Positions 1 through 64,000 of a stretch of 64,000 nucleotides of DNA are shown piece by piece. Position 1 is the first letter of the stretch; every line of letters starts with the position of its first letter. The stretch lies in contig CAZYQO010000004.1 in NCBI GenBank assembly GCA_964649695.1, positions 89,394 through 153,393 on the forward strand. The letters run 5' to 3'. The stretch is from an uncultured Candidatus Peribacteria bacterium (lineage in GTDB: Bacteria; Patescibacteriota; Gracilibacteria; Peribacterales; Peribacteraceae). The notes below the pieces were generated by a model. That model was not told the DNA's origin. It did no database searches and worked only from the letters and a program-made list of their open reading frames with translations. Made by a program: the position numbers and the translations under genes.

Positions 1-177
1 GCCCGCTCCCCCTCCATAGGGACGGTCGTCCACCTGCTTGTATTTGCCTTTGCCGAACTGCCGCAGGTCATGGAACCGGACATCGAGGATCTTCTCCTCC
101 TGCGCACGCTTGAGGATGCTTTCGGAGAGGGGGCCACTGAACATTGCCGGGAAGAGTGTGAGGATGTCGATGCGCAT
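1..177 (-). CDS. trmD: tRNA (guanine37-N1)-methyltransferase, N-terminal fragment running off the window edge
   Basis: Reverse translation of 177..1 gives [59 protein letters not shown], the canonical TrmD N-terminus. Only 59 codons, so absent from the ORF track. Confidence 0.85.
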
Positions 178-195
178 GTAGGATAAGTATAGGCC

Positions 196-1050
196 ATGCC
201 TGCCCCAAAAGTCGCCATCCTTCTGCCCACGTATGAACCCGATCCTCAGCTGCTGCGGAAGGCCATCGATGGCGTGCTCGCGCAGACCGTGGACGATTGG
301 ACACTCCTGATCCACGATGACGGCTCAAAGGAGGACGTACACTCCATCGTAGAATCCTACCTCCGTGACCCCCGCGTCACATTTGTACGATCGGAGCGGC
401 GCCGGGGAATCGGCGGCAACTGGAATGCGGCGTTTGCCGCCTTGCCCGCGCTGCCGGTCGCTGTCGCCTATCTGTTCCAGGATGATGCCTGGCAACCGCA
501 CTACCTCTCGCTTGCCTGCATCGCAATGGAACGGCACCCGTCCGCCGGCCTCATCGCGCTCGCCCATCACTATGAGATGGAGCCGCTGCATCCCCTTGCC
601 CATCAATACCAGGCGATCGAGCGCGAGCGCTACCACGTCTTTGCGCAGGAATATGCCGAAGGAAAAGGCTTTTTGCTGCGTTGGCTGAAACAAGGTCTGC
701 ACCCCAACCTGATCGGGGAACCCAGTTTTGTGGTCATCCGGGCATCCATCCTCGCCGCCTGCCCGTGGGATACGCACATGGTGCAATGTCTTGATGTGCA
801 GGGTTGGGTACGCATGCTGCAGCAGACCGACATTGCGTTCGTCGCGGACAATGCAGGCACGTTTTTGGTGCATGGCGGCGGCGCCAGTGCGGCGCATCAG
901 CGCGCGGGACGCGGCATGTTCGATCGCCTGAGGATTCTCGTGCGACTGACGCGTTCCGAGGATCCGGCCATCCGCAGGTCGGCATGGAGCTGCATGTTGC
1001 GCGAGCTCCCCAAAATGACCGCAAAATTCTTCACACGTTTGCGAGCCTGA
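196..1050 (+). CDS. family 2 glycosyltransferase (GT-A fold)
   Basis: [26 protein letters not shown]...LLIHDDGS and a later QDD motif are typical of GT2. Start lies 18 bp from the divergent trmD start. Confidence 0.8.
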
Positions 1051-1299
1051 TCAGGCGAGGACAAGCGGCTGCACCTCGGTCTCCACAAAGGAACGCGCAC
1101 GATCCATCAGTCCCAACAGGCGATGATTCACCGTGCCGTTCTCCTTCTGCATATCGAGCAGGGGCGACAGGCGCTCCGTCAACGAGCGGAGGCGCTCCAC
1201 CAGCACGGGATGTTGTCCGTCGGAGACAAGTTGCAGATGCTCATCGAGCATATCCACATCGCCTTCGAACACGCCTAAATGGGAGGAGTTGTAACTCAT
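1051..1299 (-). CDS. hypothetical small protein (82 aa from ATG 1299)
   Basis: ORF-track 1051..1338, trimmed to the first ATG (MSYNSSHLGVFEG...). TACACT lies 11 nt upstream. No recognisable family. Confidence 0.3.
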   Translation of the reverse strand: MSYNSSHLGVFEGDVDMLDEHLQLVSDGQHPVLVERLRSLTERLSPLLDMQKENGTVNHRLLGLMDRARSFVETEVQPLVLA

Positions 1300-1334
1300 A
1301 CGATTGCGGCAGTGTACGAATTTCCACCCGAGGG

Positions 1335-2225
1335 TCAAATGAACTTTTTCATCAGTCCAGAAACGTCCGTTATGGCCACTTCCTGCACGGCATTGGTCTT
1401 TTTGCCTTTTCGCGGTTCAAGGCGGTCGTAGAAACTGGGAATGTCCTCATTCTGGTATAGCACCCCGCAGGCGATGTGCTCCGACACATCGGTTGCCGTC
1501 TGCCGTGCGAGTGCAAAATCCTTCGGGTCATAGCCGATGCCATCCACATCCTTGCACCGCTCCATCAGATAGTCGTGGGTGGCGAAGTGGTTATAGGTGG
1601 GACAGGCCTGGAGCATGTCGACGAAGGCGAAGCCGTTGTGCTGCAGTGCCGCCTTGAGCACACGCACCATCTGCGGGATGTTCCCCGAGAACGCGCGGCC
1701 GACGAAGGTGGGTTCGAGGCTGAAGACAAAATCCATCGAGTTGAGGGTGTGCTCGGGGATCCCGTTGGGCGACGAGTTCATCTTTTGCTCCTGCCACGTC
1801 AGGCTCGATGCCTGGCCGGTCGTCAGCCCGTAGTTGGCGTTGTTGTGAAGCACAAACACGATCGGATAGTTGCTGCGAATGCTGTGCACCAAATGGCCGA
1901 TGCCCTCCGAAAAACTGGCGCCGTCGCCGCCGAAGGCCATCACGGGCATCGACGGATTGGCCAACTTTGCGCCTGCGGCAAACGGCAGCACGCGGCCGTG
2001 CAGGCCATGGAAACGATAACCCAACAGCTTGTCACTGGTGTTGCCATGGCACCCCACGTCGTAGCAGAGCATCACACCGTGTGGCGGAATGCCGCTTTCC
2101 ACGAGCGCGCGCTTCACCGCCGTCCAGATCCCGTAATCCCCGCAACCGTCGCACCACGAGCAGCGGGTCGCGCAGTGGTAATCCTGCATCACGGGAGCCG
2201 ATCCTTTATCGAGAGGAATGCTCAT
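1335..2225 (-). CDS. 2-oxoacid:ferredoxin oxidoreductase, beta (TPP-binding) subunit
   Basis: CxWCxGCGDYG Cys motif and the GDG...NNxxYGLTTGQ TPP-binding motif. ATG 2225 overlaps the upstream stop (ATGA). Confidence 0.85.
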   Translation of the reverse strand: MSIPLDKGSAPVMQDYHCATRCSWCDGCGDYGIWTAVKRALVESGIPPHGVMLCYDVGCHGNTSDKLLGYRFHGLHGRVLPFAAGAKLANPSMPVMAFGGDGASFSEGIGHLVHSIRSNYPIVFVLHNNANYGLTTGQASSLTWQEQKMNSSPNGIPEHTLNSMDFVFSLEPTFVGRAFSGNIPQMVRVLKAALQHNGFAFVDMLQACPTYNHFATHDYLMERCKDVDGIGYDPKDFALARQTATDVSEHIACGVLYQNEDIPSFYDRLEPRKGKKTNAVQEVAITDVSGLMKKFI

Positions 2226-3967
2226 GAAACATGGGAGGAAAGCAGCGTGCACAGCTCGTCATAGAAAAAAGGACGGCCGTCATACTTCAGAATCTTGTCG
2301 GTGATCGAGAGGCCGCACTCCTGACGGATCAACGTGCCCAGCTGCCCCTGATGGTTGCCTTCGACCAGCACCAGTTTTTTGCCGCTTTTCGCCAACTGTT
2401 CGATCGTGTCCGTCTTCAGCGGCCAAAGGTAGGAGTAATGCAGATAGGCCGCTTTGCCCGACAATTCCTTGGATGCCAGCGCATCCTCCATCACCGATTT
2501 GGTGCTCCCCCAACCCACGAACACGGTCTTGGCTTTCGAGGAACCGATCAGCACCGGCTCCGGCAACGATGCCTTGAGCGCATCCATTTTGCGCATGCGC
2601 TTGTCCATCTGTGCCTTCGCATTGTCCGCGCCCTCGTTGACCGCACCATCCGGGCTGTGCTCGTCGCCCTGCGCATTGTAGGTGGCCGCAACGGAACCCG
2701 GCAGCCATCGCGGGGAAACGCCATCGGGGTCGGTAGTACGGAAGCGATCCATGCTCGTCAGTGCCTTCAACTCCTTCGGATCGGTCACGATCCCCCGCTC
2801 CATCGTCGCCTTCTTCAGGTCATAGGGCTTCTGCGTGTAGATCGCCTCGGCGATCTGCTTGTCGGTCAATACGATCACGGAGATCTGGAATGTTTCCGCA
2901 ATGTTGAAGGCGATCGGCATGAGGGTAAATGCGTCGGCGCTGTCACTCACAGACAACACGCAACGCGGGAATTCCCCATGCGCGGTATGTATCGCCATCA
3001 ACAGATCACCCTGTGCCGTCCATGTGGGCAGACCCGTCGCGGGACCCGGGCGCTGGGCAAGCACGAACACCGTGGGATTTTCGATGATGCCGTTGAGCGA
3101 CAGCGTCTCACTCATGAGGTCGAACCCGCCGCCGCTTGTGGCGGTCAAGGCGCGACAGCCCATGTGCATGGCTCCGCTCACCATCTGTGCTGCGGTGATC
3201 TCGTCTTCGGCCTGCTTGATCACCATGCCGGTCTCGTTTTGGATCTCTGCGATGTACGACAGAAGCGGACTGCTCGGCGTCATCGGATACCCGGCATAGA
3301 GGCGCACGCCCGCATGCACCACGCCCAACCCCATCGCCTCGGTACCCGTAAGCAGCAGATCCTTGCTCCACGCCGCATCGGCCTTGGGCAACGTCACGGC
3401 AGCTTCTTTTGCACGCTCCTGTTTGAAAGCAAATCCGCGATCCACACACGTATAGTTGATTTCCAGAAGATCGGGCTTTTTGGCAAATTGTTCCTTGGCC
3501 AATCCCTTCAATTCATCCGCCTGACGCCCAAGCAACGCCCACACCGTCGCGGTAATGAGCATGTTCCCCAGAATCGGTTTGGCGTGAAGCTCATGCAGCA
3601 TCGCCTGCACGGGCAGCTCGATCACGGTGATCTTCTGCGCATCCAAAAACGCCTGATCGTCCTTGGAAAATTCCCAATCGGGCGACTGATGCAGCACCAC
3701 GCCGCCCGGTTTCAGTTCACGGAGATTCAACTCCAGACCGTGATGATTGAAACACACCAGCACATCGACGTGCTGCTCTGTGCTGCCGATCTTTTGGTCG
3801 CTGACATCGAGTTGGTAACTGCTGTGCCCACCCTTGATGAGCGACATGTACTCGCGATAGCCGAACACACAGTAGCCCGCCCGCTTGAGCCCCTTGGCCA
3901 ACAGTTCTCCGACGGAGTTCACCCCCTGTCCCTGCGAGCCGGTGACTTTGATGGACGCGCGACTCAT
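2222..3967 (-). CDS. 2-oxoacid:ferredoxin oxidoreductase, alpha subunit with fused gamma domain
   Basis: From MSRASIKVTGSQGQGVNSVGELLAKGL... (gamma-like N-terminus), followed by an alpha-subunit-like region. The upstream part of the ORF is a non-coding extension. Start overlaps the flavodoxin stop. Confidence 0.85.
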   Translation of the reverse strand: MSRASIKVTGSQGQGVNSVGELLAKGLKRAGYCVFGYREYMSLIKGGHSSYQLDVSDQKIGSTEQHVDVLVCFNHHGLELNLRELKPGGVVLHQSPDWEFSKDDQAFLDAQKITVIELPVQAMLHELHAKPILGNMLITATVWALLGRQADELKGLAKEQFAKKPDLLEINYTCVDRGFAFKQERAKEAAVTLPKADAAWSKDLLLTGTEAMGLGVVHAGVRLYAGYPMTPSSPLLSYIAEIQNETGMVIKQAEDEITAAQMVSGAMHMGCRALTATSGGGFDLMSETLSLNGIIENPTVFVLAQRPGPATGLPTWTAQGDLLMAIHTAHGEFPRCVLSVSDSADAFTLMPIAFNIAETFQISVIVLTDKQIAEAIYTQKPYDLKKATMERGIVTDPKELKALTSMDRFRTTDPDGVSPRWLPGSVAATYNAQGDEHSPDGAVNEGADNAKAQMDKRMRKMDALKASLPEPVLIGSSKAKTVFVGWGSTKSVMEDALASKELSGKAAYLHYSYLWPLKTDTIEQLAKSGKKLVLVEGNHQGQLGTLIRQECGLSITDKILKYDGRPFFYDELCTLLSSHVS

Positions 3968-4428
3968 GCGAGGAGAGGAAGGATCTCGTCGCCCCAGGCC
4001 TGCACCAGAGCCTCCTGGCCGTAGGGTTCGTTGACGACTTTGAGCATGTGGCCGAGCTGTTCGCCTCCATGATTCATCACAAACTGACGGAGATGATGGC
4101 CACTGTTGCACAGATAGCGATAACGTTCGTCGCCAAGGGCGATGATCAGCACCTTTTTGCCACCCAGCTGCACGGCGCCACACTGATCATGAAGAAAGCG
4201 ATGCATGTACGGGTTCATTTGGCCTTCAATGCCGCCGGTATTCCAGCTGCCACTGGCAAACAGCAACACATCCCCGCGCTGCAGATCCTCGGGCTTGGCC
4301 GCCTCCGCGCGCTGCACCTCCACGTTCAGGTGCGGGGCTTTTGCGGCGAGGTGATCAACGAGCGTCTGAACCACAAACTCGGTGTGACCGCTCGTGGAGG
4401 CGTAGATGATGTGCAGGGACTGAGCCAC
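3964..4428 (-). CDS. flavodoxin
   Basis: IIYASTSGHTE FMN phosphate-binding loop, about 154 aa. GTG start 4428 is preceded by TAGAAT with 6-nt spacing. Confidence 0.75.
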   Translation of the reverse strand: MAQSLHIIYASTSGHTEFVVQTLVDHLAAKAPHLNVEVQRAEAAKPEDLQRGDVLLFASGSWNTGGIEGQMNPYMHRFLHDQCGAVQLGGKKVLIIALGDERYRYLCNSGHHLRQFVMNHGGEQLGHMLKVVNEPYGQEALVQAWGDEILPLLA

Positions 4429-4434
4429 GCGCCC

Positions 4435-4440
4435 ATTCTA
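4435..4440 (-). promoter_or_regulatory. -10 box TAGAAT, 6 nt upstream of the flavodoxin GTG (leaderless geometry)
   Basis: Plus strand reads attcta. No convincing -35 box found. Confidence 0.4.
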
Positions 4441-4489
4441 GCGATGTTTTCGCTGAACGCAGCATCTGGTTAAGACTGTCTTATTCTGC

Positions 4490-4495
4490 TATAAT
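4490..4495 (+). promoter_or_regulatory. -10 box TATAAT, 6 nt upstream of the MBOAT ATG (leaderless geometry)
   Basis: Sequence is gctTATAATaaggagATG. The AAGGAG abuts the ATG with 0-nt spacing, so it cannot function as an SD. Confidence 0.45.
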
Positions 4496-4501
4496 AAGGA
4501 G

Positions 4502-5893
4502 ATGGCTTTCACGAGCTTTACCTACCTGTATTTTCTCGCAATTGTCGTTGCGCTGTACTGGGCTGTGCGCAACAGGGTTGCCCAGAACGTCCTTTTGCTT
4601 GTAGCAAGTTACGTGTTCTACGGTTGGCTGACGCCATGGTATTGCCTCCTGCTGGCCAGCAGCACGATCGTCACCTATATCTGCCTGCATTGGCTGTGGA
4701 ATAGAAAGGAGGAAGAAAAAGAGCTCATCGCGGTTGTGGTGTGTGTGATTTTGAACATTGGAATGTTGGCCATCTGTAAATATTGGAATTTTTGGATCAC
4801 AGATATCCTAGCGACAACCAAATCTGTTGGCTGGAAATTATCAAAGGAAAGCCTGCAAATTGTTCTGCCGATCGGCATGTCATTTTATACATTGCAGGCT
4901 GTTGGCATCACTGTTGATGCTTATCGTAACGAAGTAAAAAGGCAATCTTTTTTGAATATTGCGCTGTTCCTAGCCTTCTTCCCCAAGTTAATTGCGGGCC
5001 CCTTCGAAAAAGCAAATGCATTCCTCGCTCAAGCCAACGCATCACGAACATTCGATGTAGGAAGTTTTTTGCAATCTTTTTCGTTGCTACTTGCAGGATT
5101 CTTGAAAAAATTAGTTATTGCAGAAAATATTAAAATTTATGTTGATCAAATCTTTTTTCTCAAAGATCCATCCATACCCTTGCTCTTGGTTGGCGGCGTG
5201 GGTTTTATGATTCAAATTTACGCTGATTTTTCTGGATATACAGACATAGCAAGAGGAAGTGCGCGCCTGTTGGGAATCAATCTAATGGAGAATTTTAATT
5301 CTCCATATCTAGCAGTCTCGCCATCTGATTTTTGGGGGCGCTGGCACATATCGCTCTCTCGCTGGTTTCGTGAATATATTTACATCCCCCTCGGGGGATC
5401 ACGTAGCCATGCAATCACTGAGATATGCTGGGCACTTATGATTACCATGTGTTTAAGCGGCCTCTGGCACGGCCCGACTTCAAATTATTTTGCTTGGGGT
5501 CTTTATCATGGAATGCTTATCTCCGCATATCTGACAATCGGCATCGGAGGTCACTGGAAACCAGTAACCGGCTTAGGCACCGCAATAGCAACAATATTAA
5601 TGTTAATTTGGACATTAATAGGCTGGATCATATTCCGCTGTAGCGATCTCGCTTGGCTTATTAAAATTATACTCAAATTTGATTGGCATCTCACGCAAGG
5701 TGAATTTTTAGTCACTTGGGTTTTTCTGTCTATGTATCTAGTGTACATACTGCCATGGCTGGGCTTAATAATCGCAGAACGCTTACCTGACAAATACATA
5801 TGGCTCAAGGCTCCGCTTAGGGCAACTATTGTGATGTGCATCGTTATTTTAGGAGAGGCAAACGTTGTTGATTTCATTTATGTTAATTTCTAA
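4502..5893 (+). CDS. MBOAT-family membrane-bound O-acyltransferase (AlgI/DltB/PatA-like)
   Basis: Polytopic, 463 aa, with a conserved MBOAT core (FWGRWHISLSRWFREYIYIPLGGSR ... SGLWHG). AT-rich codon usage unlike the flanking genes. Confidence 0.8.
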   Translation: MAFTSFTYLYFLAIVVALYWAVRNRVAQNVLLLVASYVFYGWLTPWYCLLLASSTIVTYICLHWLWNRKEEEKELIAVVVCVILNIGMLAICKYWNFWITDILATTKSVGWKLSKESLQIVLPIGMSFYTLQAVGITVDAYRNEVKRQSFLNIALFLAFFPKLIAGPFEKANAFLAQANASRTFDVGSFLQSFSLLLAGFLKKLVIAENIKIYVDQIFFLKDPSIPLLLVGGVGFMIQIYADFSGYTDIARGSARLLGINLMENFNSPYLAVSPSDFWGRWHISLSRWFREYIYIPLGGSRSHAITEICWALMITMCLSGLWHGPTSNYFAWGLYHGMLISAYLTIGIGGHWKPVTGLGTAIATILMLIWTLIGWIIFRCSDLAWLIKIILKFDWHLTQGEFLVTWVFLSMYLVYILPWLGLIIAERLPDKYIWLKAPLRATIVMCIVILGEANVVDFIYVNF

Positions 5894-7014
5894 TGGAAAC
5901 ACCAACATCACCACCGATCGAAAATCTCACAGCGAAGCAAGTGGAGCTGCCATCAAAAACTAATTTTCACCTTCCAACAGGCTCCGATACGCCTTCTGAA
6001 ACACCAGAAACGCAAAATGTGAATTCGTCACAATCTGGCACGGGATCCGCCCCTCTAAGGGTATCTGGGGGCATGGTAACTATTTTTGTATACTTAGCCT
6101 CGATCATTGTTGTAGGTCTTACAATCAACGCATTAGTTGTCCGGTTAAATGCACATTTCAATTTTATTGAGAAACAGCGTGAGATTTTAAATGACAAACC
6201 GCATGAAATTGTTATAGTTGGAAATTCTCAGTCAATTTTATTTTTAAATCCAACTATACTAAGCGCCGAATTACAAAGAAGTGTTGTTGAAATTCATGGA
6301 GGCGGCGTGCCTGCTGGCTGGTGGTATTTAGCAATAAAAAATATTGTGCTTCATTTAAACCCTAGACCAAATACAATTATTGTCCCTGTACTGCCGGAAT
6401 ATGTAGTAAATCCTAATGTGTTTCTCGTTAAATACGCGAAGGATCCTATCGCCGAAGAGCGCGAGCCTGAATTAGAAAAAATGGCGAAGATATCAAAGGT
6501 TACCAGTCCTCTTAGCGATTGGCTTTCGAGAACATTTTCTATGGTCAGAACAAATGACCAATTGCGACGTGTTTTGTATGAACAAATACGAGACTGGGAA
6601 ATCGCTTTGACAACAAAAAAAACAAAAACTGCCAACAAAACAATGAATGATACCTTGAAAGATGTGGCACCAAACCGTTTGCCCATCTCTTCGGTAGTGA
6701 AGTTGAAAAAGGAAGAACAAACCTTCGAAAACTCATTCATCCCCCTCATAGTCAATGTGGCAAAAAAGGGAGGAACTCAACTTATTTTTGTTCGTGTAAA
6801 GCAGCGTGATGGAAAAAAACAAGATGATATCCAAATAGCCTTCATGGACAAGATGCAATCTTTTCTGCAAGAGCAAGGCATCCCATATCTCGATTATTCA
6901 AATGATCCTAGAATTTCTGAAAAAGACTTTGTTGATGACAAACATCTATCAACAAACTCACAAAAAATATTTAATGCAATTCTCGCGCAAGATCTAGCAC
7001 CTTATTTGCGTTAA
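5893..7014 (+). CDS. membrane-anchored extracytoplasmic protein, probable MBOAT partner (DltD/SGNH-like, tentative)
   Basis: S/T/P-rich N-terminus, one TM helix (MVTIFVYLASIIVVGLTINALVV), then VIVGNSQS resembling a block-I Ser motif. Start overlaps the MBOAT stop. AT-rich. Confidence 0.4.
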   Translation: METPTSPPIENLTAKQVELPSKTNFHLPTGSDTPSETPETQNVNSSQSGTGSAPLRVSGGMVTIFVYLASIIVVGLTINALVVRLNAHFNFIEKQREILNDKPHEIVIVGNSQSILFLNPTILSAELQRSVVEIHGGGVPAGWWYLAIKNIVLHLNPRPNTIIVPVLPEYVVNPNVFLVKYAKDPIAEEREPELEKMAKISKVTSPLSDWLSRTFSMVRTNDQLRRVLYEQIRDWEIALTTKKTKTANKTMNDTLKDVAPNRLPISSVVKLKKEEQTFENSFIPLIVNVAKKGGTQLIFVRVKQRDGKKQDDIQIAFMDKMQSFLQEQGIPYLDYSNDPRISEKDFVDDKHLSTNSQKIFNAILAQDLAPYLR

Positions 7015-9077
7015 TGGTTATGTTCTCCCCCCGCTCCATCGCCGTCGTCGGTGCCAGCACCACACAGGGCAAGGTTGGGCATGACATCCTCAGTAATCTT
7101 CTGATTCAGGGATACAAAGGCCGCGTGTTTGCCATTAACCCGAAGGCAACCACCATTCTTGGCTGCCCCGCATTCCCGAATATGAAGGCGCTGCCCCAGG
7201 CGCCGGACATGGCGGTCATCGCCATTCCTGCCGCCGGCGTGCCGCAGATCCTGCGGGAGTGCGCAGAGGTGGGCACAAAAAACATCGTGATCATCACGGC
7301 GGGGTTCAAGGAGACCGGAAAGGAAGATGGAGCACGGCTTGAGCAGGAAATCGTACGCATCGCAAAAGAACATGAGCTCAACATCGTTGGCCCCAACTGT
7401 TTGGGCATCCTGCGTCCATCGGTCGGACTCAATGCATCCTTCGCAAAATACGTGCCGCCTGTCGGCAATGTCGCACTGATCAGCCAGTCCGGCTCCACGG
7501 CGGTGGCGATCATGGATCAAAGCCCCCATCTGGGCTTTGGCTTTTCAGTCGTACTCAGCATTGGAAATAAGACCGTCCTTTCGGAAATTGAATACCTGAA
7601 AATGTGCGAAGAAGACCCTGAAACGGCGGTCATCGCCCTGTACCTCGAAAGTCTGGAGCGCGGATCGGAATTTCTGCGTGAAGCGGCGCGTATTTCGGCA
7701 AAAAAACCAATCGTGCTGATCCGCGCGGGCACGACCGAACAGGGACGCCGTGCCGCCCAGTCCCACACCGGTGCGCTTGCAAGCGGCGACAGAGGGCTCG
7801 AGGGCATCTGCCGCCAGGCGGGAGTGCGTCTCGCACAAAACATGGAGGAATTCATCGACTACATCACCGTGCTCAGCTGCCAACCCCCTTTGCTCTCCAA
7901 ACGGATCGCCATCGTCACCAACGCCGGCGGTTTGGGCATTTTGGCTACTGATGCCGCTTCCAGGGTGGGCTTGCAGCTCCCCATGCCAAGCGCACAGGGG
8001 TGCGAGCTCCTCCGAGAAGCCCTGCCGGACAACGCAAGCATCAAGAACCCCATCGACATCATCGGTGATGCAAAGACCGACCGCTACGAGGCTGCGCTTG
8101 CCGTCTGCAGGGATGACCCCAGCATCGACGGCATTGCTGTGCTTCTATCCCCCCAAATTATGACGCCATGCTCGGAGATCGCCGATGCGGTCATCCGCGT
8201 CACGCGTCACAGTAGGCTTATTCCTGTCACAACCTGCTTCATGGGAGGCGATGTAGTGCACGAATCACACATGAAACTGCGAGCTGCCGGCATCCCTACA
8301 TTCGCCACTCCGGAACGTGCAGTGCGCGCACTGCACATGCTCCAGCCGCTTGCCCCAGGTATTCACAAGGCCAACACGAAACCCATCGACGCACAGCGCA
8401 TGTTTCCGGCCACGGAAGGCCTGCTCCCCGAGGCAGACACCGCCGCATTGTTCGGCGCCTATCAGCTTCCGCTCCCCCGCCAACTGCTCGCATGCAGCAA
8501 GGCCGAGGCCGTTGCCCATGCGGCCACCATGCCGCACGGCGCAGTCGCCAAGATCAGCTCCCCCGACATCCTGCACAAAACCGATATGGGCGGCGTTCGC
8601 ATCGGCCTGAAGACCGCGGATGACGTGGGTCATGCATATGACGATATCATGGCCAACGCAGCGAAAAACGCCCCGCAGGCAAAGATCGAAGGAGTCCTGA
8701 TCCAGGAAATGCTCGAACCCGGAGAGGAATTCATCGTGGGCGGCGTCCGTGATCCGTCCTTCGGCCCCATGGTGATGGTCGGCCTTGGCGGCATCTATGC
8801 GGAGCTCTTCAAAGACACGTCGTTCCGCCTCGCGCCCATCACCGAAGCCGACGCCTACGACATGCTCGATGACCTCAAAAGCTGGAAGCTCCTGCTGGGC
8901 ATGCGTGGCAAGCCGCAGGCGGACATCGATGCGCTCGCTCAGCTGATCCTCAATGTGTCACGGATGATGACGGAGTGCCCGCAGATCACCGAACTGGACT
9001 GCAATCCGGCGATCGTGCGCAGCGACGGCATCGTGATCGCCGATGCGAAAGTGGTGCTTGGTACAAAATCACATTGA
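7014..9077 (+). CDS. acetyl-CoA synthetase (ADP-forming), fused alpha/beta, CoA-binding plus ATP-grasp
   Basis: PRSIAVVGAS...VFAINPK...IITAGFKETG...IVGPNCLGI N-terminal half and an ATP-grasp C-terminal half. ATG overlaps the upstream TAA (TAATG). Confidence 0.8.
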   Translation: MVMFSPRSIAVVGASTTQGKVGHDILSNLLIQGYKGRVFAINPKATTILGCPAFPNMKALPQAPDMAVIAIPAAGVPQILRECAEVGTKNIVIITAGFKETGKEDGARLEQEIVRIAKEHELNIVGPNCLGILRPSVGLNASFAKYVPPVGNVALISQSGSTAVAIMDQSPHLGFGFSVVLSIGNKTVLSEIEYLKMCEEDPETAVIALYLESLERGSEFLREAARISAKKPIVLIRAGTTEQGRRAAQSHTGALASGDRGLEGICRQAGVRLAQNMEEFIDYITVLSCQPPLLSKRIAIVTNAGGLGILATDAASRVGLQLPMPSAQGCELLREALPDNASIKNPIDIIGDAKTDRYEAALAVCRDDPSIDGIAVLLSPQIMTPCSEIADAVIRVTRHSRLIPVTTCFMGGDVVHESHMKLRAAGIPTFATPERAVRALHMLQPLAPGIHKANTKPIDAQRMFPATEGLLPEADTAALFGAYQLPLPRQLLACSKAEAVAHAATMPHGAVAKISSPDILHKTDMGGVRIGLKTADDVGHAYDDIMANAAKNAPQAKIEGVLIQEMLEPGEEFIVGGVRDPSFGPMVMVGLGGIYAELFKDTSFRLAPITEADAYDMLDDLKSWKLLLGMRGKPQADIDALAQLILNVSRMMTECPQITELDCNPAIVRSDGIVIADAKVVLGTKSH

Positions 9078-9102
9078 GCACGGCGGCAATGGCCGTTAGG
9101 CT
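9074..9102 (+). promoter_or_regulatory. sigma70-like promoter TTGAGC-17-TAGGCT for the NIF3-like gene
   Basis: -35 at 9074-9079, -10 at 9097-9102. About 20-nt leader containing UUUUUCCUC. Confidence 0.45.
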
Positions 9103-9128
9103 TGCAGGGTCTTTTTCCTCATTGACCC

Positions 9129-10091
9129 ATGAAGCTCAAAACCCTGTTCAAGCACGCCGTCGACATCGGCATCGAGGCCGACATCCGCGGCCGCAAGTAC
9201 TTAGAGAAGCAGCTGAAGAAGGAAGCCGACCGCCAGAAAAAGCTTGAGGGCAAGGAAAAGCAGTACGCCGATGAGGAGCGCACGTGGAACCCCTACGCCG
9301 ACTCCCGCATCATCAACGGCACCGGCGAGGAAGAGGTGAAGACGGTCTTCGTGGGCATCGATATCGAGACCCCGGAGGTGCTGTTGGCCGACCGTCTGCG
9401 CGAAAAAGGCCACAAGATCGACGCCCTGATGATCCACCACCCCGAAGGCCGCGCCTTGGCAGACCTGGATAAGGTGATGACCCTCAACTGTGATGTTGCG
9501 GCCGCCGCAGGCGTGCCGATCAACCAGTCGGAGTACCTCTATCGCCCCCGCATGGAGAAGATCTGGCGCGCCATCCACGCCGATAACCTCCTGCGCGTGC
9601 AGCAAGCCGCCGCGCACCTCGACTTCCCTGCGTTCTGCACCCACACCATCACCGACAACCTCGTCTGGGGTCTGATGGAGAAGATGATCTGCAAGAAGCA
9701 GTGGGACGATCTCGGCGAGATCATCAACGCCATCCGCGACATCCCCGAATACGACTTCTACGCCAAGAAGGGAAACCCGCCGATCATCGTGAACGGCAGC
9801 AGCAGCTCCCGCCCGGGCAAGATCGCCGCAACCGGCTTTACGGGCGGCACCAACGGCCCCGAAGAGATGTTTGAGCAGCAGGCTGCGGCAGGCGTAGGCA
9901 CCATCCTGTGCATGCACTTCACGGAGAAGGAAGTGGAAGTGGGTCGCAAGCACAACCTCAACCTCATCCAGTGCAGTCACATGGCCAGCGACGTGATCGG
10001 CATGAATATCCTCATCGACGGCCTGCAGAAACTGGAGAAGAAATTTGATGTGGTCGGCGCCTCGGGCTTCCACCGCGTGAAGCGCTCATGA
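9129..10091 (+). CDS. NIF3 (NGG1p-interacting factor 3)/DUF34-like metal-binding protein
   Basis: VGIDIE...IDALMIHHPEG, CTHTITDN and CSHMASD resemble the NIF3 His/Asp metal motifs. Confidence 0.55.
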   Translation: MKLKTLFKHAVDIGIEADIRGRKYLEKQLKKEADRQKKLEGKEKQYADEERTWNPYADSRIINGTGEEEVKTVFVGIDIETPEVLLADRLREKGHKIDALMIHHPEGRALADLDKVMTLNCDVAAAAGVPINQSEYLYRPRMEKIWRAIHADNLLRVQQAAAHLDFPAFCTHTITDNLVWGLMEKMICKKQWDDLGEIINAIRDIPEYDFYAKKGNPPIIVNGSSSSRPGKIAATGFTGGTNGPEEMFEQQAAAGVGTILCMHFTEKEVEVGRKHNLNLIQCSHMASDVIGMNILIDGLQKLEKKFDVVGASGFHRVKRS

Positions 10092-10963
10092 GCATCCGTC
10101 AGTTGCTCGCCGGCGCCTTGGAATTTCAGGGTAAACACCCCGTGCTGCGCCGCATCACGGTGCTGCTGCTGATCCTCCCGGCTTTGCTGCAGCGCTTGCT
10201 CCAGCGGTATCTCGCCATCGAAAGCCCGTTGCTGCAGAGCGACGTGCCCACATGGCAGCAGCCGCTGTTCTTGGGATCGATCCTCATCCTCCTGCTCACC
10301 AGCATCCTGCAGCTGTGGGGAACGGGCAGCGTGCTCGTGACGGCCAAAAGGCTGCTCGGTCACCCCGCCGGCCGCACGCGCACCGCCGTAATCGGCCTGA
10401 TGCGCGATGCCGCACAATATGTGCCTCGCCTGTTTTTCACGGGACTGCTGCGTCTGTGCACCATCGGCATCCTGTTGCTCCCCTCTCTCCTCGCATCGTT
10501 CTTCCTGGTATGGAACGAGGCTCCGTGGGGCATCACCACGCTCGTCGCAGGCCTCCTGCTCCTCCCGGCCACCTTCTACGGCCTGCACACCGTGTTCTAT
10601 GCCGTGGTGATCGTGGGTGAGGACGACAGTTTCCGTTCCGCCCTCCGCCGTTCCGCAGCCGCGCTCAAGGGACATCGTCTACTCCTGTGCACTCGCCTGC
10701 TCCTCCTCTTTGTCTGCACGCTTGGACCCGCCATTTTGTGGGACCAGGTTGCCGGCAACTGGATCGCCCCCGACGAGTTCTCCTCGCGTGCCCTCCTTAC
10801 GGACGGCATCGGCAGCGTCCTCGACGGCGTCGGCTCCCTCTTCTCCGCCATCACCCTCACGCTGCTGTACGGCTCACTGCGCACCCACACGGTCGAGCGC
10901 GCCGGTGTCCCGGCAGTGAAGAGAAAAGCCAAGACAACAAAGAAAGCCGCCCCTAAGAAATAG
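10088..10963 (+). CDS. hypothetical polytopic membrane protein with Lys-rich C-terminal tail
   Basis: Several hydrophobic segments. ATGA overlap with the upstream stop. Tail is KRKAKTTKKAAPKK. Confidence 0.5.
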   Translation: MSIRQLLAGALEFQGKHPVLRRITVLLLILPALLQRLLQRYLAIESPLLQSDVPTWQQPLFLGSILILLLTSILQLWGTGSVLVTAKRLLGHPAGRTRTAVIGLMRDAAQYVPRLFFTGLLRLCTIGILLLPSLLASFFLVWNEAPWGITTLVAGLLLLPATFYGLHTVFYAVVIVGEDDSFRSALRRSAAALKGHRLLLCTRLLLLFVCTLGPAILWDQVAGNWIAPDEFSSRALLTDGIGSVLDGVGSLFSAITLTLLYGSLRTHTVERAGVPAVKRKAKTTKKAAPKK

Positions 10964-11023
10964 GAAGGCTATCGGAAACCCCATAGGAAATAACGTAGGC
11001 GCTTCTGTTGATCGTGAAGCGGC

Positions 11024-11368
11024 TTACAGACCGATCTTCTTGCAGATCGCGTCGAAGGTCTTGGGCTCGTGGATGGCGAGCTCGGACAGCACCTGACGAT
11101 CCATCGTCACGTTGTGCTCCTTCATCTTGGCGATCAGGATCGAGTACTTGCTGCCGCGGGCGCGGAGAGCGGCGTTGAGACGGACGATCCACAGACGACG
11201 GAACGTGCGCTTCTTCTTCTTGCGGTCACGGTAGGCGTGTTGACCCGCTTTGGTGATCGCCTCCTTGGCCTTGCGGATGGTCGTGCTTTTGACACCCTGA
11301 TAGCCCTTGGACAGGCGGCGCACCTTGCGGTGTCTGCGATGCCGATGGATACCACGTTTGACGCGCAT
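11024..11368 (-). CDS. rplT: 50S ribosomal protein L20
   Basis: MRVKRGIHRHRRHRKVRRLSKGYQG...RDRKKKKRTFRRLWIVRLNAA is a canonical bL20 sequence. Confidence 0.95.
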   Translation of the reverse strand: MRVKRGIHRHRRHRKVRRLSKGYQGVKSTTIRKAKEAITKAGQHAYRDRKKKKRTFRRLWIVRLNAALRARGSKYSILIAKMKEHNVTMDRQVLSELAIHEPKTFDAICKKIGL

Positions 11369-11378
11369 GGGAGGAGGA

Positions 11379-11573
11379 TTACAGGTTGGGGACGAGTTTC
11401 ATGAAGCGCTTTTCATCGGTCTTGTGCACCAGGATCGTGCGATTCTGGCGCTTGGCACGCTTGTTCTTCTGCTGGAGCAGGTGATTACGCGAGTTGCGCT
11501 TGAGAGCCAGCTTACCGCTGCCCGTGCGACGGACTCGTTTCTTCGCGCCGCTGTGACTCTTGAGTTTACCCAT
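11379..11573 (-). CDS. rpmI: 50S ribosomal protein L35
   Basis: MGKLKSHSGAKKRVRRTGSGKL...HLL is a canonical bL35 sequence. Confidence 0.95.
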   Translation of the reverse strand: MGKLKSHSGAKKRVRRTGSGKLALKRNSRNHLLQQKNKRAKRQNRTILVHKTDEKRFMKLVPNL

Positions 11574-11674
11574 GGGAAAATCGGTTGGGACGAGGGAGTG
11601 TAGACAGATTCAGGGGTGAGTGCAAAGGGAATTTTGCCAAAAACAAGGAAGAGCGCTCCCCCGCTTTGGGCGCC

Positions 11675-12223
11675 CTATTTGGTCTTGGGACGGATCACGG
11701 CGATAAATTGGTTGCCCTGGAGCTTCACTTCCTGCTCCACATCGGCAAATTCCCTCATCTGCTCGATCAATGCGCGCAGCTTCTGCGCCGCAAAATCCTT
11801 GTTCGTATTCTCACGGCCGCGCAGACGCACCACGAACTTCACCAGGTCACGGTCGGCGAGGAACTCCTTTGCGCGCTCGGCCAAACGGTCGATATCGTGC
11901 TGCTCGGTGCGGAACCCGAACCGGAGCATCTTCACCTCGGCCTGCTTGCTGTTCACGCGCTGCTTGCGCTCTTTCTTCTGCAACGCATAGAGGAAATGGC
12001 CGATATCGCCGATCTTCACGACCGGCGGGGTGGCCTTGGGCGACACTTCAATGAGATCCTGCTCCTGTGCCTTGGCACGTGCGATGGCCTCGGCGATCGG
12101 CAGCTGCTCGGCGGCGCCGTCATCGGCAACAAGCAAAACCACCGGCACGGTGATCTGTTCGTTGGTACGCGGACGCTTTTCAATCTTCTGTGGACCTCGG
12201 GACGAGGAATGTCGTTGGCGCAA
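11675..12223 (-). CDS. infC: translation initiation factor IF-3 (start uncertain: TTG 12223 or ATT 12184)
   Basis: RTNEQITVPVVLLVADDG...DLIEVSPKATPPVVKIGD...FKVVRLRGRE-like IF-3 N- and C-terminal domains. An in-frame ATT at 12182-12184 matches the usual infC AUU start position. Confidence 0.9.
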   Translation of the reverse strand: MRQRHSSSRGPQKIEKRPRTNEQITVPVVLLVADDGAAEQLPIAEAIARAKAQEQDLIEVSPKATPPVVKIGDIGHFLYALQKKERKQRVNSKQAEVKMLRFGFRTEQHDIDRLAERAKEFLADRDLVKFVVRLRGRENTNKDFAAQKLRALIEQMREFADVEQEVKLQGNQFIAVIRPKTK

Positions 12224-12253
12224 CGGGAAACCGGGGGAAAGGCTCCTTTGAGT

Positions 12254-13165
12254 CTAGAGATGGCCTTCCGCAGGGTCAAGCGGCGTGTCTCCGCGGGTGG
12301 CGGTATCAAATGTCACCGTCAGGATCACGCTGCCGTCTGCCTGACGCTTTTGGGAAAGCCCCTGCAGCAGCAGCAACGGCGGCGGCCAAAGCTGATCGTG
12401 ACTGAGCCGCTCGCCCAGAGGACCGCCCAGCAAACGACGCAACGATTGCACGCGCTCCGCTTGCAGCGCGGCCTGCAACGCGGTGGCAAATGCAGGCGAC
12501 GTGAACGACTTGAGCAACTGATCCTCAATCGCACGCGACTGTTGGGCGTAGGTCAGAAGGTCGGTGTCGAAGAACTGTTCCAGACTGACGATCGAAGCGG
12601 GGTTCTCCTGTTCACTGAGGCTGAGCAGCAATGCAATGTCCTGCGGTGACAGCGCATCGATCACCGTCAGTGCGCCGGCCGTATCGAATGCGGCAAGCGC
12701 GGGAGCAACGGCGGCGTCATCGCGCACATGCAGGGTGAGCGAAACGGGAGTGAAGAGCAGGGTTGCGCCGGATGCCACACGGGTGTCATCGGCATCGCCG
12801 ATGGTCACGGCGGCCGCATCCTTTAACACCCCCTCCTTTTTCAGCGCATCGGCCACGGCCTCCGCAAAGCCGACAATCCGTTCGCGCGAGAGCGACAGCG
12901 GCACCATGAATGCGCGGAGATGTTCCTCGGAAATACCTCCGCTGACCATGCGCTGCGCTTCCGACGCCTCCTCCTGATCTGACAGGACTGCGATGCGGCG
13001 CTGCAGGCCGGCAATCTCTGCGGTCGCAGGCAAAACCGAGCTCTGGAACATCTGCAACTGACGCACCTGCTCGCGGGCGGATGCCGCCGCAGCCACGGTA
13101 CAGCCGAGCGCGGCGCACAGCAGTACGCCCGTCTTCAGCCGGCGGGAAAAGAGCTTAGTGGACAT
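12254..13165 (-). CDS. hypothetical membrane-anchored or secreted protein (PilO-like topology, tentative)
   Basis: From MSTKLFSRRLKTGVLLCAALGCTVAAAASA (signal/anchor), then a coiled region and alpha/beta domains. The ORF-track upstream extension overlaps the neighbouring gene and is rejected. Confidence 0.5.
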   Translation of the reverse strand: MSTKLFSRRLKTGVLLCAALGCTVAAAASAREQVRQLQMFQSSVLPATAEIAGLQRRIAVLSDQEEASEAQRMVSGGISEEHLRAFMVPLSLSRERIVGFAEAVADALKKEGVLKDAAAVTIGDADDTRVASGATLLFTPVSLTLHVRDDAAVAPALAAFDTAGALTVIDALSPQDIALLLSLSEQENPASIVSLEQFFDTDLLTYAQQSRAIEDQLLKSFTSPAFATALQAALQAERVQSLRRLLGGPLGERLSHDQLWPPPLLLLQGLSQKRQADGSVILTVTFDTATRGDTPLDPAEGHL

Positions 13166-13754
13166 GGAGAACCAGGGAGAACGGGGACGAGAACGTGCCA
13201 TCCGGCAACTGTTGTCGTGTGAACGGCGATGCATCGATGCGATCCACTCCCGACAAACCCGACAGCGCATCGGCAAAAGACGCCAACACCGTGAGCGTCC
13301 CGGGGTTCCTGCCGGATACCGTACCCGCAAGGGTAAGGGTGCGGGCGTGACCGTCGATGGTCGCCGTGTCGATCTGCACTGCCGTGCCCTCGGAGGAATG
13401 CCCCTGCGCAAGGCTGCGCGTAGGGGCAATCAGCCCCAGAAGCGCCGCACGGGAAGCGCTCTCTTCGCGGATGAATGCGTGCAGCGTATCGCGATACAAG
13501 ATGTCCTCCCTACGCTTGGCATCCAATGCGGCAAGCATCGACTGGAGTTCCTGCTTCTTTGGGAGGACTTGGTCGGCGGACAGCACATCACCGGGCAACT
13601 GCATCTGCATCGCCTTCGGCAACAGCATCCACTGCGACACCAGGACAAACGCCATCAGACAGCCGGCAAACAGCAGGATGCCGGGCATCACACGGTGCAC
13701 CAGACCCAACGCAGGTTCGGTTCCCGTCGCCGATGGAAGTAGCTGGTCGGACAT
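13155..13754 (-). CDS. PilN-like (fimbrial-assembly-type) single-pass membrane protein, tentative
   Basis: Short N-terminus, TM helix (GILLFAGCLMAFVLV), coiled segment, then a C-terminal pattern VQIDTATIDG..TLTLAGTV...SPFSLVLHV resembling the PilN/PilO ferredoxin-like domain. Confidence 0.4.
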   Translation of the reverse strand: MSDQLLPSATGTEPALGLVHRVMPGILLFAGCLMAFVLVSQWMLLPKAMQMQLPGDVLSADQVLPKKQELQSMLAALDAKRREDILYRDTLHAFIREESASRAALLGLIAPTRSLAQGHSSEGTAVQIDTATIDGHARTLTLAGTVSGRNPGTLTVLASFADALSGLSGVDRIDASPFTRQQLPDGTFSSPFSLVLHVH

Positions 13755-13811
13755 GGTTTTTGGTTTCCTCACAGTATAGCGGAAATTCCGTGGTGATGCC
13801 TCCGGAGAAAA

Positions 13812-13840
13812 TTGACTAAATATGTATTATTTTGTATAAA
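13812..13840 (+). promoter_or_regulatory. sigma70-like promoter TTGACT-17-TATAAA upstream of the small ORF and prfB
   Basis: -35 at 13812-13817, -10 at 13835-13840, within an AT-rich patch. Confidence 0.5.
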
Positions 13841-13876
13841 TACAAAGTCATCTTTTTACAGAAGAAGGAGAACGCG

Positions 13877-13975
13877 ATGACGATGCATCCGCCACCCCGA
13901 AAGCCTCGGGGCAAAGGCAAACGCCGCAAGACGAAACAGTCGTTGCGGCCGACCAAGATCGGAGCCCGCCGATGA
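13877..13975 (+). CDS. possible 32-aa highly basic small ORF upstream of prfB
   Basis: GAAGGAG lies 6 nt upstream of the ATG. Peptide is MTMHPPPRKPRGKGKRRKTKQSLRPTKIGARR. No family recognised. Confidence 0.25.
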   Translation: MTMHPPPRKPRGKGKRRKTKQSLRPTKIGARR

Positions 13976-14047
13976 CTCCGTCGCCCCGATCCCCTGCGTG
14001 CGGGAGGAGGGCTTTTTTGTGATACACTTGTCGCAGTCCTCCTCTCC

Positions 14048-15140
14048 ATGGAAGAACTTCTGCACCATCTTCGGGAACTCAGCAGCGCCATCCACGTGGG
14101 AAAGGACTCTCTTTGAAGCCAGGGATGTCCCGGCAAAAATCGCCGATCTCGAAACAAAGACCACCGCTGCCGATATTTGGAATGATCAAAAGCGCGCCAA
14201 TGAGCTGTTTGCCGAGCTGCGCGGACTGAAGAAGCAATGGGAGCCCGTGGCATCCCTCGCAGCAGATGTGGACGGGCTGATCGAGCTTGTCGGTCAGGCC
14301 GATGCCGCCGATCTGCCCGATCTGCAGAAGGAATATGACCGCGCGATGAAACAGTGGAGCACGCTGGAGACCATGCTCTATCTGGGCGGCGAGTTTGACC
14401 ACTGCAACGCCTATGTGACCATCAGCGGCGGCGCCGGGGGTACCGAGGCGCAGGACTGGGCGGGGTTTTTGGTGCGCATGTACCTGCGCTACTGCGAACG
14501 CCAGGGATGGAAAACCGACATCATCGACAAAACCGACGGGCAGGAAGCGGGTGTGAAATCGGCGACGATCTATGTGGAGGGCGACCCGGCCTACGGCTAC
14601 CTCAAGTGTGAAAAGGGCACGCACCGCCTTGTTCGTCTTTCGCCGTTCAATGCAAAAAACCTGCGCCAAACGAGCTTTTCCCTGGTCGAGGTGCTGCCCG
14701 AAATCAAGGACGCCGGGGAGATCCCCATCGAAGAGAAAGACCTGCGCATCGACACCTACCGCAGCGGCGGAGCGGGCGGCCAACACGTCAACAAGACCGA
14801 GAGCGCCATCCGCATCACCCATATGCCCACGAACATCGTGGTCAGCTGTCAGACCGAGCGCAGTCAGATCCAGAACCGCGAGCGCGCGATGGCGATGCTG
14901 CGTTCGAAGCTCGCGGAGAAGAAACGGCTCGAAGAACTTGAACAGAAGAAAGACCTTCGTGGTGCCACACAGTCTGCAGACTTCGGTCAACAGATCCGCA
15001 GCTACGTGCTGCACCCCTACCAGATGGTCAAAGACCTGCGCACCGACTACGAAACCTCGCAGACCCAGGATGTCCTCGACGGCGACATCCAGGCGTTCAT
15101 CGATGCAGAACTCAAGCGACAGGCCAAGGAAGGCACGTAG
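14048..15140 (+). CDS. prfB: peptide chain release factor 2, requires programmed +1 frameshift at 14111-14116
   Basis: 0-frame MEELLHHLRELSSAIHVGKDSL then TGA; the +1 frame continues EARDVPAKIADLE.... SPF (RLSPF) and GGQ (SGGAGGQHVN) motifs are present. Confidence 0.9.
14111..14116 (+). other. RF2 autoregulatory +1 frameshift site CTT TGA
   Basis: CTT (14111-13) is followed by in-frame TGA (14114-16). A purine-rich AAAGGA lies 6 nt upstream. Confidence 0.85.
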
Positions 15141-15181
15141 CAGTATTGACAATAAGAAGGCTGCGATTACTGTGTAGTGCT

Positions 15182-15640
15182 ATGGAAAATCCAGATGCTA
15201 GCACTGGCTGCGAGCAAGAAACCGCACTAGCGGATTGCGTCGCATCGGCTTGGGAAGTGCTTTTAGAGAGTGGTGAAATGAGTGAATGGACGCACATTGA
15301 GAAGCAGATAGCCCAATTGGCAGAGCCTACCAGAATGAGTATTTCAAAGGCATTGCGTCGTGCCGCACGAAAGCAGGCACCAGGATATCAAGGGAATGCC
15401 GACGAATTGGGACAAATTATTGTTCTACTTGGAGACAAGAAATCTGGTGAGTGCATACGACGAAAAACATATGTGCAACAAATGGGGTTTGAACTCGACG
15501 CAGAAGAGCCCTACGAGGCTCTTGAGATCGCACGCATGTTACATGGAGAGGGCTTACTATCGAAAAAGGATGTCGAAGAACGAATGAAGCGATTTGCCGA
15601 AATGTTAGATGTAAAGTTGCCTGAGGACGCCACTCTTTAA
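15182..15640 (+). CDS. hypothetical acidic protein in a lower-GC islet
   Basis: From MENPDASTGCEQE.... Two hand-counted lines give 40 and 48% GC. Abuts the 3' end of tRNA-Ser. Confidence 0.4.
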   Translation: MENPDASTGCEQETALADCVASAWEVLLESGEMSEWTHIEKQIAQLAEPTRMSISKALRRAARKQAPGYQGNADELGQIIVLLGDKKSGECIRRKTYVQQMGFELDAEEPYEALEIARMLHGEGLLSKKDVEERMKRFAEMLDVKLPEDATL

Positions 15641-15644
15641 AAAC

Positions 15645-15734
15645 TGGCGGAGAGGGAGGGATTCGAACCCTCGAGACCCTTTCGGGTCTACACGATTTCG
15701 AGTCGTGCGCCTTCAACCACTCGGCCACCTCTCC
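15645..15734 (-). tRNA. tRNA-Ser (anticodon CGA), CCA encoded
   Basis: GGAGAGG acceptor stem, long variable arm, anticodon loop CUCGAAA, GGTTCGAATCC T-loop, and ...GCCA 3' end. Confidence 0.9.
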
Positions 15735-15745
15735 GTGGCCGCGAG

Positions 15746-15774
15746 AGTGTACTGAGCAGCTGTCATACTGTCAC
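15746..15774 (-). promoter_or_regulatory. promoter GTGACA-17-TACACT for tRNA-Ser(CGA)
   Basis: -10 ends 11 nt before the mature tRNA 5' end. Same geometry as the tRNA-Ser(GGA) promoter. Confidence 0.45.
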
Positions 15775-15815
15775 CCTTTTGTGGGCAAACCGCTGTTTGG
15801 CTTTCTTTTAAAAAA

Positions 15816-15844
15816 TTGCACAAAATCTCAATTTGCGCTATAAT
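15816..15844 (+). promoter_or_regulatory. sigma70 promoter TTGCAC-17-TATAAT, 6 nt upstream of GTG 15851
   Basis: -35 at 15816-15821, -10 at 15839-15844. Confidence 0.6.
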
Positions 15845-15850
15845 AATAAC

Positions 15851-17749
15851 GTGAAACACCAAAACCGACTCCTCGACACTCTCCTGCCCATTGCCGTGCT
15901 TTTTGCATTCGCAGCGGGCTCCTGGTTGGTGCTGCATGCCGCACAACACGGATCTTTGCGGGCGTCGGTGGGCATCTGTGGCGATGGAACGGTGAACGAC
16001 GGCGAGGCCTGCGATGACGCCGATGTGGATGAGGCAGACGGCTGTACCACCAGCTGCACGATTTCCGCCGGCTGGACCTGCACGGGCAACCCCAGTGTGT
16101 GCAACCAGTGTGGCGACGGAACAAAGGTGTCCGCGGAGGCTTGTGATGACGGCAATGTGGCTGCGGCTGACGGTTGCAGCGCGACCTGCACCATTGAAAG
16201 CGGCTACAGCTGTACCGGCACAACGCCGAGTGTGTGTGATGCCTGCGGCAACGGCACCAAGGTGTCGGCCGAGGGATGCGACGACGGCAACAACACGGCG
16301 ACCGACGGCTGCAGCGCGACCTGCACGGTGGAGTCCGGTTGGACATGCACAGGCACCACGCCGAGCGTGTGCAACCACTGCGGCGACGGGACAAAAGTGG
16401 ATGCCGAAGCATGCGACGACGGCGACAACGATGCGGGAGACGGATGCAGCGCAACGTGTACGGTGGAAACTGGCTACGTGTGCAGCGGCTCGCCGAGCAG
16501 TTGCCACGCAACCGTGTGCGGAGACGGAGTGAAGGAAGGCAGCGAAGGCTGCGATGACGGCAATCACGCCAACGGCAGCCCTCTCGACGGCTGCAGTGCA
16601 AGCTGCACCATCCAATCCGGCGGCAGCTGCACCGGCACCACACCGAGCGTCTGCAGCATCTGCGGCAACGGAACGGTCGGCGGCACCGAGGCCTGCGATG
16701 ACGGGGATACCACGGCCGGCGATGGCTGCAGCGCGACCTGCACGGTGGAAGAGGGATACGTCTGCAGCGGCACGGCACCCAGTGCGTGCACCGTGTGCGG
16801 TGACGGCAGAAAAGTCGGCGCCGAGGAATGCGACGACAGCAACGCCACAAGCGGAGACGGCTGCAGCAGCATCTGCACGATCGAATCGAGCTGGAGCTGT
16901 ATCGGCAGCGGCAGCGGAGGACTGCTGAGTTCGTGCAACCGTTGCGGTGACGGCGTGAAGGTGGCTGCGGAAAACTGCGATGACGGCAACAGCGCCTACG
17001 GCGACGGCTGCAGTGCGACCTGCACGGTGGAAGAGGGATTTACCTGCACAGGCACCACACCCACGGTATGCGCAGGCATTTGCGGCGACGGCCTGGTGCG
17101 TGGCCAGGAAGGCTGTGACGACGGCAACACCACCGACGACGACAACGGCTGCTCCGCCACCTGCGTATCCGAAAAGGATTGGCTGTGTGTCGGCGAACCG
17201 AGCACCTGCACCCTGCAGCACTATCCCGGCGGCGGTGCCAATGCGGCGACGCGTGCAGCTTTCCCGTTGCCCGAACAAACCATGAAGAGCGCCGCACCCA
17301 AGAATCCCAACCAAGCTCTGGCTGCGCTCGCACAAACCAAAGTGCCGGTTCACATGATCACGACCGTTCTCGATTCCATCGCCCCTCCTGAAGGCTGCGT
17401 CACCGGCAAAAAGCATGCGGCTGCCCCCGTCCCCTTCCTCATCGAAGGCAACACGCGCGGCGTGATCTTCGCCGCCATGGCGGCCAAGCTGTGTCTCTCC
17501 ACGGCCGGCGGTGCACCCGTCCCCTACACCGACTTCGACGCGCACATGCCCTTTGGCTCCGAGATCCGCGCACTCTCCAACACCGGCGTGAAGATGGACG
17601 CCATGGATGCCCGCGGTTTTGCCACAGGCAAAATCTCTCCCGATCGGCCGATGAATGCCTTGGAACTCGTGCTCCTTATCGGCGGTCTGCAGAAGCGAGG
17701 ATACATTGAGTGGAAAGACGCCCAGCAGGCTATTGCACCCATGCAATAA
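15851..17749 (+). CDS. cell-surface protein with 9 cysteine-rich repeats (Myxococcus cysteine-rich repeat/DUF4215 type) and an SLH-like C-terminus
   Basis: N-terminal TM/signal (LLDTLLPIAVLFAFAAGSWLVL), then 9 copies of CG(D/N)G..x..E.CDDGN...DGCS.TC..E.G..C.G.PS.C. The C-terminal YTDFD...GFATGKISPDRPMNALE resembles an SLH motif. Confidence 0.8.
   Translation: MKHQNRLLDTLLPIAVLFAFAAGSWLVLHAAQHGSLRASVGICGDGTVNDGEACDDADVDEADGCTTSCTISAGWTCTGNPSVCNQCGDGTKVSAEACDDGNVAAADGCSATCTIESGYSCTGTTPSVCDACGNGTKVSAEGCDDGNNTATDGCSATCTVESGWTCTGTTPSVCNHCGDGTKVDAEACDDGDNDAGDGCSATCTVETGYVCSGSPSSCHATVCGDGVKEGSEGCDDGNHANGSPLDGCSASCTIQSGGSCTGTTPSVCSICGNGTVGGTEACDDGDTTAGDGCSATCTVEEGYVCSGTAPSACTVCGDGRKVGAEECDDSNATSGDGCSSICTIESSWSCIGSGSGGLLSSCNRCGDGVKVAAENCDDGNSAYGDGCSATCTVEEGFTCTGTTPTVCAGICGDGLVRGQEGCDDGNTTDDDNGCSATCVSEKDWLCVGEPSTCTLQHYPGGGANAATRAAFPLPEQTMKSAAPKNPNQALAALAQTKVPVHMITTVLDSIAPPEGCVTGKKHAAAPVPFLIEGNTRGVIFAAMAAKLCLSTAGGAPVPYTDFDAHMPFGSEIRALSNTGVKMDAMDARGFATGKISPDRPMNALELVLLIGGLQKRGYIEWKDAQQAIAPMQ
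15977..17209 (+). repeat. nine tandem coding repeats of 132-147 nt
   Basis: First Cys codons at 15977, 16109, 16244, 16379, 16517, 16661, 16796, 16943 and 17081. Recurrent gacggctgcagcgcgacctgcac strings. Confidence 0.85.
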
Positions 17750-17834
17750 GCCCAATAGAGGCAATCCGGACACTGACAACCTGATCCGACACCGTTACAG
17801 CGGACGCTCTGAAAAACACGGCGTCAATTGCAAC

Positions 17835-17861
17835 TTGCCCGGAAACATTCGGGCAAATTTT
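17835..17861 (+). terminator. hairpin TTGCCCG/CGGGCAA followed by ATTTT, after the repeat-protein gene
   Basis: 7-bp stem, 8-nt loop, short T run. Confidence 0.45.
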
Positions 17862-17870
17862 CATAACCCC

Positions 17871-17900
17871 TTGCGGATTGTCGATTCTCGCCCCTAGAAT
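17871..17900 (+). promoter_or_regulatory. promoter TTGCGG-18-TAGAAT for the histone-fold gene
   Basis: -35 at 17871-17876, -10 at 17895-17900. About 24-nt leader containing UUCCUUCCUCC. Confidence 0.5.
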
Positions 17901-17930
17901 GCCACCACTCTATTTCCTTCCTCCAGTTCT

Positions 17931-18101
17931 ATGTCTTACGTTGTGGCCTCCAAGGTCAAGGAACTCGTCAACAAGCACGGCATGATGGTCGCCGGCGATC
18001 TCGTCGATGGCCTCAGCTCCGCTGTTGAGGACATGCTCAAGAAGGCAGCTAAGCGCGCCGACGAGAACGGCCGCAAGACGGTTCGCCCCTGCGACCTCTA
18101 A
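17931..18101 (+). CDS. bacterial histone-fold protein (DUF1931 / Bdellovibrio HBb-like singlet histone), 56 aa
   Basis: MSYVVASKVKELVNKHGMMVAGDLVDGLSSAVEDMLKKAAKRADENGRKTVRPCDL fits the pattern SKVKxL...D.LS...E.....A...GRKTV..D. Has its own promoter and terminator. Below the ORF-track length cutoff. Confidence 0.75.
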   Translation: MSYVVASKVKELVNKHGMMVAGDLVDGLSSAVEDMLKKAAKRADENGRKTVRPCDL

Positions 18102-18128
18102 GCGTCTTCTCCTCACTTCGAGACAAAA

Positions 18129-18151
18129 ACCGTCCGCAAGGGCGGTTTTTT
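18129..18151 (+). terminator. rho-independent terminator after the histone-fold gene
   Basis: ACCGTCC GCAA GGGCGGT stem-loop followed by TTTTTT. Confidence 0.75.
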
Positions 18152-18284
18152 GTATCTCGCTGTGAGGACCCCGCGCGCATGCGAATCACCCTTCCCTTAA
18201 GGGGTTGCCTCATTTCGGCAAAGTCCGACTTCGTCAGATGCATTTTAATTTCATCTTTATCCCCTGCTGATATACTCCCCGTCC

Positions 18285-19622
18285 ATGCGCATTGCAGTGG
18301 TCGGCACCGGCTATGTAGGGCTCGTTTCTGCGGCCTGCTTCGCGGAACTGGGGCACGAGGTGATCGGCGTGGATATCGACGAAGCCAAAGTCGCCAAACT
18401 CAAAGAAGGCACATCGCCGATCTTCGAGCCGGGACTGGAAGAGTTGCTGCAAAAGAACATCGCAGCCAAACGACTGAGCTTTACCACCAACCTGCCCGAT
18501 ACCCTGCCGCAGGTGCAGGTGGTCTTCTCTGCCGTGGCCACACCTCCGGGCGAGGGATACCGCGCCGATCTGCGGGCGGTGTATTCGGTGATGGAAACCG
18601 TGGCACGCAACGTCGATCACGACCTCGTCTTTGTGAACAAATCGACCGTGCCGGTGGGCACCGGCAAGGAATGTGAAAAGCGCATGCATGCGATTCTTCA
18701 GGAACGCGGCGTTGCCCACCGGGTCGCCGTGATCAGCAATCCCGAGTTCCTCCGCGAAGGCCTGGCCGTCAGCGACACGATGATGCCCGACCGCATCGTG
18801 GTGGGCATCAACGATGCCGCAGGCTCACCGCAGGCTCCGAATGTCTGGGCACAGGAGGCGATGGAGGAGCTGTACCGCCCCATCACACGCATTGGCAAAC
18901 CGCTGCTGTTCATGAGCCGCGAAAGCGCGGAGATCGTGAAATACGCGGCCAACGCCTTCCTTGCCACCAAGATCAGCTTCATCAATATGACCGCGGAATT
19001 CGCCGAGGCTGTGGGCGGCGATGTACGCGAGATCGCCGCAGGGCTCGGGCTCGATGACCGCATCGGTCCGCGTTTCCTGCATGCCGGCATCGGCTACGGC
19101 GGCAGCTGTTTCCCCAAGGACGTGCGCGCTTGGCTGGCCACTGCACAGGAATTCGGCGTGCGGCTCCCGATTGTGGAAGCCACGCACGAAGCCAACCTGC
19201 GCACACGCGAGCGTTTTTTCCAGAAGATCACCGCCGCGCTCCCCGCAAACGCCACTGTTGCCGTGTGGGGGCTTTCCTTCAAACCGAAAACCGATGATCT
19301 GCGCGAAGCCCCCAGCCTGGAATACATCACCATGCTCGCGGATAAGGGACACACCGTGCGCGTGTTCGATCCGTGTGCGATGGACAAAGCAAAGCCGCTG
19401 CTGCCCGAAGGAATCGTCTTTTGCGCATCGCCGCTTGAAGCCGCAACGGGCGCCGATGCCACCGTTCTCGTGACTGAGTGGGATGAGTTCCGCGGCATCG
19501 ATCTGACCACCCTGAAAAAGACCATGAAGGGCAACCTGCTCTTCGATGGTCGCAATGTCTACGCACCGAAAGACGCCAAGGAAGCGGGCTTCATCTATCA
19601 GGGCGTCGGCACTGCGTTATAA
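18285..19622 (+). CDS. ugd: UDP-glucose 6-dehydrogenase
   Basis: MRIAVVGTGYVGLVSAACFAELGHEV.GVD...GGSCFPKD catalytic Cys motif. Confidence 0.9.
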   Translation: MRIAVVGTGYVGLVSAACFAELGHEVIGVDIDEAKVAKLKEGTSPIFEPGLEELLQKNIAAKRLSFTTNLPDTLPQVQVVFSAVATPPGEGYRADLRAVYSVMETVARNVDHDLVFVNKSTVPVGTGKECEKRMHAILQERGVAHRVAVISNPEFLREGLAVSDTMMPDRIVVGINDAAGSPQAPNVWAQEAMEELYRPITRIGKPLLFMSRESAEIVKYAANAFLATKISFINMTAEFAEAVGGDVREIAAGLGLDDRIGPRFLHAGIGYGGSCFPKDVRAWLATAQEFGVRLPIVEATHEANLRTRERFFQKITAALPANATVAVWGLSFKPKTDDLREAPSLEYITMLADKGHTVRVFDPCAMDKAKPLLPEGIVFCASPLEAATGADATVLVTEWDEFRGIDLTTLKKTMKGNLLFDGRNVYAPKDAKEAGFIYQGVGTAL

Positions 19623-19778
19623 AACACCGATCTCGCCCAAAAAATCCTCAATCGTGTCGTGCGTCGTGTGCTGCTGTTGTGCCAGCTGTTGACGCATCCG
19701 CTCTCTGCGCTGCTGCAAATCGCGCCGGGCATCCAGTTCGGCGGCCGTGGGAATGGCAAAGGGCTCCGTGTAATCCAT
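19617..19778 (-). CDS. possible 53-aa hypothetical protein
   Basis: MDYTEPFAIPTAAELDARRDLQQRRERMRQQL.... Convergent with ugd and overlapping it by 6 nt. Weak support. Confidence 0.2.
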   Translation of the reverse strand: MDYTEPFAIPTAAELDARRDLQQRRERMRQQLAQQQHTTHDTIEDFLGEIGVL

Positions 19779-19902
19779 CTGGAATTTTCTGCCTTTAAAA
19801 CTGCCGGATGGAGGATTGTCGGGTGAAATGCCCATAGGGAAGCGGATGGTAGTGGGACGGAGTGCCCTTCGCAAGATCCGGCAGGTTCTGTAGCATGCCC
19901 CC

Positions 19903-20850
19903 ATGCGCATCCTTCTGACCGGGGCAGCCGGATTCATCGGGTTTCACACGGCAACCAGGCTCTTGGAGAAGGGCGACGAAGTGGTCGGATTCGACAATAT
20001 GAATGCATACTACGATCCCACTCTCAAGGAGGCGCGCCTGAAGATTTTGGAAGGCAAAAAGGGATTTTCTTTCATCAGGGGAGACATTCTCGACCGAGCC
20101 GCGCTTGCCAAGGCGATGCAGGGCGTCGATCGGGTCATCCACCTCGCCGCACTCGCCGGCGTGCGCTATGCCTTCGATCACCCCGATGAGTACATCGACA
20201 TCAACATCCGCGGCTTTTTCCATGTCATCGATGAGGTGCGCAAGCAGAAGATCCCCGGGCTGATCTACGCCAGCTCCAGCTCCGTCTACGGAGGCAACGG
20301 CAAGTATCCGGCCGAAGAAACCGACCGCACCGACAACCAGGTGTCGCTCTATGGCATGAACAAAAAGGACAACGAACTGATGGCGCACGTATATCACTCG
20401 CTCTACGGCATCCATGTGACGGGTCTGCGTTTCTTCACGGTCTACGGCCCTTATGGGCGCCCGGACATGGCGCTGTTCCTGTTTGCCGACGCCATTGTGA
20501 AGGGCAAGCCGATGCAGGTATTTGGCGAAGGAAAGATGCAGCGTGACTTCACCTATGTGGACGACATCGTCAGCGGCATCGTCGCTTCTGTGGACAAAAA
20601 CTACCCCGAGGAAATCTTCAACCTCGGCTGCGGCCGCAAGGAGGAGCTGATGGACTACATCGGCCACCTGGAAAAGGCGCTGAGCAAGGAAGGAAAGAAG
20701 GATTTTCTGCCGATGCAGAAGGGCGATGTGGTCGCCAGCCTGGCGGGAATCAACCATGCCAAGGAGAAGCTGGGCTATCAGCCCACGACGCAGATCAAAG
20801 ACGGCATCCCGAAATTCGTGGCCTGGTACAAGGAATACTACGGTATCTAG
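19903..20850 (+). CDS. NAD-dependent epimerase, UDP-glucuronate 4-epimerase-like
   Basis: MRILLTGAAGFIGFH...NMNAYYDP.LKEARL...SSSSVYG...Y.MNK. Sits next to ugd. Confidence 0.7.
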   Translation: MRILLTGAAGFIGFHTATRLLEKGDEVVGFDNMNAYYDPTLKEARLKILEGKKGFSFIRGDILDRAALAKAMQGVDRVIHLAALAGVRYAFDHPDEYIDINIRGFFHVIDEVRKQKIPGLIYASSSSVYGGNGKYPAEETDRTDNQVSLYGMNKKDNELMAHVYHSLYGIHVTGLRFFTVYGPYGRPDMALFLFADAIVKGKPMQVFGEGKMQRDFTYVDDIVSGIVASVDKNYPEEIFNLGCGRKEELMDYIGHLEKALSKEGKKDFLPMQKGDVVASLAGINHAKEKLGYQPTTQIKDGIPKFVAWYKEYYGI

Positions 20851-21548
20851 CGGCCGGTCACGCGCCACCACCAAAGCCTCAAAAGCTGTGTGGCAAATTG
20901 CAGCTGCACCTTGAACGTAAGTTTGCTGTGGCCGTGCTGACGCACACCAAATTGGAATGGGAGTTCAGTCACAGGCGTAGTCCTGGGTACTGCAGCGAGT
21001 ATTTCCAGCAGAACCTTAAAACCATCTGCATGCACACGGGACTCCACAGCACGGTACACGTCTGCATCAACAGCAAAATAACCGCTCATGGGATCTCGAG
21101 CCGGCACTGAGCAGACTAGCGATGTGAGCAATGTGGCGAATCTACTGAGGAACTTACGGAAACTCGCCCATTCCTTGGACACTCCGCCGCCTTCCACATA
21201 GCGCGAACCAATGGCAATGCCATGAGTCTTGGCTGCTGCATCGGCCAGCAAACGCAAGACGGAAGGATCATGCTGCAAATCCGCATCCATCACCGCAAGC
21301 ACATCCCCCTTTGCCATCGCAAAGCCTTCGACAACCGCCGAGGACAACCCGCGGCGCCCCACACGCCTGAGCACGCGTACCCAAGGGAAACGGGCTGTGA
21401 GCATTTGTGCTTTTTCCCAAGTGCGATCAGGGGAATCGTCATCCACCACGATCACCTCGTCACCCATACCCAGCACTGTCTGCAGCTTTTGGAAGAGCGG
21501 CTCAAGATTCTCAGCCTCGTTATAGGTGGGTAATACTAGAGACAACAT
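20847..21548 (-). CDS. GT2 polyprenol-phosphate glycosyltransferase (Dpm1/GtrB-like)
   Basis: LSLVLPTYNEAENL...VVDDDSPDRT...VMDADLQHDP. Confidence 0.8.
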   Translation of the reverse strand: MLSLVLPTYNEAENLEPLFQKLQTVLGMGDEVIVVDDDSPDRTWEKAQMLTARFPWVRVLRRVGRRGLSSAVVEGFAMAKGDVLAVMDADLQHDPSVLRLLADAAAKTHGIAIGSRYVEGGGVSKEWASFRKFLSRFATLLTSLVCSVPARDPMSGYFAVDADVYRAVESRVHADGFKVLLEILAAVPRTTPVTELPFQFGVRQHGHSKLTFKVQLQFATQLLRLWWWRVTGR

Positions 21549-21574
21549 AGGGTTCTGTGTCTACAATAGCCGTA

Positions 21575-22483
21575 ATGCGCGTCTTAGTCACCGGATCATC
21601 GGGCACGATCGGCACCCGCCTCTGTGAGCGCCTGCTTGCGGACGGTCATACCGTGCACGGAGCCGACTGGGTGCCCAACAAATGGCAGCCGTCCGTGCAG
21701 GCCATCACGGCCATGGCGGATCTGCGCAAGGCGGAGGAATGGGACAAGGTGGCACATGACGTGGATGCCATCGTGCATCTGGCAGCCAACGCCCGCGTGT
21801 ATGAATTGGTGGAGAACCCCGACCGTGCGCTGGACAACGTGATCGACACCTTCCACATGCTCGAGTTCGCGCGGAAACACGGCATCAAGAAAGTCGTGTT
21901 CGCCTCCTCTCGAGAGACCTACGGCAACATCCCCGCGCGTGACAAATACACCGAAGACCTCGCACGCATGGAAAACTGTGAGAGCCCCTACACGGCCAGC
22001 AAGGTTGCCGGCGAGGCGTTCGTGGAGGCCTACACGCGATGCTACAAGATCGACCATGTCATCGTGCGCTTCAGCAATGTCTACGGCATGTACGACGACA
22101 GCGTGCGGGTCGTCCCGCTGTTCTTCAAGAAGGCGAGGAACAATGAACCACTGACGGTGTTCGGCGAGAAGTGCCTGGACTTCACCTACATCGACGATGC
22201 GGTGGAGGGCGTCACGCAGATCCTCCTGCAATTCGAACAGGTGAAGAACACCACCTACAACCTGGCCTACGGCGACGGGACGACGCTGCAGCATCTGGCA
22301 GAACGCATGGTGGAGCTCCTGCGCAGCACTTCGACCGTCACCATGGGGCAGATCCGCACAGGCGAGATTTCCCGCTATATCGCCGACACCACGAGGGCAC
22401 AGAAAGCCTTCGGCTTCTCACCAAAAACACCGTTTGACCGGGGCATTGAGAAATCCGTGGAGTGGTACCTCGCCCACACCTAG
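21575..22483 (+). CDS. NAD-dependent epimerase/dehydratase (extended SDR)
   Basis: MRVLVTGSSGTIG...YTASKVAGE (YxxxK). TACAAT lies 7 nt upstream of the ATG. Confidence 0.75.
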   Translation: MRVLVTGSSGTIGTRLCERLLADGHTVHGADWVPNKWQPSVQAITAMADLRKAEEWDKVAHDVDAIVHLAANARVYELVENPDRALDNVIDTFHMLEFARKHGIKKVVFASSRETYGNIPARDKYTEDLARMENCESPYTASKVAGEAFVEAYTRCYKIDHVIVRFSNVYGMYDDSVRVVPLFFKKARNNEPLTVFGEKCLDFTYIDDAVEGVTQILLQFEQVKNTTYNLAYGDGTTLQHLAERMVELLRSTSTVTMGQIRTGEISRYIADTTRAQKAFGFSPKTPFDRGIEKSVEWYLAHT

Positions 22484-22899
22484 GCCACGACCTTTTTTTT
22501 GAAGATGAAGGTGCTGCTGAGAACGTAATTGATCACCGCTCCGATCCCGATGGCGATCGCCTTGGCGAGTTCATGGGGCACGCCAAGTGAGTAGAAAAAC
22601 GACGACATGAGGAAATTGAGACCGATGGCCGGCGCATAGACAACGGCGAAACGCACCGCCTGCGAACCGACATGCCGATCGTGGTTCTTAAAGGTGATCC
22701 ACTTGTTGAAAAAGAACACGACACCGGCTCCCAAACTTGCAGAAAGCACGAACCCGAGAAACGGCGACATCTGCCCGTGTTCAACCAATATCCACTGCGA
22801 TGTCAGATCCACGGTGGCGCCACACACACCCGACACGATGAACTTGGCCACCTTCGGGCCATGACTCTTCACCAGGGGATGATGGAGAATGCGTTTCAT
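22480..22899 (-). CDS. GtrA-family membrane protein
   Basis: 139 aa, 4 TM helices, KFIVSGVCGATVDL...FFFNKWITF pattern. Confidence 0.7.
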   Translation of the reverse strand: MKRILHHPLVKSHGPKVAKFIVSGVCGATVDLTSQWILVEHGQMSPFLGFVLSASLGAGVVFFFNKWITFKNHDRHVGSQAVRFAVVYAPAIGLNFLMSSFFYSLGVPHELAKAIAIGIGAVINYVLSSTFIFKKKVVA

Positions 22900-23840
22900 T
22901 TTTTGGGTGCGGACTGCCAGGCGTCATAGGTTTTCTGCAGACCCTCGGCAATCTGCGTCCAACGCATCTCCTTGAGCGTGGCATGCACGGGCAGCAGCGG
23001 AATTACGCGCAGACCCTCCGGCTTGTCGGTGTCAAAGACGATGGGCAGCCCGGGGTTGGCCAGGTCACGGATGAGGGTGGCAAGCTCGCGGACGGAGACG
23101 ACATCGCCCGACGTGATGTATTGGATACCGGTTGCCTTGGCCTCATGAAGACGCAACAGGGCTTCCACAAAATCTTCGACATACAAAAATGCGCGCTCCT
23201 GCTCCCCGCTCCCCCACACGGACAACGCGTCCTTCGCATCACGTGCGCGCACGAACAGCGACGGGATCACGTTGCCGTCGTCGGCAAAGGTGTCGCGCGG
23301 ACCGTACACGCCCACGGGGCGGATCATGTAGAGCGGAAACTGCATCTGACGCGCGGCAAGGAACCACAGGGTCTCGCACAATGCCTTCCCCAGGGTGTAG
23401 CCGTTGGTGTGCTCACTTTGGGCAAGCGCCAGGACATCGAGATTGGGCGGGATGTTGGCGGTACTCACGAAGAACACCTCGGGGTGATTACCCTTGCCCT
23501 GCGCCTTGAGACCGTCGATCAGCGCGGTGGTCATGCGGACATTCTCGGTAGCCACATCGCTGCACTTCTTCTCGTGAAACTCCACGTTCCTGCGGCAGGA
23601 TGCGAGGTGGAACACCACATCGACACCCTTGAGCAGCTGCTCGCAGTACTCAGAATCGCGCAGATCACCCTTCACCCATTCCACTTTGCCGCGCTTGTCG
23701 GAAAGCGCACGGTAATTGTCGGCACGCGCAGGAACGCGCACGTCCGCACCTTCTTCCAACAGCCGTTCCACGAGGAAGCTGCCGATAAACCCCGTCCCTC
23801 CGGTGACCAGTACGCGCCGTTTCTCCCAGGGGGATGCCAT
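22896..23840 (-). CDS. NAD-dependent epimerase/dehydratase (extended SDR)
   Basis: From MASPWEKRRVLVTGGTGFIGSFLVERL...YTLGKALCE. TACGCT lies 8 nt upstream of the ATG. Confidence 0.75.
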   Translation of the reverse strand: MASPWEKRRVLVTGGTGFIGSFLVERLLEEGADVRVPARADNYRALSDKRGKVEWVKGDLRDSEYCEQLLKGVDVVFHLASCRRNVEFHEKKCSDVATENVRMTTALIDGLKAQGKGNHPEVFFVSTANIPPNLDVLALAQSEHTNGYTLGKALCETLWFLAARQMQFPLYMIRPVGVYGPRDTFADDGNVIPSLFVRARDAKDALSVWGSGEQERAFLYVEDFVEALLRLHEAKATGIQYITSGDVVSVRELATLIRDLANPGLPIVFDTDKPEGLRVIPLLPVHATLKEMRWTQIAEGLQKTYDAWQSAPKK

Positions 23841-23929
23841 CGCAGGCCAGCGTAGCAGAGGAATGCCCCGGGCAACCACTCGGGTTCCTTATTCCCCTCT
23901 TAGGCCAAAAGACGGTAGACTGCCGCGGC

Positions 23930-25204
23930 ATGCAAACGAAGCCCGTCCTGTGCATCGTCGGCCTTGGCTATGTCGGCCTTCCCCTCGCCCATGCGTTCGC
24001 AAAGGGCGGCTATGTCGTACATGGGTATGACATTTCCAAGCGCCGCATCGGCGAGTTGCAGCAGGGCGTGGATCGCACCAATGAACTGACCACGGAGCAG
24101 CTGAGCAGCGCGCCGATGACCTACAGCGATGACCCGGCAGTCATCGGGAAGGCGGATGTGGTGATCGTGACCGTGCCGACCCCCGTGGACGATGCCAACA
24201 AACCCGACCTCAGCCCCGTCGAAAGCGCATCGATCACCGTGGGCACCCACATGAAGAAAGGGGCGATCATCGTGTATGAGTCGACGGTGTATCCGGGCGT
24301 GACCGAGGAGTTGTGCGGCCCCATCCTGGAGCGCGAGTCCGGCCTGAAGTGCGGAACCGACTTCTGGCTGGGATACTCCCCCGAGCGCATCAACCCCGGA
24401 GACAAGGAACACACGGTCGACAAGATCCTGAAGGTTGTCGGCGGACAGGATGAGCAAACGACCGACGCGCTTGTGGCGCTCTATGGGTCGATCATCACGG
24501 CGGGCATCCACCGCGCGCCCAACATCAAAGTCGCCGAAATGGCCAAGGCCATCGAGAACGCACAGCGTGACTTGAACATCGCCTACATCAATGAGGTTGC
24601 CGTGTTCTGCAATGCGCTGGGCATCCGCACAAAAGACGTGTTGGCTGCCGCAGGCACCAAGTGGAACTTCCTCAAATTCCAGCCGGGATTGGTGGGAGGT
24701 CACTGCATCGGCGTGGATCCCTACTATCTCGTCGAAAAGGGAAAAATGCTCGGCATCGACACGGACGTGATCACCGCCGGGCGCGGCCGCAATGACAGCA
24801 TGGGACCCTATGTCGCCAAACAGGTGCTGAAGGAATTGCCCACACCGCCGCCGCAGTCACGCATCCTGATTTTGGGCGTGACCTTCAAGGAGAACATCCC
24901 CGATACCAGAAACAGCAAAGTCATCGACGTGGTCAAAACCCTGCAGGCCGCAGAGTGCAAAGTGTCCGTTTGTGATCCGGAAGTGCAGCCGGAGGAATTG
25001 GAACGCATGGGATACACCGTCGGCGCACTCGAAGACGGCCCCTACGACGCCATCCTGTTTTTGGTTCCACACAGACAGTTTGCGGCGCTCTCTGCCGACA
25101 CCTTCATCAACCTGCTCTCACCGAAAGGCGTGTTCTACGATCTCAAATCGCTCTTCTCGGCAACACCGTTCACGGAAGCCGGCAAAGTTTACCGCACGCT
25201 CTAG
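23930..25204 (+). CDS. nucleotide-sugar dehydrogenase, UDP-N-acetylhexosamine 6-dehydrogenase-like (TviB/WbpA/WbpO type)
   Basis: From MQTKPVLCIVGLGYVGLPLAHAFAKGGY...YESTVYPG...GYSPERINPGD...GGHCIGVDP. Confidence 0.75.
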   Translation: MQTKPVLCIVGLGYVGLPLAHAFAKGGYVVHGYDISKRRIGELQQGVDRTNELTTEQLSSAPMTYSDDPAVIGKADVVIVTVPTPVDDANKPDLSPVESASITVGTHMKKGAIIVYESTVYPGVTEELCGPILERESGLKCGTDFWLGYSPERINPGDKEHTVDKILKVVGGQDEQTTDALVALYGSIITAGIHRAPNIKVAEMAKAIENAQRDLNIAYINEVAVFCNALGIRTKDVLAAAGTKWNFLKFQPGLVGGHCIGVDPYYLVEKGKMLGIDTDVITAGRGRNDSMGPYVAKQVLKELPTPPPQSRILILGVTFKENIPDTRNSKVIDVVKTLQAAECKVSVCDPEVQPEELERMGYTVGALEDGPYDAILFLVPHRQFAALSADTFINLLSPKGVFYDLKSLFSATPFTEAGKVYRTL

Positions 25205-25258
25205 CGCCGAAGGGAAACACTCGCTCGCCGCAACCGAGACCGCTAAAATCCCCGCACT

Positions 25259-25993
25259 ATGCGTTTTTCCTTCAAGATCTACAAGACCCGACACAATTTC
25301 GTGCAGCAGGCCATTGCGGGCAAAAAGCTGCATCTGTTGGATGTGGGCAACCTGGGTGACGGCGAAAGCAATTGTCGCCTCCTGTATAAAGATGTGACCG
25401 ATGCCGGAGGTACCTATGCAGGGCTGGACAGCAACGAGGCGCTCACCCAGAAAATGAACCTGCCGGGACAGGTGGTGGGCGACCTTCATCATACGCCGTT
25501 TGAGAGCGACACCTTCGATGCCATCTATGCAGGCGAGATCATCGAGCACACCTGGACACCCGCCGTCATGATCGGTGAATGCCGACGGATCCTGAAGCCG
25601 GGAGGACTGCTGATCATCGACACCCCCAATGCGTTCAACATCGTCCATGTCGGCAGGTACCTGCGCTACGGCGAGGATTCGATGGGTGACATCCGCGTGC
25701 AGACCTATCACGAGGCGAAATGCGCGTTTACCGACCTGAAAGAACGGGGCGATGTGCTCCTGCAACCGCAGCACAAGATCTTCTACACGCCGGCCATGCT
25801 CAAACAGCTGCTGGAAACGCAGGGGTTTGTCATCGAGTCGATGGGCGTGACCCACAAGCCGGGATCCCTGCTGCACCGCTTCCTGCTGTGGCTCTTCCCG
25901 CAATGCGGGCGCCACCTGTGCTTTGTCGCCAGGAAGGCGACCGTCGACGATGCGTTTGCCGATGTGAAGGATCGCACCGACACCTTCAACTGA
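25259..25993 (+). CDS. class I SAM-dependent methyltransferase
   Basis: LLDVGNLGDG (motif I-like)...EIIEH...ILKPGGLLIIDTPN. Confidence 0.65.
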   Translation: MRFSFKIYKTRHNFVQQAIAGKKLHLLDVGNLGDGESNCRLLYKDVTDAGGTYAGLDSNEALTQKMNLPGQVVGDLHHTPFESDTFDAIYAGEIIEHTWTPAVMIGECRRILKPGGLLIIDTPNAFNIVHVGRYLRYGEDSMGDIRVQTYHEAKCAFTDLKERGDVLLQPQHKIFYTPAMLKQLLETQGFVIESMGVTHKPGSLLHRFLLWLFPQCGRHLCFVARKATVDDAFADVKDRTDTFN

Positions 25994-25996
25994 ACA

Positions 25997-27163
25997 ATGC
26001 GCCGCCCGTTTGTGCTCACGCCGGCAGCAACGGTGATCGCGGTTGCCCTGGCCGCGCTGTGCATCGCGGCAGTGACACTAAAGCCCTATGGCGGCAACCC
26101 CACGGCGCTGTTCCATCTCGACGACGCCATGGCCACGGCGCACCCGGTGCCTGCCGGATTTGTGGTGCTGCAGATGCCGGGCTATGACGGCATGCAGTAC
26201 TACCAAATCGCCCGTTCCCTGCCGCAGATCGCCGACCGATCGCAATGGCCGACGCTGGGTGCCGACACCCTCCCCGGCTCGTATGCCTATCAACGATTTT
26301 TGCTGCCGCTGGTCGCGGGAACGGTGTCGTTGGGCGACGCCGATGCGCTGCCGTGGGTGTTCCTCGCCATCAATCTCCTGAGCATCATCGCCGTTGTCGC
26401 GCTGTGCATGCGCGCCTTGCCCCATGCGCCGCTCGCCGCACTCACGCTGGGGCTTGGACCCGCGGCGCTCATCGGGCTGCATTTCTCCCTCGCCGAACCG
26501 CTCACCCTGTTGGTGCTGACGGCAGCGCTGCTCCGGATGCGGTCGGTCGGCCGCCTGGACTGGGCGGGTGCGCTACTTCTGGCACTGGGCATGCTCGCCC
26601 GTGAGATCAACATCCTGCTGCTTGTGGGCATCATCGGATGGCTGCTGCTGCAGCGCCGCTGGAAAGAACTGCCGTGGACGTTGTTGCCGTTGCTTGCATG
26701 GGTTGGGCTGCACAGCCTCATCTATGGCATCTTCGGCCAAATCCCCTTCCTCATGAGCGCCGCAAAGCACACGGTTCCCTTTGGGGCGATCGCCGAGCTC
26801 CTCACGGGAAAGCTTGGTCAGGGGATCCCCGCGCTGTCTTCGGCGGTGCTTCTGCTTGGATTTGTTGTGCCGGCGACGGTACTTATTGGCAGGCATGTAT
26901 GGGCAACGCGGAAAGCTCCTGACATGGAAGCGGTGGCTCTCCTCGGTTTCCTGTGCGTCATGCTGCTGATGCCCTCGTTCATCTGGGCGGCAATCACCAG
27001 TATTGGCCGCGTGATCACCCCGGTCTATCCGCTCTGGGCGATCCATGCCGCCACCCATCCCTCGCACAAAACACAATCCCTGAGCATCGCCCTGATCGTG
27101 ATCGGCCTCGTGACAGCCCTTGGTCTCGCCTCTACCATCCACCCCTTCGTCCTCGCCCCATGA
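25997..27163 (+). CDS. polytopic membrane protein, probable GT-C-type glycosyltransferase (alternatively a polymerase)
   Basis: About 10 TM helices. An early periplasmic loop with YDGMQYYQIA resembles the DG.wY..IA motif of PIG-V/GT87-like GT-C enzymes. Confidence 0.4.
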   Translation: MRRPFVLTPAATVIAVALAALCIAAVTLKPYGGNPTALFHLDDAMATAHPVPAGFVVLQMPGYDGMQYYQIARSLPQIADRSQWPTLGADTLPGSYAYQRFLLPLVAGTVSLGDADALPWVFLAINLLSIIAVVALCMRALPHAPLAALTLGLGPAALIGLHFSLAEPLTLLVLTAALLRMRSVGRLDWAGALLLALGMLAREINILLLVGIIGWLLLQRRWKELPWTLLPLLAWVGLHSLIYGIFGQIPFLMSAAKHTVPFGAIAELLTGKLGQGIPALSSAVLLLGFVVPATVLIGRHVWATRKAPDMEAVALLGFLCVMLLMPSFIWAAITSIGRVITPVYPLWAIHAATHPSHKTQSLSIALIVIGLVTALGLASTIHPFVLAP

Positions 27164-27855
27164 GCCCGCTTCTCACCATCATCGTCCCCGTCTACAACGA
27201 AGCAGCAACCGTCACGCGCATCATGGAATGCCTGCGCGATACCTGGCCGGATGCGGAACACATCTATGTGGACGACGGCTCCAAAGACGATTCATTGATG
27301 CTGCTGCGACAGCATGCCCGCCCCACCGACCAGGTGCTCACCAAGCCCAACGGAGGCAAGGGATCGGCGGTGCGCATGGGCATCGCCCACGCGACAGGGC
27401 AATACACCGTCATTCAGGACGCCGACCTGGAATACGATCCGAAAGAAATCGCACTGCTGCTCGACGATGCAAAAACACACCCCGGGTCGGTCATCTTCGG
27501 TTCGCGCTTTTTGAAACCCAACCCCAACCTCTACAAGCGCTACCTCATGGGCAACAAGGCCATGACCCTGCTGGTGAACATTCTCTACGGTGCCCGCCTC
27601 ACCGACAGCTACACCTGCTACAAACTGTTCGCCACGCCCGCACTGCAATCACTTCCCCTCACCGCGATGGGCTTCGAGCTGGAAGCCGAACTGTGCGCCA
27701 TGCCCCTGCTCCGGAGATGGGAGATCCGCGAGATCGCCGTAAGCTACAACCCCCGCAGCCTGGAAGAAGGCAAAAAGATCCGCTTCAAGGATGCTTGGAA
27801 AGGCGCCCTGACCCTCCTGCGTCTACGTCTGCGTGGTAGAGTGGCAGCACTATGA
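27160..27855 (+). CDS. GT2 polyprenol-phosphate-type glycosyltransferase
   Basis: From MSPLLTIIVPVYNEAATV...VDDGSKDDS...NGGKGSAV...IQDADLEYDP. ATGA overlap with the upstream stop. Confidence 0.8.
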   Translation: MSPLLTIIVPVYNEAATVTRIMECLRDTWPDAEHIYVDDGSKDDSLMLLRQHARPTDQVLTKPNGGKGSAVRMGIAHATGQYTVIQDADLEYDPKEIALLLDDAKTHPGSVIFGSRFLKPNPNLYKRYLMGNKAMTLLVNILYGARLTDSYTCYKLFATPALQSLPLTAMGFELEAELCAMPLLRRWEIREIAVSYNPRSLEEGKKIRFKDAWKGALTLLRLRLRGRVAAL

Positions 27856-29216
27856 CCATGCCCCGCGTCATCGGCTCGCTGCTCTCCATGCGTCTGGTTC
27901 GCGACATCCTCACGCTACAGGTGGGAGCGGTCATCAATATCGCCACGGCGCTGATCGGCTCGATTGTGTATGCGCGTCTGCTCGGGCTGTCGGGATACGG
28001 ACAGTACGCCATCGCATTGGCCTTCAGTGGCACGGCAAGTGCGCTGTTCAACGGCGGGCAAGCCTCGGCACTCACGACATTTCTCGCAGAGCAGCACGGC
28101 CGCAAAAGCCGCGAGGGCATGGGGCACGTGGCCGCGTACTACATCAGCATGAGTGCACTGACCGGCATCATACTTCTGGCGGTCGCCTGGTATGCACCGG
28201 TGCTGTGCGCACACTTGTACGGCAGCACCGAACTGGGTGTATTGGCACGGTTGGCCACGCTGATCGTGGTGCTCAACGCCATCTCGGGGCTGTTCCAGAG
28301 CCTGTTTCAAACCGTCCGTGAGATGCGCCTGTATGTGGGCATGGAACAGGGCAGCGCCGTCGCCCACCTGCTGCTTTCCAGCGCGCTGCTGCTGCACGGG
28401 GGAGGGGTGGCCAGCGTGTTCCAATCGAAGATCGCCCTGCAGCTGCTCAGTCTGCCGGTGTTCATCGTGCTCTATCGCGGCCTTCACAGGAGCCATGTGC
28501 TGCCATCCCTCGGGCAGATGCTGCATCTCGACGGCAAAAGCTGGCGGGAGTATTTCGTGCAGGGCATCTGGATCGGCATCGACAAGAACGTCAGCAACCT
28601 GTTCCCCAGCGGGCTGCTCTCGATCCTCCGTCTGTGGACATCCGACGCAGTAGTGGGTCTTGCCCGCATCGTCTTCCAGCTGGCCATGGTGCCCCGCTCC
28701 CTGCTGCTCAACCATGCCATGCAGATGAGCAACACGGTACTGCCCGCGCTCGCCGCCGGAGGACAAACGCTGCTGCGCCAAAGCGCGGTGAAGCTGCTCA
28801 AGCACACGCTGTTCCTGCACACGCTCATCAGCATTGCCTGCCTGGTCGCCCTGCCGCCGGCCGTGCTCTTTTTCTACGGCCTGCCCTACAGCGATGCGAT
28901 CGTGCCGTCGCTCTGGCTCATCCTCATCTCCATTCTTCCGGCCATGAGCGGCCAGAACCAGGCGCTCTTCCGGCTGCTGCGGCGCACATGGCTGTCGACG
29001 GCTGTCTCACTGCTGGCACTCGCATTGAGCATTGCGGTTCTGGTGGCATGTCTGCCCCTCACCTCGTCACTGAATGCCGTGCTGCTTTCCACCTTGGCCT
29101 ACTACCTGACCCAGCAGGCGGCCACGGTGATCCTCTACGCCAAACTCCTGAGGCATGCCCTGCCCAAGACGCACGAGACCGTCATCGATGTCCCCATGTC
29201 CGGAGGATCGCTGTGA
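27852..29216 (+). CDS. polysaccharide/oligosaccharide flippase (Wzx/MOP superfamily)
   Basis: 454 aa, 12 or more TM helices, N-terminal LVRDILTLQVGAVINIATALIGSIVYARLLG pattern. Confidence 0.65.
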   Translation: MTMPRVIGSLLSMRLVRDILTLQVGAVINIATALIGSIVYARLLGLSGYGQYAIALAFSGTASALFNGGQASALTTFLAEQHGRKSREGMGHVAAYYISMSALTGIILLAVAWYAPVLCAHLYGSTELGVLARLATLIVVLNAISGLFQSLFQTVREMRLYVGMEQGSAVAHLLLSSALLLHGGGVASVFQSKIALQLLSLPVFIVLYRGLHRSHVLPSLGQMLHLDGKSWREYFVQGIWIGIDKNVSNLFPSGLLSILRLWTSDAVVGLARIVFQLAMVPRSLLLNHAMQMSNTVLPALAAGGQTLLRQSAVKLLKHTLFLHTLISIACLVALPPAVLFFYGLPYSDAIVPSLWLILISILPAMSGQNQALFRLLRRTWLSTAVSLLALALSIAVLVACLPLTSSLNAVLLSTLAYYLTQQAATVILYAKLLRHALPKTHETVIDVPMSGGSL

Positions 29217-30267
29217 TCCTCTCCCCTGCATGACCGTCCCACAGCGGAGGAATCTGCCCCACGGGAGCCGACGGAGCGGCTGCCCACGCACGGATCTTTT
29301 CCAGGTGCGCAGGATTGCCGAGATCCACCAGCTCATTGGAACCGACGGTGCAGGTGACGGGACGCTCGGTATTGGGACGCGCGGTAAAACACTTCTTCTG
29401 CAGATAGGTGGTCTCCTCCTGAATCCCGCCGCTGTCTGTCAGGACAAAGTGCGCATCGAGCACAAGGCGCAGAAACGACAGATACGGCTGCGGATCGATG
29501 CATTGCACCGCCTTGGTCAGCCGCTCCTCCAGACCGGCATCTTTCAGTTTTGCACGTGTGCGCAGATGCACGGGGAAAATGAGGGGCATGGTGGCGCTGA
29601 GATTTTCGAGCACCCCCACGATCCTTGCGAGCGAGGAGGGATCATCGACATTGCCGGGACGATGCAGGGTGAGGATGCCGTAGCGCGGGGGCACGGGCAC
29701 CGGCAGAGGCAACGCCCGCACGGAGGGCAGCATCCGGATGAGGGTGTCGATCATGGTATTGCCGACAAAATGCACCGTACCTTTGGCGCCGTCCTCCTGG
29801 AGATGCTTCAGTCCCGACTCCTCCGTGACAAACAACAGTGTGGCCAACGAATCGATGGCGATACGGTTTACCTCTTCCGGCATGGAAAGATCGCCGGAGC
29901 GAAGACCTGCTTCAATGTGGGCGACCGGAATCCCCAGCGCGGTTGCGGCGCGAGCGGAAGCCACCGCCCCGTTCACATCCCCGTACACCAGCACGATATC
30001 TGGCCTCTCGCGCTGGAGCACCCCTCCAACCCCCTCCATCACACGCTGCTGCTGCTCCTCATTGGTACCGCCGTGAATGTCGAGATTGATGGCGGGCAGC
30101 GGCACACCCAGCTGCTCAAAGAACACGTCGGAAAACAGCGGATCATGATGCTGACCGGTATGCACCACCACATGTTCATGCGGCCAGTCGGCGGCCTTGA
30201 GGGCGTGGTAGACCGACGCGAGCTTCACGAAGTTTGGCCGGGCGGAGACGACGGAGAGGAGTTTCAT
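29182..30267 (-). CDS. wecB: UDP-N-acetylglucosamine 2-epimerase (non-hydrolysing; WecB/WbpI-like)
   Basis: From MKLLSVVSARPNFVKLASV...HTGQHHD...GDVNG...EAGLRSGD. Confidence 0.85.
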   Translation of the reverse strand: MKLLSVVSARPNFVKLASVYHALKAADWPHEHVVVHTGQHHDPLFSDVFFEQLGVPLPAINLDIHGGTNEEQQQRVMEGVGGVLQRERPDIVLVYGDVNGAVASARAATALGIPVAHIEAGLRSGDLSMPEEVNRIAIDSLATLLFVTEESGLKHLQEDGAKGTVHFVGNTMIDTLIRMLPSVRALPLPVPVPPRYGILTLHRPGNVDDPSSLARIVGVLENLSATMPLIFPVHLRTRAKLKDAGLEERLTKAVQCIDPQPYLSFLRLVLDAHFVLTDSGGIQEETTYLQKKCFTARPNTERPVTCTVGSNELVDLGNPAHLEKIRAWAAAPSAPVGQIPPLWDGHAGERITAILRTWGHR

Positions 30268-31418
30268 GTGTGAGGGAGGATACGCTCCATGCGCTCCGTC
30301 CACAGGAAGTGTTGGACGTGCATTGCGGCTCGCTTGGCAACATGGTCGGCATGGGTCGGATGCGAGAGCACTCCTGCGGTCGCAAGCGCGAGACTGTGGG
30401 CATCGCCCGGCTTGAAGAAGTCCGCTGTGTCACCCGACAGGAGATCATGCACGGGCGGGAGATCGGCGCAAATGATGGGCTTGCCTACCGCCATGTACTC
30501 CAACAGTTTGAGCGGCGACGTATCGCGTTGAAAATACGGATGCATGGAAGCGGGTGCGGGGTAGACGAGAATATCCGATGCGGCATAGACCGCAGGTACC
30601 GTGGCATGAGGAACCGCCCCCAGGAAGACCAGGGCGTCGCTCACGCCTCTCTCTTCCGCAAGACGATGCAACGCCTCCACCGATGACTGTGGGCCACCGG
30701 CAATGAGCGCCTTGATATGGGGGTAGTCGGCACGGAGCAGCGCCACGGCCTCCACGATCACTTCCACACCCTTCGAAAGCCCCATGGTATGGAGCGAGCC
30801 GGCATAGCCGAGCACCTGATCCGTTTCCGAGATACCCCACTGCCTGCGGGCGGCACCGCCATCGGGAAGCGCGGCGAAAGGAGCAAGATCCACACCGTCA
30901 GGCTCCACGCACAACACTTCCTCCGGGACACCCCATCGCAACAACTCATTTCTCATGGGTGTCGTGAGACAGACAACCTTCTTGCAGCGCCGAAGCAGCG
31001 CGGCAAATCCCCCGCGTCCGAACCTGGGCAAGGTATGCAGTTCCATCACTGTGGGAATACCCGAACGCAGCAGCGCTGACAGCAACGCCGGCGTGCGGGT
31101 GTACAGAACATCAAACCTGTCTGCAGTGAGTTCTCGACGCAGCAGGCGGATGAAGCTCCATGTATGCAACTTGAGCCCGATGACGCCGGGGGTGAACGGC
31201 GAGGCGATCCCGTCGAAGGCAGGAAGCTTGTGCATGCCGATCTCACGCCGGGCGCGGTGGTATTCCCAGAAATCCTCACGAATCGGATTGTCGCGATCAG
31301 GACAGAGGATGGTGACCTGGTGCCCGTTTGCCACCAATGCATCACAGACCCTGGCCACCTGATGGCCATAGGCGCGTTCACTGGGGAGCCGGAGGGCTGC
31401 GATATAGCCGATCCTCAT
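30264..31418 (-). CDS. GT4 glycosyltransferase (GT-B fold)
   Basis: From MRIGYIAALRLPSERAYGHQV.... C-terminal SPLKLLEYMAVGKPII EX7E-type motif. Confidence 0.75.
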   Translation of the reverse strand: MRIGYIAALRLPSERAYGHQVARVCDALVANGHQVTILCPDRDNPIREDFWEYHRARREIGMHKLPAFDGIASPFTPGVIGLKLHTWSFIRLLRRELTADRFDVLYTRTPALLSALLRSGIPTVMELHTLPRFGRGGFAALLRRCKKVVCLTTPMRNELLRWGVPEEVLCVEPDGVDLAPFAALPDGGAARRQWGISETDQVLGYAGSLHTMGLSKGVEVIVEAVALLRADYPHIKALIAGGPQSSVEALHRLAEERGVSDALVFLGAVPHATVPAVYAASDILVYPAPASMHPYFQRDTSPLKLLEYMAVGKPIICADLPPVHDLLSGDTADFFKPGDAHSLALATAGVLSHPTHADHVAKRAAMHVQHFLWTERMERILPHT

Positions 31419-31497
31419 GGGAGGAGTGTAAAGAAAGCCCCCCAAAAGAACGAGGGGGACTGGGCGGGAAACCGCCCCCCTGCTAGGCTGCAGCCCA

Positions 31498-32505
31498 ATG
31501 CAACCCGTCGGTACCGCCGTCATCGGACTGGGCTATTGGGGCCCGAATATGCTGCGCAACTTCGCGCAGTGCCCGGATATGCGCCTCATCGCGGCCTGCG
31601 ACATGCGCGAGGAGCGCCTGGCCATGTTCCGTCCCATGTATTCCGCAACGGAGTTCACCACGAAAGTGGAGGACATTTTCCGGAACCCCGCCATCGAGGC
31701 GGTCTCCATTGCCACTCCGCTCTCGACACACTTCGACCTCGTGAAAGCCGCGCTTCTTGCGGGCAAGCATGTGCTCGTCGAAAAGCCGCTGACCCAGAGC
31801 TCCGCCCAGGCAGCCGAACTGATAGAGCTCGCACGGGAGAAGAAGCTGCAGCTGCTCGTCGACCATACCTTCATCTACGAAGACGCCGTCAGGCAGATCC
31901 GCGACTATGTGACCCAGGGTACGATCGGCAAACCCCTGTACTTCGATTCCACGCGCATCAACCTCGGTCTCATTCAGCGCGACACCAACGTGCTGTGGGA
32001 TTTGGCCATCCATGACCTCTCGATCCTCAACCACTGCAAACCCCTGTCCGATGTGAAGCATGTGCTGGCCTACGGCCAGAAGCACCACACCGACCAGGTG
32101 GAAATGGCGCATCTGCACCTGGAATACGCCGACGGCTTCTGTGCACATATCCATGTCAGCTGGCTGTCACCGGTGAAGATCCGCCAGACCCTGATCGGCG
32201 GCACGGAGAAGATGATCACCTACAACGACAACGACCCGTCCGAGAAGGTGCGCCTCTACGACAAGGGTGTGACGGTGACGAAGGAAGAGCAGAGCTTCGC
32301 CATGCCGGTATACCGCAGCGGCGATGTGCTGATCCCCCGCCTCAAGACCGTCGAACCGCTCAAGGTGCTCGCCAGCCACTTCGCCAAATGCGTGCGCGGC
32401 GAAGAGCAGCCGCTCACCCCTGCCACCAACTCCAAGCTGATCATCGAGATTCTGGAGCTTGCCGACCGGTCGATGCACGACGGCCATTCCGTTTCCCGCC
32501 CATGA
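31498..32505 (+). CDS. Gfo/Idh/MocA-family NAD-dependent sugar oxidoreductase (WbpB-like)
   Basis: VIGLGYWGPN Rossmann motif and the VLVEKPL motif. Confidence 0.75.
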   Translation: MQPVGTAVIGLGYWGPNMLRNFAQCPDMRLIAACDMREERLAMFRPMYSATEFTTKVEDIFRNPAIEAVSIATPLSTHFDLVKAALLAGKHVLVEKPLTQSSAQAAELIELAREKKLQLLVDHTFIYEDAVRQIRDYVTQGTIGKPLYFDSTRINLGLIQRDTNVLWDLAIHDLSILNHCKPLSDVKHVLAYGQKHHTDQVEMAHLHLEYADGFCAHIHVSWLSPVKIRQTLIGGTEKMITYNDNDPSEKVRLYDKGVTVTKEEQSFAMPVYRSGDVLIPRLKTVEPLKVLASHFAKCVRGEEQPLTPATNSKLIIEILELADRSMHDGHSVSRP

Positions 32506-33617
32506 CCCCCGTCCCCTTTGTCGACCTGCAGGCTCAGTACCGCTCGCTCAAAGAGGAGCTGCGACCACAAATCGATTCCGTGTTGGACAACGCCCAGTTC
32601 ATCCTGGGTCCCAAGGTTGTCGCGTTCGAAGAGGCGTTTGCCCGCTACTGTGGCACCACCTACTCGGTCGCGTTGAACTCCGGCACCGCGGCACTGCAGC
32701 TGCTCCTGCGCGCCTACGGAATCCGCCCGGGAGATGAAGTGATCCTGCCGGCCAACACCTTCTTCGCCACGGCGGAATCGGTGCTGCTCGAAGGAGCCAC
32801 GCCCGTGCTTGTGGACTGCGAAGAGAGCAGCGCCCTCATCGACGTGGAAAAGATCCGCGCGGCCATGACGCCAAAGACGAAGATGATCATCCCGGTGCAT
32901 CTGTACGGCCAGCCGTGTGATATGGAGGAAATCTCCACGCTTGCGCGCGAAGCAGGAGTGACAGTGATTGAAGATGCCTGCCAAGGGCACGGTGCCACCT
33001 ACAAGGGAATGCGCGCCGGCAGCCTTGCCGACAGCGCGGCATTCAGCTTCTACCCCGGCAAGAACCTGGGAGCCTACGGCGATGGAGGGGGCATCACGAC
33101 CAACAATGACGGCATCAACCGCATGGTGCGCATGCTCCGCGACCACGGCTGCGAGAAGCGCTACCACCACGAAGTCGTCGGCTGGAACGAGCGCCTCGAC
33201 GGCATCCAGGGCGCCGTGCTCGGCGTAAAGCTCCCCTATCTCGACAAGTGGAACGCGCTGCGGCGCAGCCATGCAGCCGCCTACCGTGAGCGCCTGGCCG
33301 GCGTGGGTGACATCCGCTTCATCGAGGAGAAGCCCGACCGCGAGGGGGTGTATCACCTCATGGTGATCCGCACCGACCGCCGCGACGAACTGCAGGGGTA
33401 CCTGGCCACCAAGGAAATCCAGACCGGCATCCATTACCCCATCCCCCTCCACCAGCAGAAGGCGATGGCGGGCTGCGGCTACAAGACCGGTGATTTTCCG
33501 GCAGCCGAAACCCTTGCGCGGCAGATCCTTTCGATTCCCATGTTCCCGGAGCTCACCATCGCACAAATCGACACGGTGAGTGACGCGATCCGCGGGTTCT
33601 TTACCGGCCGCGCCTAA
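32502..33617 (+). CDS. DegT/DnrJ/EryC1/StrS-family sugar aminotransferase (WbpE-like)
   Basis: From MTPVPFVDLQAQYRSLKEEL...FE..FA.YCG...NSGTAAL. ATGA overlap with the upstream stop. Confidence 0.85.
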   Translation: MTPVPFVDLQAQYRSLKEELRPQIDSVLDNAQFILGPKVVAFEEAFARYCGTTYSVALNSGTAALQLLLRAYGIRPGDEVILPANTFFATAESVLLEGATPVLVDCEESSALIDVEKIRAAMTPKTKMIIPVHLYGQPCDMEEISTLAREAGVTVIEDACQGHGATYKGMRAGSLADSAAFSFYPGKNLGAYGDGGGITTNNDGINRMVRMLRDHGCEKRYHHEVVGWNERLDGIQGAVLGVKLPYLDKWNALRRSHAAAYRERLAGVGDIRFIEEKPDREGVYHLMVIRTDRRDELQGYLATKEIQTGIHYPIPLHQQKAMAGCGYKTGDFPAAETLARQILSIPMFPELTIAQIDTVSDAIRGFFTGRA

Positions 33618-34401
33618 ACGGGCTGGTACGGATCATGATCTGGAGCGCGTACCAGATGTTGAGCCATTCGTAGGCAAGAGGCAGATGGAGACTGCGGGGA
33701 TGGCGGATTCGGCTCCAGAAGATGCGCGCGACCCTGCCGGCGATGCGCACGCTTTTGTGCCACACCATGTACCACCAGTGCCCGGCTCCGCGCCGTTGCT
33801 CGGCACTGATTTCCAGTGCGAGGTAGCGCTCGTACTTCCTGCGCAGATCGGGGATGGGATCAAGCGGCACAAACTGGATGCCCGGCAACACCTGGGGCAC
33901 CACACCGGGACGCAGCGCGGGGCGCTCGTGCACCACCTTCACAAACCCGTCGATGGCATCGCGGTGCCATAAGCGGATCTGCCAGTTGGGGTAGGCGGAG
34001 GCATACTCCACCTCCCTGCCCTGATAGGTGTAGCGACGGTTTACGTAGTAGGCGCCCACACGATGTTCGCGGATCACGCGCTGCATTTCGTCGATCAGCG
34101 CACGATCCAGATGCTCGTCGCTGTCGGTGATCATCACCCACTCTTCCTTCGCCTCTCCGATGCCCTGGTTGGTGATGCCGGCATAATCGACGATGCGTCC
34201 CTCGGCATTCAAAAAACGCGTCTCCTGGGGCACGACCCGGCAACCGTACTCCGTCCCCAGCTCCACGGATCCGTCCGTGGATCCTCCGTCCAGCAGCACA
34301 TGCTCACGGCAAAACAGGCACGAGTCGAGGCATGCCCGCAGTGACGGCATACTGTTGCGTATGAAGGTGAGCGCGGTGCAGGGCGTGTCTCCTCTGGTCA
34401 T
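33601..34401 (-). CDS. GT2 glycosyltransferase
   Basis: LLDGGSTDGS...ITDSDE motifs. Its 3' end overlaps the convergent aminotransferase gene by 17 nt. Confidence 0.65.
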   Translation of the reverse strand: MTRGDTPCTALTFIRNSMPSLRACLDSCLFCREHVLLDGGSTDGSVELGTEYGCRVVPQETRFLNAEGRIVDYAGITNQGIGEAKEEWVMITDSDEHLDRALIDEMQRVIREHRVGAYYVNRRYTYQGREVEYASAYPNWQIRLWHRDAIDGFVKVVHERPALRPGVVPQVLPGIQFVPLDPIPDLRRKYERYLALEISAEQRRGAGHWWYMVWHKSVRIAGRVARIFWSRIRHPRSLHLPLAYEWLNIWYALQIMIRTSPFRRGR

Positions 34402-35420
34402 CGGGCGGCGGCAATGAAGCTATCCATCTTGGCAACAAGCGAAGGCAGGCTGTGGCGCTCCTGCACGATCGCATACAACTCTTCCCCTGTCACAGGCGAC
34501 GCGGCAATCGCTTCGCGGATGAATGCCGCAACACCCTCGGGGGTGTCGCTTGTGGGGCACATCTGCAGACCAATGGCGGCGGCATTGCGCGGGGTGACCA
34601 CAGGGATACACCCGCAGGTCATCGACTCCAACATGGTCTTGTCGATGGTTTCGGTTGCCATGTTCAGAATGAAACGGTGCCGGGCATACAGAGCGGGAAG
34701 GTCTTTCATGGGAATCGTTCCATGGAACGTCACGCGCGCAGACAACCCAAGCTGCGATACCAGCGTCTTGAGCTCGGCGACATAGTCGGGCTCAGCCTCA
34801 ATGCCGTAGATATCCAGCGTGCAATCGGGCAGAAGCAGCAGTGCACGCAGACTGATTTCCACCCGCTTACTTCGCGACAAGCGGTGCACCGTCAGCAGAC
34901 GCGTGGGATCTGTGCAGGCATTGTCGCGGCGTGGCCAGAAGCGCAGATCGATGCCATGCCCCACCACCACCTTCTTCGGTGAGGCGTCATACTGCGGCAG
35001 GCTTTGAGGAGTGGCGCAGAACATGCGGCGCGCATAGTGCCCAAGCATCCAGAGGCCTGCCTGCATCTTGTAATGCGTGTACCACAGGTAGACGGGAGTG
35101 CGTGCCGGGATCCAGAGCCATGCGCCGAGCAGCCCCCACACAGGAGCCATGTGGATGAACACACGGTCGTATCGCAGTGTCGCGATGAGCTTCCAAAAGG
35201 CGAGAATCTGACGGATCTTCCCCGCCCCGTTCTCCTTGCCGAGTGAATGCACTGTGAATGCAAACGGCTCCGTGCGACCGAGAGCCTGCATACCTTCCTG
35301 CACACGCGCCTCCAGACACACCACGTGTACCTCGTAACCGCGGCGCACAAATTCCTCCGCCCAGAGCGCCCCGAAGGCGTCCTGGCCGTGGATCTTCTGT
35401 GTGATGAACAGCAACTTCAT
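34398..35420 (-). CDS. GT4-like glycosyltransferase
   Basis: GT-B C-terminal motif FILNMATETIDKTMLESMTCGCIPVV. Confidence 0.65.
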   Translation of the reverse strand: MKLLFITQKIHGQDAFGALWAEEFVRRGYEVHVVCLEARVQEGMQALGRTEPFAFTVHSLGKENGAGKIRQILAFWKLIATLRYDRVFIHMAPVWGLLGAWLWIPARTPVYLWYTHYKMQAGLWMLGHYARRMFCATPQSLPQYDASPKKVVVGHGIDLRFWPRRDNACTDPTRLLTVHRLSRSKRVEISLRALLLLPDCTLDIYGIEAEPDYVAELKTLVSQLGLSARVTFHGTIPMKDLPALYARHRFILNMATETIDKTMLESMTCGCIPVVTPRNAAAIGLQMCPTSDTPEGVAAFIREAIAASPVTGEELYAIVQERHSLPSLVAKMDSFIAAAR

Positions 35421-36517
35421 AGCGCGAGGGAACGGAGGAACTCCGCGTAGGCGGGCAGGGTGACCGCGCGGTCAAAACGCGGCAGCACCGTGGCACGGGC
35501 TAAAGACGAAATGGCGTCGGCACGGGCGGGATCCATGGTGATCGTACGGATTTTGGCGGCGATGTCGGCGGGCGTGCCCGTCGTCAGAAGGCCGTTTTCT
35601 CCGGTGATCAGTTCGGGCATCAATCCGACGGGGGTCACCACCACGGGGATACCGCAGGCCATCGCCTCCAGCACCACGCGGGGGCCGCCCTCGCTCTTGG
35701 AACACATGACCAACACCTTCGCGGTGCACATGGCGTTCACCACATCCTGCGCCGTCGGCAGCCAGCCAAGGAAGCGCACACGCTCGGTCATGCCGCAGGA
35801 CGCACAGTACGCCTCGGCCTTTTTGCGCGCGGGACCATCGCCGATCACCACGGCCGAAAGGGTGGGCTCGCGACGAACAGCGGCAAGAAAATCGAAGAGT
35901 CCCTTGTTGGCCACCAGCCTTCCGCAGAATGCGGCGTCGACGGAGGGGGCTCCCGTCCGTTGCTGCAGCATCTGCGTGTCGAGATAGAACGACGGCACCA
36001 CCCGCAGTTTGTGCTTGGCCACACCCCATGACAGCAGCAATGCGGTGACATCGCGGTTCACGACGCGCACCGCGGTCGCACGGCGCGAAGCCCATGGCAG
36101 ATACAAACGCGAGAGCAATCTCCCCACCCATTCACCGATGTTTGCCGCCTTCGGCCAGCCCACCACATGGTGCACCTCCAACGCATACGGCACCCCGATC
36201 TCCCTGGAGAGGAGCCAGGCACCGATGCCGTTATAGAAGGGCGGATAGTCATGGGCAGTCATCACCCCATAGCGATGTTCCGCATGGAGACGTTTTCCCT
36301 CGCGCGCGATCCATAACGGCTGACGCCACAGCGACCACGGCGACGGATGGAAAAAGACGTTCTCCGGAAGTGCGGGATGCCGCTCTTCACGCGCCACACA
36401 TGGGCAGAGCACGTCGATGCGATCGAAATGTGCACTGAGCCCCTGCAAAGTCTGCAGGAATGCCCCTGCCTTGCCTGCCGCAAGGCTGCGGTCGCCGGAG
36501 AGCATCAGCAGATTCAT
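35417..36517 (-). CDS. GT4 glycosyltransferase
   Basis: VMCSKSEGGPRVVLEAMACGIPVVVTPVG. Confidence 0.75.
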   Translation of the reverse strand: MNLLMLSGDRSLAAGKAGAFLQTLQGLSAHFDRIDVLCPCVAREERHPALPENVFFHPSPWSLWRQPLWIAREGKRLHAEHRYGVMTAHDYPPFYNGIGAWLLSREIGVPYALEVHHVVGWPKAANIGEWVGRLLSRLYLPWASRRATAVRVVNRDVTALLLSWGVAKHKLRVVPSFYLDTQMLQQRTGAPSVDAAFCGRLVANKGLFDFLAAVRREPTLSAVVIGDGPARKKAEAYCASCGMTERVRFLGWLPTAQDVVNAMCTAKVLVMCSKSEGGPRVVLEAMACGIPVVVTPVGLMPELITGENGLLTTGTPADIAAKIRTITMDPARADAISSLARATVLPRFDRAVTLPAYAEFLRSLAL

Positions 36518-37593
36518 AGGAGACCCTGGAAAAGTGTCATGTGTTCATCGGCAACCGTCTCCCACGGGCGCTCGGGCAAAGGGGCGGCGGCACGGGCTGC
36601 CACAATGTCGTACTGGGCGGCGGCATCTTGTATCGCACGGGCGATCGCTTCGGGCGTGCGCAGCTGCTCGATGATCATGCCCTGACGCAGCGACAGACTG
36701 AGACCCGTTTCCTCCGTCAGGAGAACAGGTAGGCCGGTGCCACGCGCCTCGAGAGCCGCATTGGGGCTGATTTCGGTGATGGAAGGCAGCACGAGCAGGT
36801 CATGACTCAAAAACACCGTCTGCTTGTCCTGCCCCTGCGCGGGAGGAAGCACCGTGACACGGTCGGACAGGGTAAGCTCGTCGATCTGTACCAGAAGATC
36901 CTGCTGCAGAGGGCCGTCGCCGATGATGGTCAACGACATGTCGGGCAGCAACGTCATCGCGTCGATGAGTGCGGGGATGTTTTTGAACGCCACAAAGCGG
37001 CCGAGAAACAGCAACTTGAACGGGGTGTGGCGGCGATGGAGCACGGGCTGTGTCCCGGGCAGCGCATTTTCAATGACTCCGTGGATGGGGAGATGCGTGT
37101 AGAAACGCTCATACAGCTCCGCCTGGAACGCTGTGGAAAACACGATGTAGTCGAATGTCCTCAGCACGCTGTGCATGCGGCGCTGCACCCAGGTGGGACG
37201 CGTGTACCACTCGCTGAGTGTGGAGCGATCGCCGCTGTCCGTTGCACGCTCCCAACCGAAATCACCGCCGAGCCGCAGCACACGTCGAGGTCCCCTGACA
37301 CGCGAGAGCATGAGAGGCACGCCCACACTCACGCCCGAGAAGGCATAGATGATGTCGGTATCCTGACCCAGAAGACGCAGCATCTTCCGGTAGCGCCACC
37401 ACCGAAGCAGCATGCCGCCTCTGCGCGACACGCGCACCACCGGCCATTTTCCTTCCTCATCCTGCTGCTCGCCATAGGCCAGAACCGTCACCTGCGCACC
37501 GCGCGCCTGCAGGCGACCGGCCAGCTCCTTCACATACGTCGCAGGACCCCCGATTTCGGGAGGATAGATGCCTGTGGCCAGAAGGATGCGCAT
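36514..37593 (-). CDS. GT4 glycosyltransferase
   Basis: MRILLATGIYPPEIGGPATY... and LVLPSITEISPNAALEARGTGLPVL. Confidence 0.75.
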   Translation of the reverse strand: MRILLATGIYPPEIGGPATYVKELAGRLQARGAQVTVLAYGEQQDEEGKWPVVRVSRRGGMLLRWWRYRKMLRLLGQDTDIIYAFSGVSVGVPLMLSRVRGPRRVLRLGGDFGWERATDSGDRSTLSEWYTRPTWVQRRMHSVLRTFDYIVFSTAFQAELYERFYTHLPIHGVIENALPGTQPVLHRRHTPFKLLFLGRFVAFKNIPALIDAMTLLPDMSLTIIGDGPLQQDLLVQIDELTLSDRVTVLPPAQGQDKQTVFLSHDLLVLPSITEISPNAALEARGTGLPVLLTEETGLSLSLRQGMIIEQLRTPEAIARAIQDAAAQYDIVAARAAAPLPERPWETVADEHMTLFQGLL

Positions 37594-37605
37594 GAGGCTC
37601 CGATT

Positions 37606-38565
37606 CTACGCCTCCCGATCCTCCGCGTCTGCCTGGTTGCGGTACCACTGGATGGTGCGGGCAACGCCCTCCGTAAAGCTGACTTTTGGCTCCCAGCCGA
37701 GCTTTTTGGTATTGCCGCTGTCGAGTGCATAACGCCAGTCGTGCCCCGGGCGGTCGGGCACAAACTGAATTAGGCTGTCGGGTTTCTGGAGGATGGCCAG
37801 CACCGTTTTCACCACTTCGATGTTCCGACGTTCATCGTCGGCACCGATGCAGTAGACCTTTCCGTCCTCCCCTTTTTCGAGCACCAGCTCGATCGCATCG
37901 GTGTGATCGGTGACATACAGCCAGTCGCGCTTGTTCTCTCCTTTGCCGTACAACGGAATCTTCTGGTCATGCAGCGCACGGGTGATGACCACGGGCAGAA
38001 GCTTGCTGCGGTCTTGGTGCGGACCGAAGTTGTTGGTGCAGCGGGTGATGCGCACCCTGATGCCGAAGGTGCGATGGGCGGCCAACAGCAACAGATCCCC
38101 CGCGGCCTTGCTCGCGGCATAGGGCGAACTGGGGCGCAGCGGAGACTCCGCGGTGCTCGACGCCTCACCATCTTTCAGGTCGCCGTACACCTCGTCAGTC
38201 GAGACGTGCAACAGTTGCAGGGCGGGGTGACGCTTGCAGAGCTCGATGAGGCTGTGGATGCCGAGAATATTGGTGTGGATGAACGGCACCGCATTCTGGA
38301 TGCTGCGATCGACATGGCTCTCGGCGGCAAAGTTGATGACCGCATCGATCTTGTATCGCTCCACGAGATCCAGCAGCAGCGCAAAGTCCACGATGTCCCC
38401 CTCCACAAACGTGATTTGCTCTTTGACGGAATCCAAAAAAGACCGATCCGCCGCATAGGTCAGCTTGTCGAGCACCACCACTTCATCGCCCGGATGCGAC
38501 GCCACATGTCGCAGCACATAGTGCGACCCGATGAAGCCCGCGCCGCCAGTAACCAGGAGATTCAT
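37606..38565 (-). CDS. rfbB: dTDP-glucose 4,6-dehydratase
   Basis: MNLLVTGGAGFIGSHYV...DKLTYA...INFAAESHVDRS...YAASKAAGD. Confidence 0.85.
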   Translation of the reverse strand: MNLLVTGGAGFIGSHYVLRHVASHPGDEVVVLDKLTYAADRSFLDSVKEQITFVEGDIVDFALLLDLVERYKIDAVINFAAESHVDRSIQNAVPFIHTNILGIHSLIELCKRHPALQLLHVSTDEVYGDLKDGEASSTAESPLRPSSPYAASKAAGDLLLLAAHRTFGIRVRITRCTNNFGPHQDRSKLLPVVITRALHDQKIPLYGKGENKRDWLYVTDHTDAIELVLEKGEDGKVYCIGADDERRNIEVVKTVLAILQKPDSLIQFVPDRPGHDWRYALDSGNTKKLGWEPKVSFTEGVARTIQWYRNQADAEDREA

Positions 38566-38629
38566 GGCCGCAGTATAGCAGCTGGGGAGGCCTTCCCGAG
38601 CCCTATTTCAGGCTCTAAGCTAGAACCCT

Positions 38630-39340
38630 ATGAAAGGCGTCCTCATCTGCGGCGGCACAGGATCCCGGCTTCGTCCCCTGACGGAGATCACGAACAAAAG
38701 CCTGCTGCCGGTCTATGACCGACCGCTCATCCAGGAGCCGCTGAGCGTGCTTCTCGCCGCGGGCATCACGGAGATCGCCGTGATCACCGGCCCCGAACAC
38801 ATGGATCAGATCACGAGCTTCCTGACGAGCGACGGACGCTTCGGGTGCACCTTCACGTTCATTGTGCAGCAGCAGCCCGGGGGCATCGCCCAGGCGCTGG
38901 GGCTCGCGGAATCCTTCGCGGGAACCGACAGCATCTGCGCCATTCTCGGCGACAATATCTACAGCGACGACCTGTCGCCGGTCATCCGCGGATTCAGCAA
39001 AGGCGCGCACGTCTTCCTGAAAGAGGTGCCCGATCCCGAGCGGTTCGGCGTGGCGGAGATCGACGGCACGCGCGTGGTCTCGATCGAAGAAAAGCCCGTG
39101 CACCCCAAGAGCCACTACGCCGTGACGGGGTGCTATGTGTACGACAACAGGTGTTTTGCAGGCATCCACAGCCTCAAGCCCTCGCCGCGTGGGGAACTGG
39201 AAATCACCGATCTGTCGCGCTGGTACCTTGAACAAGACGCACTGGAAGCCACGGTGCTGCAGCACCCCTGGATCGACGCCGGCACATTCGAAAGTCTGTA
39301 CCAGGCAGCCACGCTGATCCGTTCCAAACAGCAACGATGA
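38630..39340 (+). CDS. rfbA: glucose-1-phosphate thymidylyltransferase-like sugar nucleotidyltransferase (short form)
   Basis: MKGVLICGGTGSRLRPLT...SLLPVYDRPLI...GGIAQAL. Confidence 0.7.
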   Translation: MKGVLICGGTGSRLRPLTEITNKSLLPVYDRPLIQEPLSVLLAAGITEIAVITGPEHMDQITSFLTSDGRFGCTFTFIVQQQPGGIAQALGLAESFAGTDSICAILGDNIYSDDLSPVIRGFSKGAHVFLKEVPDPERFGVAEIDGTRVVSIEEKPVHPKSHYAVTGCYVYDNRCFAGIHSLKPSPRGELEITDLSRWYLEQDALEATVLQHPWIDAGTFESLYQAATLIRSKQQR

Positions 39341-40227
39341 TCGAGCGCCCCCTCTGTCCCTGTTGCGGCGCGCAGCCGGCCAAGACGGTGATCGGCCTGC
39401 CGTTTGCGGACAGCCGCATGCAGGAATTTTTCGTCAAACACTACGGCGGCCGCGTGGAACAATCCGCGTTGGCGGGCGGCGACTATCGCATCGAACGTTG
39501 CGTTGCCTGCGGCCTGCTGTGGCAGCGATGGATCCTGGACGAGCGCGGCATGGAACAGCTGTACGGCACCTGGATCAACAGCGGCGAGAGCAGCAAAAAA
39601 CGGCAGTCCGCCACGCTGCGTCTGCAGTACGCCCGTCATTGCGCGCGTCTGCTGCGGCTGTTCCCCAATCCTCAGGACACCCGCCTGCTCGACTTCGGCA
39701 TGGGCTGGGGGGAGTGGTGCGAGATGGCCAAGGCATTCGGCTTTCAGGTGCATGGTGTCGAACTTTCGCAGGAACGCATCGAGAGGGCACGCGCCAACGG
39801 CATCAGCGCGTCGCTGCCCGACCAGCTGCCCGAGGGGCAGTTTGACTTCCTCTACCTCGAACAGGTGTTGGAACATCTGCCGACCCCAGGTGACACGCTG
39901 CGCATGCTGCTCGCCAAACTGAAGCCCGGCGGCTACATCCACATCGGCGTCCCCGATGCCTCGGCCGTGGAGCGGCATGCCGTCTCGCCGGAACGACTGC
40001 TGTGCAAAGGTCCCGCCCAACCCCTCGAACACATCAACCTCTTCACTCCAGCGTCACTCAAAGCCGTACTCAAACTGCATGGATGTCTGCCCGCAAGACA
40101 GCACGAAATGTTGCTTCGCACACGGCCACTGCCCACCTTCCTTGCAGACTGCGCACTGTGCGTGCTGCGCATGCTGCCGGCAACGGTATTCCCTCCGGGG
40201 ACGAGCCTGATGTTCCGCAAGGGTTAA
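39337..40227 (+). CDS. class I SAM-dependent methyltransferase with N-terminal CxxC...CxxC zinc-ribbon
   Basis: CPCCG...CVACG, then LLDFGMGWGEW...LEQVLEHL...LKPGGYIHIGVPD. Confidence 0.65.
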   Translation: MIERPLCPCCGAQPAKTVIGLPFADSRMQEFFVKHYGGRVEQSALAGGDYRIERCVACGLLWQRWILDERGMEQLYGTWINSGESSKKRQSATLRLQYARHCARLLRLFPNPQDTRLLDFGMGWGEWCEMAKAFGFQVHGVELSQERIERARANGISASLPDQLPEGQFDFLYLEQVLEHLPTPGDTLRMLLAKLKPGGYIHIGVPDASAVERHAVSPERLLCKGPAQPLEHINLFTPASLKAVLKLHGCLPARQHEMLLRTRPLPTFLADCALCVLRMLPATVFPPGTSLMFRKG

Positions 40228-41297
40228 AACCGCGCGAGCTGTTCGTAGACCACGCCGTAGCGCCCCGCGATGATGCCCCAGTCATATTGTCGTGCATGCA
40301 ACTCGGCTGCCGCTGCGAGCCGTTCGCGCAACGCCGTGTCCTGCAGAAGTTTCTCCAAAGCGGCGGCGGCGATCTGCTTGTGATCGGGCTGGATAAGCAG
40401 CCCCGTTTTGCCGTCGAGAATCACATCGGGGATGCCCCCGACATTGCTGGCAATCACCCCGCAACCGCAGGCCTGCGCCTCAATGAACACGTTGCCCAAC
40501 GCCTCGCTGCGGGAGAGACCGCAGAACACCTCTGCACGGAGCATCTCCTCATAGACACCATACGGCGGCAAGGCGCCGACAAACGTCACGCGTCCGCTTT
40601 CGACAAGCATGGGGTGGCGGGCGCGTAGGGCTTCACGTTGCGAGCCGTCTCCCACAATACGCAGATGCGCGGAAGGAAAATGCGGTGCGACAAGGGCAAA
40701 GGCATCCAGCAGCGTATCCACTCCCTTCACCGTCTCCAGACGGCCGGCAAACAGGATGCGTCCGTGGACGCGCGTTTCTCCGGCACGCAATTTGTCGATG
40801 ACGGCCAGCGACACGCCATTGGGGATTTTCGACACATCGTGGCGACCCAGCCCCTCCGCACGCGTCACCAGCACCGAGCTGATGGCCGTCACCTGATCGG
40901 CCATCGCATGCTGCAGGCGCAGCAGCAACTTGGTATTGGTGCTCTGACAGGTCAGGATGCGCTTGTGCCGGGGGCAGATGAACGCACAGCCCACCATCGC
41001 CAGTCCCGCATACGACTCGAGGATGGCATGGACGATCCGCGGGCGCAGCTTGCGCACGGCGAACGGGGCAAGGAAGGGGAAGAGCCACTTGTCGATCGAA
41101 GAACCGAACCCCACGCGCAGAATGGGCACGCCTGTCGGCAGCACGGCGGAGCGCGGCAAATCACGACGCAGGCGTGCGGTCACCAGCACGATGTCATAGC
41201 GATCCTGCAGCTCGTGAGCCACCTCCTCCGCACAGGCCTCCGCCCCGCTGCGGAAGGGACTGGCGAATGCCGACAGGATGACAACGCGGGGTTTCAT
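40224..41297 (-). CDS. GT4 glycosyltransferase
   Basis: From MKPRVVILSAF.... VFCGLSRSEALGNVFIEAQACGCGVIASNVGGIPD. Confidence 0.75.
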   Translation of the reverse strand: MKPRVVILSAFASPFRSGAEACAEEVAHELQDRYDIVLVTARLRRDLPRSAVLPTGVPILRVGFGSSIDKWLFPFLAPFAVRKLRPRIVHAILESYAGLAMVGCAFICPRHKRILTCQSTNTKLLLRLQHAMADQVTAISSVLVTRAEGLGRHDVSKIPNGVSLAVIDKLRAGETRVHGRILFAGRLETVKGVDTLLDAFALVAPHFPSAHLRIVGDGSQREALRARHPMLVESGRVTFVGALPPYGVYEEMLRAEVFCGLSRSEALGNVFIEAQACGCGVIASNVGGIPDVILDGKTGLLIQPDHKQIAAAALEKLLQDTALRERLAAAAELHARQYDWGIIAGRYGVVYEQLARF

Positions 41298-42397
41298 CGA
41301 ATGAAGGATGAGAAGAATGCAGTGTACCGTGCCCCCACCGCACTCCACGAGAAGTGTTGCTCAATACGCCGGCGCGCCGCCTGCTGCAGTCGGGATCGCA
41401 GACCGGCATCATCCAGCAGTGACTGTATGGCTGCCGCCAACGCAGGCCGATTCCCTGCCGGGAACAGCAGCCCCGCATCTTCCGCCAGAAGGTACCGGTT
41501 GCCTCCCACCGCACTGGCGATGCAGGCACATGACGCGGACATCGCCTCCATTAACGCATTGCTTAAGCCCTCGCTGTAGCTGGGCAGCACGAACACATCG
41601 GTTTGGGAAAGCACGACGGGGATGTCGCTGCGGGCACCCAAAAACGACACGCGATCCTGATACTGCGCCACGAGCGGATGACCCGGCTTGTACCAGCCGA
41701 CCACCTGGATGCGCAGCGTAGGGTAACGGTTCTTGAGCGGTGCGGCGGCAGCGAGGAAATCGTCCACACCCTTCACCGATTCCAGACGGCCGACGTATGT
41801 CACCGTCACCAGGCCGGGGTCGCGCGCGGGAGCCGGGAACACCGTTTCATCGATGCCCGTGGGGATGACCATCGACTTGCCCGAGATGCACAACAGCCGC
41901 AACAACCCTGCAGGCTGAGGATGAAAGAACACGATCTTCGATGCCGCGCAGAGAATCGCCCATCCTCCCGTCCACGCATAGATCGCCGCGGCGATACGCG
42001 GCACCCAGCCGCGCGGCCACCAGGTCATGCCCACCAGCGCATCGGTCAGCAGCACGACCTTGTGCCCGGCAAGACGCAGACGCAGCAGCGCAAAGGAGGT
42101 CCAGAAGAGCACCTTGTTGACCACGATCACCTCGGGTTTCAGCTCCTTCGCCAGTCGTGCGGCATACCCGGCAAACCCAAACGCGATGCCGTAATTCCAC
42201 GGATCGGGTAAAAAGAGATCCTTGCGATAATGCACGGTCAGCGTGGGCGACACTTCCTCGATGCGGTTGCTCGAGCCCATGCACGCCACCACTACGCGAA
42301 AACCGATCCGCTGCCACAGCTCTGCCATCTTGTAGGAGCTCACCATCCAGCGGTGTTCTTCCTTCCAGTACGGTGAGAGGAGGAGGATGGTCTGCAC
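41294..42397 (-). CDS. GT4 glycosyltransferase
   Basis: VFVLPSYSEGLSNALMEAMSASCACIAS. GTG start with TATGAT 6 nt upstream. Confidence 0.7.
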   Translation of the reverse strand: MQTILLLSPYWKEEHRWMVSSYKMAELWQRIGFRVVVACMGSSNRIEEVSPTLTVHYRKDLFLPDPWNYGIAFGFAGYAARLAKELKPEVIVVNKVLFWTSFALLRLRLAGHKVVLLTDALVGMTWWPRGWVPRIAAAIYAWTGGWAILCAASKIVFFHPQPAGLLRLLCISGKSMVIPTGIDETVFPAPARDPGLVTVTYVGRLESVKGVDDFLAAAAPLKNRYPTLRIQVVGWYKPGHPLVAQYQDRVSFLGARSDIPVVLSQTDVFVLPSYSEGLSNALMEAMSASCACIASAVGGNRYLLAEDAGLLFPAGNRPALAAAIQSLLDDAGLRSRLQQAARRRIEQHFSWSAVGARYTAFFSSFIR

Positions 42398-42460
42398 GAG
42401 ACAATCATAGGCTAAGTCCTGGCATCTGACACTGCTTCCTACGGTGAAAAACCGCCATCT

Positions 42461-43027
42461 TCAGCGCTTGCGCTCCAACGAGAGAAATGCCGGATCGCTG
42501 TTCCAGTAGGTGGGCACCACCTGATGGTACGGATGTTCCAGCAGCGGCGAGTTGCTGCCCCACCGCGACTGCACCCTGCCGTTGCCCACATACACCGCCG
42601 CGTGCTCACGGATGCTGTCGATCACCCCCTCAACGGAATACACGATGATGTCCTGTTTCTGCGGCTGATTCCCGGCAAACGGCATGCAGCGATACCCGCG
42701 GCACTGCAGCTCACGGTCGAACTCGCGCCTGCCAAACGGCGCCTGTGACGGGTCGATATCCAGGGCGTGCATGAAACAGTTCTGCCCGTTGGGCGGCGCC
42801 ACGACGGTGAACTCTTCGGGCAAAAACGGCATGAGTTTGGCGTACAGATGTCTGCAGTAAAAACGCACGTCGCTCATGGCGGCAAACTTGACCTCGTCGG
42901 GCTCCGCGAGTGACGGCCGGTGCGTTAGCCGCAACCCCTCGATCGTGGTGTCGCCTTCCTTGGGATGGAAGAGGGCCGCAGGGGCAGCCGACCAAAACGC
43001 ACTGTGCAGTGCACGGCCAAAAGACAT
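42461..43027 (-). CDS. hypothetical protein, possible papain-fold (NlpC/P60- or LRAT-like) enzyme
   Basis: Candidate Cys (GQNCFMHAL) and His (EHAAVYVGNGRV) arranged as in NlpC/P60. Weak support. Confidence 0.3.
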   Translation of the reverse strand: MSFGRALHSAFWSAAPAALFHPKEGDTTIEGLRLTHRPSLAEPDEVKFAAMSDVRFYCRHLYAKLMPFLPEEFTVVAPPNGQNCFMHALDIDPSQAPFGRREFDRELQCRGYRCMPFAGNQPQKQDIIVYSVEGVIDSIREHAAVYVGNGRVQSRWGSNSPLLEHPYHQVVPTYWNSDPAFLSLERKR

Positions 43028-43065
43028 AGCGGGCGATCATACCACCTCCAGACCCGGCCGTCTGG

Positions 43066-43413
43066 TTACTTTTGCTTCTCCACGCCCGCATCCTTCAGAC
43101 CCAACTCCCTGAGCATCCTGGTCTGGCGCTGCTCCATTTCCTCCAGACGAATGACGATGTAGAAGACCATGAAAAAGAGGATGCCGATGGATGTGACGAA
43201 GACGGCATTTTCACGGTTCTTGAACCCGGCCAATGCGCTCAACGTGGACAGCAGACCCGGCTTGAGGGCGATGGCGGCGATGGCGCCCCAAAACAGCGTC
43301 CAAAGGATGCCCTCCCAGGCGGTCTTTTTCTGACGCGTGACAAGGTTCCATGCATAGACCACGGCCACGGCCGACACGAGGGGAACGACAATCTGATAGG
43401 GGGTGATGCTCAT
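43066..43413 (-). CDS. DUF2304-family small membrane protein
   Basis: 115 aa, 3-4 TM helices, C-terminal amphipathic tail. Typical position directly downstream of a polyprenol-P GT2. Confidence 0.6.
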   Translation of the reverse strand: MSITPYQIVVPLVSAVAVVYAWNLVTRQKKTAWEGILWTLFWGAIAAIALKPGLLSTLSALAGFKNRENAVFVTSIGILFFMVFYIVIRLEEMEQRQTRMLRELGLKDAGVEKQK

Positions 43414-44078
43414 CGTAAGAAGGAACGTAGCAGAATTTTCAGTGCCGTGCGCACTCCGTTTGCAAACGACTGCCCCTTGGCCAACGAATACTCGGAATAG
43501 ATAACCTTGATCGGCACCTCCACGATCCTCCAGCGGTGCTGCACGCTCTCGCGGACGATCTCGGTGCAGAACTCAAAACCGCTCATGCGCAGATCAACCT
43601 CGCGGAGAGCCTTGGCGCCGAAGGCCTTGAACCCGCACTGGCTGTCGCTGACAAAACGACCGGTCGCCACGAAGGTGACGATGTTGCCGATGCCGTTGAA
43701 GATGCGGCGGATCAGCGGGATACGGTTGCGGCCGGCAAAGCGGTTGGGCAGAACCAAGTCCGCCTTCCCCTCCTGCAAGGGCTTGAGCAGCGCAGGGATC
43801 TCGCGCGGGTCGTGCTGCTCGTCGGCATCGAGCGTGATCGCAGTGTCGGCTCCCAGCCGCCTCGCGGCCTCCAACCCCGTCATGGTGGCGGCGCCCGCGC
43901 CGCAGTTGATGCGATGCGAAACCACCAACGCACCTGCGGCGGTGGCCTGCTTCGCGGTGTCATCGGCGGAGCCGTCGTTCACGACAACCACGCGATCGAC
44001 GAACTTGGCCGCCTCGCGCACCACCGCAGCGATGCGGGTTCCCTCGTTGTACGCGGGGATGACGGCAACGGTGGTCAT
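43410..44078 (-). CDS. GT2 polyprenol-phosphate glycosyltransferase
   Basis: VAVIPAYNEGTRI...VVVNDGSADDT...LDADEQHDP. Confidence 0.8.
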   Translation of the reverse strand: MTTVAVIPAYNEGTRIAAVVREAAKFVDRVVVVNDGSADDTAKQATAAGALVVSHRINCGAGAATMTGLEAARRLGADTAITLDADEQHDPREIPALLKPLQEGKADLVLPNRFAGRNRIPLIRRIFNGIGNIVTFVATGRFVSDSQCGFKAFGAKALREVDLRMSGFEFCTEIVRESVQHRWRIVEVPIKVIYSEYSLAKGQSFANGVRTALKILLRSFLR

Positions 44079-46891
44079 GGGGTCGGCAGCAACACGTAGA
44101 CAATGCCCGCTTCGGAGTCATTCACGTTGATGTCCAGACCGAGCGTGGCATCGTTGAGGAAACTGAGAAGTGCATTCACTTTTTTATGCAGCGATCCCTG
44201 CGTGTCCTTTTCGATGGTCGCGGTGTTCGTATCAAAGATCATGCTGCTAAACCCAAGCGCCTGCAGGCGACGCAGTGTGAGAGCATGGTTCCGCTCCTGA
44301 TCAATGCAGTTGAAGATGTCGAGCTGGTTGTCGGCCAGCGGCAACAGCTCGAGGTTGCGCGGGATGAAGTACGGGATGAACGTGCCCATGCGATACACAT
44401 AGGGGCTTTGGGGATACTTCTGCGCGCGATCCAGGACGATATCCTTCACGTCGTCGTAGTGGCTGATGGTGCGCTCCTGCAGCACCGAAGCCGACACCTT
44501 GCCCATCGGATACTCAAGCAGGCTGCGCTGCTGTTCAAGCTGCCACAGGCGGAACTCGATGCCGCAACAGACCGACACCAGGACGACGACGGATGCGGCA
44601 ATGGACGCCGTGCGACCGGGGCTGAAACGCACCATCGCCTCCAACGCGATCACGATGCCCAGGAACATCCCGATGCCGTACCACGGCACGCCGTTGGCCA
44701 AAAACACCCACTCCACGATCAGCAATGAGGTCGCCGCAAACAATGCGCGCAGCATGCGCTGTCTGCCCATCCAGAAGGCGGGCACAAGCAGGAGCAACGG
44801 GAACAGCAGGAAGCCCGGCAACTGCGTGACGTAATACCCGATGGCATCGAGGTTCAGCACCGCCCTCCACGGCAGCAGGAGATAGTGTCCCCAGCCGGTG
44901 TCATCACCCCAGTAACGGTCGAGCTCTTCGCTGCCGGCCGTGCTCACACAGGCTGGATCGTTGATGTTCACCTGCAATTCCTCGGGCAGGGTGCGGATGG
45001 GCTGGCCGTAATCCTTTACGGGTCGCGCATCGGACAGCACGAATGCCGCACTGAATACGTTGGGCGGAGAGAAGCGCACGCCCAGCTCACCCGCCTTCGC
45101 ACCGTTGAGTACAATCCACGGGAGGGTGGCAGCAAAGAACCCCAGAACGAACAGGCCGACAGTCGTCGCCGTGGGCTTGAGCGTGGCTCGGTGCTTCCAT
45201 GCGCCGATCAGCAACAGTGCAGCCCCAATCACCAGAAGGAACCCGAGCACCTCGGTGCGCGTGTAGGCCGAGGGATCGCGATAGAGGCGCCCCATCAACT
45301 TCGACACCTCAAGGCTGCCTTGGAGGATGAATGCTGCAAACGCAAAGAAGCAGGCTGCAAGGAACCCCCATAGCTGCATGCCTTTCCTGAGCAACAGCGC
45401 ACCGATCGCCATACACACCATCACGGCAGTGGCCTTGAAGCCGAAAGCAAAGCCCGCGAGCACTCCGGCGAGAACAAACCACGCCCTGGCGGGAGGCTGC
45501 TGCTCATCCTCTTCGTCGTACATGGTGCCCGGATACAGGCCGATCAACGCGGCCAGCAGCGCGAGGCTGCCGACCGCAAACACTGCGTTGTCCGGCTTCA
45601 TGTCCGCAAACGAAAAATGTCCGATCACGGGTGTGACATAGAAGAGCAGTGCAGAGAGCACTCCCCCCACGCGACCCAGCACCAATCTCCCGATCACAAA
45701 CACACAGAACACCGCAAAGACGCCGGCCAACCAGTTGATCTCCATGGAGACCGTGGCGCCCAGCGGCGAGTTGTAGCCAAACAGCAGGAACCCGAGCGAA
45801 GTGAGGTACTCCCACTGGAACGTACCCATGGTGGGAATCGCCTGACCGTAGCTCACCAGCAGGCGCGGCTGATTGATGTAGCGGCCGAGGTCATCCCAAC
45901 CGATCGGGAAAGGGCGCACCACTGTCAGGAAATTGACCGCCAGGAAGGCCACGAGTGACCACAGCACCAACGTGCGCACGGACCACCATGGCGCATCCAC
46001 CTCGAGTGAGACCTCCCTCGCCGCACGCCACCACCACACGAGCTCCTTGCGGCAAAGCGCCGGCACCGCGATGAGCAGCGCCCACCCCATCGGGGCAACA
46101 TACAGATGCAGCTGTGCCACAAGCCACAGCAGCGCGATCCACAATCCGGAGCCGAGACCGATGCTCAGCGCGGCACGCACGCCGAGCGACCCGATCTCCA
46201 GTCGAAAGAACCTGAGGGCGAAGGATCCGAGCAGCAACAGTTCGATGGCAAGCACCGACACGGCAACCAGCGGGGGCAGCACGCGCGTGAAGAACGCGCC
46301 TTGTACACAGAATCCGCGGAGCTGATAGACCGCTGCCCCGTGGGGCGTCTGGCCGATGGTGTCGAGACAACCCATCTTCATCAGACGGTCACGGTTTTCC
46401 GTCAGCACATCGAGTTCCTTTTGGGTCGCCGTGGTGTACACCTGCGGCAACGGCTCATAGAGGATGCGCATGGGGTTGCCCTCCGTACCGAATGTCCTGC
46501 TGCCCACCGTAAAAAACAGCCAGAGCGTCAGCAAAAACAGCACCACGATGTGCAAAGGGCGAAGTGCGCCTCGCACCCTCCACTCGCCGGTACGCATCGC
46601 CTGCACCAGCAGAAACGCCCCGTAGAAAACCGCCGCCCAAAAGAGGAACCACCCGATGAGCGACAGACGGACGAAGAAGTAGGTGACGAGTGCGGGGAGT
46701 GCCCAAGTGCCGCGGCACAGAAGCCCGTTGGTGGGACACAGCTGCGCAAGCTTGCCCGCCATCACCTCGGGATTGAGAAGCACGGCATCGTGCACGGGGA
46801 CACCAAGATAGGCGAGGGTGCTCCATGCCCCCCACAGGAGGATGGCAACGGTAAAAGCAATCGAAAGGCTGCGGATCGTGCGGTCGGTCAT
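44075..46891 (-). CDS. large (938 aa) polytopic membrane protein, probable GT-C glycosyltransferase (ArnT/PMT-like)
   Basis: More than 20 hydrophobic segments. Operon-coupled (overlapping stops and starts) to the GT2 and DUF2304 genes. Family call is by architecture and context. Confidence 0.5.
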   Translation of the reverse strand: MTDRTIRSLSIAFTVAILLWGAWSTLAYLGVPVHDAVLLNPEVMAGKLAQLCPTNGLLCRGTWALPALVTYFFVRLSLIGWFLFWAAVFYGAFLLVQAMRTGEWRVRGALRPLHIVVLFLLTLWLFFTVGSRTFGTEGNPMRILYEPLPQVYTTATQKELDVLTENRDRLMKMGCLDTIGQTPHGAAVYQLRGFCVQGAFFTRVLPPLVAVSVLAIELLLLGSFALRFFRLEIGSLGVRAALSIGLGSGLWIALLWLVAQLHLYVAPMGWALLIAVPALCRKELVWWWRAAREVSLEVDAPWWSVRTLVLWSLVAFLAVNFLTVVRPFPIGWDDLGRYINQPRLLVSYGQAIPTMGTFQWEYLTSLGFLLFGYNSPLGATVSMEINWLAGVFAVFCVFVIGRLVLGRVGGVLSALLFYVTPVIGHFSFADMKPDNAVFAVGSLALLAALIGLYPGTMYDEEDEQQPPARAWFVLAGVLAGFAFGFKATAVMVCMAIGALLLRKGMQLWGFLAACFFAFAAFILQGSLEVSKLMGRLYRDPSAYTRTEVLGFLLVIGAALLLIGAWKHRATLKPTATTVGLFVLGFFAATLPWIVLNGAKAGELGVRFSPPNVFSAAFVLSDARPVKDYGQPIRTLPEELQVNINDPACVSTAGSEELDRYWGDDTGWGHYLLLPWRAVLNLDAIGYYVTQLPGFLLFPLLLLVPAFWMGRQRMLRALFAATSLLIVEWVFLANGVPWYGIGMFLGIVIALEAMVRFSPGRTASIAASVVVLVSVCCGIEFRLWQLEQQRSLLEYPMGKVSASVLQERTISHYDDVKDIVLDRAQKYPQSPYVYRMGTFIPYFIPRNLELLPLADNQLDIFNCIDQERNHALTLRRLQALGFSSMIFDTNTATIEKDTQGSLHKKVNALLSFLNDATLGLDINVNDSEAGIVYVLLPTP

Positions 46892-46938
46892 GCGGGCAGT
46901 GTACCAACAAGACCATAAGAAGGGTAAAATGTCCGCTC

Positions 46939-48156
46939 ATGGCCAAATCCCCCCTCCAGGCACGGGCAGACTTCCCCCAGCTCTCACGCCAGGTGGGCAG
47001 CCACGCCCTGCTGTATCTCGATTCTGCGGCCACCAGCCAAATGCCCTCCCCTGTCTTGGAAGCCATGGACGCTTTCGAGCGCAGCCACCGGGCAAACGTC
47101 CATCGCGGCATGCACATGCTTGCTGAAGAGGCGACCGATGCCTACGAAGGCGCCCGCGAAACGGTGCGCCGGTTTGTGGGTGCGGCGCATGCCGATGAAA
47201 TCGTCTTCACCAAAAGCTGTACCGAAGCCATCAACATCGTCGCGCGCGGCATGGACAGCGGCATGCAGAAGGGCGACGTGATCGCACTTTCGATGCTCGA
47301 GCACCACAGCAACATCGTGCCGTGGATGCAGCTGAAGGAGCGAACGGGCGTCACCCTGCAATGGATGGATATCAACGACGACGGTTCGCTCAACGAGGAA
47401 TCGCTGCAACGCGCGCTGGACACGCCGCACCTACGCCTAGTGGCAATCACCGGCATGAGCAACGTGCTCGGCACTCGCCCCGATCTGCATCGCATCATCA
47501 CTGCAGCGCATGCGCGCGGCGCACAGGTGTTGGTCGACGCCGCACAGCTCATCGCCCACGACGCGGTGGACGTGCAGTCGCTCGATGTCGATTATCTGGC
47601 CTTTTCCGGCCATAAACTGTTTGGCCCCACGGGCATCGGCGTGCTGTACGCCAAGCGCGCCTTGCTCAAGAACCTGCCTCCGCTGCTGGGAGGTGGAAAC
47701 ATGATCGAAGAGGTGACACTGGAAGGCTTCACCACCAACGATGCGCCGTTGAAGTTCGAGGCAGGGACACCGCCCATCACCCAAGCGGTAGGTCTCGCCG
47801 CCGCCATGGATTGGCTCGAGCAGTTCCCGCTCAGCGAGCGCCGCGCGCACGAGCGCATGCTCTATGAAAAGGCCATCGCCACGTTGAGCACTGTCGAGGG
47901 ACTGCGCATTCTCGGATCGCACAACAATGAGGGGGTGATCAGTTTTGTGGTAGAGGGTGTGCACCCCCATGACCTCACAAGCATCCTTGGGCAAGAAGGT
48001 GTATGCCTCCGCGCCGGGCACCACTGCACCCAGCCATTGCACCGCCGGCTCGGCATCACTGCTTCCACGCGTCTGTCGCTGTCGCTCTACAACACCTGCG
48101 ACGAGCTCGAACGCCTCCCCGAGGCCATCACCCAAAGCATCCGCACATTGTCCTAA
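46939..48156 (+). CDS. sufS: cysteine desulfurase, SufS type
   Basis: RANVHRGMHMLAEEAT..., PLP-Lys motif SGHKLFGPTGIG, and catalytic Cys in RAGHHCTQP. Confidence 0.85.
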   Translation: MAKSPLQARADFPQLSRQVGSHALLYLDSAATSQMPSPVLEAMDAFERSHRANVHRGMHMLAEEATDAYEGARETVRRFVGAAHADEIVFTKSCTEAINIVARGMDSGMQKGDVIALSMLEHHSNIVPWMQLKERTGVTLQWMDINDDGSLNEESLQRALDTPHLRLVAITGMSNVLGTRPDLHRIITAAHARGAQVLVDAAQLIAHDAVDVQSLDVDYLAFSGHKLFGPTGIGVLYAKRALLKNLPPLLGGGNMIEEVTLEGFTTNDAPLKFEAGTPPITQAVGLAAAMDWLEQFPLSERRAHERMLYEKAIATLSTVEGLRILGSHNNEGVISFVVEGVHPHDLTSILGQEGVCLRAGHHCTQPLHRRLGITASTRLSLSLYNTCDELERLPEAITQSIRTLS

Positions 48157-48166
48157 CCCCACCCCC

Positions 48167-48574
48167 GTGGATCTGTACGCAGAAAACATCCTCGACCACT
48201 TCAAGCACCCACGGGGTAAACACGCCGTCACCGACCCCAGTGCAGCGCATGAGGAAATCAATCTCAGCTGCGGCGATACCGTGTCGATATCGGTGCGCAT
48301 CGACGGAGAAACGATCGCGGATCTTGGATGGGAGGGGGCTGGATGTGCGATCAGCCAGGCAGCCATGTCGCTGCTCGCCGAAGCACTGACGGGAAAAACC
48401 GTGCACGAGATCGACATGCTCACACCCTCAATCGTGCAGGAGCTGCTCGGTGTCCCGGTATCCACGCGCAGGATCAAGTGCGCCCTGTTGGGGCTCCATG
48501 CGCTCAAAAACCTTCTGCATGCCTACCGCAAAGAACCTCAGCAGGGATGGGCGGAAACAGTGGGCGATACATAA
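48167..48574 (+). CDS. sufU: SufU/IscU-type Fe-S scaffold / sulfur acceptor
   Basis: GTG start. YAENILDHFKHPRG...LSCGD...GAGCAIS...RIKCALL three-Cys pattern. Confidence 0.8.
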   Translation: MDLYAENILDHFKHPRGKHAVTDPSAAHEEINLSCGDTVSISVRIDGETIADLGWEGAGCAISQAAMSLLAEALTGKTVHEIDMLTPSIVQELLGVPVSTRRIKCALLGLHALKNLLHAYRKEPQQGWAETVGDT

Positions 48575-48600
48575 AAAAACCGAGCCACATGTGGGCTCGG
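48573..48600 (-). terminator. rho-independent terminator for the regulator gene (hairpin plus T7 on the minus strand)
   Basis: CCGAGCC...GGCTCGG stem flanked by AAAAAAA on the plus strand, which reads as a T-run on the minus strand. Confidence 0.6.
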
Positions 48601-48642
48601 TCTCTTCCGAAGACCATTGCTTCGGATCTGCCCTTTACAGTG

Positions 48643-49179
48643 CTACGCAGCGCGCAACACCGTTTCCACGCGTCGGACGAGCAGCTCGGGATCGAGCGGT
48701 CTCACGAGCAGCTCGTCACAATCCAGGCGCATGCGCTCAGTCGCATCAATGGCCATGATCAATGCCGGCTTGCAGTCGAGCTGCGCAAGTCGCATCGCAA
48801 CGGCGACGGCATCCGCATGCCTGCAATCGATCACCGCCAGGTATGGGTGGTGCTCGACGAGAGCACAACCCGCATCGAACGCCGATGCCACGACCGTCGC
48901 CTGCTCGGGAAGATGCTGCATCAACGGCTCGGCATACATGCCGTCGTTAGTGAGCATCAGCACCCGGGGCGCATCGAATTGATCACCGACGGGAATCGCA
49001 TGCCTGCGCACAAACTGCGTCAGCCCTTCGCGAGGGATCCGACGATGCCGCGAACCAGGTACACGATTGCCCGGCAGAAGCCCATCGTCGACCCATCGAC
49101 TGACCGTTCTGGGCGCAACACAGCAGATAGACGCCACCTGCCCCGTCGTAAACACAGACCGTCTGTTTGCCATATGCAT
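48643..49179 (-). CDS. DNA-binding protein: N-terminal excisionase/MerR-type HTH plus C-terminal atypical receiver-like domain
   Basis: FTTGQVASICCVAPRTVSRWVDDGLLPG (HTH), then RVLMLTND...LAVIDC...LIMAID...LLVRPLD. GGAGG lies 6 nt upstream of ATG 49179. Confidence 0.55.
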   Translation of the reverse strand: MHMANRRSVFTTGQVASICCVAPRTVSRWVDDGLLPGNRVPGSRHRRIPREGLTQFVRRHAIPVGDQFDAPRVLMLTNDGMYAEPLMQHLPEQATVVASAFDAGCALVEHHPYLAVIDCRHADAVAVAMRLAQLDCKPALIMAIDATERMRLDCDELLVRPLDPELLVRRVETVLRAA

Positions 49180-49324
49180 GGCACACCTCCATGGAGAAAA
49201 CTGCTCGATCGCCGTGAAAGAGCTTTCGCTATTAAACATGGTATTTACCTCATGTCAAACATCAAGAAAAACAGTGGCAAAGCGGCAAACGAGGAAGTAG
49301 ACTCCGTGCCCGACGTATCCACAC

Positions 49325-49399
49325 GCCGTTGTAGCTCAGTGGTAGAGCACGTCCATGGTAAGGACGGGGTCACGGGTTCAATCCCCGTCAACGGCTCCA
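49325..49399 (+). tRNA. tRNA-Thr (anticodon GGU), CCA encoded
   Basis: GCCGTTG acceptor stem, AGCTCAGTGGTAGAGC D-arm, anticodon loop AUGGUAA, GGTTCAATCC T-loop. Confidence 0.9.
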
Positions 49400-49419
49400 T
49401 TTTCCTGTAGTCTGTACGC

Positions 49420-50304
49420 ATGACATTTTTGGAGAGCACCTTCTCGGCATTCCAAGACTTCCGCCTGCTCGACACGGGCGAAGGCTATCGCCTCGAACAG
49501 TGGGGGCACTACCGCCTTGCCCGACCCGATCCGCAGATCATCTGGAAGCGACACCTGCCCCAGGAGGAATGGAATGCGGTGCATGCCATCTTCGAGGGAA
49601 GCGGTGAGCACGGGCAGTGGAACATGCTGCAAAAAATCCCCGGTTGGTGGCCGGTTGGCTACGCACTGCCCGACGGCAAGACCCTGTCGTTGCGTGCACG
49701 GCTCACACCGTTCAAGCACACGGGCATCTTCGCGGAGCAGGCGGCGAACTGGGAGTGGATGGCCAAATGTGTGGCAGGAAAAAAGGAGCGAAAAATCCTC
49801 AATCTTTTCGGTTACACAGGAGCCGCAAGCGTGCTGCTGACCATGCTCGGACACAAAGTGACCCATGTGGATGCCAGTAAGCCATCCATCGGGCTGGCGA
49901 AGGAAAACCAGCAGCAGAACAACCTGCCGGAAGATTCCATCCGCTGGATCCTCGACGATGCGGTGAAGTTTGTGCAGCGTGAGATCAAGCGGGGGCAGAA
50001 ATACGACGGCATCCTCATGGATCCGCCGGTCTTTGGCCATTCGCCCGACGGCAAGGTCTGGAAGTTTGCCAAGGATCTGCCGGGGCTATTACAGAATTGC
50101 GTCGCGCTGCTGAGTGACGACGCCGATTTCCTGCTCATCAACGGCTACGCCACCACCTGTTCGGCCATTGCCCTGAAAAACCTTCTCGAAGACTGCATGC
50201 CGGGGAAGAAGGGAGCAATCGAACACGGTGAACTCTGCCTCGCACAGGAAGACGGCCGCCTGCTTTCCACGGGCATCTTTGCCCGCTGGAACGGCCATGC
50301 ATGA
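49420..50304 (+). CDS. class I SAM-dependent RNA methyltransferase (RlmI/RlmK C-terminal-domain-like)
   Basis: FKHTGIFAEQ...LNLFGYTGAAS...HVDASK...GILMDPPVFG. Confidence 0.65.
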   Translation: MTFLESTFSAFQDFRLLDTGEGYRLEQWGHYRLARPDPQIIWKRHLPQEEWNAVHAIFEGSGEHGQWNMLQKIPGWWPVGYALPDGKTLSLRARLTPFKHTGIFAEQAANWEWMAKCVAGKKERKILNLFGYTGAASVLLTMLGHKVTHVDASKPSIGLAKENQQQNNLPEDSIRWILDDAVKFVQREIKRGQKYDGILMDPPVFGHSPDGKVWKFAKDLPGLLQNCVALLSDDADFLLINGYATTCSAIALKNLLEDCMPGKKGAIEHGELCLAQEDGRLLSTGIFARWNGHA

Positions 50305-50310
50305 CGGAAG

Positions 50311-50976
50311 TCAGATGGGGAGAATCGCCTGAAACACCGTCACTGTGGCGCCGATGATCGCACCGACAAATCCCGAAAGGATGCGGACATGGGTGAAGGC
50401 CTCCAGCAGCAACACGCCGAGAAGAATCATCGGTGCGCGCTGCATCCATTCGGCATACTGCCATTCAAAACGATACGGGATGAACATCCTGAGGATATTG
50501 CTGCCATCGAGCGGCGGCACGGGAAGCAGGTTGAACGCCATCAACCCCAGATTCACCATCAAGCTCGCCGTCAGCAGCATGGTGAGCATCGCCTGACCGA
50601 CGGAAGGCTGCACCAGTTCGTCGGTCATCTGCTCGAAGGAGGAGGGGTTGCTGCCAAGCAGATGAAGACCCGCATAGCAGGCAAATGCGAGCAGCAGATT
50701 GCTCACCGGACCTGCAAGGGCAACGATCGCCATATCCCGCTTGGGATGCTTCAGGTTCACCGGATTCACCGGTACCGGCTTCGCCCAACCGAACCCCACG
50801 GTGAGGAAGAGCAATGCCCCAAACAGATCGAGATGGGACAACGGATTGAGCGTCATTCTCCCCTCCCACTTGGCCGTATCGTCGCCGAGCCAATAGGCCG
50901 CAACGGCATGGGAGCACTCGTGAATGGCGATCGCAATGAGAACGGCGATGATGTAGAGAGGATTCAAAAAAGGCAT
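50311..50976 (-). CDS. M50 (site-2 protease family) membrane metalloprotease
   Basis: From MPFLNPLYIIAVLIAIAIHECSHA (HExxH)...NLLPVPPLDG. TACACT lies 7 nt upstream of the ATG. Confidence 0.8.
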   Translation of the reverse strand: MPFLNPLYIIAVLIAIAIHECSHAVAAYWLGDDTAKWEGRMTLNPLSHLDLFGALLFLTVGFGWAKPVPVNPVNLKHPKRDMAIVALAGPVSNLLLAFACYAGLHLLGSNPSSFEQMTDELVQPSVGQAMLTMLLTASLMVNLGLMAFNLLPVPPLDGSNILRMFIPYRFEWQYAEWMQRAPMILLGVLLLEAFTHVRILSGFVGAIIGATVTVFQAILPI

Positions 50977-51087
50977 CGCCAAGAGTGTATCAGGAACAAC
51001 ACATATCTTCGCATGGATAGAATCGAAAGATACCTTCTTTCTTCTGGCAGTCGCCCCGAATCTTTCTCTACTCGTTTTGCTGCGCAT

Positions 51088-51120
51088 GCCCTTTCTTTGG
51101 CTAGTGCCCAAAGAAAGGGC
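51088..51120. other. perfect 13-bp stem hairpin in an unassigned region
   Basis: GCCCTTTCTTTGG ctagtgc CCAAAGAAAGGGC. No downstream T-run on either strand. Confidence 0.6.
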
Positions 51121-51350
51121 AAAAGAAAACCCAGTGCCGCAGCCCCCCACTCCACTTGCCCCTTCACCCCCTCGGGTGCGGCACGGCCTCCAAGGCTTTG
51201 AAAGTATCGGATATCCAGACAACCACACTCACAGCCTCGGCGGGGCGCGACGCCAGCGGGGGTGACGGGGTGATACAGATTGAAAATAGCAAAAACAGGC
51301 ACTCGATCGGATCGGGAGGGCGAGGGCATGGCGGCGCACGCGTTTGGGCT

Positions 51351-51377
51351 CCACCCTTGCCGCTCGGGCAAGGGTGG
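51351..51377. other. 11-bp stem hairpin in an unassigned region
   Basis: CCACCCTTGCC gctcg GGCAAGGGTGG. Confidence 0.6.
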
Positions 51378-51450
51378 AAGAAGCGTAGGCGACGCACCAG
51401 ACAAGAGGACAAAACAGGCACCACACAGCCCTAAAAAGGGGAAAATTAAG

Positions 51451-51479
51451 TTGACCAAGGCCTTTTTCTTCCTTAGGCT
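51451..51479 (+). promoter_or_regulatory. promoter TTGACC-17-TAGGCT, 10 nt upstream of the rpmB ATG
   Basis: -35 at 51451-51456, -10 at 51474-51479. Confidence 0.55.
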
Positions 51480-51489
51480 TGCCGCCCAC

Positions 51490-51699
51490 ATGCCTCGAAC
51501 ATGCGTCAAAACCGGCAAGCGAACGGCCTTCGGCAACACCCGAAGCCATAGCAACAGGCATACCCGCCGCACGTGGAAGGCCAACATCCAGGTGAAGAAG
51601 GTGCTCGACCCCGCAACGGGCGAGTTCAAGCGCATGAAGGTCTCCGCCGCCTACCTGCGCACCTTGAGCAAGCGCATGAGTGCAGGAAAGAAGGCCTAA
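51490..51699 (+). CDS. rpmB: 50S ribosomal protein L28
   Basis: MPRTCVKTGKRTAFGNTRSHSNRHTRRTWKANIQ... is a canonical bL28 sequence. The ORF-track upstream extension is rejected. Confidence 0.9.
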   Translation: MPRTCVKTGKRTAFGNTRSHSNRHTRRTWKANIQVKKVLDPATGEFKRMKVSAAYLRTLSKRMSAGKKA

Positions 51700-51719
51700 A
51701 TATCCCATTGCTCCGATTC

Positions 51720-51755
51720 TTGCAGCGTGAAAGAATTGTTGTGCTGCAGTTTTTT
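51720..51755 (+). terminator. rho-independent terminator after rpmB
   Basis: TGCAGC...GCTGCA stem followed by TTTTTT. Confidence 0.55.
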
Positions 51756-51781
51756 CATTTCACCACAAAGGAGCTCTACCG

Positions 51782-52096
51782 ATGAGCGACCTCACCATCG
51801 CGCTGGTTGCCGTAGGCATAGGCATCGCCCTGATGATCGCCGCATATGTTGCATGGTATTTCTGGGACAGGCACAACAAACGCCCCAGTGTACGTGTACG
51901 ACAAATGCGCCAATTGTTATGGATCATCGAAAAAGAACGCCGCAGTCTGATCGACGATCTTGGCTGCGACGACGCCTCTCTCGATATCCGTCTGACGCTC
52001 CATGCAGTGGGCAAAACCCTGCGTGTCGCCAACGGGCGCCTTACCCGGATTGGGAAAGCCATTCCGAAAATTGCAGATATCCTCCCGTTCGAATAG
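51782..52096 (+). CDS. hypothetical single-pass membrane protein
   Basis: TM helix IALVAVGIGIALMIAAYVAWYFW. AAGGAG lies 8 nt upstream of the ATG. Confidence 0.45.
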   Translation: MSDLTIALVAVGIGIALMIAAYVAWYFWDRHNKRPSVRVRQMRQLLWIIEKERRSLIDDLGCDDASLDIRLTLHAVGKTLRVANGRLTRIGKAIPKIADILPFE

Positions 52097-52111
52097 AACG
52101 GGAGGTTGTTT
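52081..52111 (+). terminator. 10-bp perfect hairpin spanning the stop codon, followed by a T-rich tract
   Basis: CCTCCCGTTC gaata GAACGGGAGG then ttgtttg. Confidence 0.5.
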
Positions 52112-52134
52112 GACACAGCCGAAATCACTACACT
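52106..52134 (+). promoter_or_regulatory. promoter TTGTTT-17-TACACT for tRNA-Ser(GGA)
   Basis: -10 ends 11 nt before the mature 5' end. Confidence 0.45.
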
Positions 52135-52145
52135 GCGTGCTCCAC

Positions 52146-52235
52146 GGAGAGGTCGCATAGTGGCCTAGTGCGCACGCTTGGAAAGCGTGTAGACCTGAAA
52201 GGGTCTCGGGAGTTCGAATCTCCCCCTCTCCGCCA
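52146..52235 (+). tRNA. tRNA-Ser (anticodon GGA), CCA encoded
   Basis: GGAGAGG acceptor stem, anticodon loop UUGGAAA, long variable arm, GTTCGAATC T-loop. Confidence 0.9.
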
Positions 52236-52250
52236 GTTTTCCATGACAAC

Positions 52251-52282
52251 AAAAAGGACGCCGCTTTGGCGACGTCCTTTTT
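52251..52282. terminator. bidirectional rho-independent terminator between tRNA-Ser and the convergent small gene
   Basis: AAAAA GGACGCCGC tttg GCGACGTCC TTTTT. Confidence 0.7.
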
Positions 52283-52297
52283 CAACACAAACTCGTA

Positions 52298-52561
52298 TTA
52301 CTTCTTCGACGGCATGTCGCAGCTGCAACCGCAGCACGCCTTCATGCTCTTGGTGAGCAGTGTGAGCGAAAGGGCAAACGCGATGAGCGAGAGCGAACCG
52401 TTGCTCGTGCCGAACGTGGCGCCTGCCGCAAGGACATGTGCCTTGTACACACCGATCGCCGAAGCGAGAGCGGAGATAAAGAGGAGCACCGTGCTGACCA
52501 CGTTGGTCAGTGTGCAGCCGGAACAACCGGAATTCTTGGCCTTCTTGCCGAAGAGCGCCAT
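52298..52561 (-). CDS. small two-TM membrane protein with terminal Cys clusters
   Basis: N-terminal CSGC, two hydrophobic helices, C-terminal CCGCSC. Has its own promoter and terminator. Confidence 0.5.
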   Translation of the reverse strand: MALFGKKAKNSGCSGCTLTNVVSTVLLFISALASAIGVYKAHVLAAGATFGTSNGSLSLIAFALSLTLLTKSMKACCGCSCDMPSKK

Positions 52562-52588
52562 AGGGAGGGGAGGAAAGGAACGCAGACG

Positions 52589-52617
52589 ATCGTAGCGGAA
52601 CCCGAAAATCCCTGCAA
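52589..52617 (-). promoter_or_regulatory. promoter TTGCAG-17-TACGAT for the small Cys-cluster gene
   Basis: Plus-strand coordinates: -10 at 52589-52594, -35 at 52612-52617. Confidence 0.5.
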
Positions 52618-52662
52618 AGAGACGCGCTGGAAGAGCCCCGCCGAAAGCTCTAAGCTTCCCCC

Positions 52663-55062
52663 ATGCGCATCTCCCACGACTGGCTGTCGGATTTCCTCAC
52701 CTGGACGGAACGCGATCCCCATGAGATTGCGCGCCGCCTGACACTGTCTGTCGCCGAGGTCGAGGAGGTGGAGGAGCAGGGCATGCTACTTGCCCATTGT
52801 TGTGTGGGAGAGATCATGGCGATCCTCCCCCACCCCAATGCCAGCAAGTTGCAACTCGCAGATGTGCAGACCGACCGAGGCATGAAACGTGTGGTGTGCG
52901 GCGGCACCAATCTTGCGGTGGGCATGCAGGTGGCCTTTGCGCATGTCGGCGCCACGGTGCGTTGGCACGGAGAGGGCATGCAGACGCTCGCGCCCGCCAC
53001 CATCCGCGGTGAGGAAAGCCACGGCATGATCTGCGCCGGCGAAGAGCTTGATCTGCAGGACATGTTCGCGCCAAAGCCCGAAGACGGCGATCGCCCGATC
53101 CTCAACCTCAGCCGCGATCTGCCCGGGCTGAAGACCGGCACGCCGCTCAAGGAAGCCCTTGGCCAGACCGATGTGATTTATCATGTGAACAACACCGCCA
53201 TCACCAACCGCCCCGACCTCTTCTCGCACCTGGGCTTTGCCCGCGAATGTGTGGCCGCCGGTTTGGCAAAATGGAAAAAGGCTCCGCCCGTCTACAAGTT
53301 GCCCGCGTTCCCGAAACATCCGCCCGCCCTCAAACTCGTGCTCGACGCGAAAGCCGCAGTGCCCCGCTACCTCGGTTGCACGCTGGAAATCGACGGAGCG
53401 GGTGAAACGCCGGAGTGGATGAAACGCAGACTGATCGCCACGGGATTCCGCCCGCTTTTGCTGCCCATCGACATCACCAACTATGTGTCCCATGACGTGG
53501 GCATGCCGCTCCACAGTTTTGCCGTCGACGAGATCGACGGCGACATGCATTGCCGGCTGACCAAGGCCGGCGAATCCATCACGACGCTGGATGACGCTGA
53601 ACGCAAACTGCCCGAAGGGGCGCTTGTGCTCAGCGACGACCGCGGCATCTTCGACTTGATGGGTGTCATGGGTGGCTTGCGCAGCAGCACAAAGGCAACC
53701 ACCCGGAAGATTTACCTTCATGCCGCAGCCGTGGATCCGTCCATCATCCGCCGAACCATCACCGCAACCGGCCACCGCACCGATGCCTCGACCATCTACG
53801 AAAAGGGCATCCCGACCGTCGCCGTGGAGTGGGGCTTCGCCCGCGCACTGCAGCTGTTCACCGAGCTTATTCCCGGCTGCCGCATCACATCGAGCCTGCA
53901 CCAATCGGGCAAAGACGTCGCGCCGAAGGCGATCACCCTCGCAACCGAGCGCCCATCGCAGGTGCTGGGCATCGATGTCCCCGCAGCGGAGATCAAAAAG
54001 ACCCTCACCGCCATCGGCTGCAGCGTGAAGGCGGGCAAAACATCCTGCAGCGTCACGCCTCCGCCCTGGAGAACAAAGGATCTGCGCACCGAAGAGGAAC
54101 TGATCGATGAAATCGCGCGCCTGCGCGGCTACGACCGCATCGCGGATCAGATGCCGTCCGCACCCGTCAGCATCCCCCCGCGTGACCACCGCGGAGCCCA
54201 TACACGCAGGCGTCTGGCCAGCGATGGTTACCAGGAAATCCTGCCGCTCTCGCTTCTCAGCCCATCGCTTCTTGCACAGATCGGCATTGATCCCGCGGCC
54301 TGCCGCCGGGTGCAAAACCCCCTTTCCGAAGACCTTTCCCTGCTGCAGCCCAGCACATTGCCGGGGCTGCTGGAGCACGCCAAACGATCGTTGATGGGCA
54401 TGGAAAGCGACCTGTGCACCATGCGCATCTGCACGGTCTTCGGCAAAACCAAAGAATATCAGGAACTGGGCATGTTGCGTGCCGCACGCGGCAAGACGGG
54501 TCTGATGGACGACCCCTTCCTGCAGCTGAAAGATGCACTGATCGGTGCCATCTGCGCGCTAGGGTACCGCGTGCATGTGGAAGAGCGCAGCGCGGATCAC
54601 GCATGGATGCACCCGGGTCGCACCGCTGCGGTGCTGGTCACCGCCGGCGACACGATCGTCGACGTCGGCCGCATCAGCGAAATCCATCCGGATGTCCGCA
54701 CCACATTTGATCTGCCCTACCGCGCGGCGGCCGCGCTGATCAGCTGGTCGCTGCTGCTCAGCCTGCCCGCATCACCCAGGAAGACCAAGGCCGCTGCCGC
54801 CTTCCCCGCCGTGACCTATGACAGCACCGTTGCCCGCCGCCACAGCGAGCCTGTGGGCGCCCTGCTGCACAAGCTCTCCTCCGCCCACCCCCTGCTGGAA
54901 GAAGTGACGGTGAAGGATCTCTACCAAGACCCCCGCGAAGACGGCTATCGCCTCACCCTGCGCTGTGTCTACCGCGCTGCTGACCGCACACTCACCGAAG
55001 AAGAGGCGAAGCAGGCACACACCGCCGTGCTCCATGCCGGTGCGCTCACCCCGTTGCAATGA
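52663..55062 (+). CDS. pheT: phenylalanine--tRNA ligase beta subunit
   Basis: MRISHDWLSDFL... N-terminus, tRNA-binding, B3/4, B5 and anticodon-binding-like regions, 799 aa. No pheS adjacent. Confidence 0.9.
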   Translation: MRISHDWLSDFLTWTERDPHEIARRLTLSVAEVEEVEEQGMLLAHCCVGEIMAILPHPNASKLQLADVQTDRGMKRVVCGGTNLAVGMQVAFAHVGATVRWHGEGMQTLAPATIRGEESHGMICAGEELDLQDMFAPKPEDGDRPILNLSRDLPGLKTGTPLKEALGQTDVIYHVNNTAITNRPDLFSHLGFARECVAAGLAKWKKAPPVYKLPAFPKHPPALKLVLDAKAAVPRYLGCTLEIDGAGETPEWMKRRLIATGFRPLLLPIDITNYVSHDVGMPLHSFAVDEIDGDMHCRLTKAGESITTLDDAERKLPEGALVLSDDRGIFDLMGVMGGLRSSTKATTRKIYLHAAAVDPSIIRRTITATGHRTDASTIYEKGIPTVAVEWGFARALQLFTELIPGCRITSSLHQSGKDVAPKAITLATERPSQVLGIDVPAAEIKKTLTAIGCSVKAGKTSCSVTPPPWRTKDLRTEEELIDEIARLRGYDRIADQMPSAPVSIPPRDHRGAHTRRRLASDGYQEILPLSLLSPSLLAQIGIDPAACRRVQNPLSEDLSLLQPSTLPGLLEHAKRSLMGMESDLCTMRICTVFGKTKEYQELGMLRAARGKTGLMDDPFLQLKDALIGAICALGYRVHVEERSADHAWMHPGRTAAVLVTAGDTIVDVGRISEIHPDVRTTFDLPYRAAAALISWSLLLSLPASPRKTKAAAAFPAVTYDSTVARRHSEPVGALLHKLSSAHPLLEEVTVKDLYQDPREDGYRLTLRCVYRAADRTLTEEEAKQAHTAVLHAGALTPLQ

Positions 55063-55598
55063 GCATTGTCACCAAGACCGGCGACGACGGCAGTACGGGC
55101 ATTGTCGGCACCGCACGTCTCGCAAAATCTCACGACCGCATCCACGCCTACGGCACCGTTGACGAGCTCAATGCCCTGCTCGGCGTCGTGCTGGCGGAGG
55201 GTCATCTGCCGCAGGACGTGCAAAGCGGCATCGAACGGATCCAGCACGAACTCTTCACCCTGGGCGCCGACCTTGCCGCCCCCCTGCCCATCGCGGTTCC
55301 CCGCATCACCGATGCGCACATCGCCATGCTCGAGGAACAGATTGTGCTCTGGGAACAGCAACTTCCCGAACTGCAGAATTTTATCCTCCCCGGCGGCTCA
55401 AAAGCGGGCGCCCTGCTGCACCACGCACGCACGGTTTGCCGGCGGGCGGAGCGGTGGATGGTGGCGCTGAAGCACAGCGAACCCCTTAGCGAACCGGCGC
55501 TGCGGTACGGCAATCGCCTCAGCGACTACCTGTTTTTGGCTGCAAGGGTCTGCAACAGGCACAATGGCCAAAATGAGCAGGCCGTACGCTATCGATGA
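55059..55598 (+). CDS. ATP:cob(I)alamin adenosyltransferase, PduO type
   Basis: IVTKTGDDGSTG...HAYGTVDELNA...IQHELFTLGADLA. Confidence 0.8.
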   Translation: MSIVTKTGDDGSTGIVGTARLAKSHDRIHAYGTVDELNALLGVVLAEGHLPQDVQSGIERIQHELFTLGADLAAPLPIAVPRITDAHIAMLEEQIVLWEQQLPELQNFILPGGSKAGALLHHARTVCRRAERWMVALKHSEPLSEPALRYGNRLSDYLFLAARVCNRHNGQNEQAVRYR

Positions 55599-55625
55599 TC
55601 GGCGCCAAAGATCGCCGTTCTGTGC

Positions 55626-55653
55626 TTGACTCGAGCCCTAAAACCCTTAAGAT
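55626..55653 (+). promoter_or_regulatory. promoter TTGACT-16-TAAGAT for rpmH
   Basis: -35 at 55626-55631, -10 at 55648-55653. Confidence 0.5.
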
Positions 55654-55684
55654 TCCCCGGCTGTAACGACATTCCCCTCTTTTT

Positions 55685-55846
55685 GTGTTAGCAAAGATCC
55701 GATGGCGCAAGCGTATGCGCAAACATGGGTTCCTGAAGCGCAGTAAAACGCGCGACGGTCGCAAGGTGCTCAATCGCCGCCGCAGCCAGGGTCGCAAGCG
55801 CGTAGTTGTGCAGCGCAAGCCGCATAAGTCCAAGTCGACGAAATAG
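55685..55846 (+). CDS. rpmH: 50S ribosomal protein L34
   Basis: GTG start. MLAKIRWRKRMRKHGFLKRSKTRDGRKVLNRRRSQGRKRVVV... matches the bL34 core (HGF..R....GR.VL..RR..GR). Below the ORF-track cutoff. Confidence 0.85.
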   Translation: MLAKIRWRKRMRKHGFLKRSKTRDGRKVLNRRRSQGRKRVVVQRKPHKSKSTK

Positions 55847-55928
55847 GCTGTCTGCATAGACGCCTGTGTTGTTGACGGTTTTTTGTCGTGCTGCTGACAC
55901 CGGGCATGAAAGCTCCTATCCTCTCCCC

Positions 55929-56225
55929 GTGCTCCGCTTCCTCCATTCCCTCTCGGCCTGGTTGTTCTACCCGCTGGCAGGCAGCTTCTTTGTCGCCTAT
56001 CTGCTGCTGCGACATCAGCTGTGGGGCGAGTTCCCGCTTTGGTGGCTGAGCATCATGGATCTGCCGCTGCTCCTTGCGGGCGTGCTTTACGGCGTAAGCA
56101 GCGTCACCATCAGCGTGACTGACCCGGACAACCCGTCAAAGGGATTGCTCTGGGGCACGTTTCTCCCCGCCGTCATTTTGCTTCTGGCCGTGTTGCTGTT
56201 GAACTTCGGCCTTCTCCCCGCCTGA
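55929..56225 (+). CDS. hypothetical 3-TM membrane protein (start set at GTG 55929)
   Basis: TATCCT lies 6 nt upstream of the GTG. Hydrophobic segments begin right after it. Confidence 0.4.
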   Translation: MLRFLHSLSAWLFYPLAGSFFVAYLLLRHQLWGEFPLWWLSIMDLPLLLAGVLYGVSSVTISVTDPDNPSKGLLWGTFLPAVILLLAVLLLNFGLLPA

Positions 56226-56226
56226 C

Positions 56227-57504
56227 ATGTACTCCCTCACGCGTCTCCCGTCCGGACTCCCTGTTCTGTCGATCCCGTCGACCAGCACCGCCGCCGTCAC
56301 CGTCATGGTGTTCTGCGGTGCGGGTTCGCGCTACGAGCGCAACGAGGAGCGCGGCATCAGCCACTTTCTGGAACACATGTTCTTTAAGGGAGGCGTGCGC
56401 TATCCGACGACCAAGGCCGTGAGCCACGCGATCGACGGCGTGGGCGGCGAGTTCAACGCATTCACCGGCAAGGAATATGCGGGCTACTACGTGAAAGTGG
56501 CCGCGGAACATGTGGAGTTGGCCTGCGATGTTCTTGGGGACATGCTCCTGCAACCCACATTCCCGCCCGAAGAGATCGACCGCGAGCGCGGGGTGATCAT
56601 TGAAGAGGAGCGCATGTACCAAGACACCCCCATGTACCGTGCGGGGTGGGACTTTGAGGAGCTGTTGTTCGGCAACCACCCCTTGGGCTGGGACACGATC
56701 GGCACCGAGGAGGTGATCAACCGCGTCACGCAGGCGGATTTTCAGAAGCACAAAGACATCCTCTACACGCCCGACAACACCGTGGTCACTTTCTCGGGCA
56801 ATATCAGCGACAGCAAGGCGCAGATGCTGGCCGACAAGTATTTCGGCGGGCTCAAAGGCAAGAAGCAGCGTGAATTCCTCTCCTTCGAGACCTATGGCAG
56901 CACGCCTGTCTTCATCCGCAACAAGGCCACGGAACAGGCGCATCTTGTGCTCGGTGTCCCCGGCGTAAGCGCGCTGGATGCCAACCACTTCGCCCACAAA
57001 CTGCTGGCCGCCATTCTGGGCGGCAACATGAGCTCCCGCATGTTCCTGCGCATCCGCGAGGCACGGGGGCTTTGCTACTACATCTCCACCGAGACCGACA
57101 GCTACCTCGATGCCGGGGCGCTCTCCACACGTGCGGGCGTCGACCAGTCCCGCCTGCAGGAAGCCATCACCGCCATCAGCACCGAATATGCGCTGTGCGC
57201 CAAGGACGGTGTGGACGAAGAAGAGCTGCACCATGCCAAGGAATACCTGAAGGGCCGCATCACGCTGTCATTGGAAGACAGCGAGGAGCAGGCGCACTTC
57301 CTGGGCAAGCAGCAGCTGCTCTACCCAGCCGTGCGCGACCTGAAGGAATACTTCGCCGCCATCGATGCCGTCACGCGCGACCAGGTGAACACCGTGGCAA
57401 ACACACTCCTCACCGCCGACAAGATGCGCCTCGTGGTCATCGGCAAAGACCTCAAAGAAGAGCAGCTGAAGGAGTGGATGCTCTCGCCGTTCACTGCACG
57501 CTGA
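56227..57504 (+). CDS. M16-family (pitrilysin/insulinase) zinc peptidase
   Basis: HFLEH (HxxEH) motif and GGEFNAFT. Confidence 0.8.
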   Translation: MYSLTRLPSGLPVLSIPSTSTAAVTVMVFCGAGSRYERNEERGISHFLEHMFFKGGVRYPTTKAVSHAIDGVGGEFNAFTGKEYAGYYVKVAAEHVELACDVLGDMLLQPTFPPEEIDRERGVIIEEERMYQDTPMYRAGWDFEELLFGNHPLGWDTIGTEEVINRVTQADFQKHKDILYTPDNTVVTFSGNISDSKAQMLADKYFGGLKGKKQREFLSFETYGSTPVFIRNKATEQAHLVLGVPGVSALDANHFAHKLLAAILGGNMSSRMFLRIREARGLCYYISTETDSYLDAGALSTRAGVDQSRLQEAITAISTEYALCAKDGVDEEELHHAKEYLKGRITLSLEDSEEQAHFLGKQQLLYPAVRDLKEYFAAIDAVTRDQVNTVANTLLTADKMRLVVIGKDLKEEQLKEWMLSPFTAR

Positions 57505-59383
57505 GCTGCACGACCGCGCTTTGGGCGGTGGCATTCTGCGGATCGTAACGGAGGATCGCCTGGAACTGCTTCAGCGCCCCGTCGCGGTCGCCCTGTTTTG
57601 CGAGCAGCACGCCCAGGTTGATGCGCGCAGGCGTTAGGGTGGGCTGCAAACTGATCGCTTCGCGCAGGGCATCGGCCGCCTCATCCGTCTGCCCGAGCAT
57701 GGTCAGCGCCACACCAAGATTGTAGTGCCCCTGGGTTAAGAATGGATTGATGCTCAGCGCCTTGCGATACAGAGCGACACCCTCCTCCACCTTGCCCTGT
57801 TGCACGAGCAACGCGCCGTAGTTCAGCGGCACTTCTTCGATGGTCGGATCAAGCGCCATCGCCTGTGCGTATTCCCGCTGCGCACCGTCGGCATCGTTGG
57901 CCTGCACCTCCACCAGACCAAGGCCGAAGTGGGCATACGCGCTCTTTGGATCAAGCGTCAGCGCCTTGGCATAGGCATCGCGCGCCTCGGCAATCTTGCC
58001 CTGCTTGCGGTACACCGCCCCCAGGTTGCTCCAGGTCTTGGCATTGGGACGGATGGCCAGTGCTTTCTGCAGTTCCACGATCGCTGCATCAAGGTTCCCC
58101 TCGAGGCGCTCCATGTTGCCCAGGTTGTTGTGCGCCACATGGGATGCATCGGGATAGACCGCGATCACATGGGCAAAGAGCGTGCGGGTGTTGTGCCAGA
58201 CAAACGACTGTTTCACCGCGAGCACCGACAACCCCACCGTCAGCACCACTGCCACTGCCACGAAGAGCCGATGGGTGAGCCCCCGACGTTCCAAACTCTC
58301 GCACACGCGATCGATCCCGACTGCCACGAGCAAGAAGACAAAGATGGACGGAATGTAGGCGTAGCGGTCGGAAGCAAAGTACACATCCAGATCGCCACCC
58401 TTGCTGAAGTTGATGAATGTCGGCGCCAGCGTGCCGATGAAGCCGAGAATGCAGAACGAGACCAGCGGCCAGCGGCGCCAGGCAACGAGAGACAGGGCTA
58501 GAACCAGGACAACAAGGATAAGGGGGATGAAAAAATCCGGCGACGTGATGGTGATGGTGCCGAGATAGGGATACAGCAGGGAAAAATTCGTCGGCCAAAA
58601 CAGGTGCCGCACATAAAACACCGTGCTCATGCACGCCATCAGAACCTTCTGCCACGTGGTGGTCGCCGCGACGAGCTGTTCCTTGCCCGCCACCGCCACC
58701 GCCACCAATGCCGCCGAGAGCAACAAATGCGGCGCCAACGACCTGCACTTTTGCGCCAATCGCTTCGGATCCTCCAGCGCCGCCTGCAGCAGCAAAACGG
58801 CGGGCAATGTCGCCGTCATCACTTTGGAAAGCAAACCAGCGAGGTGCAGCGCGATGCTGGAACGATACGCGCGTGCGGCTCCCCCCTCTTCAAAACGCAG
58901 ATACGCGATCCATGCACCCAGGAAGAACGCCGTGGACAGCACATCCTTGCGCCCGCTCGCCCATGCGACGGCCTCCGTATGAAGCGGATGCACGGCAAAC
59001 AGCAATCCGCAGAGGACGGCCACGCGCACTTTCCCGGAGAGCAGATGTGTCACGCGCACCACCAGTGCCGCGTTGAGCGCATGCAACAGGAGGTTTGTCA
59101 GGTGATAGACGAATGGATGCACACCGCCCAGCAGATAGTTGATCTGATAGGTGATGAAGGTGAACGGGATATACAGCTCGGGATCAAAATGCGTGAAGAC
59201 CCACAGCAGCGTCGATGGGGTGACGCCGCGAATGGCGGGATTTTCATAGATGAGCATGCCGTCATCCCAGCGTACAAACGCATCCGTCAGCACATGGACA
59301 TACACCGCACAGGTCAGAAGGAACACGCCGGCCATGGCTACGGCGAGATGCCGGTGTGCGGGTACGCGGGAGAGCAGATGCAT
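57491..59383 (-). CDS. GT-C-like polytopic membrane domain fused to C-terminal TPR repeats (TMTC/PMT-like O-glycosyltransferase architecture)
   Basis: About 10 TM helices, then at least 6 TPR units (...AHNNLGNMERLEGNLDAAIVELQKALAIRPN...). Start set at ATG 59383, with TAGAGT 7 nt upstream. Confidence 0.6.
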   Translation of the reverse strand: MHLLSRVPAHRHLAVAMAGVFLLTCAVYVHVLTDAFVRWDDGMLIYENPAIRGVTPSTLLWVFTHFDPELYIPFTFITYQINYLLGGVHPFVYHLTNLLLHALNAALVVRVTHLLSGKVRVAVLCGLLFAVHPLHTEAVAWASGRKDVLSTAFFLGAWIAYLRFEEGGAARAYRSSIALHLAGLLSKVMTATLPAVLLLQAALEDPKRLAQKCRSLAPHLLLSAALVAVAVAGKEQLVAATTTWQKVLMACMSTVFYVRHLFWPTNFSLLYPYLGTITITSPDFFIPLILVVLVLALSLVAWRRWPLVSFCILGFIGTLAPTFINFSKGGDLDVYFASDRYAYIPSIFVFLLVAVGIDRVCESLERRGLTHRLFVAVAVVLTVGLSVLAVKQSFVWHNTRTLFAHVIAVYPDASHVAHNNLGNMERLEGNLDAAIVELQKALAIRPNAKTWSNLGAVYRKQGKIAEARDAYAKALTLDPKSAYAHFGLGLVEVQANDADGAQREYAQAMALDPTIEEVPLNYGALLVQQGKVEEGVALYRKALSINPFLTQGHYNLGVALTMLGQTDEAADALREAISLQPTLTPARINLGVLLAKQGDRDGALKQFQAILRYDPQNATAQSAVVQLSVQ

Positions 59384-59471
59384 CTGCCACACTCTACGGG
59401 GAGTCTCTCAAGCCCGAAACCTGGACTTCCCTGCAAGATTGGTACAATAAGGCACTCTTCCATCCCTGCTT

Positions 59472-60014
59472 ATGAAGCGTCTTGCCACCTCTCTGTTCCT
59501 CGCCGGTTCCCTGTTCGCCGCTGCGGCTCCCGCATTGGCCGACGAAGGAGCAACTCAGTTGACCGCCAGCTCCTGCAAGGGCGAGACGGACAAGAAGTGC
59601 ATCTCCGACACCATCAAGCGCTGGAAGCGCGAGAAGGATGAGTTCGAGCGCTCCATCGACCAGAAGCGCAAAGCCTGGCTCGAGGCCAACCCGCAAAACG
59701 CCTCTGCCGAATGGGAAACCGCCCAAAAGGCCAACTCGAATGACCTCCGTCAGCAGGTGCAGGCCTATCGCAAGCAGCAGAACGATCTGGAAAAGGCATT
59801 CTATGCAGAGCTGAAAAAGAAACAGCCCAAGGCCGACTCCCGCGTGAACGCCACGGGCGCCCCCAGCCTGCTTCCGGGTCAGGACAAGTGCTCCGCCGGT
59901 GATCTGCCCGAGATCTTCCGCATCTGCATGCGTCAGGCGAGGATCAAGTTCCTGCTCGATCTGAAGAACAAGTCGTCCGCGGGCAGCTCTTCGTCGGCAT
60001 CCTCAGCCAACTAA
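59472..60014 (+). CDS. hypothetical secreted protein
   Basis: Signal peptide MKRLATSLFLAGSLFAAAAPALA|DE, charged helical core, Ser-rich tail. Confidence 0.55.
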   Translation: MKRLATSLFLAGSLFAAAAPALADEGATQLTASSCKGETDKKCISDTIKRWKREKDEFERSIDQKRKAWLEANPQNASAEWETAQKANSNDLRQQVQAYRKQQNDLEKAFYAELKKKQPKADSRVNATGAPSLLPGQDKCSAGDLPEIFRICMRQARIKFLLDLKNKSSAGSSSSASSAN

Positions 60015-60018
60015 AGGA

Positions 60019-60047
60019 TTGTCAGGCAGGCTTGGCTTCCCTACCAT
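60019..60047 (+). promoter_or_regulatory. promoter TTGTCA-17-TACCAT for ndk
   Basis: -35 at 60019-60024, -10 at 60042-60047. Confidence 0.5.
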
Positions 60048-60070
60048 GCCGCCACTTTCCTCATATCCCC

Positions 60071-60490
60071 ATGCAGCGCACCCTCATCCTTCTCAAGCCC
60101 GACGCCGTCACCAAGAAAATCTGCGGCAAAGTGATCAACCGTTTTGAAGAGGCGGGCTTCACCATCCGTGGCTGCAAGATGATGCATCTGAGCCCCGAAA
60201 TCCTGAAAGACCACTACGCCCACATTGCCGACAAGCCCTTCTACCCCGACGTGGAAACCTTCATGCGTTCCGCTCCGGTCATTGGACTGGTGCTGGAAGC
60301 TGACGACATCGTCGCCAAAATGCGCGACATGCTCGGCGTGACCGACAGCCGCAAGGCAGCCCCGGGTACGATCCGCGCCGAACTGGGCGTCGACATGATG
60401 GTGAACGTGGCACACGCCTCCGACTCGCCCGAAGCCGCAGAAGCCGAGGTGGCTCGCTTCTTCAAGCCCGAGGAACTGTTCGCGTACTAA
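60071..60490 (+). CDS. ndk: nucleoside-diphosphate kinase
   Basis: MQRTLILLKPDAV...GTIR...NVAHASDS (catalytic His). Confidence 0.9.
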   Translation: MQRTLILLKPDAVTKKICGKVINRFEEAGFTIRGCKMMHLSPEILKDHYAHIADKPFYPDVETFMRSAPVIGLVLEADDIVAKMRDMLGVTDSRKAAPGTIRAELGVDMMVNVAHASDSPEAAEAEVARFFKPEELFAY

Positions 60491-60514
60491 TCCTCAACTG
60501 CAACAACCGAAACA

Positions 60515-60535
60515 GGGCGTGCACACGCCCTTTTT
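60515..60535 (+). terminator. rho-independent terminator after ndk
   Basis: GGGCGT gcac ACGCCC followed by TTTTT. Confidence 0.7.
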
Positions 60536-60619
60536 CATAGGGCATTCCGGCACCAATATGGTGACCATGACCTTTTTTAGGCTGTGAGCAAGTAAATAGT
60601 ACGAGACAATCGAAAAGCA

Positions 60620-60648
60620 TTGTCAAATATCCGCGCGCAGCGTTGAAT
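60620..60648 (+). promoter_or_regulatory. promoter TTGTCA-17-TTGAAT, 10 nt upstream of ATG 60659
   Basis: -35 at 60620-60625, -10 at 60643-60648. Confidence 0.45.
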
Positions 60649-60658
60649 CTCCCGGATC

Positions 60659-63600
60659 ATGAGTAAGCCGATCGATTTCGCCCAACGGGAAGCCGAAACA
60701 TTGACCGCATTGCTCGGCCAAGTGGGCAAAAAGATGCTGCATGGGCATTTCCCGACACCCGAAGAGGCCATTGTCGCCGTACGAACGTGGCAGGACGCCG
60801 GCACGACTCCGGAACATTGGACGGAAGACGCCCTGCGCACCGTTGCACAGGACCCGCATGTCATCCGACAGATCGCCGCGATCCGTCATGTAGAGGCGGC
60901 AAAATCGGTGGAGTCGACCGCGCACATCACACGCACAAAAGCCGCGAGCGTGCTTGCCAACCTTGCGCAATCACCGCGCCGTTTTGTGGATGCCCTGCTC
61001 ACACAACTCAAGCTCGAACAGGCACTCGACCCCTACTTCAGCACCAAGACCCACGTGCGCCAGCGCCGCCCTGTCACCCCGGAGCAACGCGAAACGCTTG
61101 CCTGTGTCACTCGCGTACTGAGGGAAGCGGGCTTGGATGGAGCCATGGAAGGAGAGCTGCGCAAGTTGTACCCATATTTTCAGTGGCGAGCACTCGATCA
61201 TCACACGATACCAGAAAAGCGTTTGCAGGAGATCCGTCAGATCATCACCGGCGAAGGAGCGAGCAATGGCTCTACGCACATTGCTGCCCCCGAGAGCATC
61301 GGTGCTCTGCCTCACAACATTCTCTCTGCCCTACAGGAAACGGGGTGCTTTCAAAACATCCAGCAGCACGAATTCAAATACCGCGTGGCAGGCAACACGG
61401 TGCGCATCCCGCTCGCTGTAGCACAGATGTTTGCACGGGCACTGGCCAAGCTCTCCCAAGACGAACGTGCATTGCTCCGCGCACAGCTGCCCTCCTTCCC
61501 TTGGGAATTTGCCGAAAGCTTCTGTCGCCCCACCAACACACCTCCACCTCCACCCGACCCCGTCATCACTCCTGTGACGACCGCAGCGTCGGTTGCCAAG
61601 CCGGTGATCGTTGTTGCTCCGCCCACGCCCGCCCCCCTTCCCCCCGAGGAAGCACCCCCTGCCATCCCCGACTGCATGGCACAACTGCCGGCTGAGGCGC
61701 GTGCTGCACTCGAAGCAACCGGCGCATGGGAAAACCTGCTGCGCTACCACCCCAATTACGCAAAGGGAAACCCTATCGTGAAGCTGCCCAAGCCCGCGGT
61801 GAAGCGTTACGCGCGGACGGTGAGCGCATTACACGGGCAAGACGATGTCATCGCGGCAATCCGCGCCACCTTCCCCACGCTGCCATGGAACTACATCATG
61901 GAATTTGTCCGCGAGCCTGAGGCGAATGCGGATAACAGTGAGTCTGCAGCCGACATCCCCGCACCCGCCACCCATGAAGCGGCAGCTACACAACCGCAAC
62001 CCGAACCCCCGGCATCGACCATCACAACAGACACCACATCGTATCCGAAACCGACATCCATCGAGGTGCCGCTGGTGACGCTGTTGCAGGAAATCGACGG
62101 CGCACTGAACGAAGCCGGGGTCGACGAGCAGACCGGCCAACGCATCATCTCCCTCGTCAGCCGCTACGGAGCCACATTGGTGCAGCTCACCCATGACCAT
62201 GGTCATCTGCACCTGAAAGAATTCCTGCAACCGCTCGAGTTTGACGCTCCTTTGGAGAGGCAAGAGGAGCAGATCGAACCTGCACCGGCACCCACGGATA
62301 CTGGCACCCCTGAGCCTCCAACAGCCCCAGAAGCAGCGCCCATTGTAGAACCTGTCACCACCGCCCCCACTCTCCATATCCCTGAGATTCACCCCTGCCT
62401 CGCGGGTGTCCCCATCGATCTGGCCGCCCGTTGTCAGGAGATTTTACACTCCATCCATATCCCGACGCAGGTGGCCGGCCATCGCCGCACATTCGATGAA
62501 ACGGCCAGGGCGGGCATTCTTCAGATTTGCGATCTCCTCAAGCCTGTGCGCGGCGCATCGGCTGCATTCCTCGCACACTTTGGCATTGCCTCGGCCAACC
62601 TCACCTATTGGCGCTCAGCCGTGACCGACACGAGTCCTGCCGCCGATGCACAGCCCGCCACAGATGAGCCGCCTGCTTCTCCGCTGCCACCCGATACTGC
62701 GGCTGCCGTTGAGGAAGACGAAGGCGCCCCTTCGCAGTATGCATTTTTACAAAAAGTAAGCGGCAACATACGAGCCGAATGCGAGCAACTGCTGAGAGCA
62801 CTGCATGTTCCCGCTTTCGAGGAAGGCAAGCGCCGCCAGATTGATGACACTGCAAAATGGATGATTGTGCGCGTGCACACCCTGCTCGCGACGACCCGTG
62901 GCGCTGGTGCGGAATTCCTGAAGAGCATTGATCTGTCGCCTTCCGCCATTTACGTCTGGCGCACGCAATTTGACCCCAACGTGCAACCCCCGGCTACGGA
63001 ACACCCCGTCTCCATCCCTGCGCACAAGGCACCGTCCCTCGTCGATGAGACGGTCATGAGTGCTACACCCCCCAAAGCCCCTGCATACGTCGCACCGCAG
63101 AACCCCACCGCGAACGATCTGTTGGAATTCGAGCGCGTCATCAACGACGGTCACACCCGCGAAAGCCGCTTGAACATCCTCGATCGCGTGTTGCAGCTCG
63201 CAGGCAACAAGGAGGCGCAGCAGGCTCTGTATCAGGAATGCAATGTCACGGTGCCGCAGGTGCGTCTGTGGTTGCAGATGTACAACCCGCACCGTCATGC
63301 ACTCCCACAGGAGCGCGCGTGGGAATCCGCACCCCCCGCAGAAAAGCCGGCACGCTCGCTGCTGCAATTCTCCGCGCGAAACGTAGGCGAGTTTGTAGAG
63401 CATGTGCTCCCGATCCTGCTCAACCCCTTCGAGCCCAACAGCCAATGGGCAGACACCGATACCGATCCCATGAGCGAAACTGCATCGTTGGCATCGACAT
63501 GCCGCAAGAGACTGCTTGCCACCATGACCAACCTGGAGCCCCAGACCGTCGGCCGCCTGCGTGCCATCGCGCAAAAACCAAACAGTCGCGTGACCCAGGA

Positions 63601-63757
63601 AGACGAAGTGGAATGGGTGGAAGTCATCTGCATGCACTATGGCCGCGACGTGACTGTGGAATCGACCGCATTTGCGGTGCGGCTCTTGGCCTTCCAGCAA
63701 CAACGCTGCGCCATGGAAGACATTGTCGAAGCCGCGAAGGCAATGTTCCGCAAGTAA
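60659..63757 (+). CDS. 1032-aa hypothetical protein built from repeated modules, including three transposase-OrfA-like HTH units separated by Pro-rich linkers
   Basis: Internal repeats are visible by eye (see findings). No catalytic motif recognised. Confidence 0.6.
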   Translation: MSKPIDFAQREAETLTALLGQVGKKMLHGHFPTPEEAIVAVRTWQDAGTTPEHWTEDALRTVAQDPHVIRQIAAIRHVEAAKSVESTAHITRTKAASVLANLAQSPRRFVDALLTQLKLEQALDPYFSTKTHVRQRRPVTPEQRETLACVTRVLREAGLDGAMEGELRKLYPYFQWRALDHHTIPEKRLQEIRQIITGEGASNGSTHIAAPESIGALPHNILSALQETGCFQNIQQHEFKYRVAGNTVRIPLAVAQMFARALAKLSQDERALLRAQLPSFPWEFAESFCRPTNTPPPPPDPVITPVTTAASVAKPVIVVAPPTPAPLPPEEAPPAIPDCMAQLPAEARAALEATGAWENLLRYHPNYAKGNPIVKLPKPAVKRYARTVSALHGQDDVIAAIRATFPTLPWNYIMEFVREPEANADNSESAADIPAPATHEAAATQPQPEPPASTITTDTTSYPKPTSIEVPLVTLLQEIDGALNEAGVDEQTGQRIISLVSRYGATLVQLTHDHGHLHLKEFLQPLEFDAPLERQEEQIEPAPAPTDTGTPEPPTAPEAAPIVEPVTTAPTLHIPEIHPCLAGVPIDLAARCQEILHSIHIPTQVAGHRRTFDETARAGILQICDLLKPVRGASAAFLAHFGIASANLTYWRSAVTDTSPAADAQPATDEPPASPLPPDTAAAVEEDEGAPSQYAFLQKVSGNIRAECEQLLRALHVPAFEEGKRRQIDDTAKWMIVRVHTLLATTRGAGAEFLKSIDLSPSAIYVWRTQFDPNVQPPATEHPVSIPAHKAPSLVDETVMSATPPKAPAYVAPQNPTANDLLEFERVINDGHTRESRLNILDRVLQLAGNKEAQQALYQECNVTVPQVRLWLQMYNPHRHALPQERAWESAPPAEKPARSLLQFSARNVGEFVEHVLPILLNPFEPNSQWADTDTDPMSETASLASTCRKRLLATMTNLEPQTVGRLRAIAQKPNSRVTQEDEVEWVEVICMHYGRDVTVESTAFAVRLLAFQQQRCAMEDIVEAAKAMFRK

Positions 63758-63759
63758 CC

Positions 63760-64000
63760 TCAGGCGCACCCGCAGATGCCGCCTTCCTTGCAGGCACATG
63801 TTTTCTTTTGCGCTTCCTCGGGCAGATCCAGCTTGAATCTGCCTTCGCGAAAATCGATGGTGGCACCGCCGATACGGCTGAGGGTCAGCGCCGATGCGGC
63901 AACCCGCACCTCGGGCACCTCGCGGTGGACAAACACGAGCGACGCATCGGGCAGCTCATCGAGTACATCCATCGAAAATCCGCCGCGCTCATCCAGCCCC
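63760..64000 (-). CDS. C-terminal fragment of a HesB/IscA-like protein (tentative), runs off the window
   Basis: ...GLDERGGFSMDVLDELPDASLVFVHREV.V.V...L..IGGATIDFREG.F......C.C....CGCA follows the IscA spacing, but the first Cys position is Gly. Confidence 0.3.
   Translation of the reverse strand, partial: GLDERGGFSMDVLDELPDASLVFVHREVPEVRVAASALTLSRIGGATIDFREGRFKLDLPEEAQKKTCACKEGGICGCA

Follow-up and report, generated by a model that had tools for sequence, protein, structure and literature searches.

The window, a stretch of 64,000 nucleotides, comes from a 1.13-Mb MAG of a Candidatus Peribacteria bacterium (Peribacteraceae, CPR). Near its end, a long open reading frame lies between ndk and a convergent gene, and the following features were recorded at this locus:

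60071..60490, + strand: ndk, the upstream synteny anchor, from the gene neighbourhood
60514..60541, + strand: terminator-like hairpin (60514-60531) and T-run, 3' of ndk, from a sequence scan
60659..63757, + strand: complete ORF of 1032 aa, from its uninterrupted frame, GC1/2/3 and collinear orthologs
63760..64000, - strand: 3' end of a convergent DUF1858-containing gene, the downstream synteny anchor, running past the window end; from the neighbourhood

The ORF at 60659-63757, whose coordinates include the stop codon, has 1032 codons for protein and no internal stop. Its predicted product is 113 kDa with a pI of 5.65, and GC1/2/3 of the frame is 0.67/0.48/0.67, with GC3 at 0.67 compared with 0.76-0.83 in the adjoining genes. 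The gene is present in one copy in the source genome. The hairpin and T-run after ndk are terminator-like and would separate it from the upstream transcription unit; because of this hairpin and the convergent downstream gene, the monocistronic arrangement put forward in a preliminary description of this DNA is plausible. No sigma-70-type site was found upstream of the ORF by a consensus scan, and the near-leaderless promoter of that description is putative. We conclude that the ORF is a true gene, inherited with the chromosome of the Candidatus Peribacteria bacterium. CPR genomes are tiny, yet 3.1 kb of this one goes to a protein without any annotated domain.

AF2 models of the protein were built on shallow alignments. 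The full-length model (pTM 0.26) gave a beads-on-a-string layout, in which seven confidently folded helical domains (pLDDT ~80-95) and a weaker eighth, A2 (pLDDT 61-75), are joined by disordered linkers (pLDDT <50). A Foldseek search with this model was uninformative, as expected for a multidomain model with flexible linkers. The regions of the protein are:

60659..61024, + strand: N domain, aa 1-122, helical; iterated HMM, pLDDT ~90 at aa 10-75, in 6 family members
61025..61285, + strand: region aa 123-209 with low-confidence helices, holding the earlier 'A1'; unsupported as a repeat copy
61286..61549, + strand: class A copy A2, aa 210-297; A2 vs A3 z=19.4, HMM, pLDDT 61-75
61664..61933, + strand: class A copy A3, aa 336-425; Smith-Waterman, HMM, pLDDT 70-92
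62045..62296, + strand: M domain, aa 463-546, acidic helical hairpin; HMM, charge, AF2
62393..62638, + strand: class B module B1, aa 579-660; Smith-Waterman, HMM, hhalign
62741..62986, + strand: class B module B2, aa 695-776; Smith-Waterman, AF2 (pLDDT 92.7, pTM 0.81), hhalign to OrfA HTH 96%
63101..63322, + strand: D ('DGR-R') domain, the earlier 'B3', aa 815-888; hhalign to class B 81%, four helices, pLDDT 85-93
63359..63754, + strand: T domain, aa 901-1032, C-terminal, helical; HMM, AF2, in 9 family members

In the AF2 model, A2 consists of two helices, a beta hairpin and then three helices, and in B1 a leading helix is followed by a G-x-RR arm and a tri-helical HTH_Tnp_1-like unit. The linkers, described from the start as P/T/A/E-rich, have a PEATS fraction of 0.63-0.76 and are net acidic, and their low pLDDT marks them as disordered. 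The HTH modules are neutral to mildly basic, with a net charge of +1 to +2 in the B modules (family range -5 to +4). For a DNA-coating protein, the pI of 5.65, strongly acidic linkers and B modules of just +1 to +2 are unusual. A signal peptide for export is absent. Neither Pfam (whole protein, E<=10) nor NCBIfam gave a match, and PHROGs, PADLOC models and viral contigs likewise contained none; with no match among PDB sequences either, the architecture is as unrecognised as the preliminary description held it to be.

Three copies each of a class A and a class B repeat had been proposed by eye. We scored each pair by Smith-Waterman against 300 shuffles. A2 (aa 210-295) matched A3 (338-425) with a score of 104 (z=19.4), and B1 (575-660) matched B2 (690-775) with a score of 123 (z=24.3). 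Because none of the 300 shuffles reached either score, both duplications are real. A1 was pairwise insignificant with A2 (z=0.8) and A3 (z=0.4) in the same 300-shuffle test. The class A HMM gave A1 (aa 135-187) 1.4 bits, a score equalled by 10 of 200 shuffles, and its AF2 confidence was <55. We therefore rejected A1 as a third class A copy, its likeness being limited to an LRKLYPYFQW motif, so that A2 and A3 stand from the proposed trio. The third class B copy, B3, was also pairwise insignificant with B1 and with B2 (z=1.0, 300 shuffles). At the profile level, in contrast, the class B and D-domain alignments matched over 42 columns of the HTH core (hhalign probability 81%, E 1.2e-5), and the D domain has a four-helix layout like class B in the AF2 model. 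The short B3, i.e. the D domain, is thus a true class B relative at that level, and the count of three holds for class B. A self-BLAST of the protein returned the trivial match alone.

The resemblance of class B to the HTH of IS3-type OrfA, suspected earlier, was borne out by profile comparison. A clean class B HMM, run against six-frame ORFs of the test loci, had as its top four matches exactly the four PF01527 OrfAs, and the class B profile aligned with these four over 53 columns (hhalign probability 96.1%, E 3.7e-9). The class B profile also matched a protein of genome G042 whose PF01527 identity was confirmed (26 bits vs a cutoff of 24.1). Class B further aligned with the class C 'PGG' module (hhalign 92.8%), whereas class A was unrelated to class B and to OrfA (hhalign 0.2% and 0.8%). 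Hence the protein had been correctly called an array of HTH-like modules for B1, B2 and D, and not for the rest. The AF2 model of class B (pLDDT 92.7) has helices at 8-20, 36-49, 55-62 and 67-77; in the HTH, helices of 8 and 11 residues are separated by a turn of 4. Of 19 modules, 13-14 keep the surface residues G29, R31 and R32; the core hydrophobic positions are also conserved, and variation is highest in the third (recognition) helix. No Pfam HTH model matched any of 20 individual modules, PF01527 had no gathering-score match in the window's genome or in G021, and Foldseek with the B module found nothing with E<0.1 in the PDB or BFVD. Its best, insignificant matches were a Vibrio phage protein (E 0.53) and 2jrt (E 0.42, probability 0.84); the latter (DUF1153) is presumably an HTH-clan member and was not counted as evidence. 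Because the Pfam, PDB-sequence and Foldseek searches gave no significant match, the HTH assignment rests on profile-profile similarity and helix topology, from which class B is predicted to be a divergent IS3-OrfA-type (HTH_Tnp_1-like) helix-turn-helix.

Compared with the IS3 OrfA HTH (PF01527; IS911 OrfA, IS2 InsA), B and D have the same basic R-R arm, spacing of the three HTH helices and hydrophobic core positions. In both, a G-L/I turn precedes the third helix and a Trp follows it, and the HMMs cross-match (hhalign 96%, E 3.7e-9). Unlike the OrfA domain, the Peribacteria modules score below the Pfam threshold, carry an extra leading amphipathic helix and lack a leucine zipper. The Peribacteria gene also has no frameshift-coupled OrfB/DDE and no inverted repeats, and it occurs once in its genome, which is free of IS3 elements; its HTHs are several tethered copies in a 1032-aa chromosomal protein with four unrelated domains. 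Pfam and NCBIfam showed no DDE or transposase domain in the protein, whose neighbours are ndk and the DUF1858 gene, and a scan of the flanks of 60659-63757 found no inverted repeats, just as first reported. An IS3 insertion sequence was ruled out by these two absences and the genomic copy number of 1. Searches for an integrase, a DDE transposase, direct flanking repeats and a tRNA at the site, and for a PF01527 element in the source genome, were all negative.

An exhaustive HMMER search of 1.84 billion representatives (E<=1e-3) found a family of 11 proteins, all of them intact long ORFs. The rarity of the family rests on this search rather than on a word-index search of a 5.8-billion-protein database, which was run with the protein and with a 4-sequence alignment and had the query alone among the matches listed from 8000 candidates, a number reached both times, probably through the low-complexity linkers. 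Scans of genomes, metagenomes and viral contigs gave no relatives of P0001 or P0005. By iterated HMMs, 6 relatives have the N domain, and 9 each have D and T, the two family signatures. The family core comprises the N-terminal helical domain, a variable number of modules, D and the C-terminal T, with long acidic disordered linkers; HTH units number 2-3 in the window's protein and at least 7 in G021. The window's protein carries N, D and T in this order and belongs to this new Peribacteraceae N-...-D-T family. The family is very small, lineage-restricted and rapidly diverging.

The taxonomic survey of the architecture that had been suggested as a check found the gene in 6 of 200 Peribacteraceae species and 5 of 84 genera, so that ~97% of species are without it. 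Three collinear orthologs, the window's protein (1032 aa), G142 (1170 aa) and P0005 (907 aa, from SRR11509474), all lie at the junction ndk | DUF1858(-) - S41 peptidase. They retain all domains at an identity of ~32% (about 30%), compared with 52-84% in the flanking proteins. Class A is a single copy apiece in G142 and P0005 by iterated HMM, and outside the window's protein the M domain occurs only in these two. In other Peribacteria the same junction houses different inserts, and in a same-genus genome the gene is cleanly missing, with no remnants. Because of this clean absence and that from ~97% of species, the gene is dispensable; it is also fast-evolving. A fast-evolving junk ORF, disrupted or absent in close relatives, had been named as the outcome that would overturn the first account: same-genus absence was indeed observed, and junk is excluded by the collinear orthologs and the confident folds. 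The family falls into two synteny groups, one formed by the window's gene, G142 and P0005, the other by G021 and G081, which rules out a conserved functional partner gene. In G119, P0009 and L076, B/C modules are fused to the AAA+ domain of a transcription activator and to a Fis HTH, and because of these fusions the modules can be placed in a gene-regulation context. There the modules take the place of a regulatory domain in proteins that have their own Fis HTH, so DNA binding by the modules is not required.

Our best reading, held tentatively and falling a little short of probable, is a lineage-specific, dispensable, multivalent nucleic-acid-binding regulator or scaffold derived from a domesticated transposase HTH. 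Class B and D would descend from the tri-helical HTH of an IS3-family OrfA (HTH_Tnp_1 type). In this descent the basic G-x-R-R arm, the hydrophobic core and the Trp that follows helix three would have been kept and a leading helix added, and the zipper, transposon ends and DDE partner lost. Flexible tethers may let the three HTH units bind several nucleic-acid sites, most likely on DNA, simultaneously, and the N, A, M and T domains may supply surfaces for partner or self-interaction, the product being a putative non-essential regulator or DNA-tethering scaffold. The gene, domain map, duplications, HTH_Tnp_1 link, distribution, synteny, rate and disorder are observations; nucleic-acid binding and any cellular role are inferred, and the DNA-organising or scaffold function first suggested is likewise putative. 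The conserved G-x-R-R arm is the sole, indirect clue to sequence-specific DNA binding.

The main rival, possible but rather doubtful, is a protein-protein interaction hub, in which HTH-derived modules have been repurposed for peptide or protein binding and the long, disordered acidic linkers make the protein a flexible scaffold or regulatory adaptor that might, for instance, sequester basic DNA-binding proteins or regulators. The low pI (5.65), acidic linkers and near-neutral modules would suit a hub, as would the third helix being the least conserved segment and the lack of any nucleic-acid-binding signature in N, A, M and T. In G119, P0009 and L076 the B/C modules, moreover, form the N-terminal regulatory part of AAA+ activators, in which a Fis-type DNA-binding HTH is already present. 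The conserved surface G-x-R-R arm, however, matches the basic arm of OrfA HTH domains, and no partner gene is conserved beside family members across the two synteny groups.

An accessory gene of mobile-element or conflict-system origin, i.e. domesticated or still-selfish cargo at a variable chromosomal junction, whose speed of change comes from an arms race with phages, other mobile elements or the episymbiont's host, is unlikely. It would account for the patchy spread (6/200 species, 5/84 genera), the same-genus genome without gene or remnants, the other inserts at the ndk | DUF1858-S41 junction, the GC3 of 0.67 vs 0.76-0.83 in neighbours, the identity of 32% vs 63-84% in flanking proteins, and a module derived from a transposase HTH. 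Yet no integrase or DDE transposase, no tRNA and no flanking repeats, inverted or direct, lie at the site, and the protein has no PHROGs or PADLOC match, no viral-contig relatives and no signal peptide for export; the domain order is the same in three syntenic genomes, which is consistent with vertical descent and losses.

We consider it distinctly unlikely that the protein is a CPR-specific nucleoid or chromatin organiser, a giant protein bridging or condensing distant chromosomal sites, whose module number and recognition helices diversify rapidly between genera. The DNA-binding head of IS3 OrfA would then have become a modular, expandable DNA-reading unit in 1 to at least 7 copies, embedded among interaction domains specific to the lineage and long acidic disordered linkers, and the protein would be analogous in function to Psq-type proteins of eukaryotes. 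A spurious or decaying frame of a GC-rich genome, making no functional protein, has next to no likelihood and was already strongly disfavoured: the gene is missing in a sister species, its GC3 is below that of its neighbours and known domains number zero, but the frame runs 3.1 kb uninterrupted, collinear orthologs at ~30% identity retain all domains, seven domains reach pLDDT 80-95 despite shallow alignments, core positions are conserved across 19 modules and all eleven family members are intact long ORFs.

The eukaryotic Pipsqueak (Psq) superfamily, e.g. Psq and Distal antenna, combines tandem transposase-related HTH repeats with disordered regions (bioRxiv 10.1101/2022.06.30.498164), and transposon-derived transcription factors have been described (PMC10027918). 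The Peribacteria protein is like Psq in concept: HTH units of transposase origin, domesticated as DNA-binding modules of the host, recur within a single chain alongside intrinsically disordered segments. Kingdom and transposase superfamily differ (pogo/Tc1 vs IS3), and the likeness is an analogy only, DNA binding in Peribacteria being putative. Sigma-54 enhancer-binding proteins (Sigma54_activat PF00158 and Fis HTH_8) resemble the relatives G119, P0009 and L076 in their AAA+ core and Fis HTH, whereas an AAA+ Sigma54_activat domain, with its GAFTGA loop, is missing from the window's protein. Sigma-54 was not detectable in the window's genome or those of the relatives. A sigma-54-dependent role was ruled out, the protein being without an AAA+ domain and the genome without sigma-54.

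With eight domains mapped and three of them tied to a transposase DNA-binding head, this family of ~11 proteins in 1.84 billion gives a concrete case, open to testing, of how an uncultured lineage domesticates a transposase domain and expands its modules. If a DNA-binding or bridging role is true, the protein would be a multivalent nucleoid or regulatory protein of a type new to bacteria; if false, the gene stays a lineage-specific, dispensable curiosity. The class A, N, M and T domains had no relatives detected outside the family and may represent new folds or functions. Searches of the PDB by sequence and by profile (whole protein; B, A, T and N profiles) gave nothing credible; the N profile matched Med9 at E 0.0011, within a low-complexity stretch that is helical or P-rich.

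The open reading frame at 60659-63757 (+), already described as encoding 1032 aa, runs without interruption, and its GC content at codon positions 1/2/3 (0.67/0.48/0.67) shows a coding pattern, with GC3 lower than in the adjoining genes (0.76-0.83). This large gene is present in one copy in the 1.13-Mb genome, which is 98% complete and in which the window belongs to contig C4. Named loci retrieved with the adjacent Ndk protein assign the genome to Candidatus Peribacteria / Peribacteraceae (Candidate Phyla Radiation), and the published GC content of Peribacteria, 58.5% (PMC4736985), is in agreement with this placement. A terminator-like hairpin (60514-60531) with a T-run lies 3' of ndk and the downstream gene is convergent; thus, the large gene is plausibly monocistronic. 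No sigma-70-type promoter for it passed a promoter scan, and the near-leaderless promoter of the preliminary description is thus only putative. At 59472-60014 (+) we also observed a 180-aa ORF with a signal-peptide-like N-terminal segment, a Ser-rich C-terminus and no Pfam match; a similar ORF lies upstream of ndk in the same-genus genome (L045:3315-4193).

Domains were mapped with iterated HMMs over the family and a full-length AlphaFold2 (AF2) model, which consistently gave a beads-on-a-string layout.

Domains of the large protein (iterated HMMs and AF2)
aa 1-122, N domain
aa 123-209, poorly defined stretch with the formerly proposed repeat A1
aa 210-297, A2 (pLDDT 61-75)
aa 336-425, A3
aa 463-546, M
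aa 579-660, B1
aa 695-776, B2
aa 815-888, D
aa 901-1032, T

The pLDDT was about 80-95 in seven domains, weaker in A2, and below 50 for 373 residues (36% of the protein). The linkers, earlier called P/T/A/E-rich, indeed have a P/E/A/T/S fraction of 0.63-0.76 and are net acidic; the pI of the whole protein is 5.65.

Module pairs were compared by Smith-Waterman alignment with 300 shuffles each. Two duplications named in the preliminary description proved real, A2/A3 (score 104, z=19.4) and B1/B2 (score 123, z=24.3). Its proposed third copies, A1 of class A and B3 (our D) of class B, gave no pairwise signal with the other copies (z <= 1). At the profile level, hhalign of B with D gave 81% (E 1.2e-5), which makes B3 a true, if divergent, unit of class B. 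A1 scored 1.4 bits against the class A HMM, equalled in 10 of 200 shuffles, which ruled it out as a class A copy. Class B also matched a related module, class C (92.8%, E 4e-7), and was unrelated to class A (0.2%). The HTH-like character claimed for the modules is supported for B and D at the profile level, not for A. We found no DNA-level repeats matching the A or B duplications and, as previously stated, no inverted repeats flanking the gene. Hence, the duplications are old and the gene is not a transposon.

The large protein matched nothing in Pfam, NCBIfam, PHROGs, PADLOC or PDB sequences. We searched 1.84 billion representative proteins exhaustively with HMMER, using a profile that covers the last B module and the C-terminal part; no more than 11 proteins reached E<=1e-3, and four of these were query rows. 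Matches occurred in 6/200 Peribacteraceae species genomes (5/84 genera), and with a module-only profile in 8/151. N ... D-T is the signature of the family, and its middle part varies. Class A is limited to the large protein (two copies) and its orthologs G142 and P0005 (one each), class B ranges from one to at least seven copies per protein, and class C ("PGG") occurs in G081, G109 and L076. The maximum of at least seven was seen in G021, whose frame is 5'-truncated and spans at least 1415 aa. Some relatives carry a further module, absent from the large protein, that by eye is winged-helix-like (HxlR/ArsR-like), with a conserved 'NP.HP' or 'LP..L.Y' end and no Pfam match (L005:~2500-3000, G021 aa ~855-935 and ~250-335; P0006 aa ~270-370; P0007 aa ~115-205). 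The gene for P0007 comes immediately after that of a repetitive protein of surface type (1610 aa; L151:331-5163, +; G077:C24), which carries an LPQTG-like sorting motif at its C-terminus as well as a poly-Gly run.

The suggested likeness of class B to the IS3-type OrfA HTH was supported at the profile level. In an AF2 model from a 20-sequence alignment of B modules (pLDDT 92.7, pTM 0.81), a leading helix (8-20) is followed by a loop, which carries a conserved P plus a G-x-R-R motif, and by helices 36-49, 55-62 and 67-77; its 8-residue helix, 4-residue turn and 11-residue helix have canonical HTH spacing. The B profile cross-matched a 167-aa protein of a related genome that belongs to PF01527 (HTH_Tnp_1) above threshold. 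When every six-frame ORF of the test loci was scored with a clean B HMM, the top four places went to precisely the four PF01527 OrfA proteins (E 2.7e-7 to 9e-3), and hhalign with these four gave a probability of 96.1% (E 3.7e-9) over 53 columns that take in the basic arm and each of the three helices. Evidence on the other side is that no single module matched a Pfam model, that PDB profile searches with class B were empty, and that Foldseek with its model found nothing significant. Across 19 modules, the best-conserved positions are core hydrophobics (L17, F/L21, P24, F59, L60, L65, W73) and the surface G29-R31-R32 arm, and the third helix is most variable. The most fitting description of class B is a probable divergent derivative of the HTH_Tnp_1 fold, outside HTH_Tnp_1 by Pfam's criterion.

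Other Peribacteraceae proteins fuse B/C HTH-like modules with a sigma-54-activator AAA+ domain (PF00158, ~180 bits) and a Fis HTH.

AAA+ fusions and their GAFTGA-like loops
L027:115-2712 (-), G119:C50, GSFTGA
L076:5652-7952 (+), GAFTGA
protein P0009, GAFTNA

The sigma-54 DNA-binding domain (PF04552) was undetectable in the fusion-bearing genomes and in the window's genome, and the fusions seem to be orphan enhancer-binding proteins that lack sigma-54.

What our results firmly establish is a real multidomain protein that is restricted to one lineage, dispensable and fast diverging, with B and D units that come from a transposase HTH. The HTH module type itself is already known; new are the large acidic beads-on-a-string architecture, the four domains without detectable relatives, and the extreme rarity of a family confined to Peribacteraceae. 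As a tentative best guess at function, the flexibly tethered HTH units would bind nucleic acids multivalently, and N, A, M and T may serve as interaction domains; arguments for this are that the basic arm is retained, that the units have an HTH ancestry and that relatives fuse B/C modules to transcription-activator cores. A protein-interaction scaffold is the main rival and somewhat unlikely, with the protein's acidic character, its near-neutral modules and the regulatory-domain position of such modules in the AAA+ fusions in its favor.

Three collinear orthologs, in the window's genome, G142 (a different genus) and the P0005 contig, share one junction: ndk - large gene - DUF1858 gene (-) - S41 peptidase - RNase H - VanW. 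G142 has an extra aldo-keto reductase gene there.

Identity of the window genome's proteins to counterparts at the P0005 locus and in G142
Ndk, 84% and 72%
RNase H, 75% and 64%
DUF1858, 68% and 59%
VanW, 65% and 57%
S41 peptidase, 63% and 52%
Large protein, 32% and 32%

With 32% identity against 52-84%, the large protein is evolving at several times the rate of its neighbours, yet the order of its domains is preserved. Absence from close relatives, earlier raised as a point against the gene, was seen in same-genus G001, where the DUF1858 gene follows ndk by ~55 bp and tblastn recovers no trace of the large gene (E>0.8). In most Peribacteria ndk lies directly beside the DUF1858-S41 pair, and a few have unrelated inserts. 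G021 and G081 share another context, beside a TPR gene, and no partner gene is conserved across the whole family. The patchy distribution, variable junction and low GC3 would fit an accessory or conflict-gene origin, but mobile-element hallmarks are entirely missing, and we consider this origin improbable; no IS3-type element was found in the window's genome and no relatives of the protein on viral contigs. A junk ORF is essentially excluded.

The ndk / DUF1858-S41 junction (window 60490-63760; L055, L069, L071, L076, L079, L100), usually tight in Peribacteria, acts like a variable spot at which neither an integrase nor repeats are obvious. The genes inserted there in several genomes differ, being a TrmB-like regulator, a radical-SAM-like protein, a membrane protein, an aldo-keto reductase or the AAA+ fusion protein. 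The convergent downstream gene (63760-64000, -, continuing to C4:153968) encodes a DUF1858 domain and then a HesB/IscA-like part with a Cys-rich tail (TCACKEGGICGCA), and is kept beside the S41 peptidase gene across Peribacteria.
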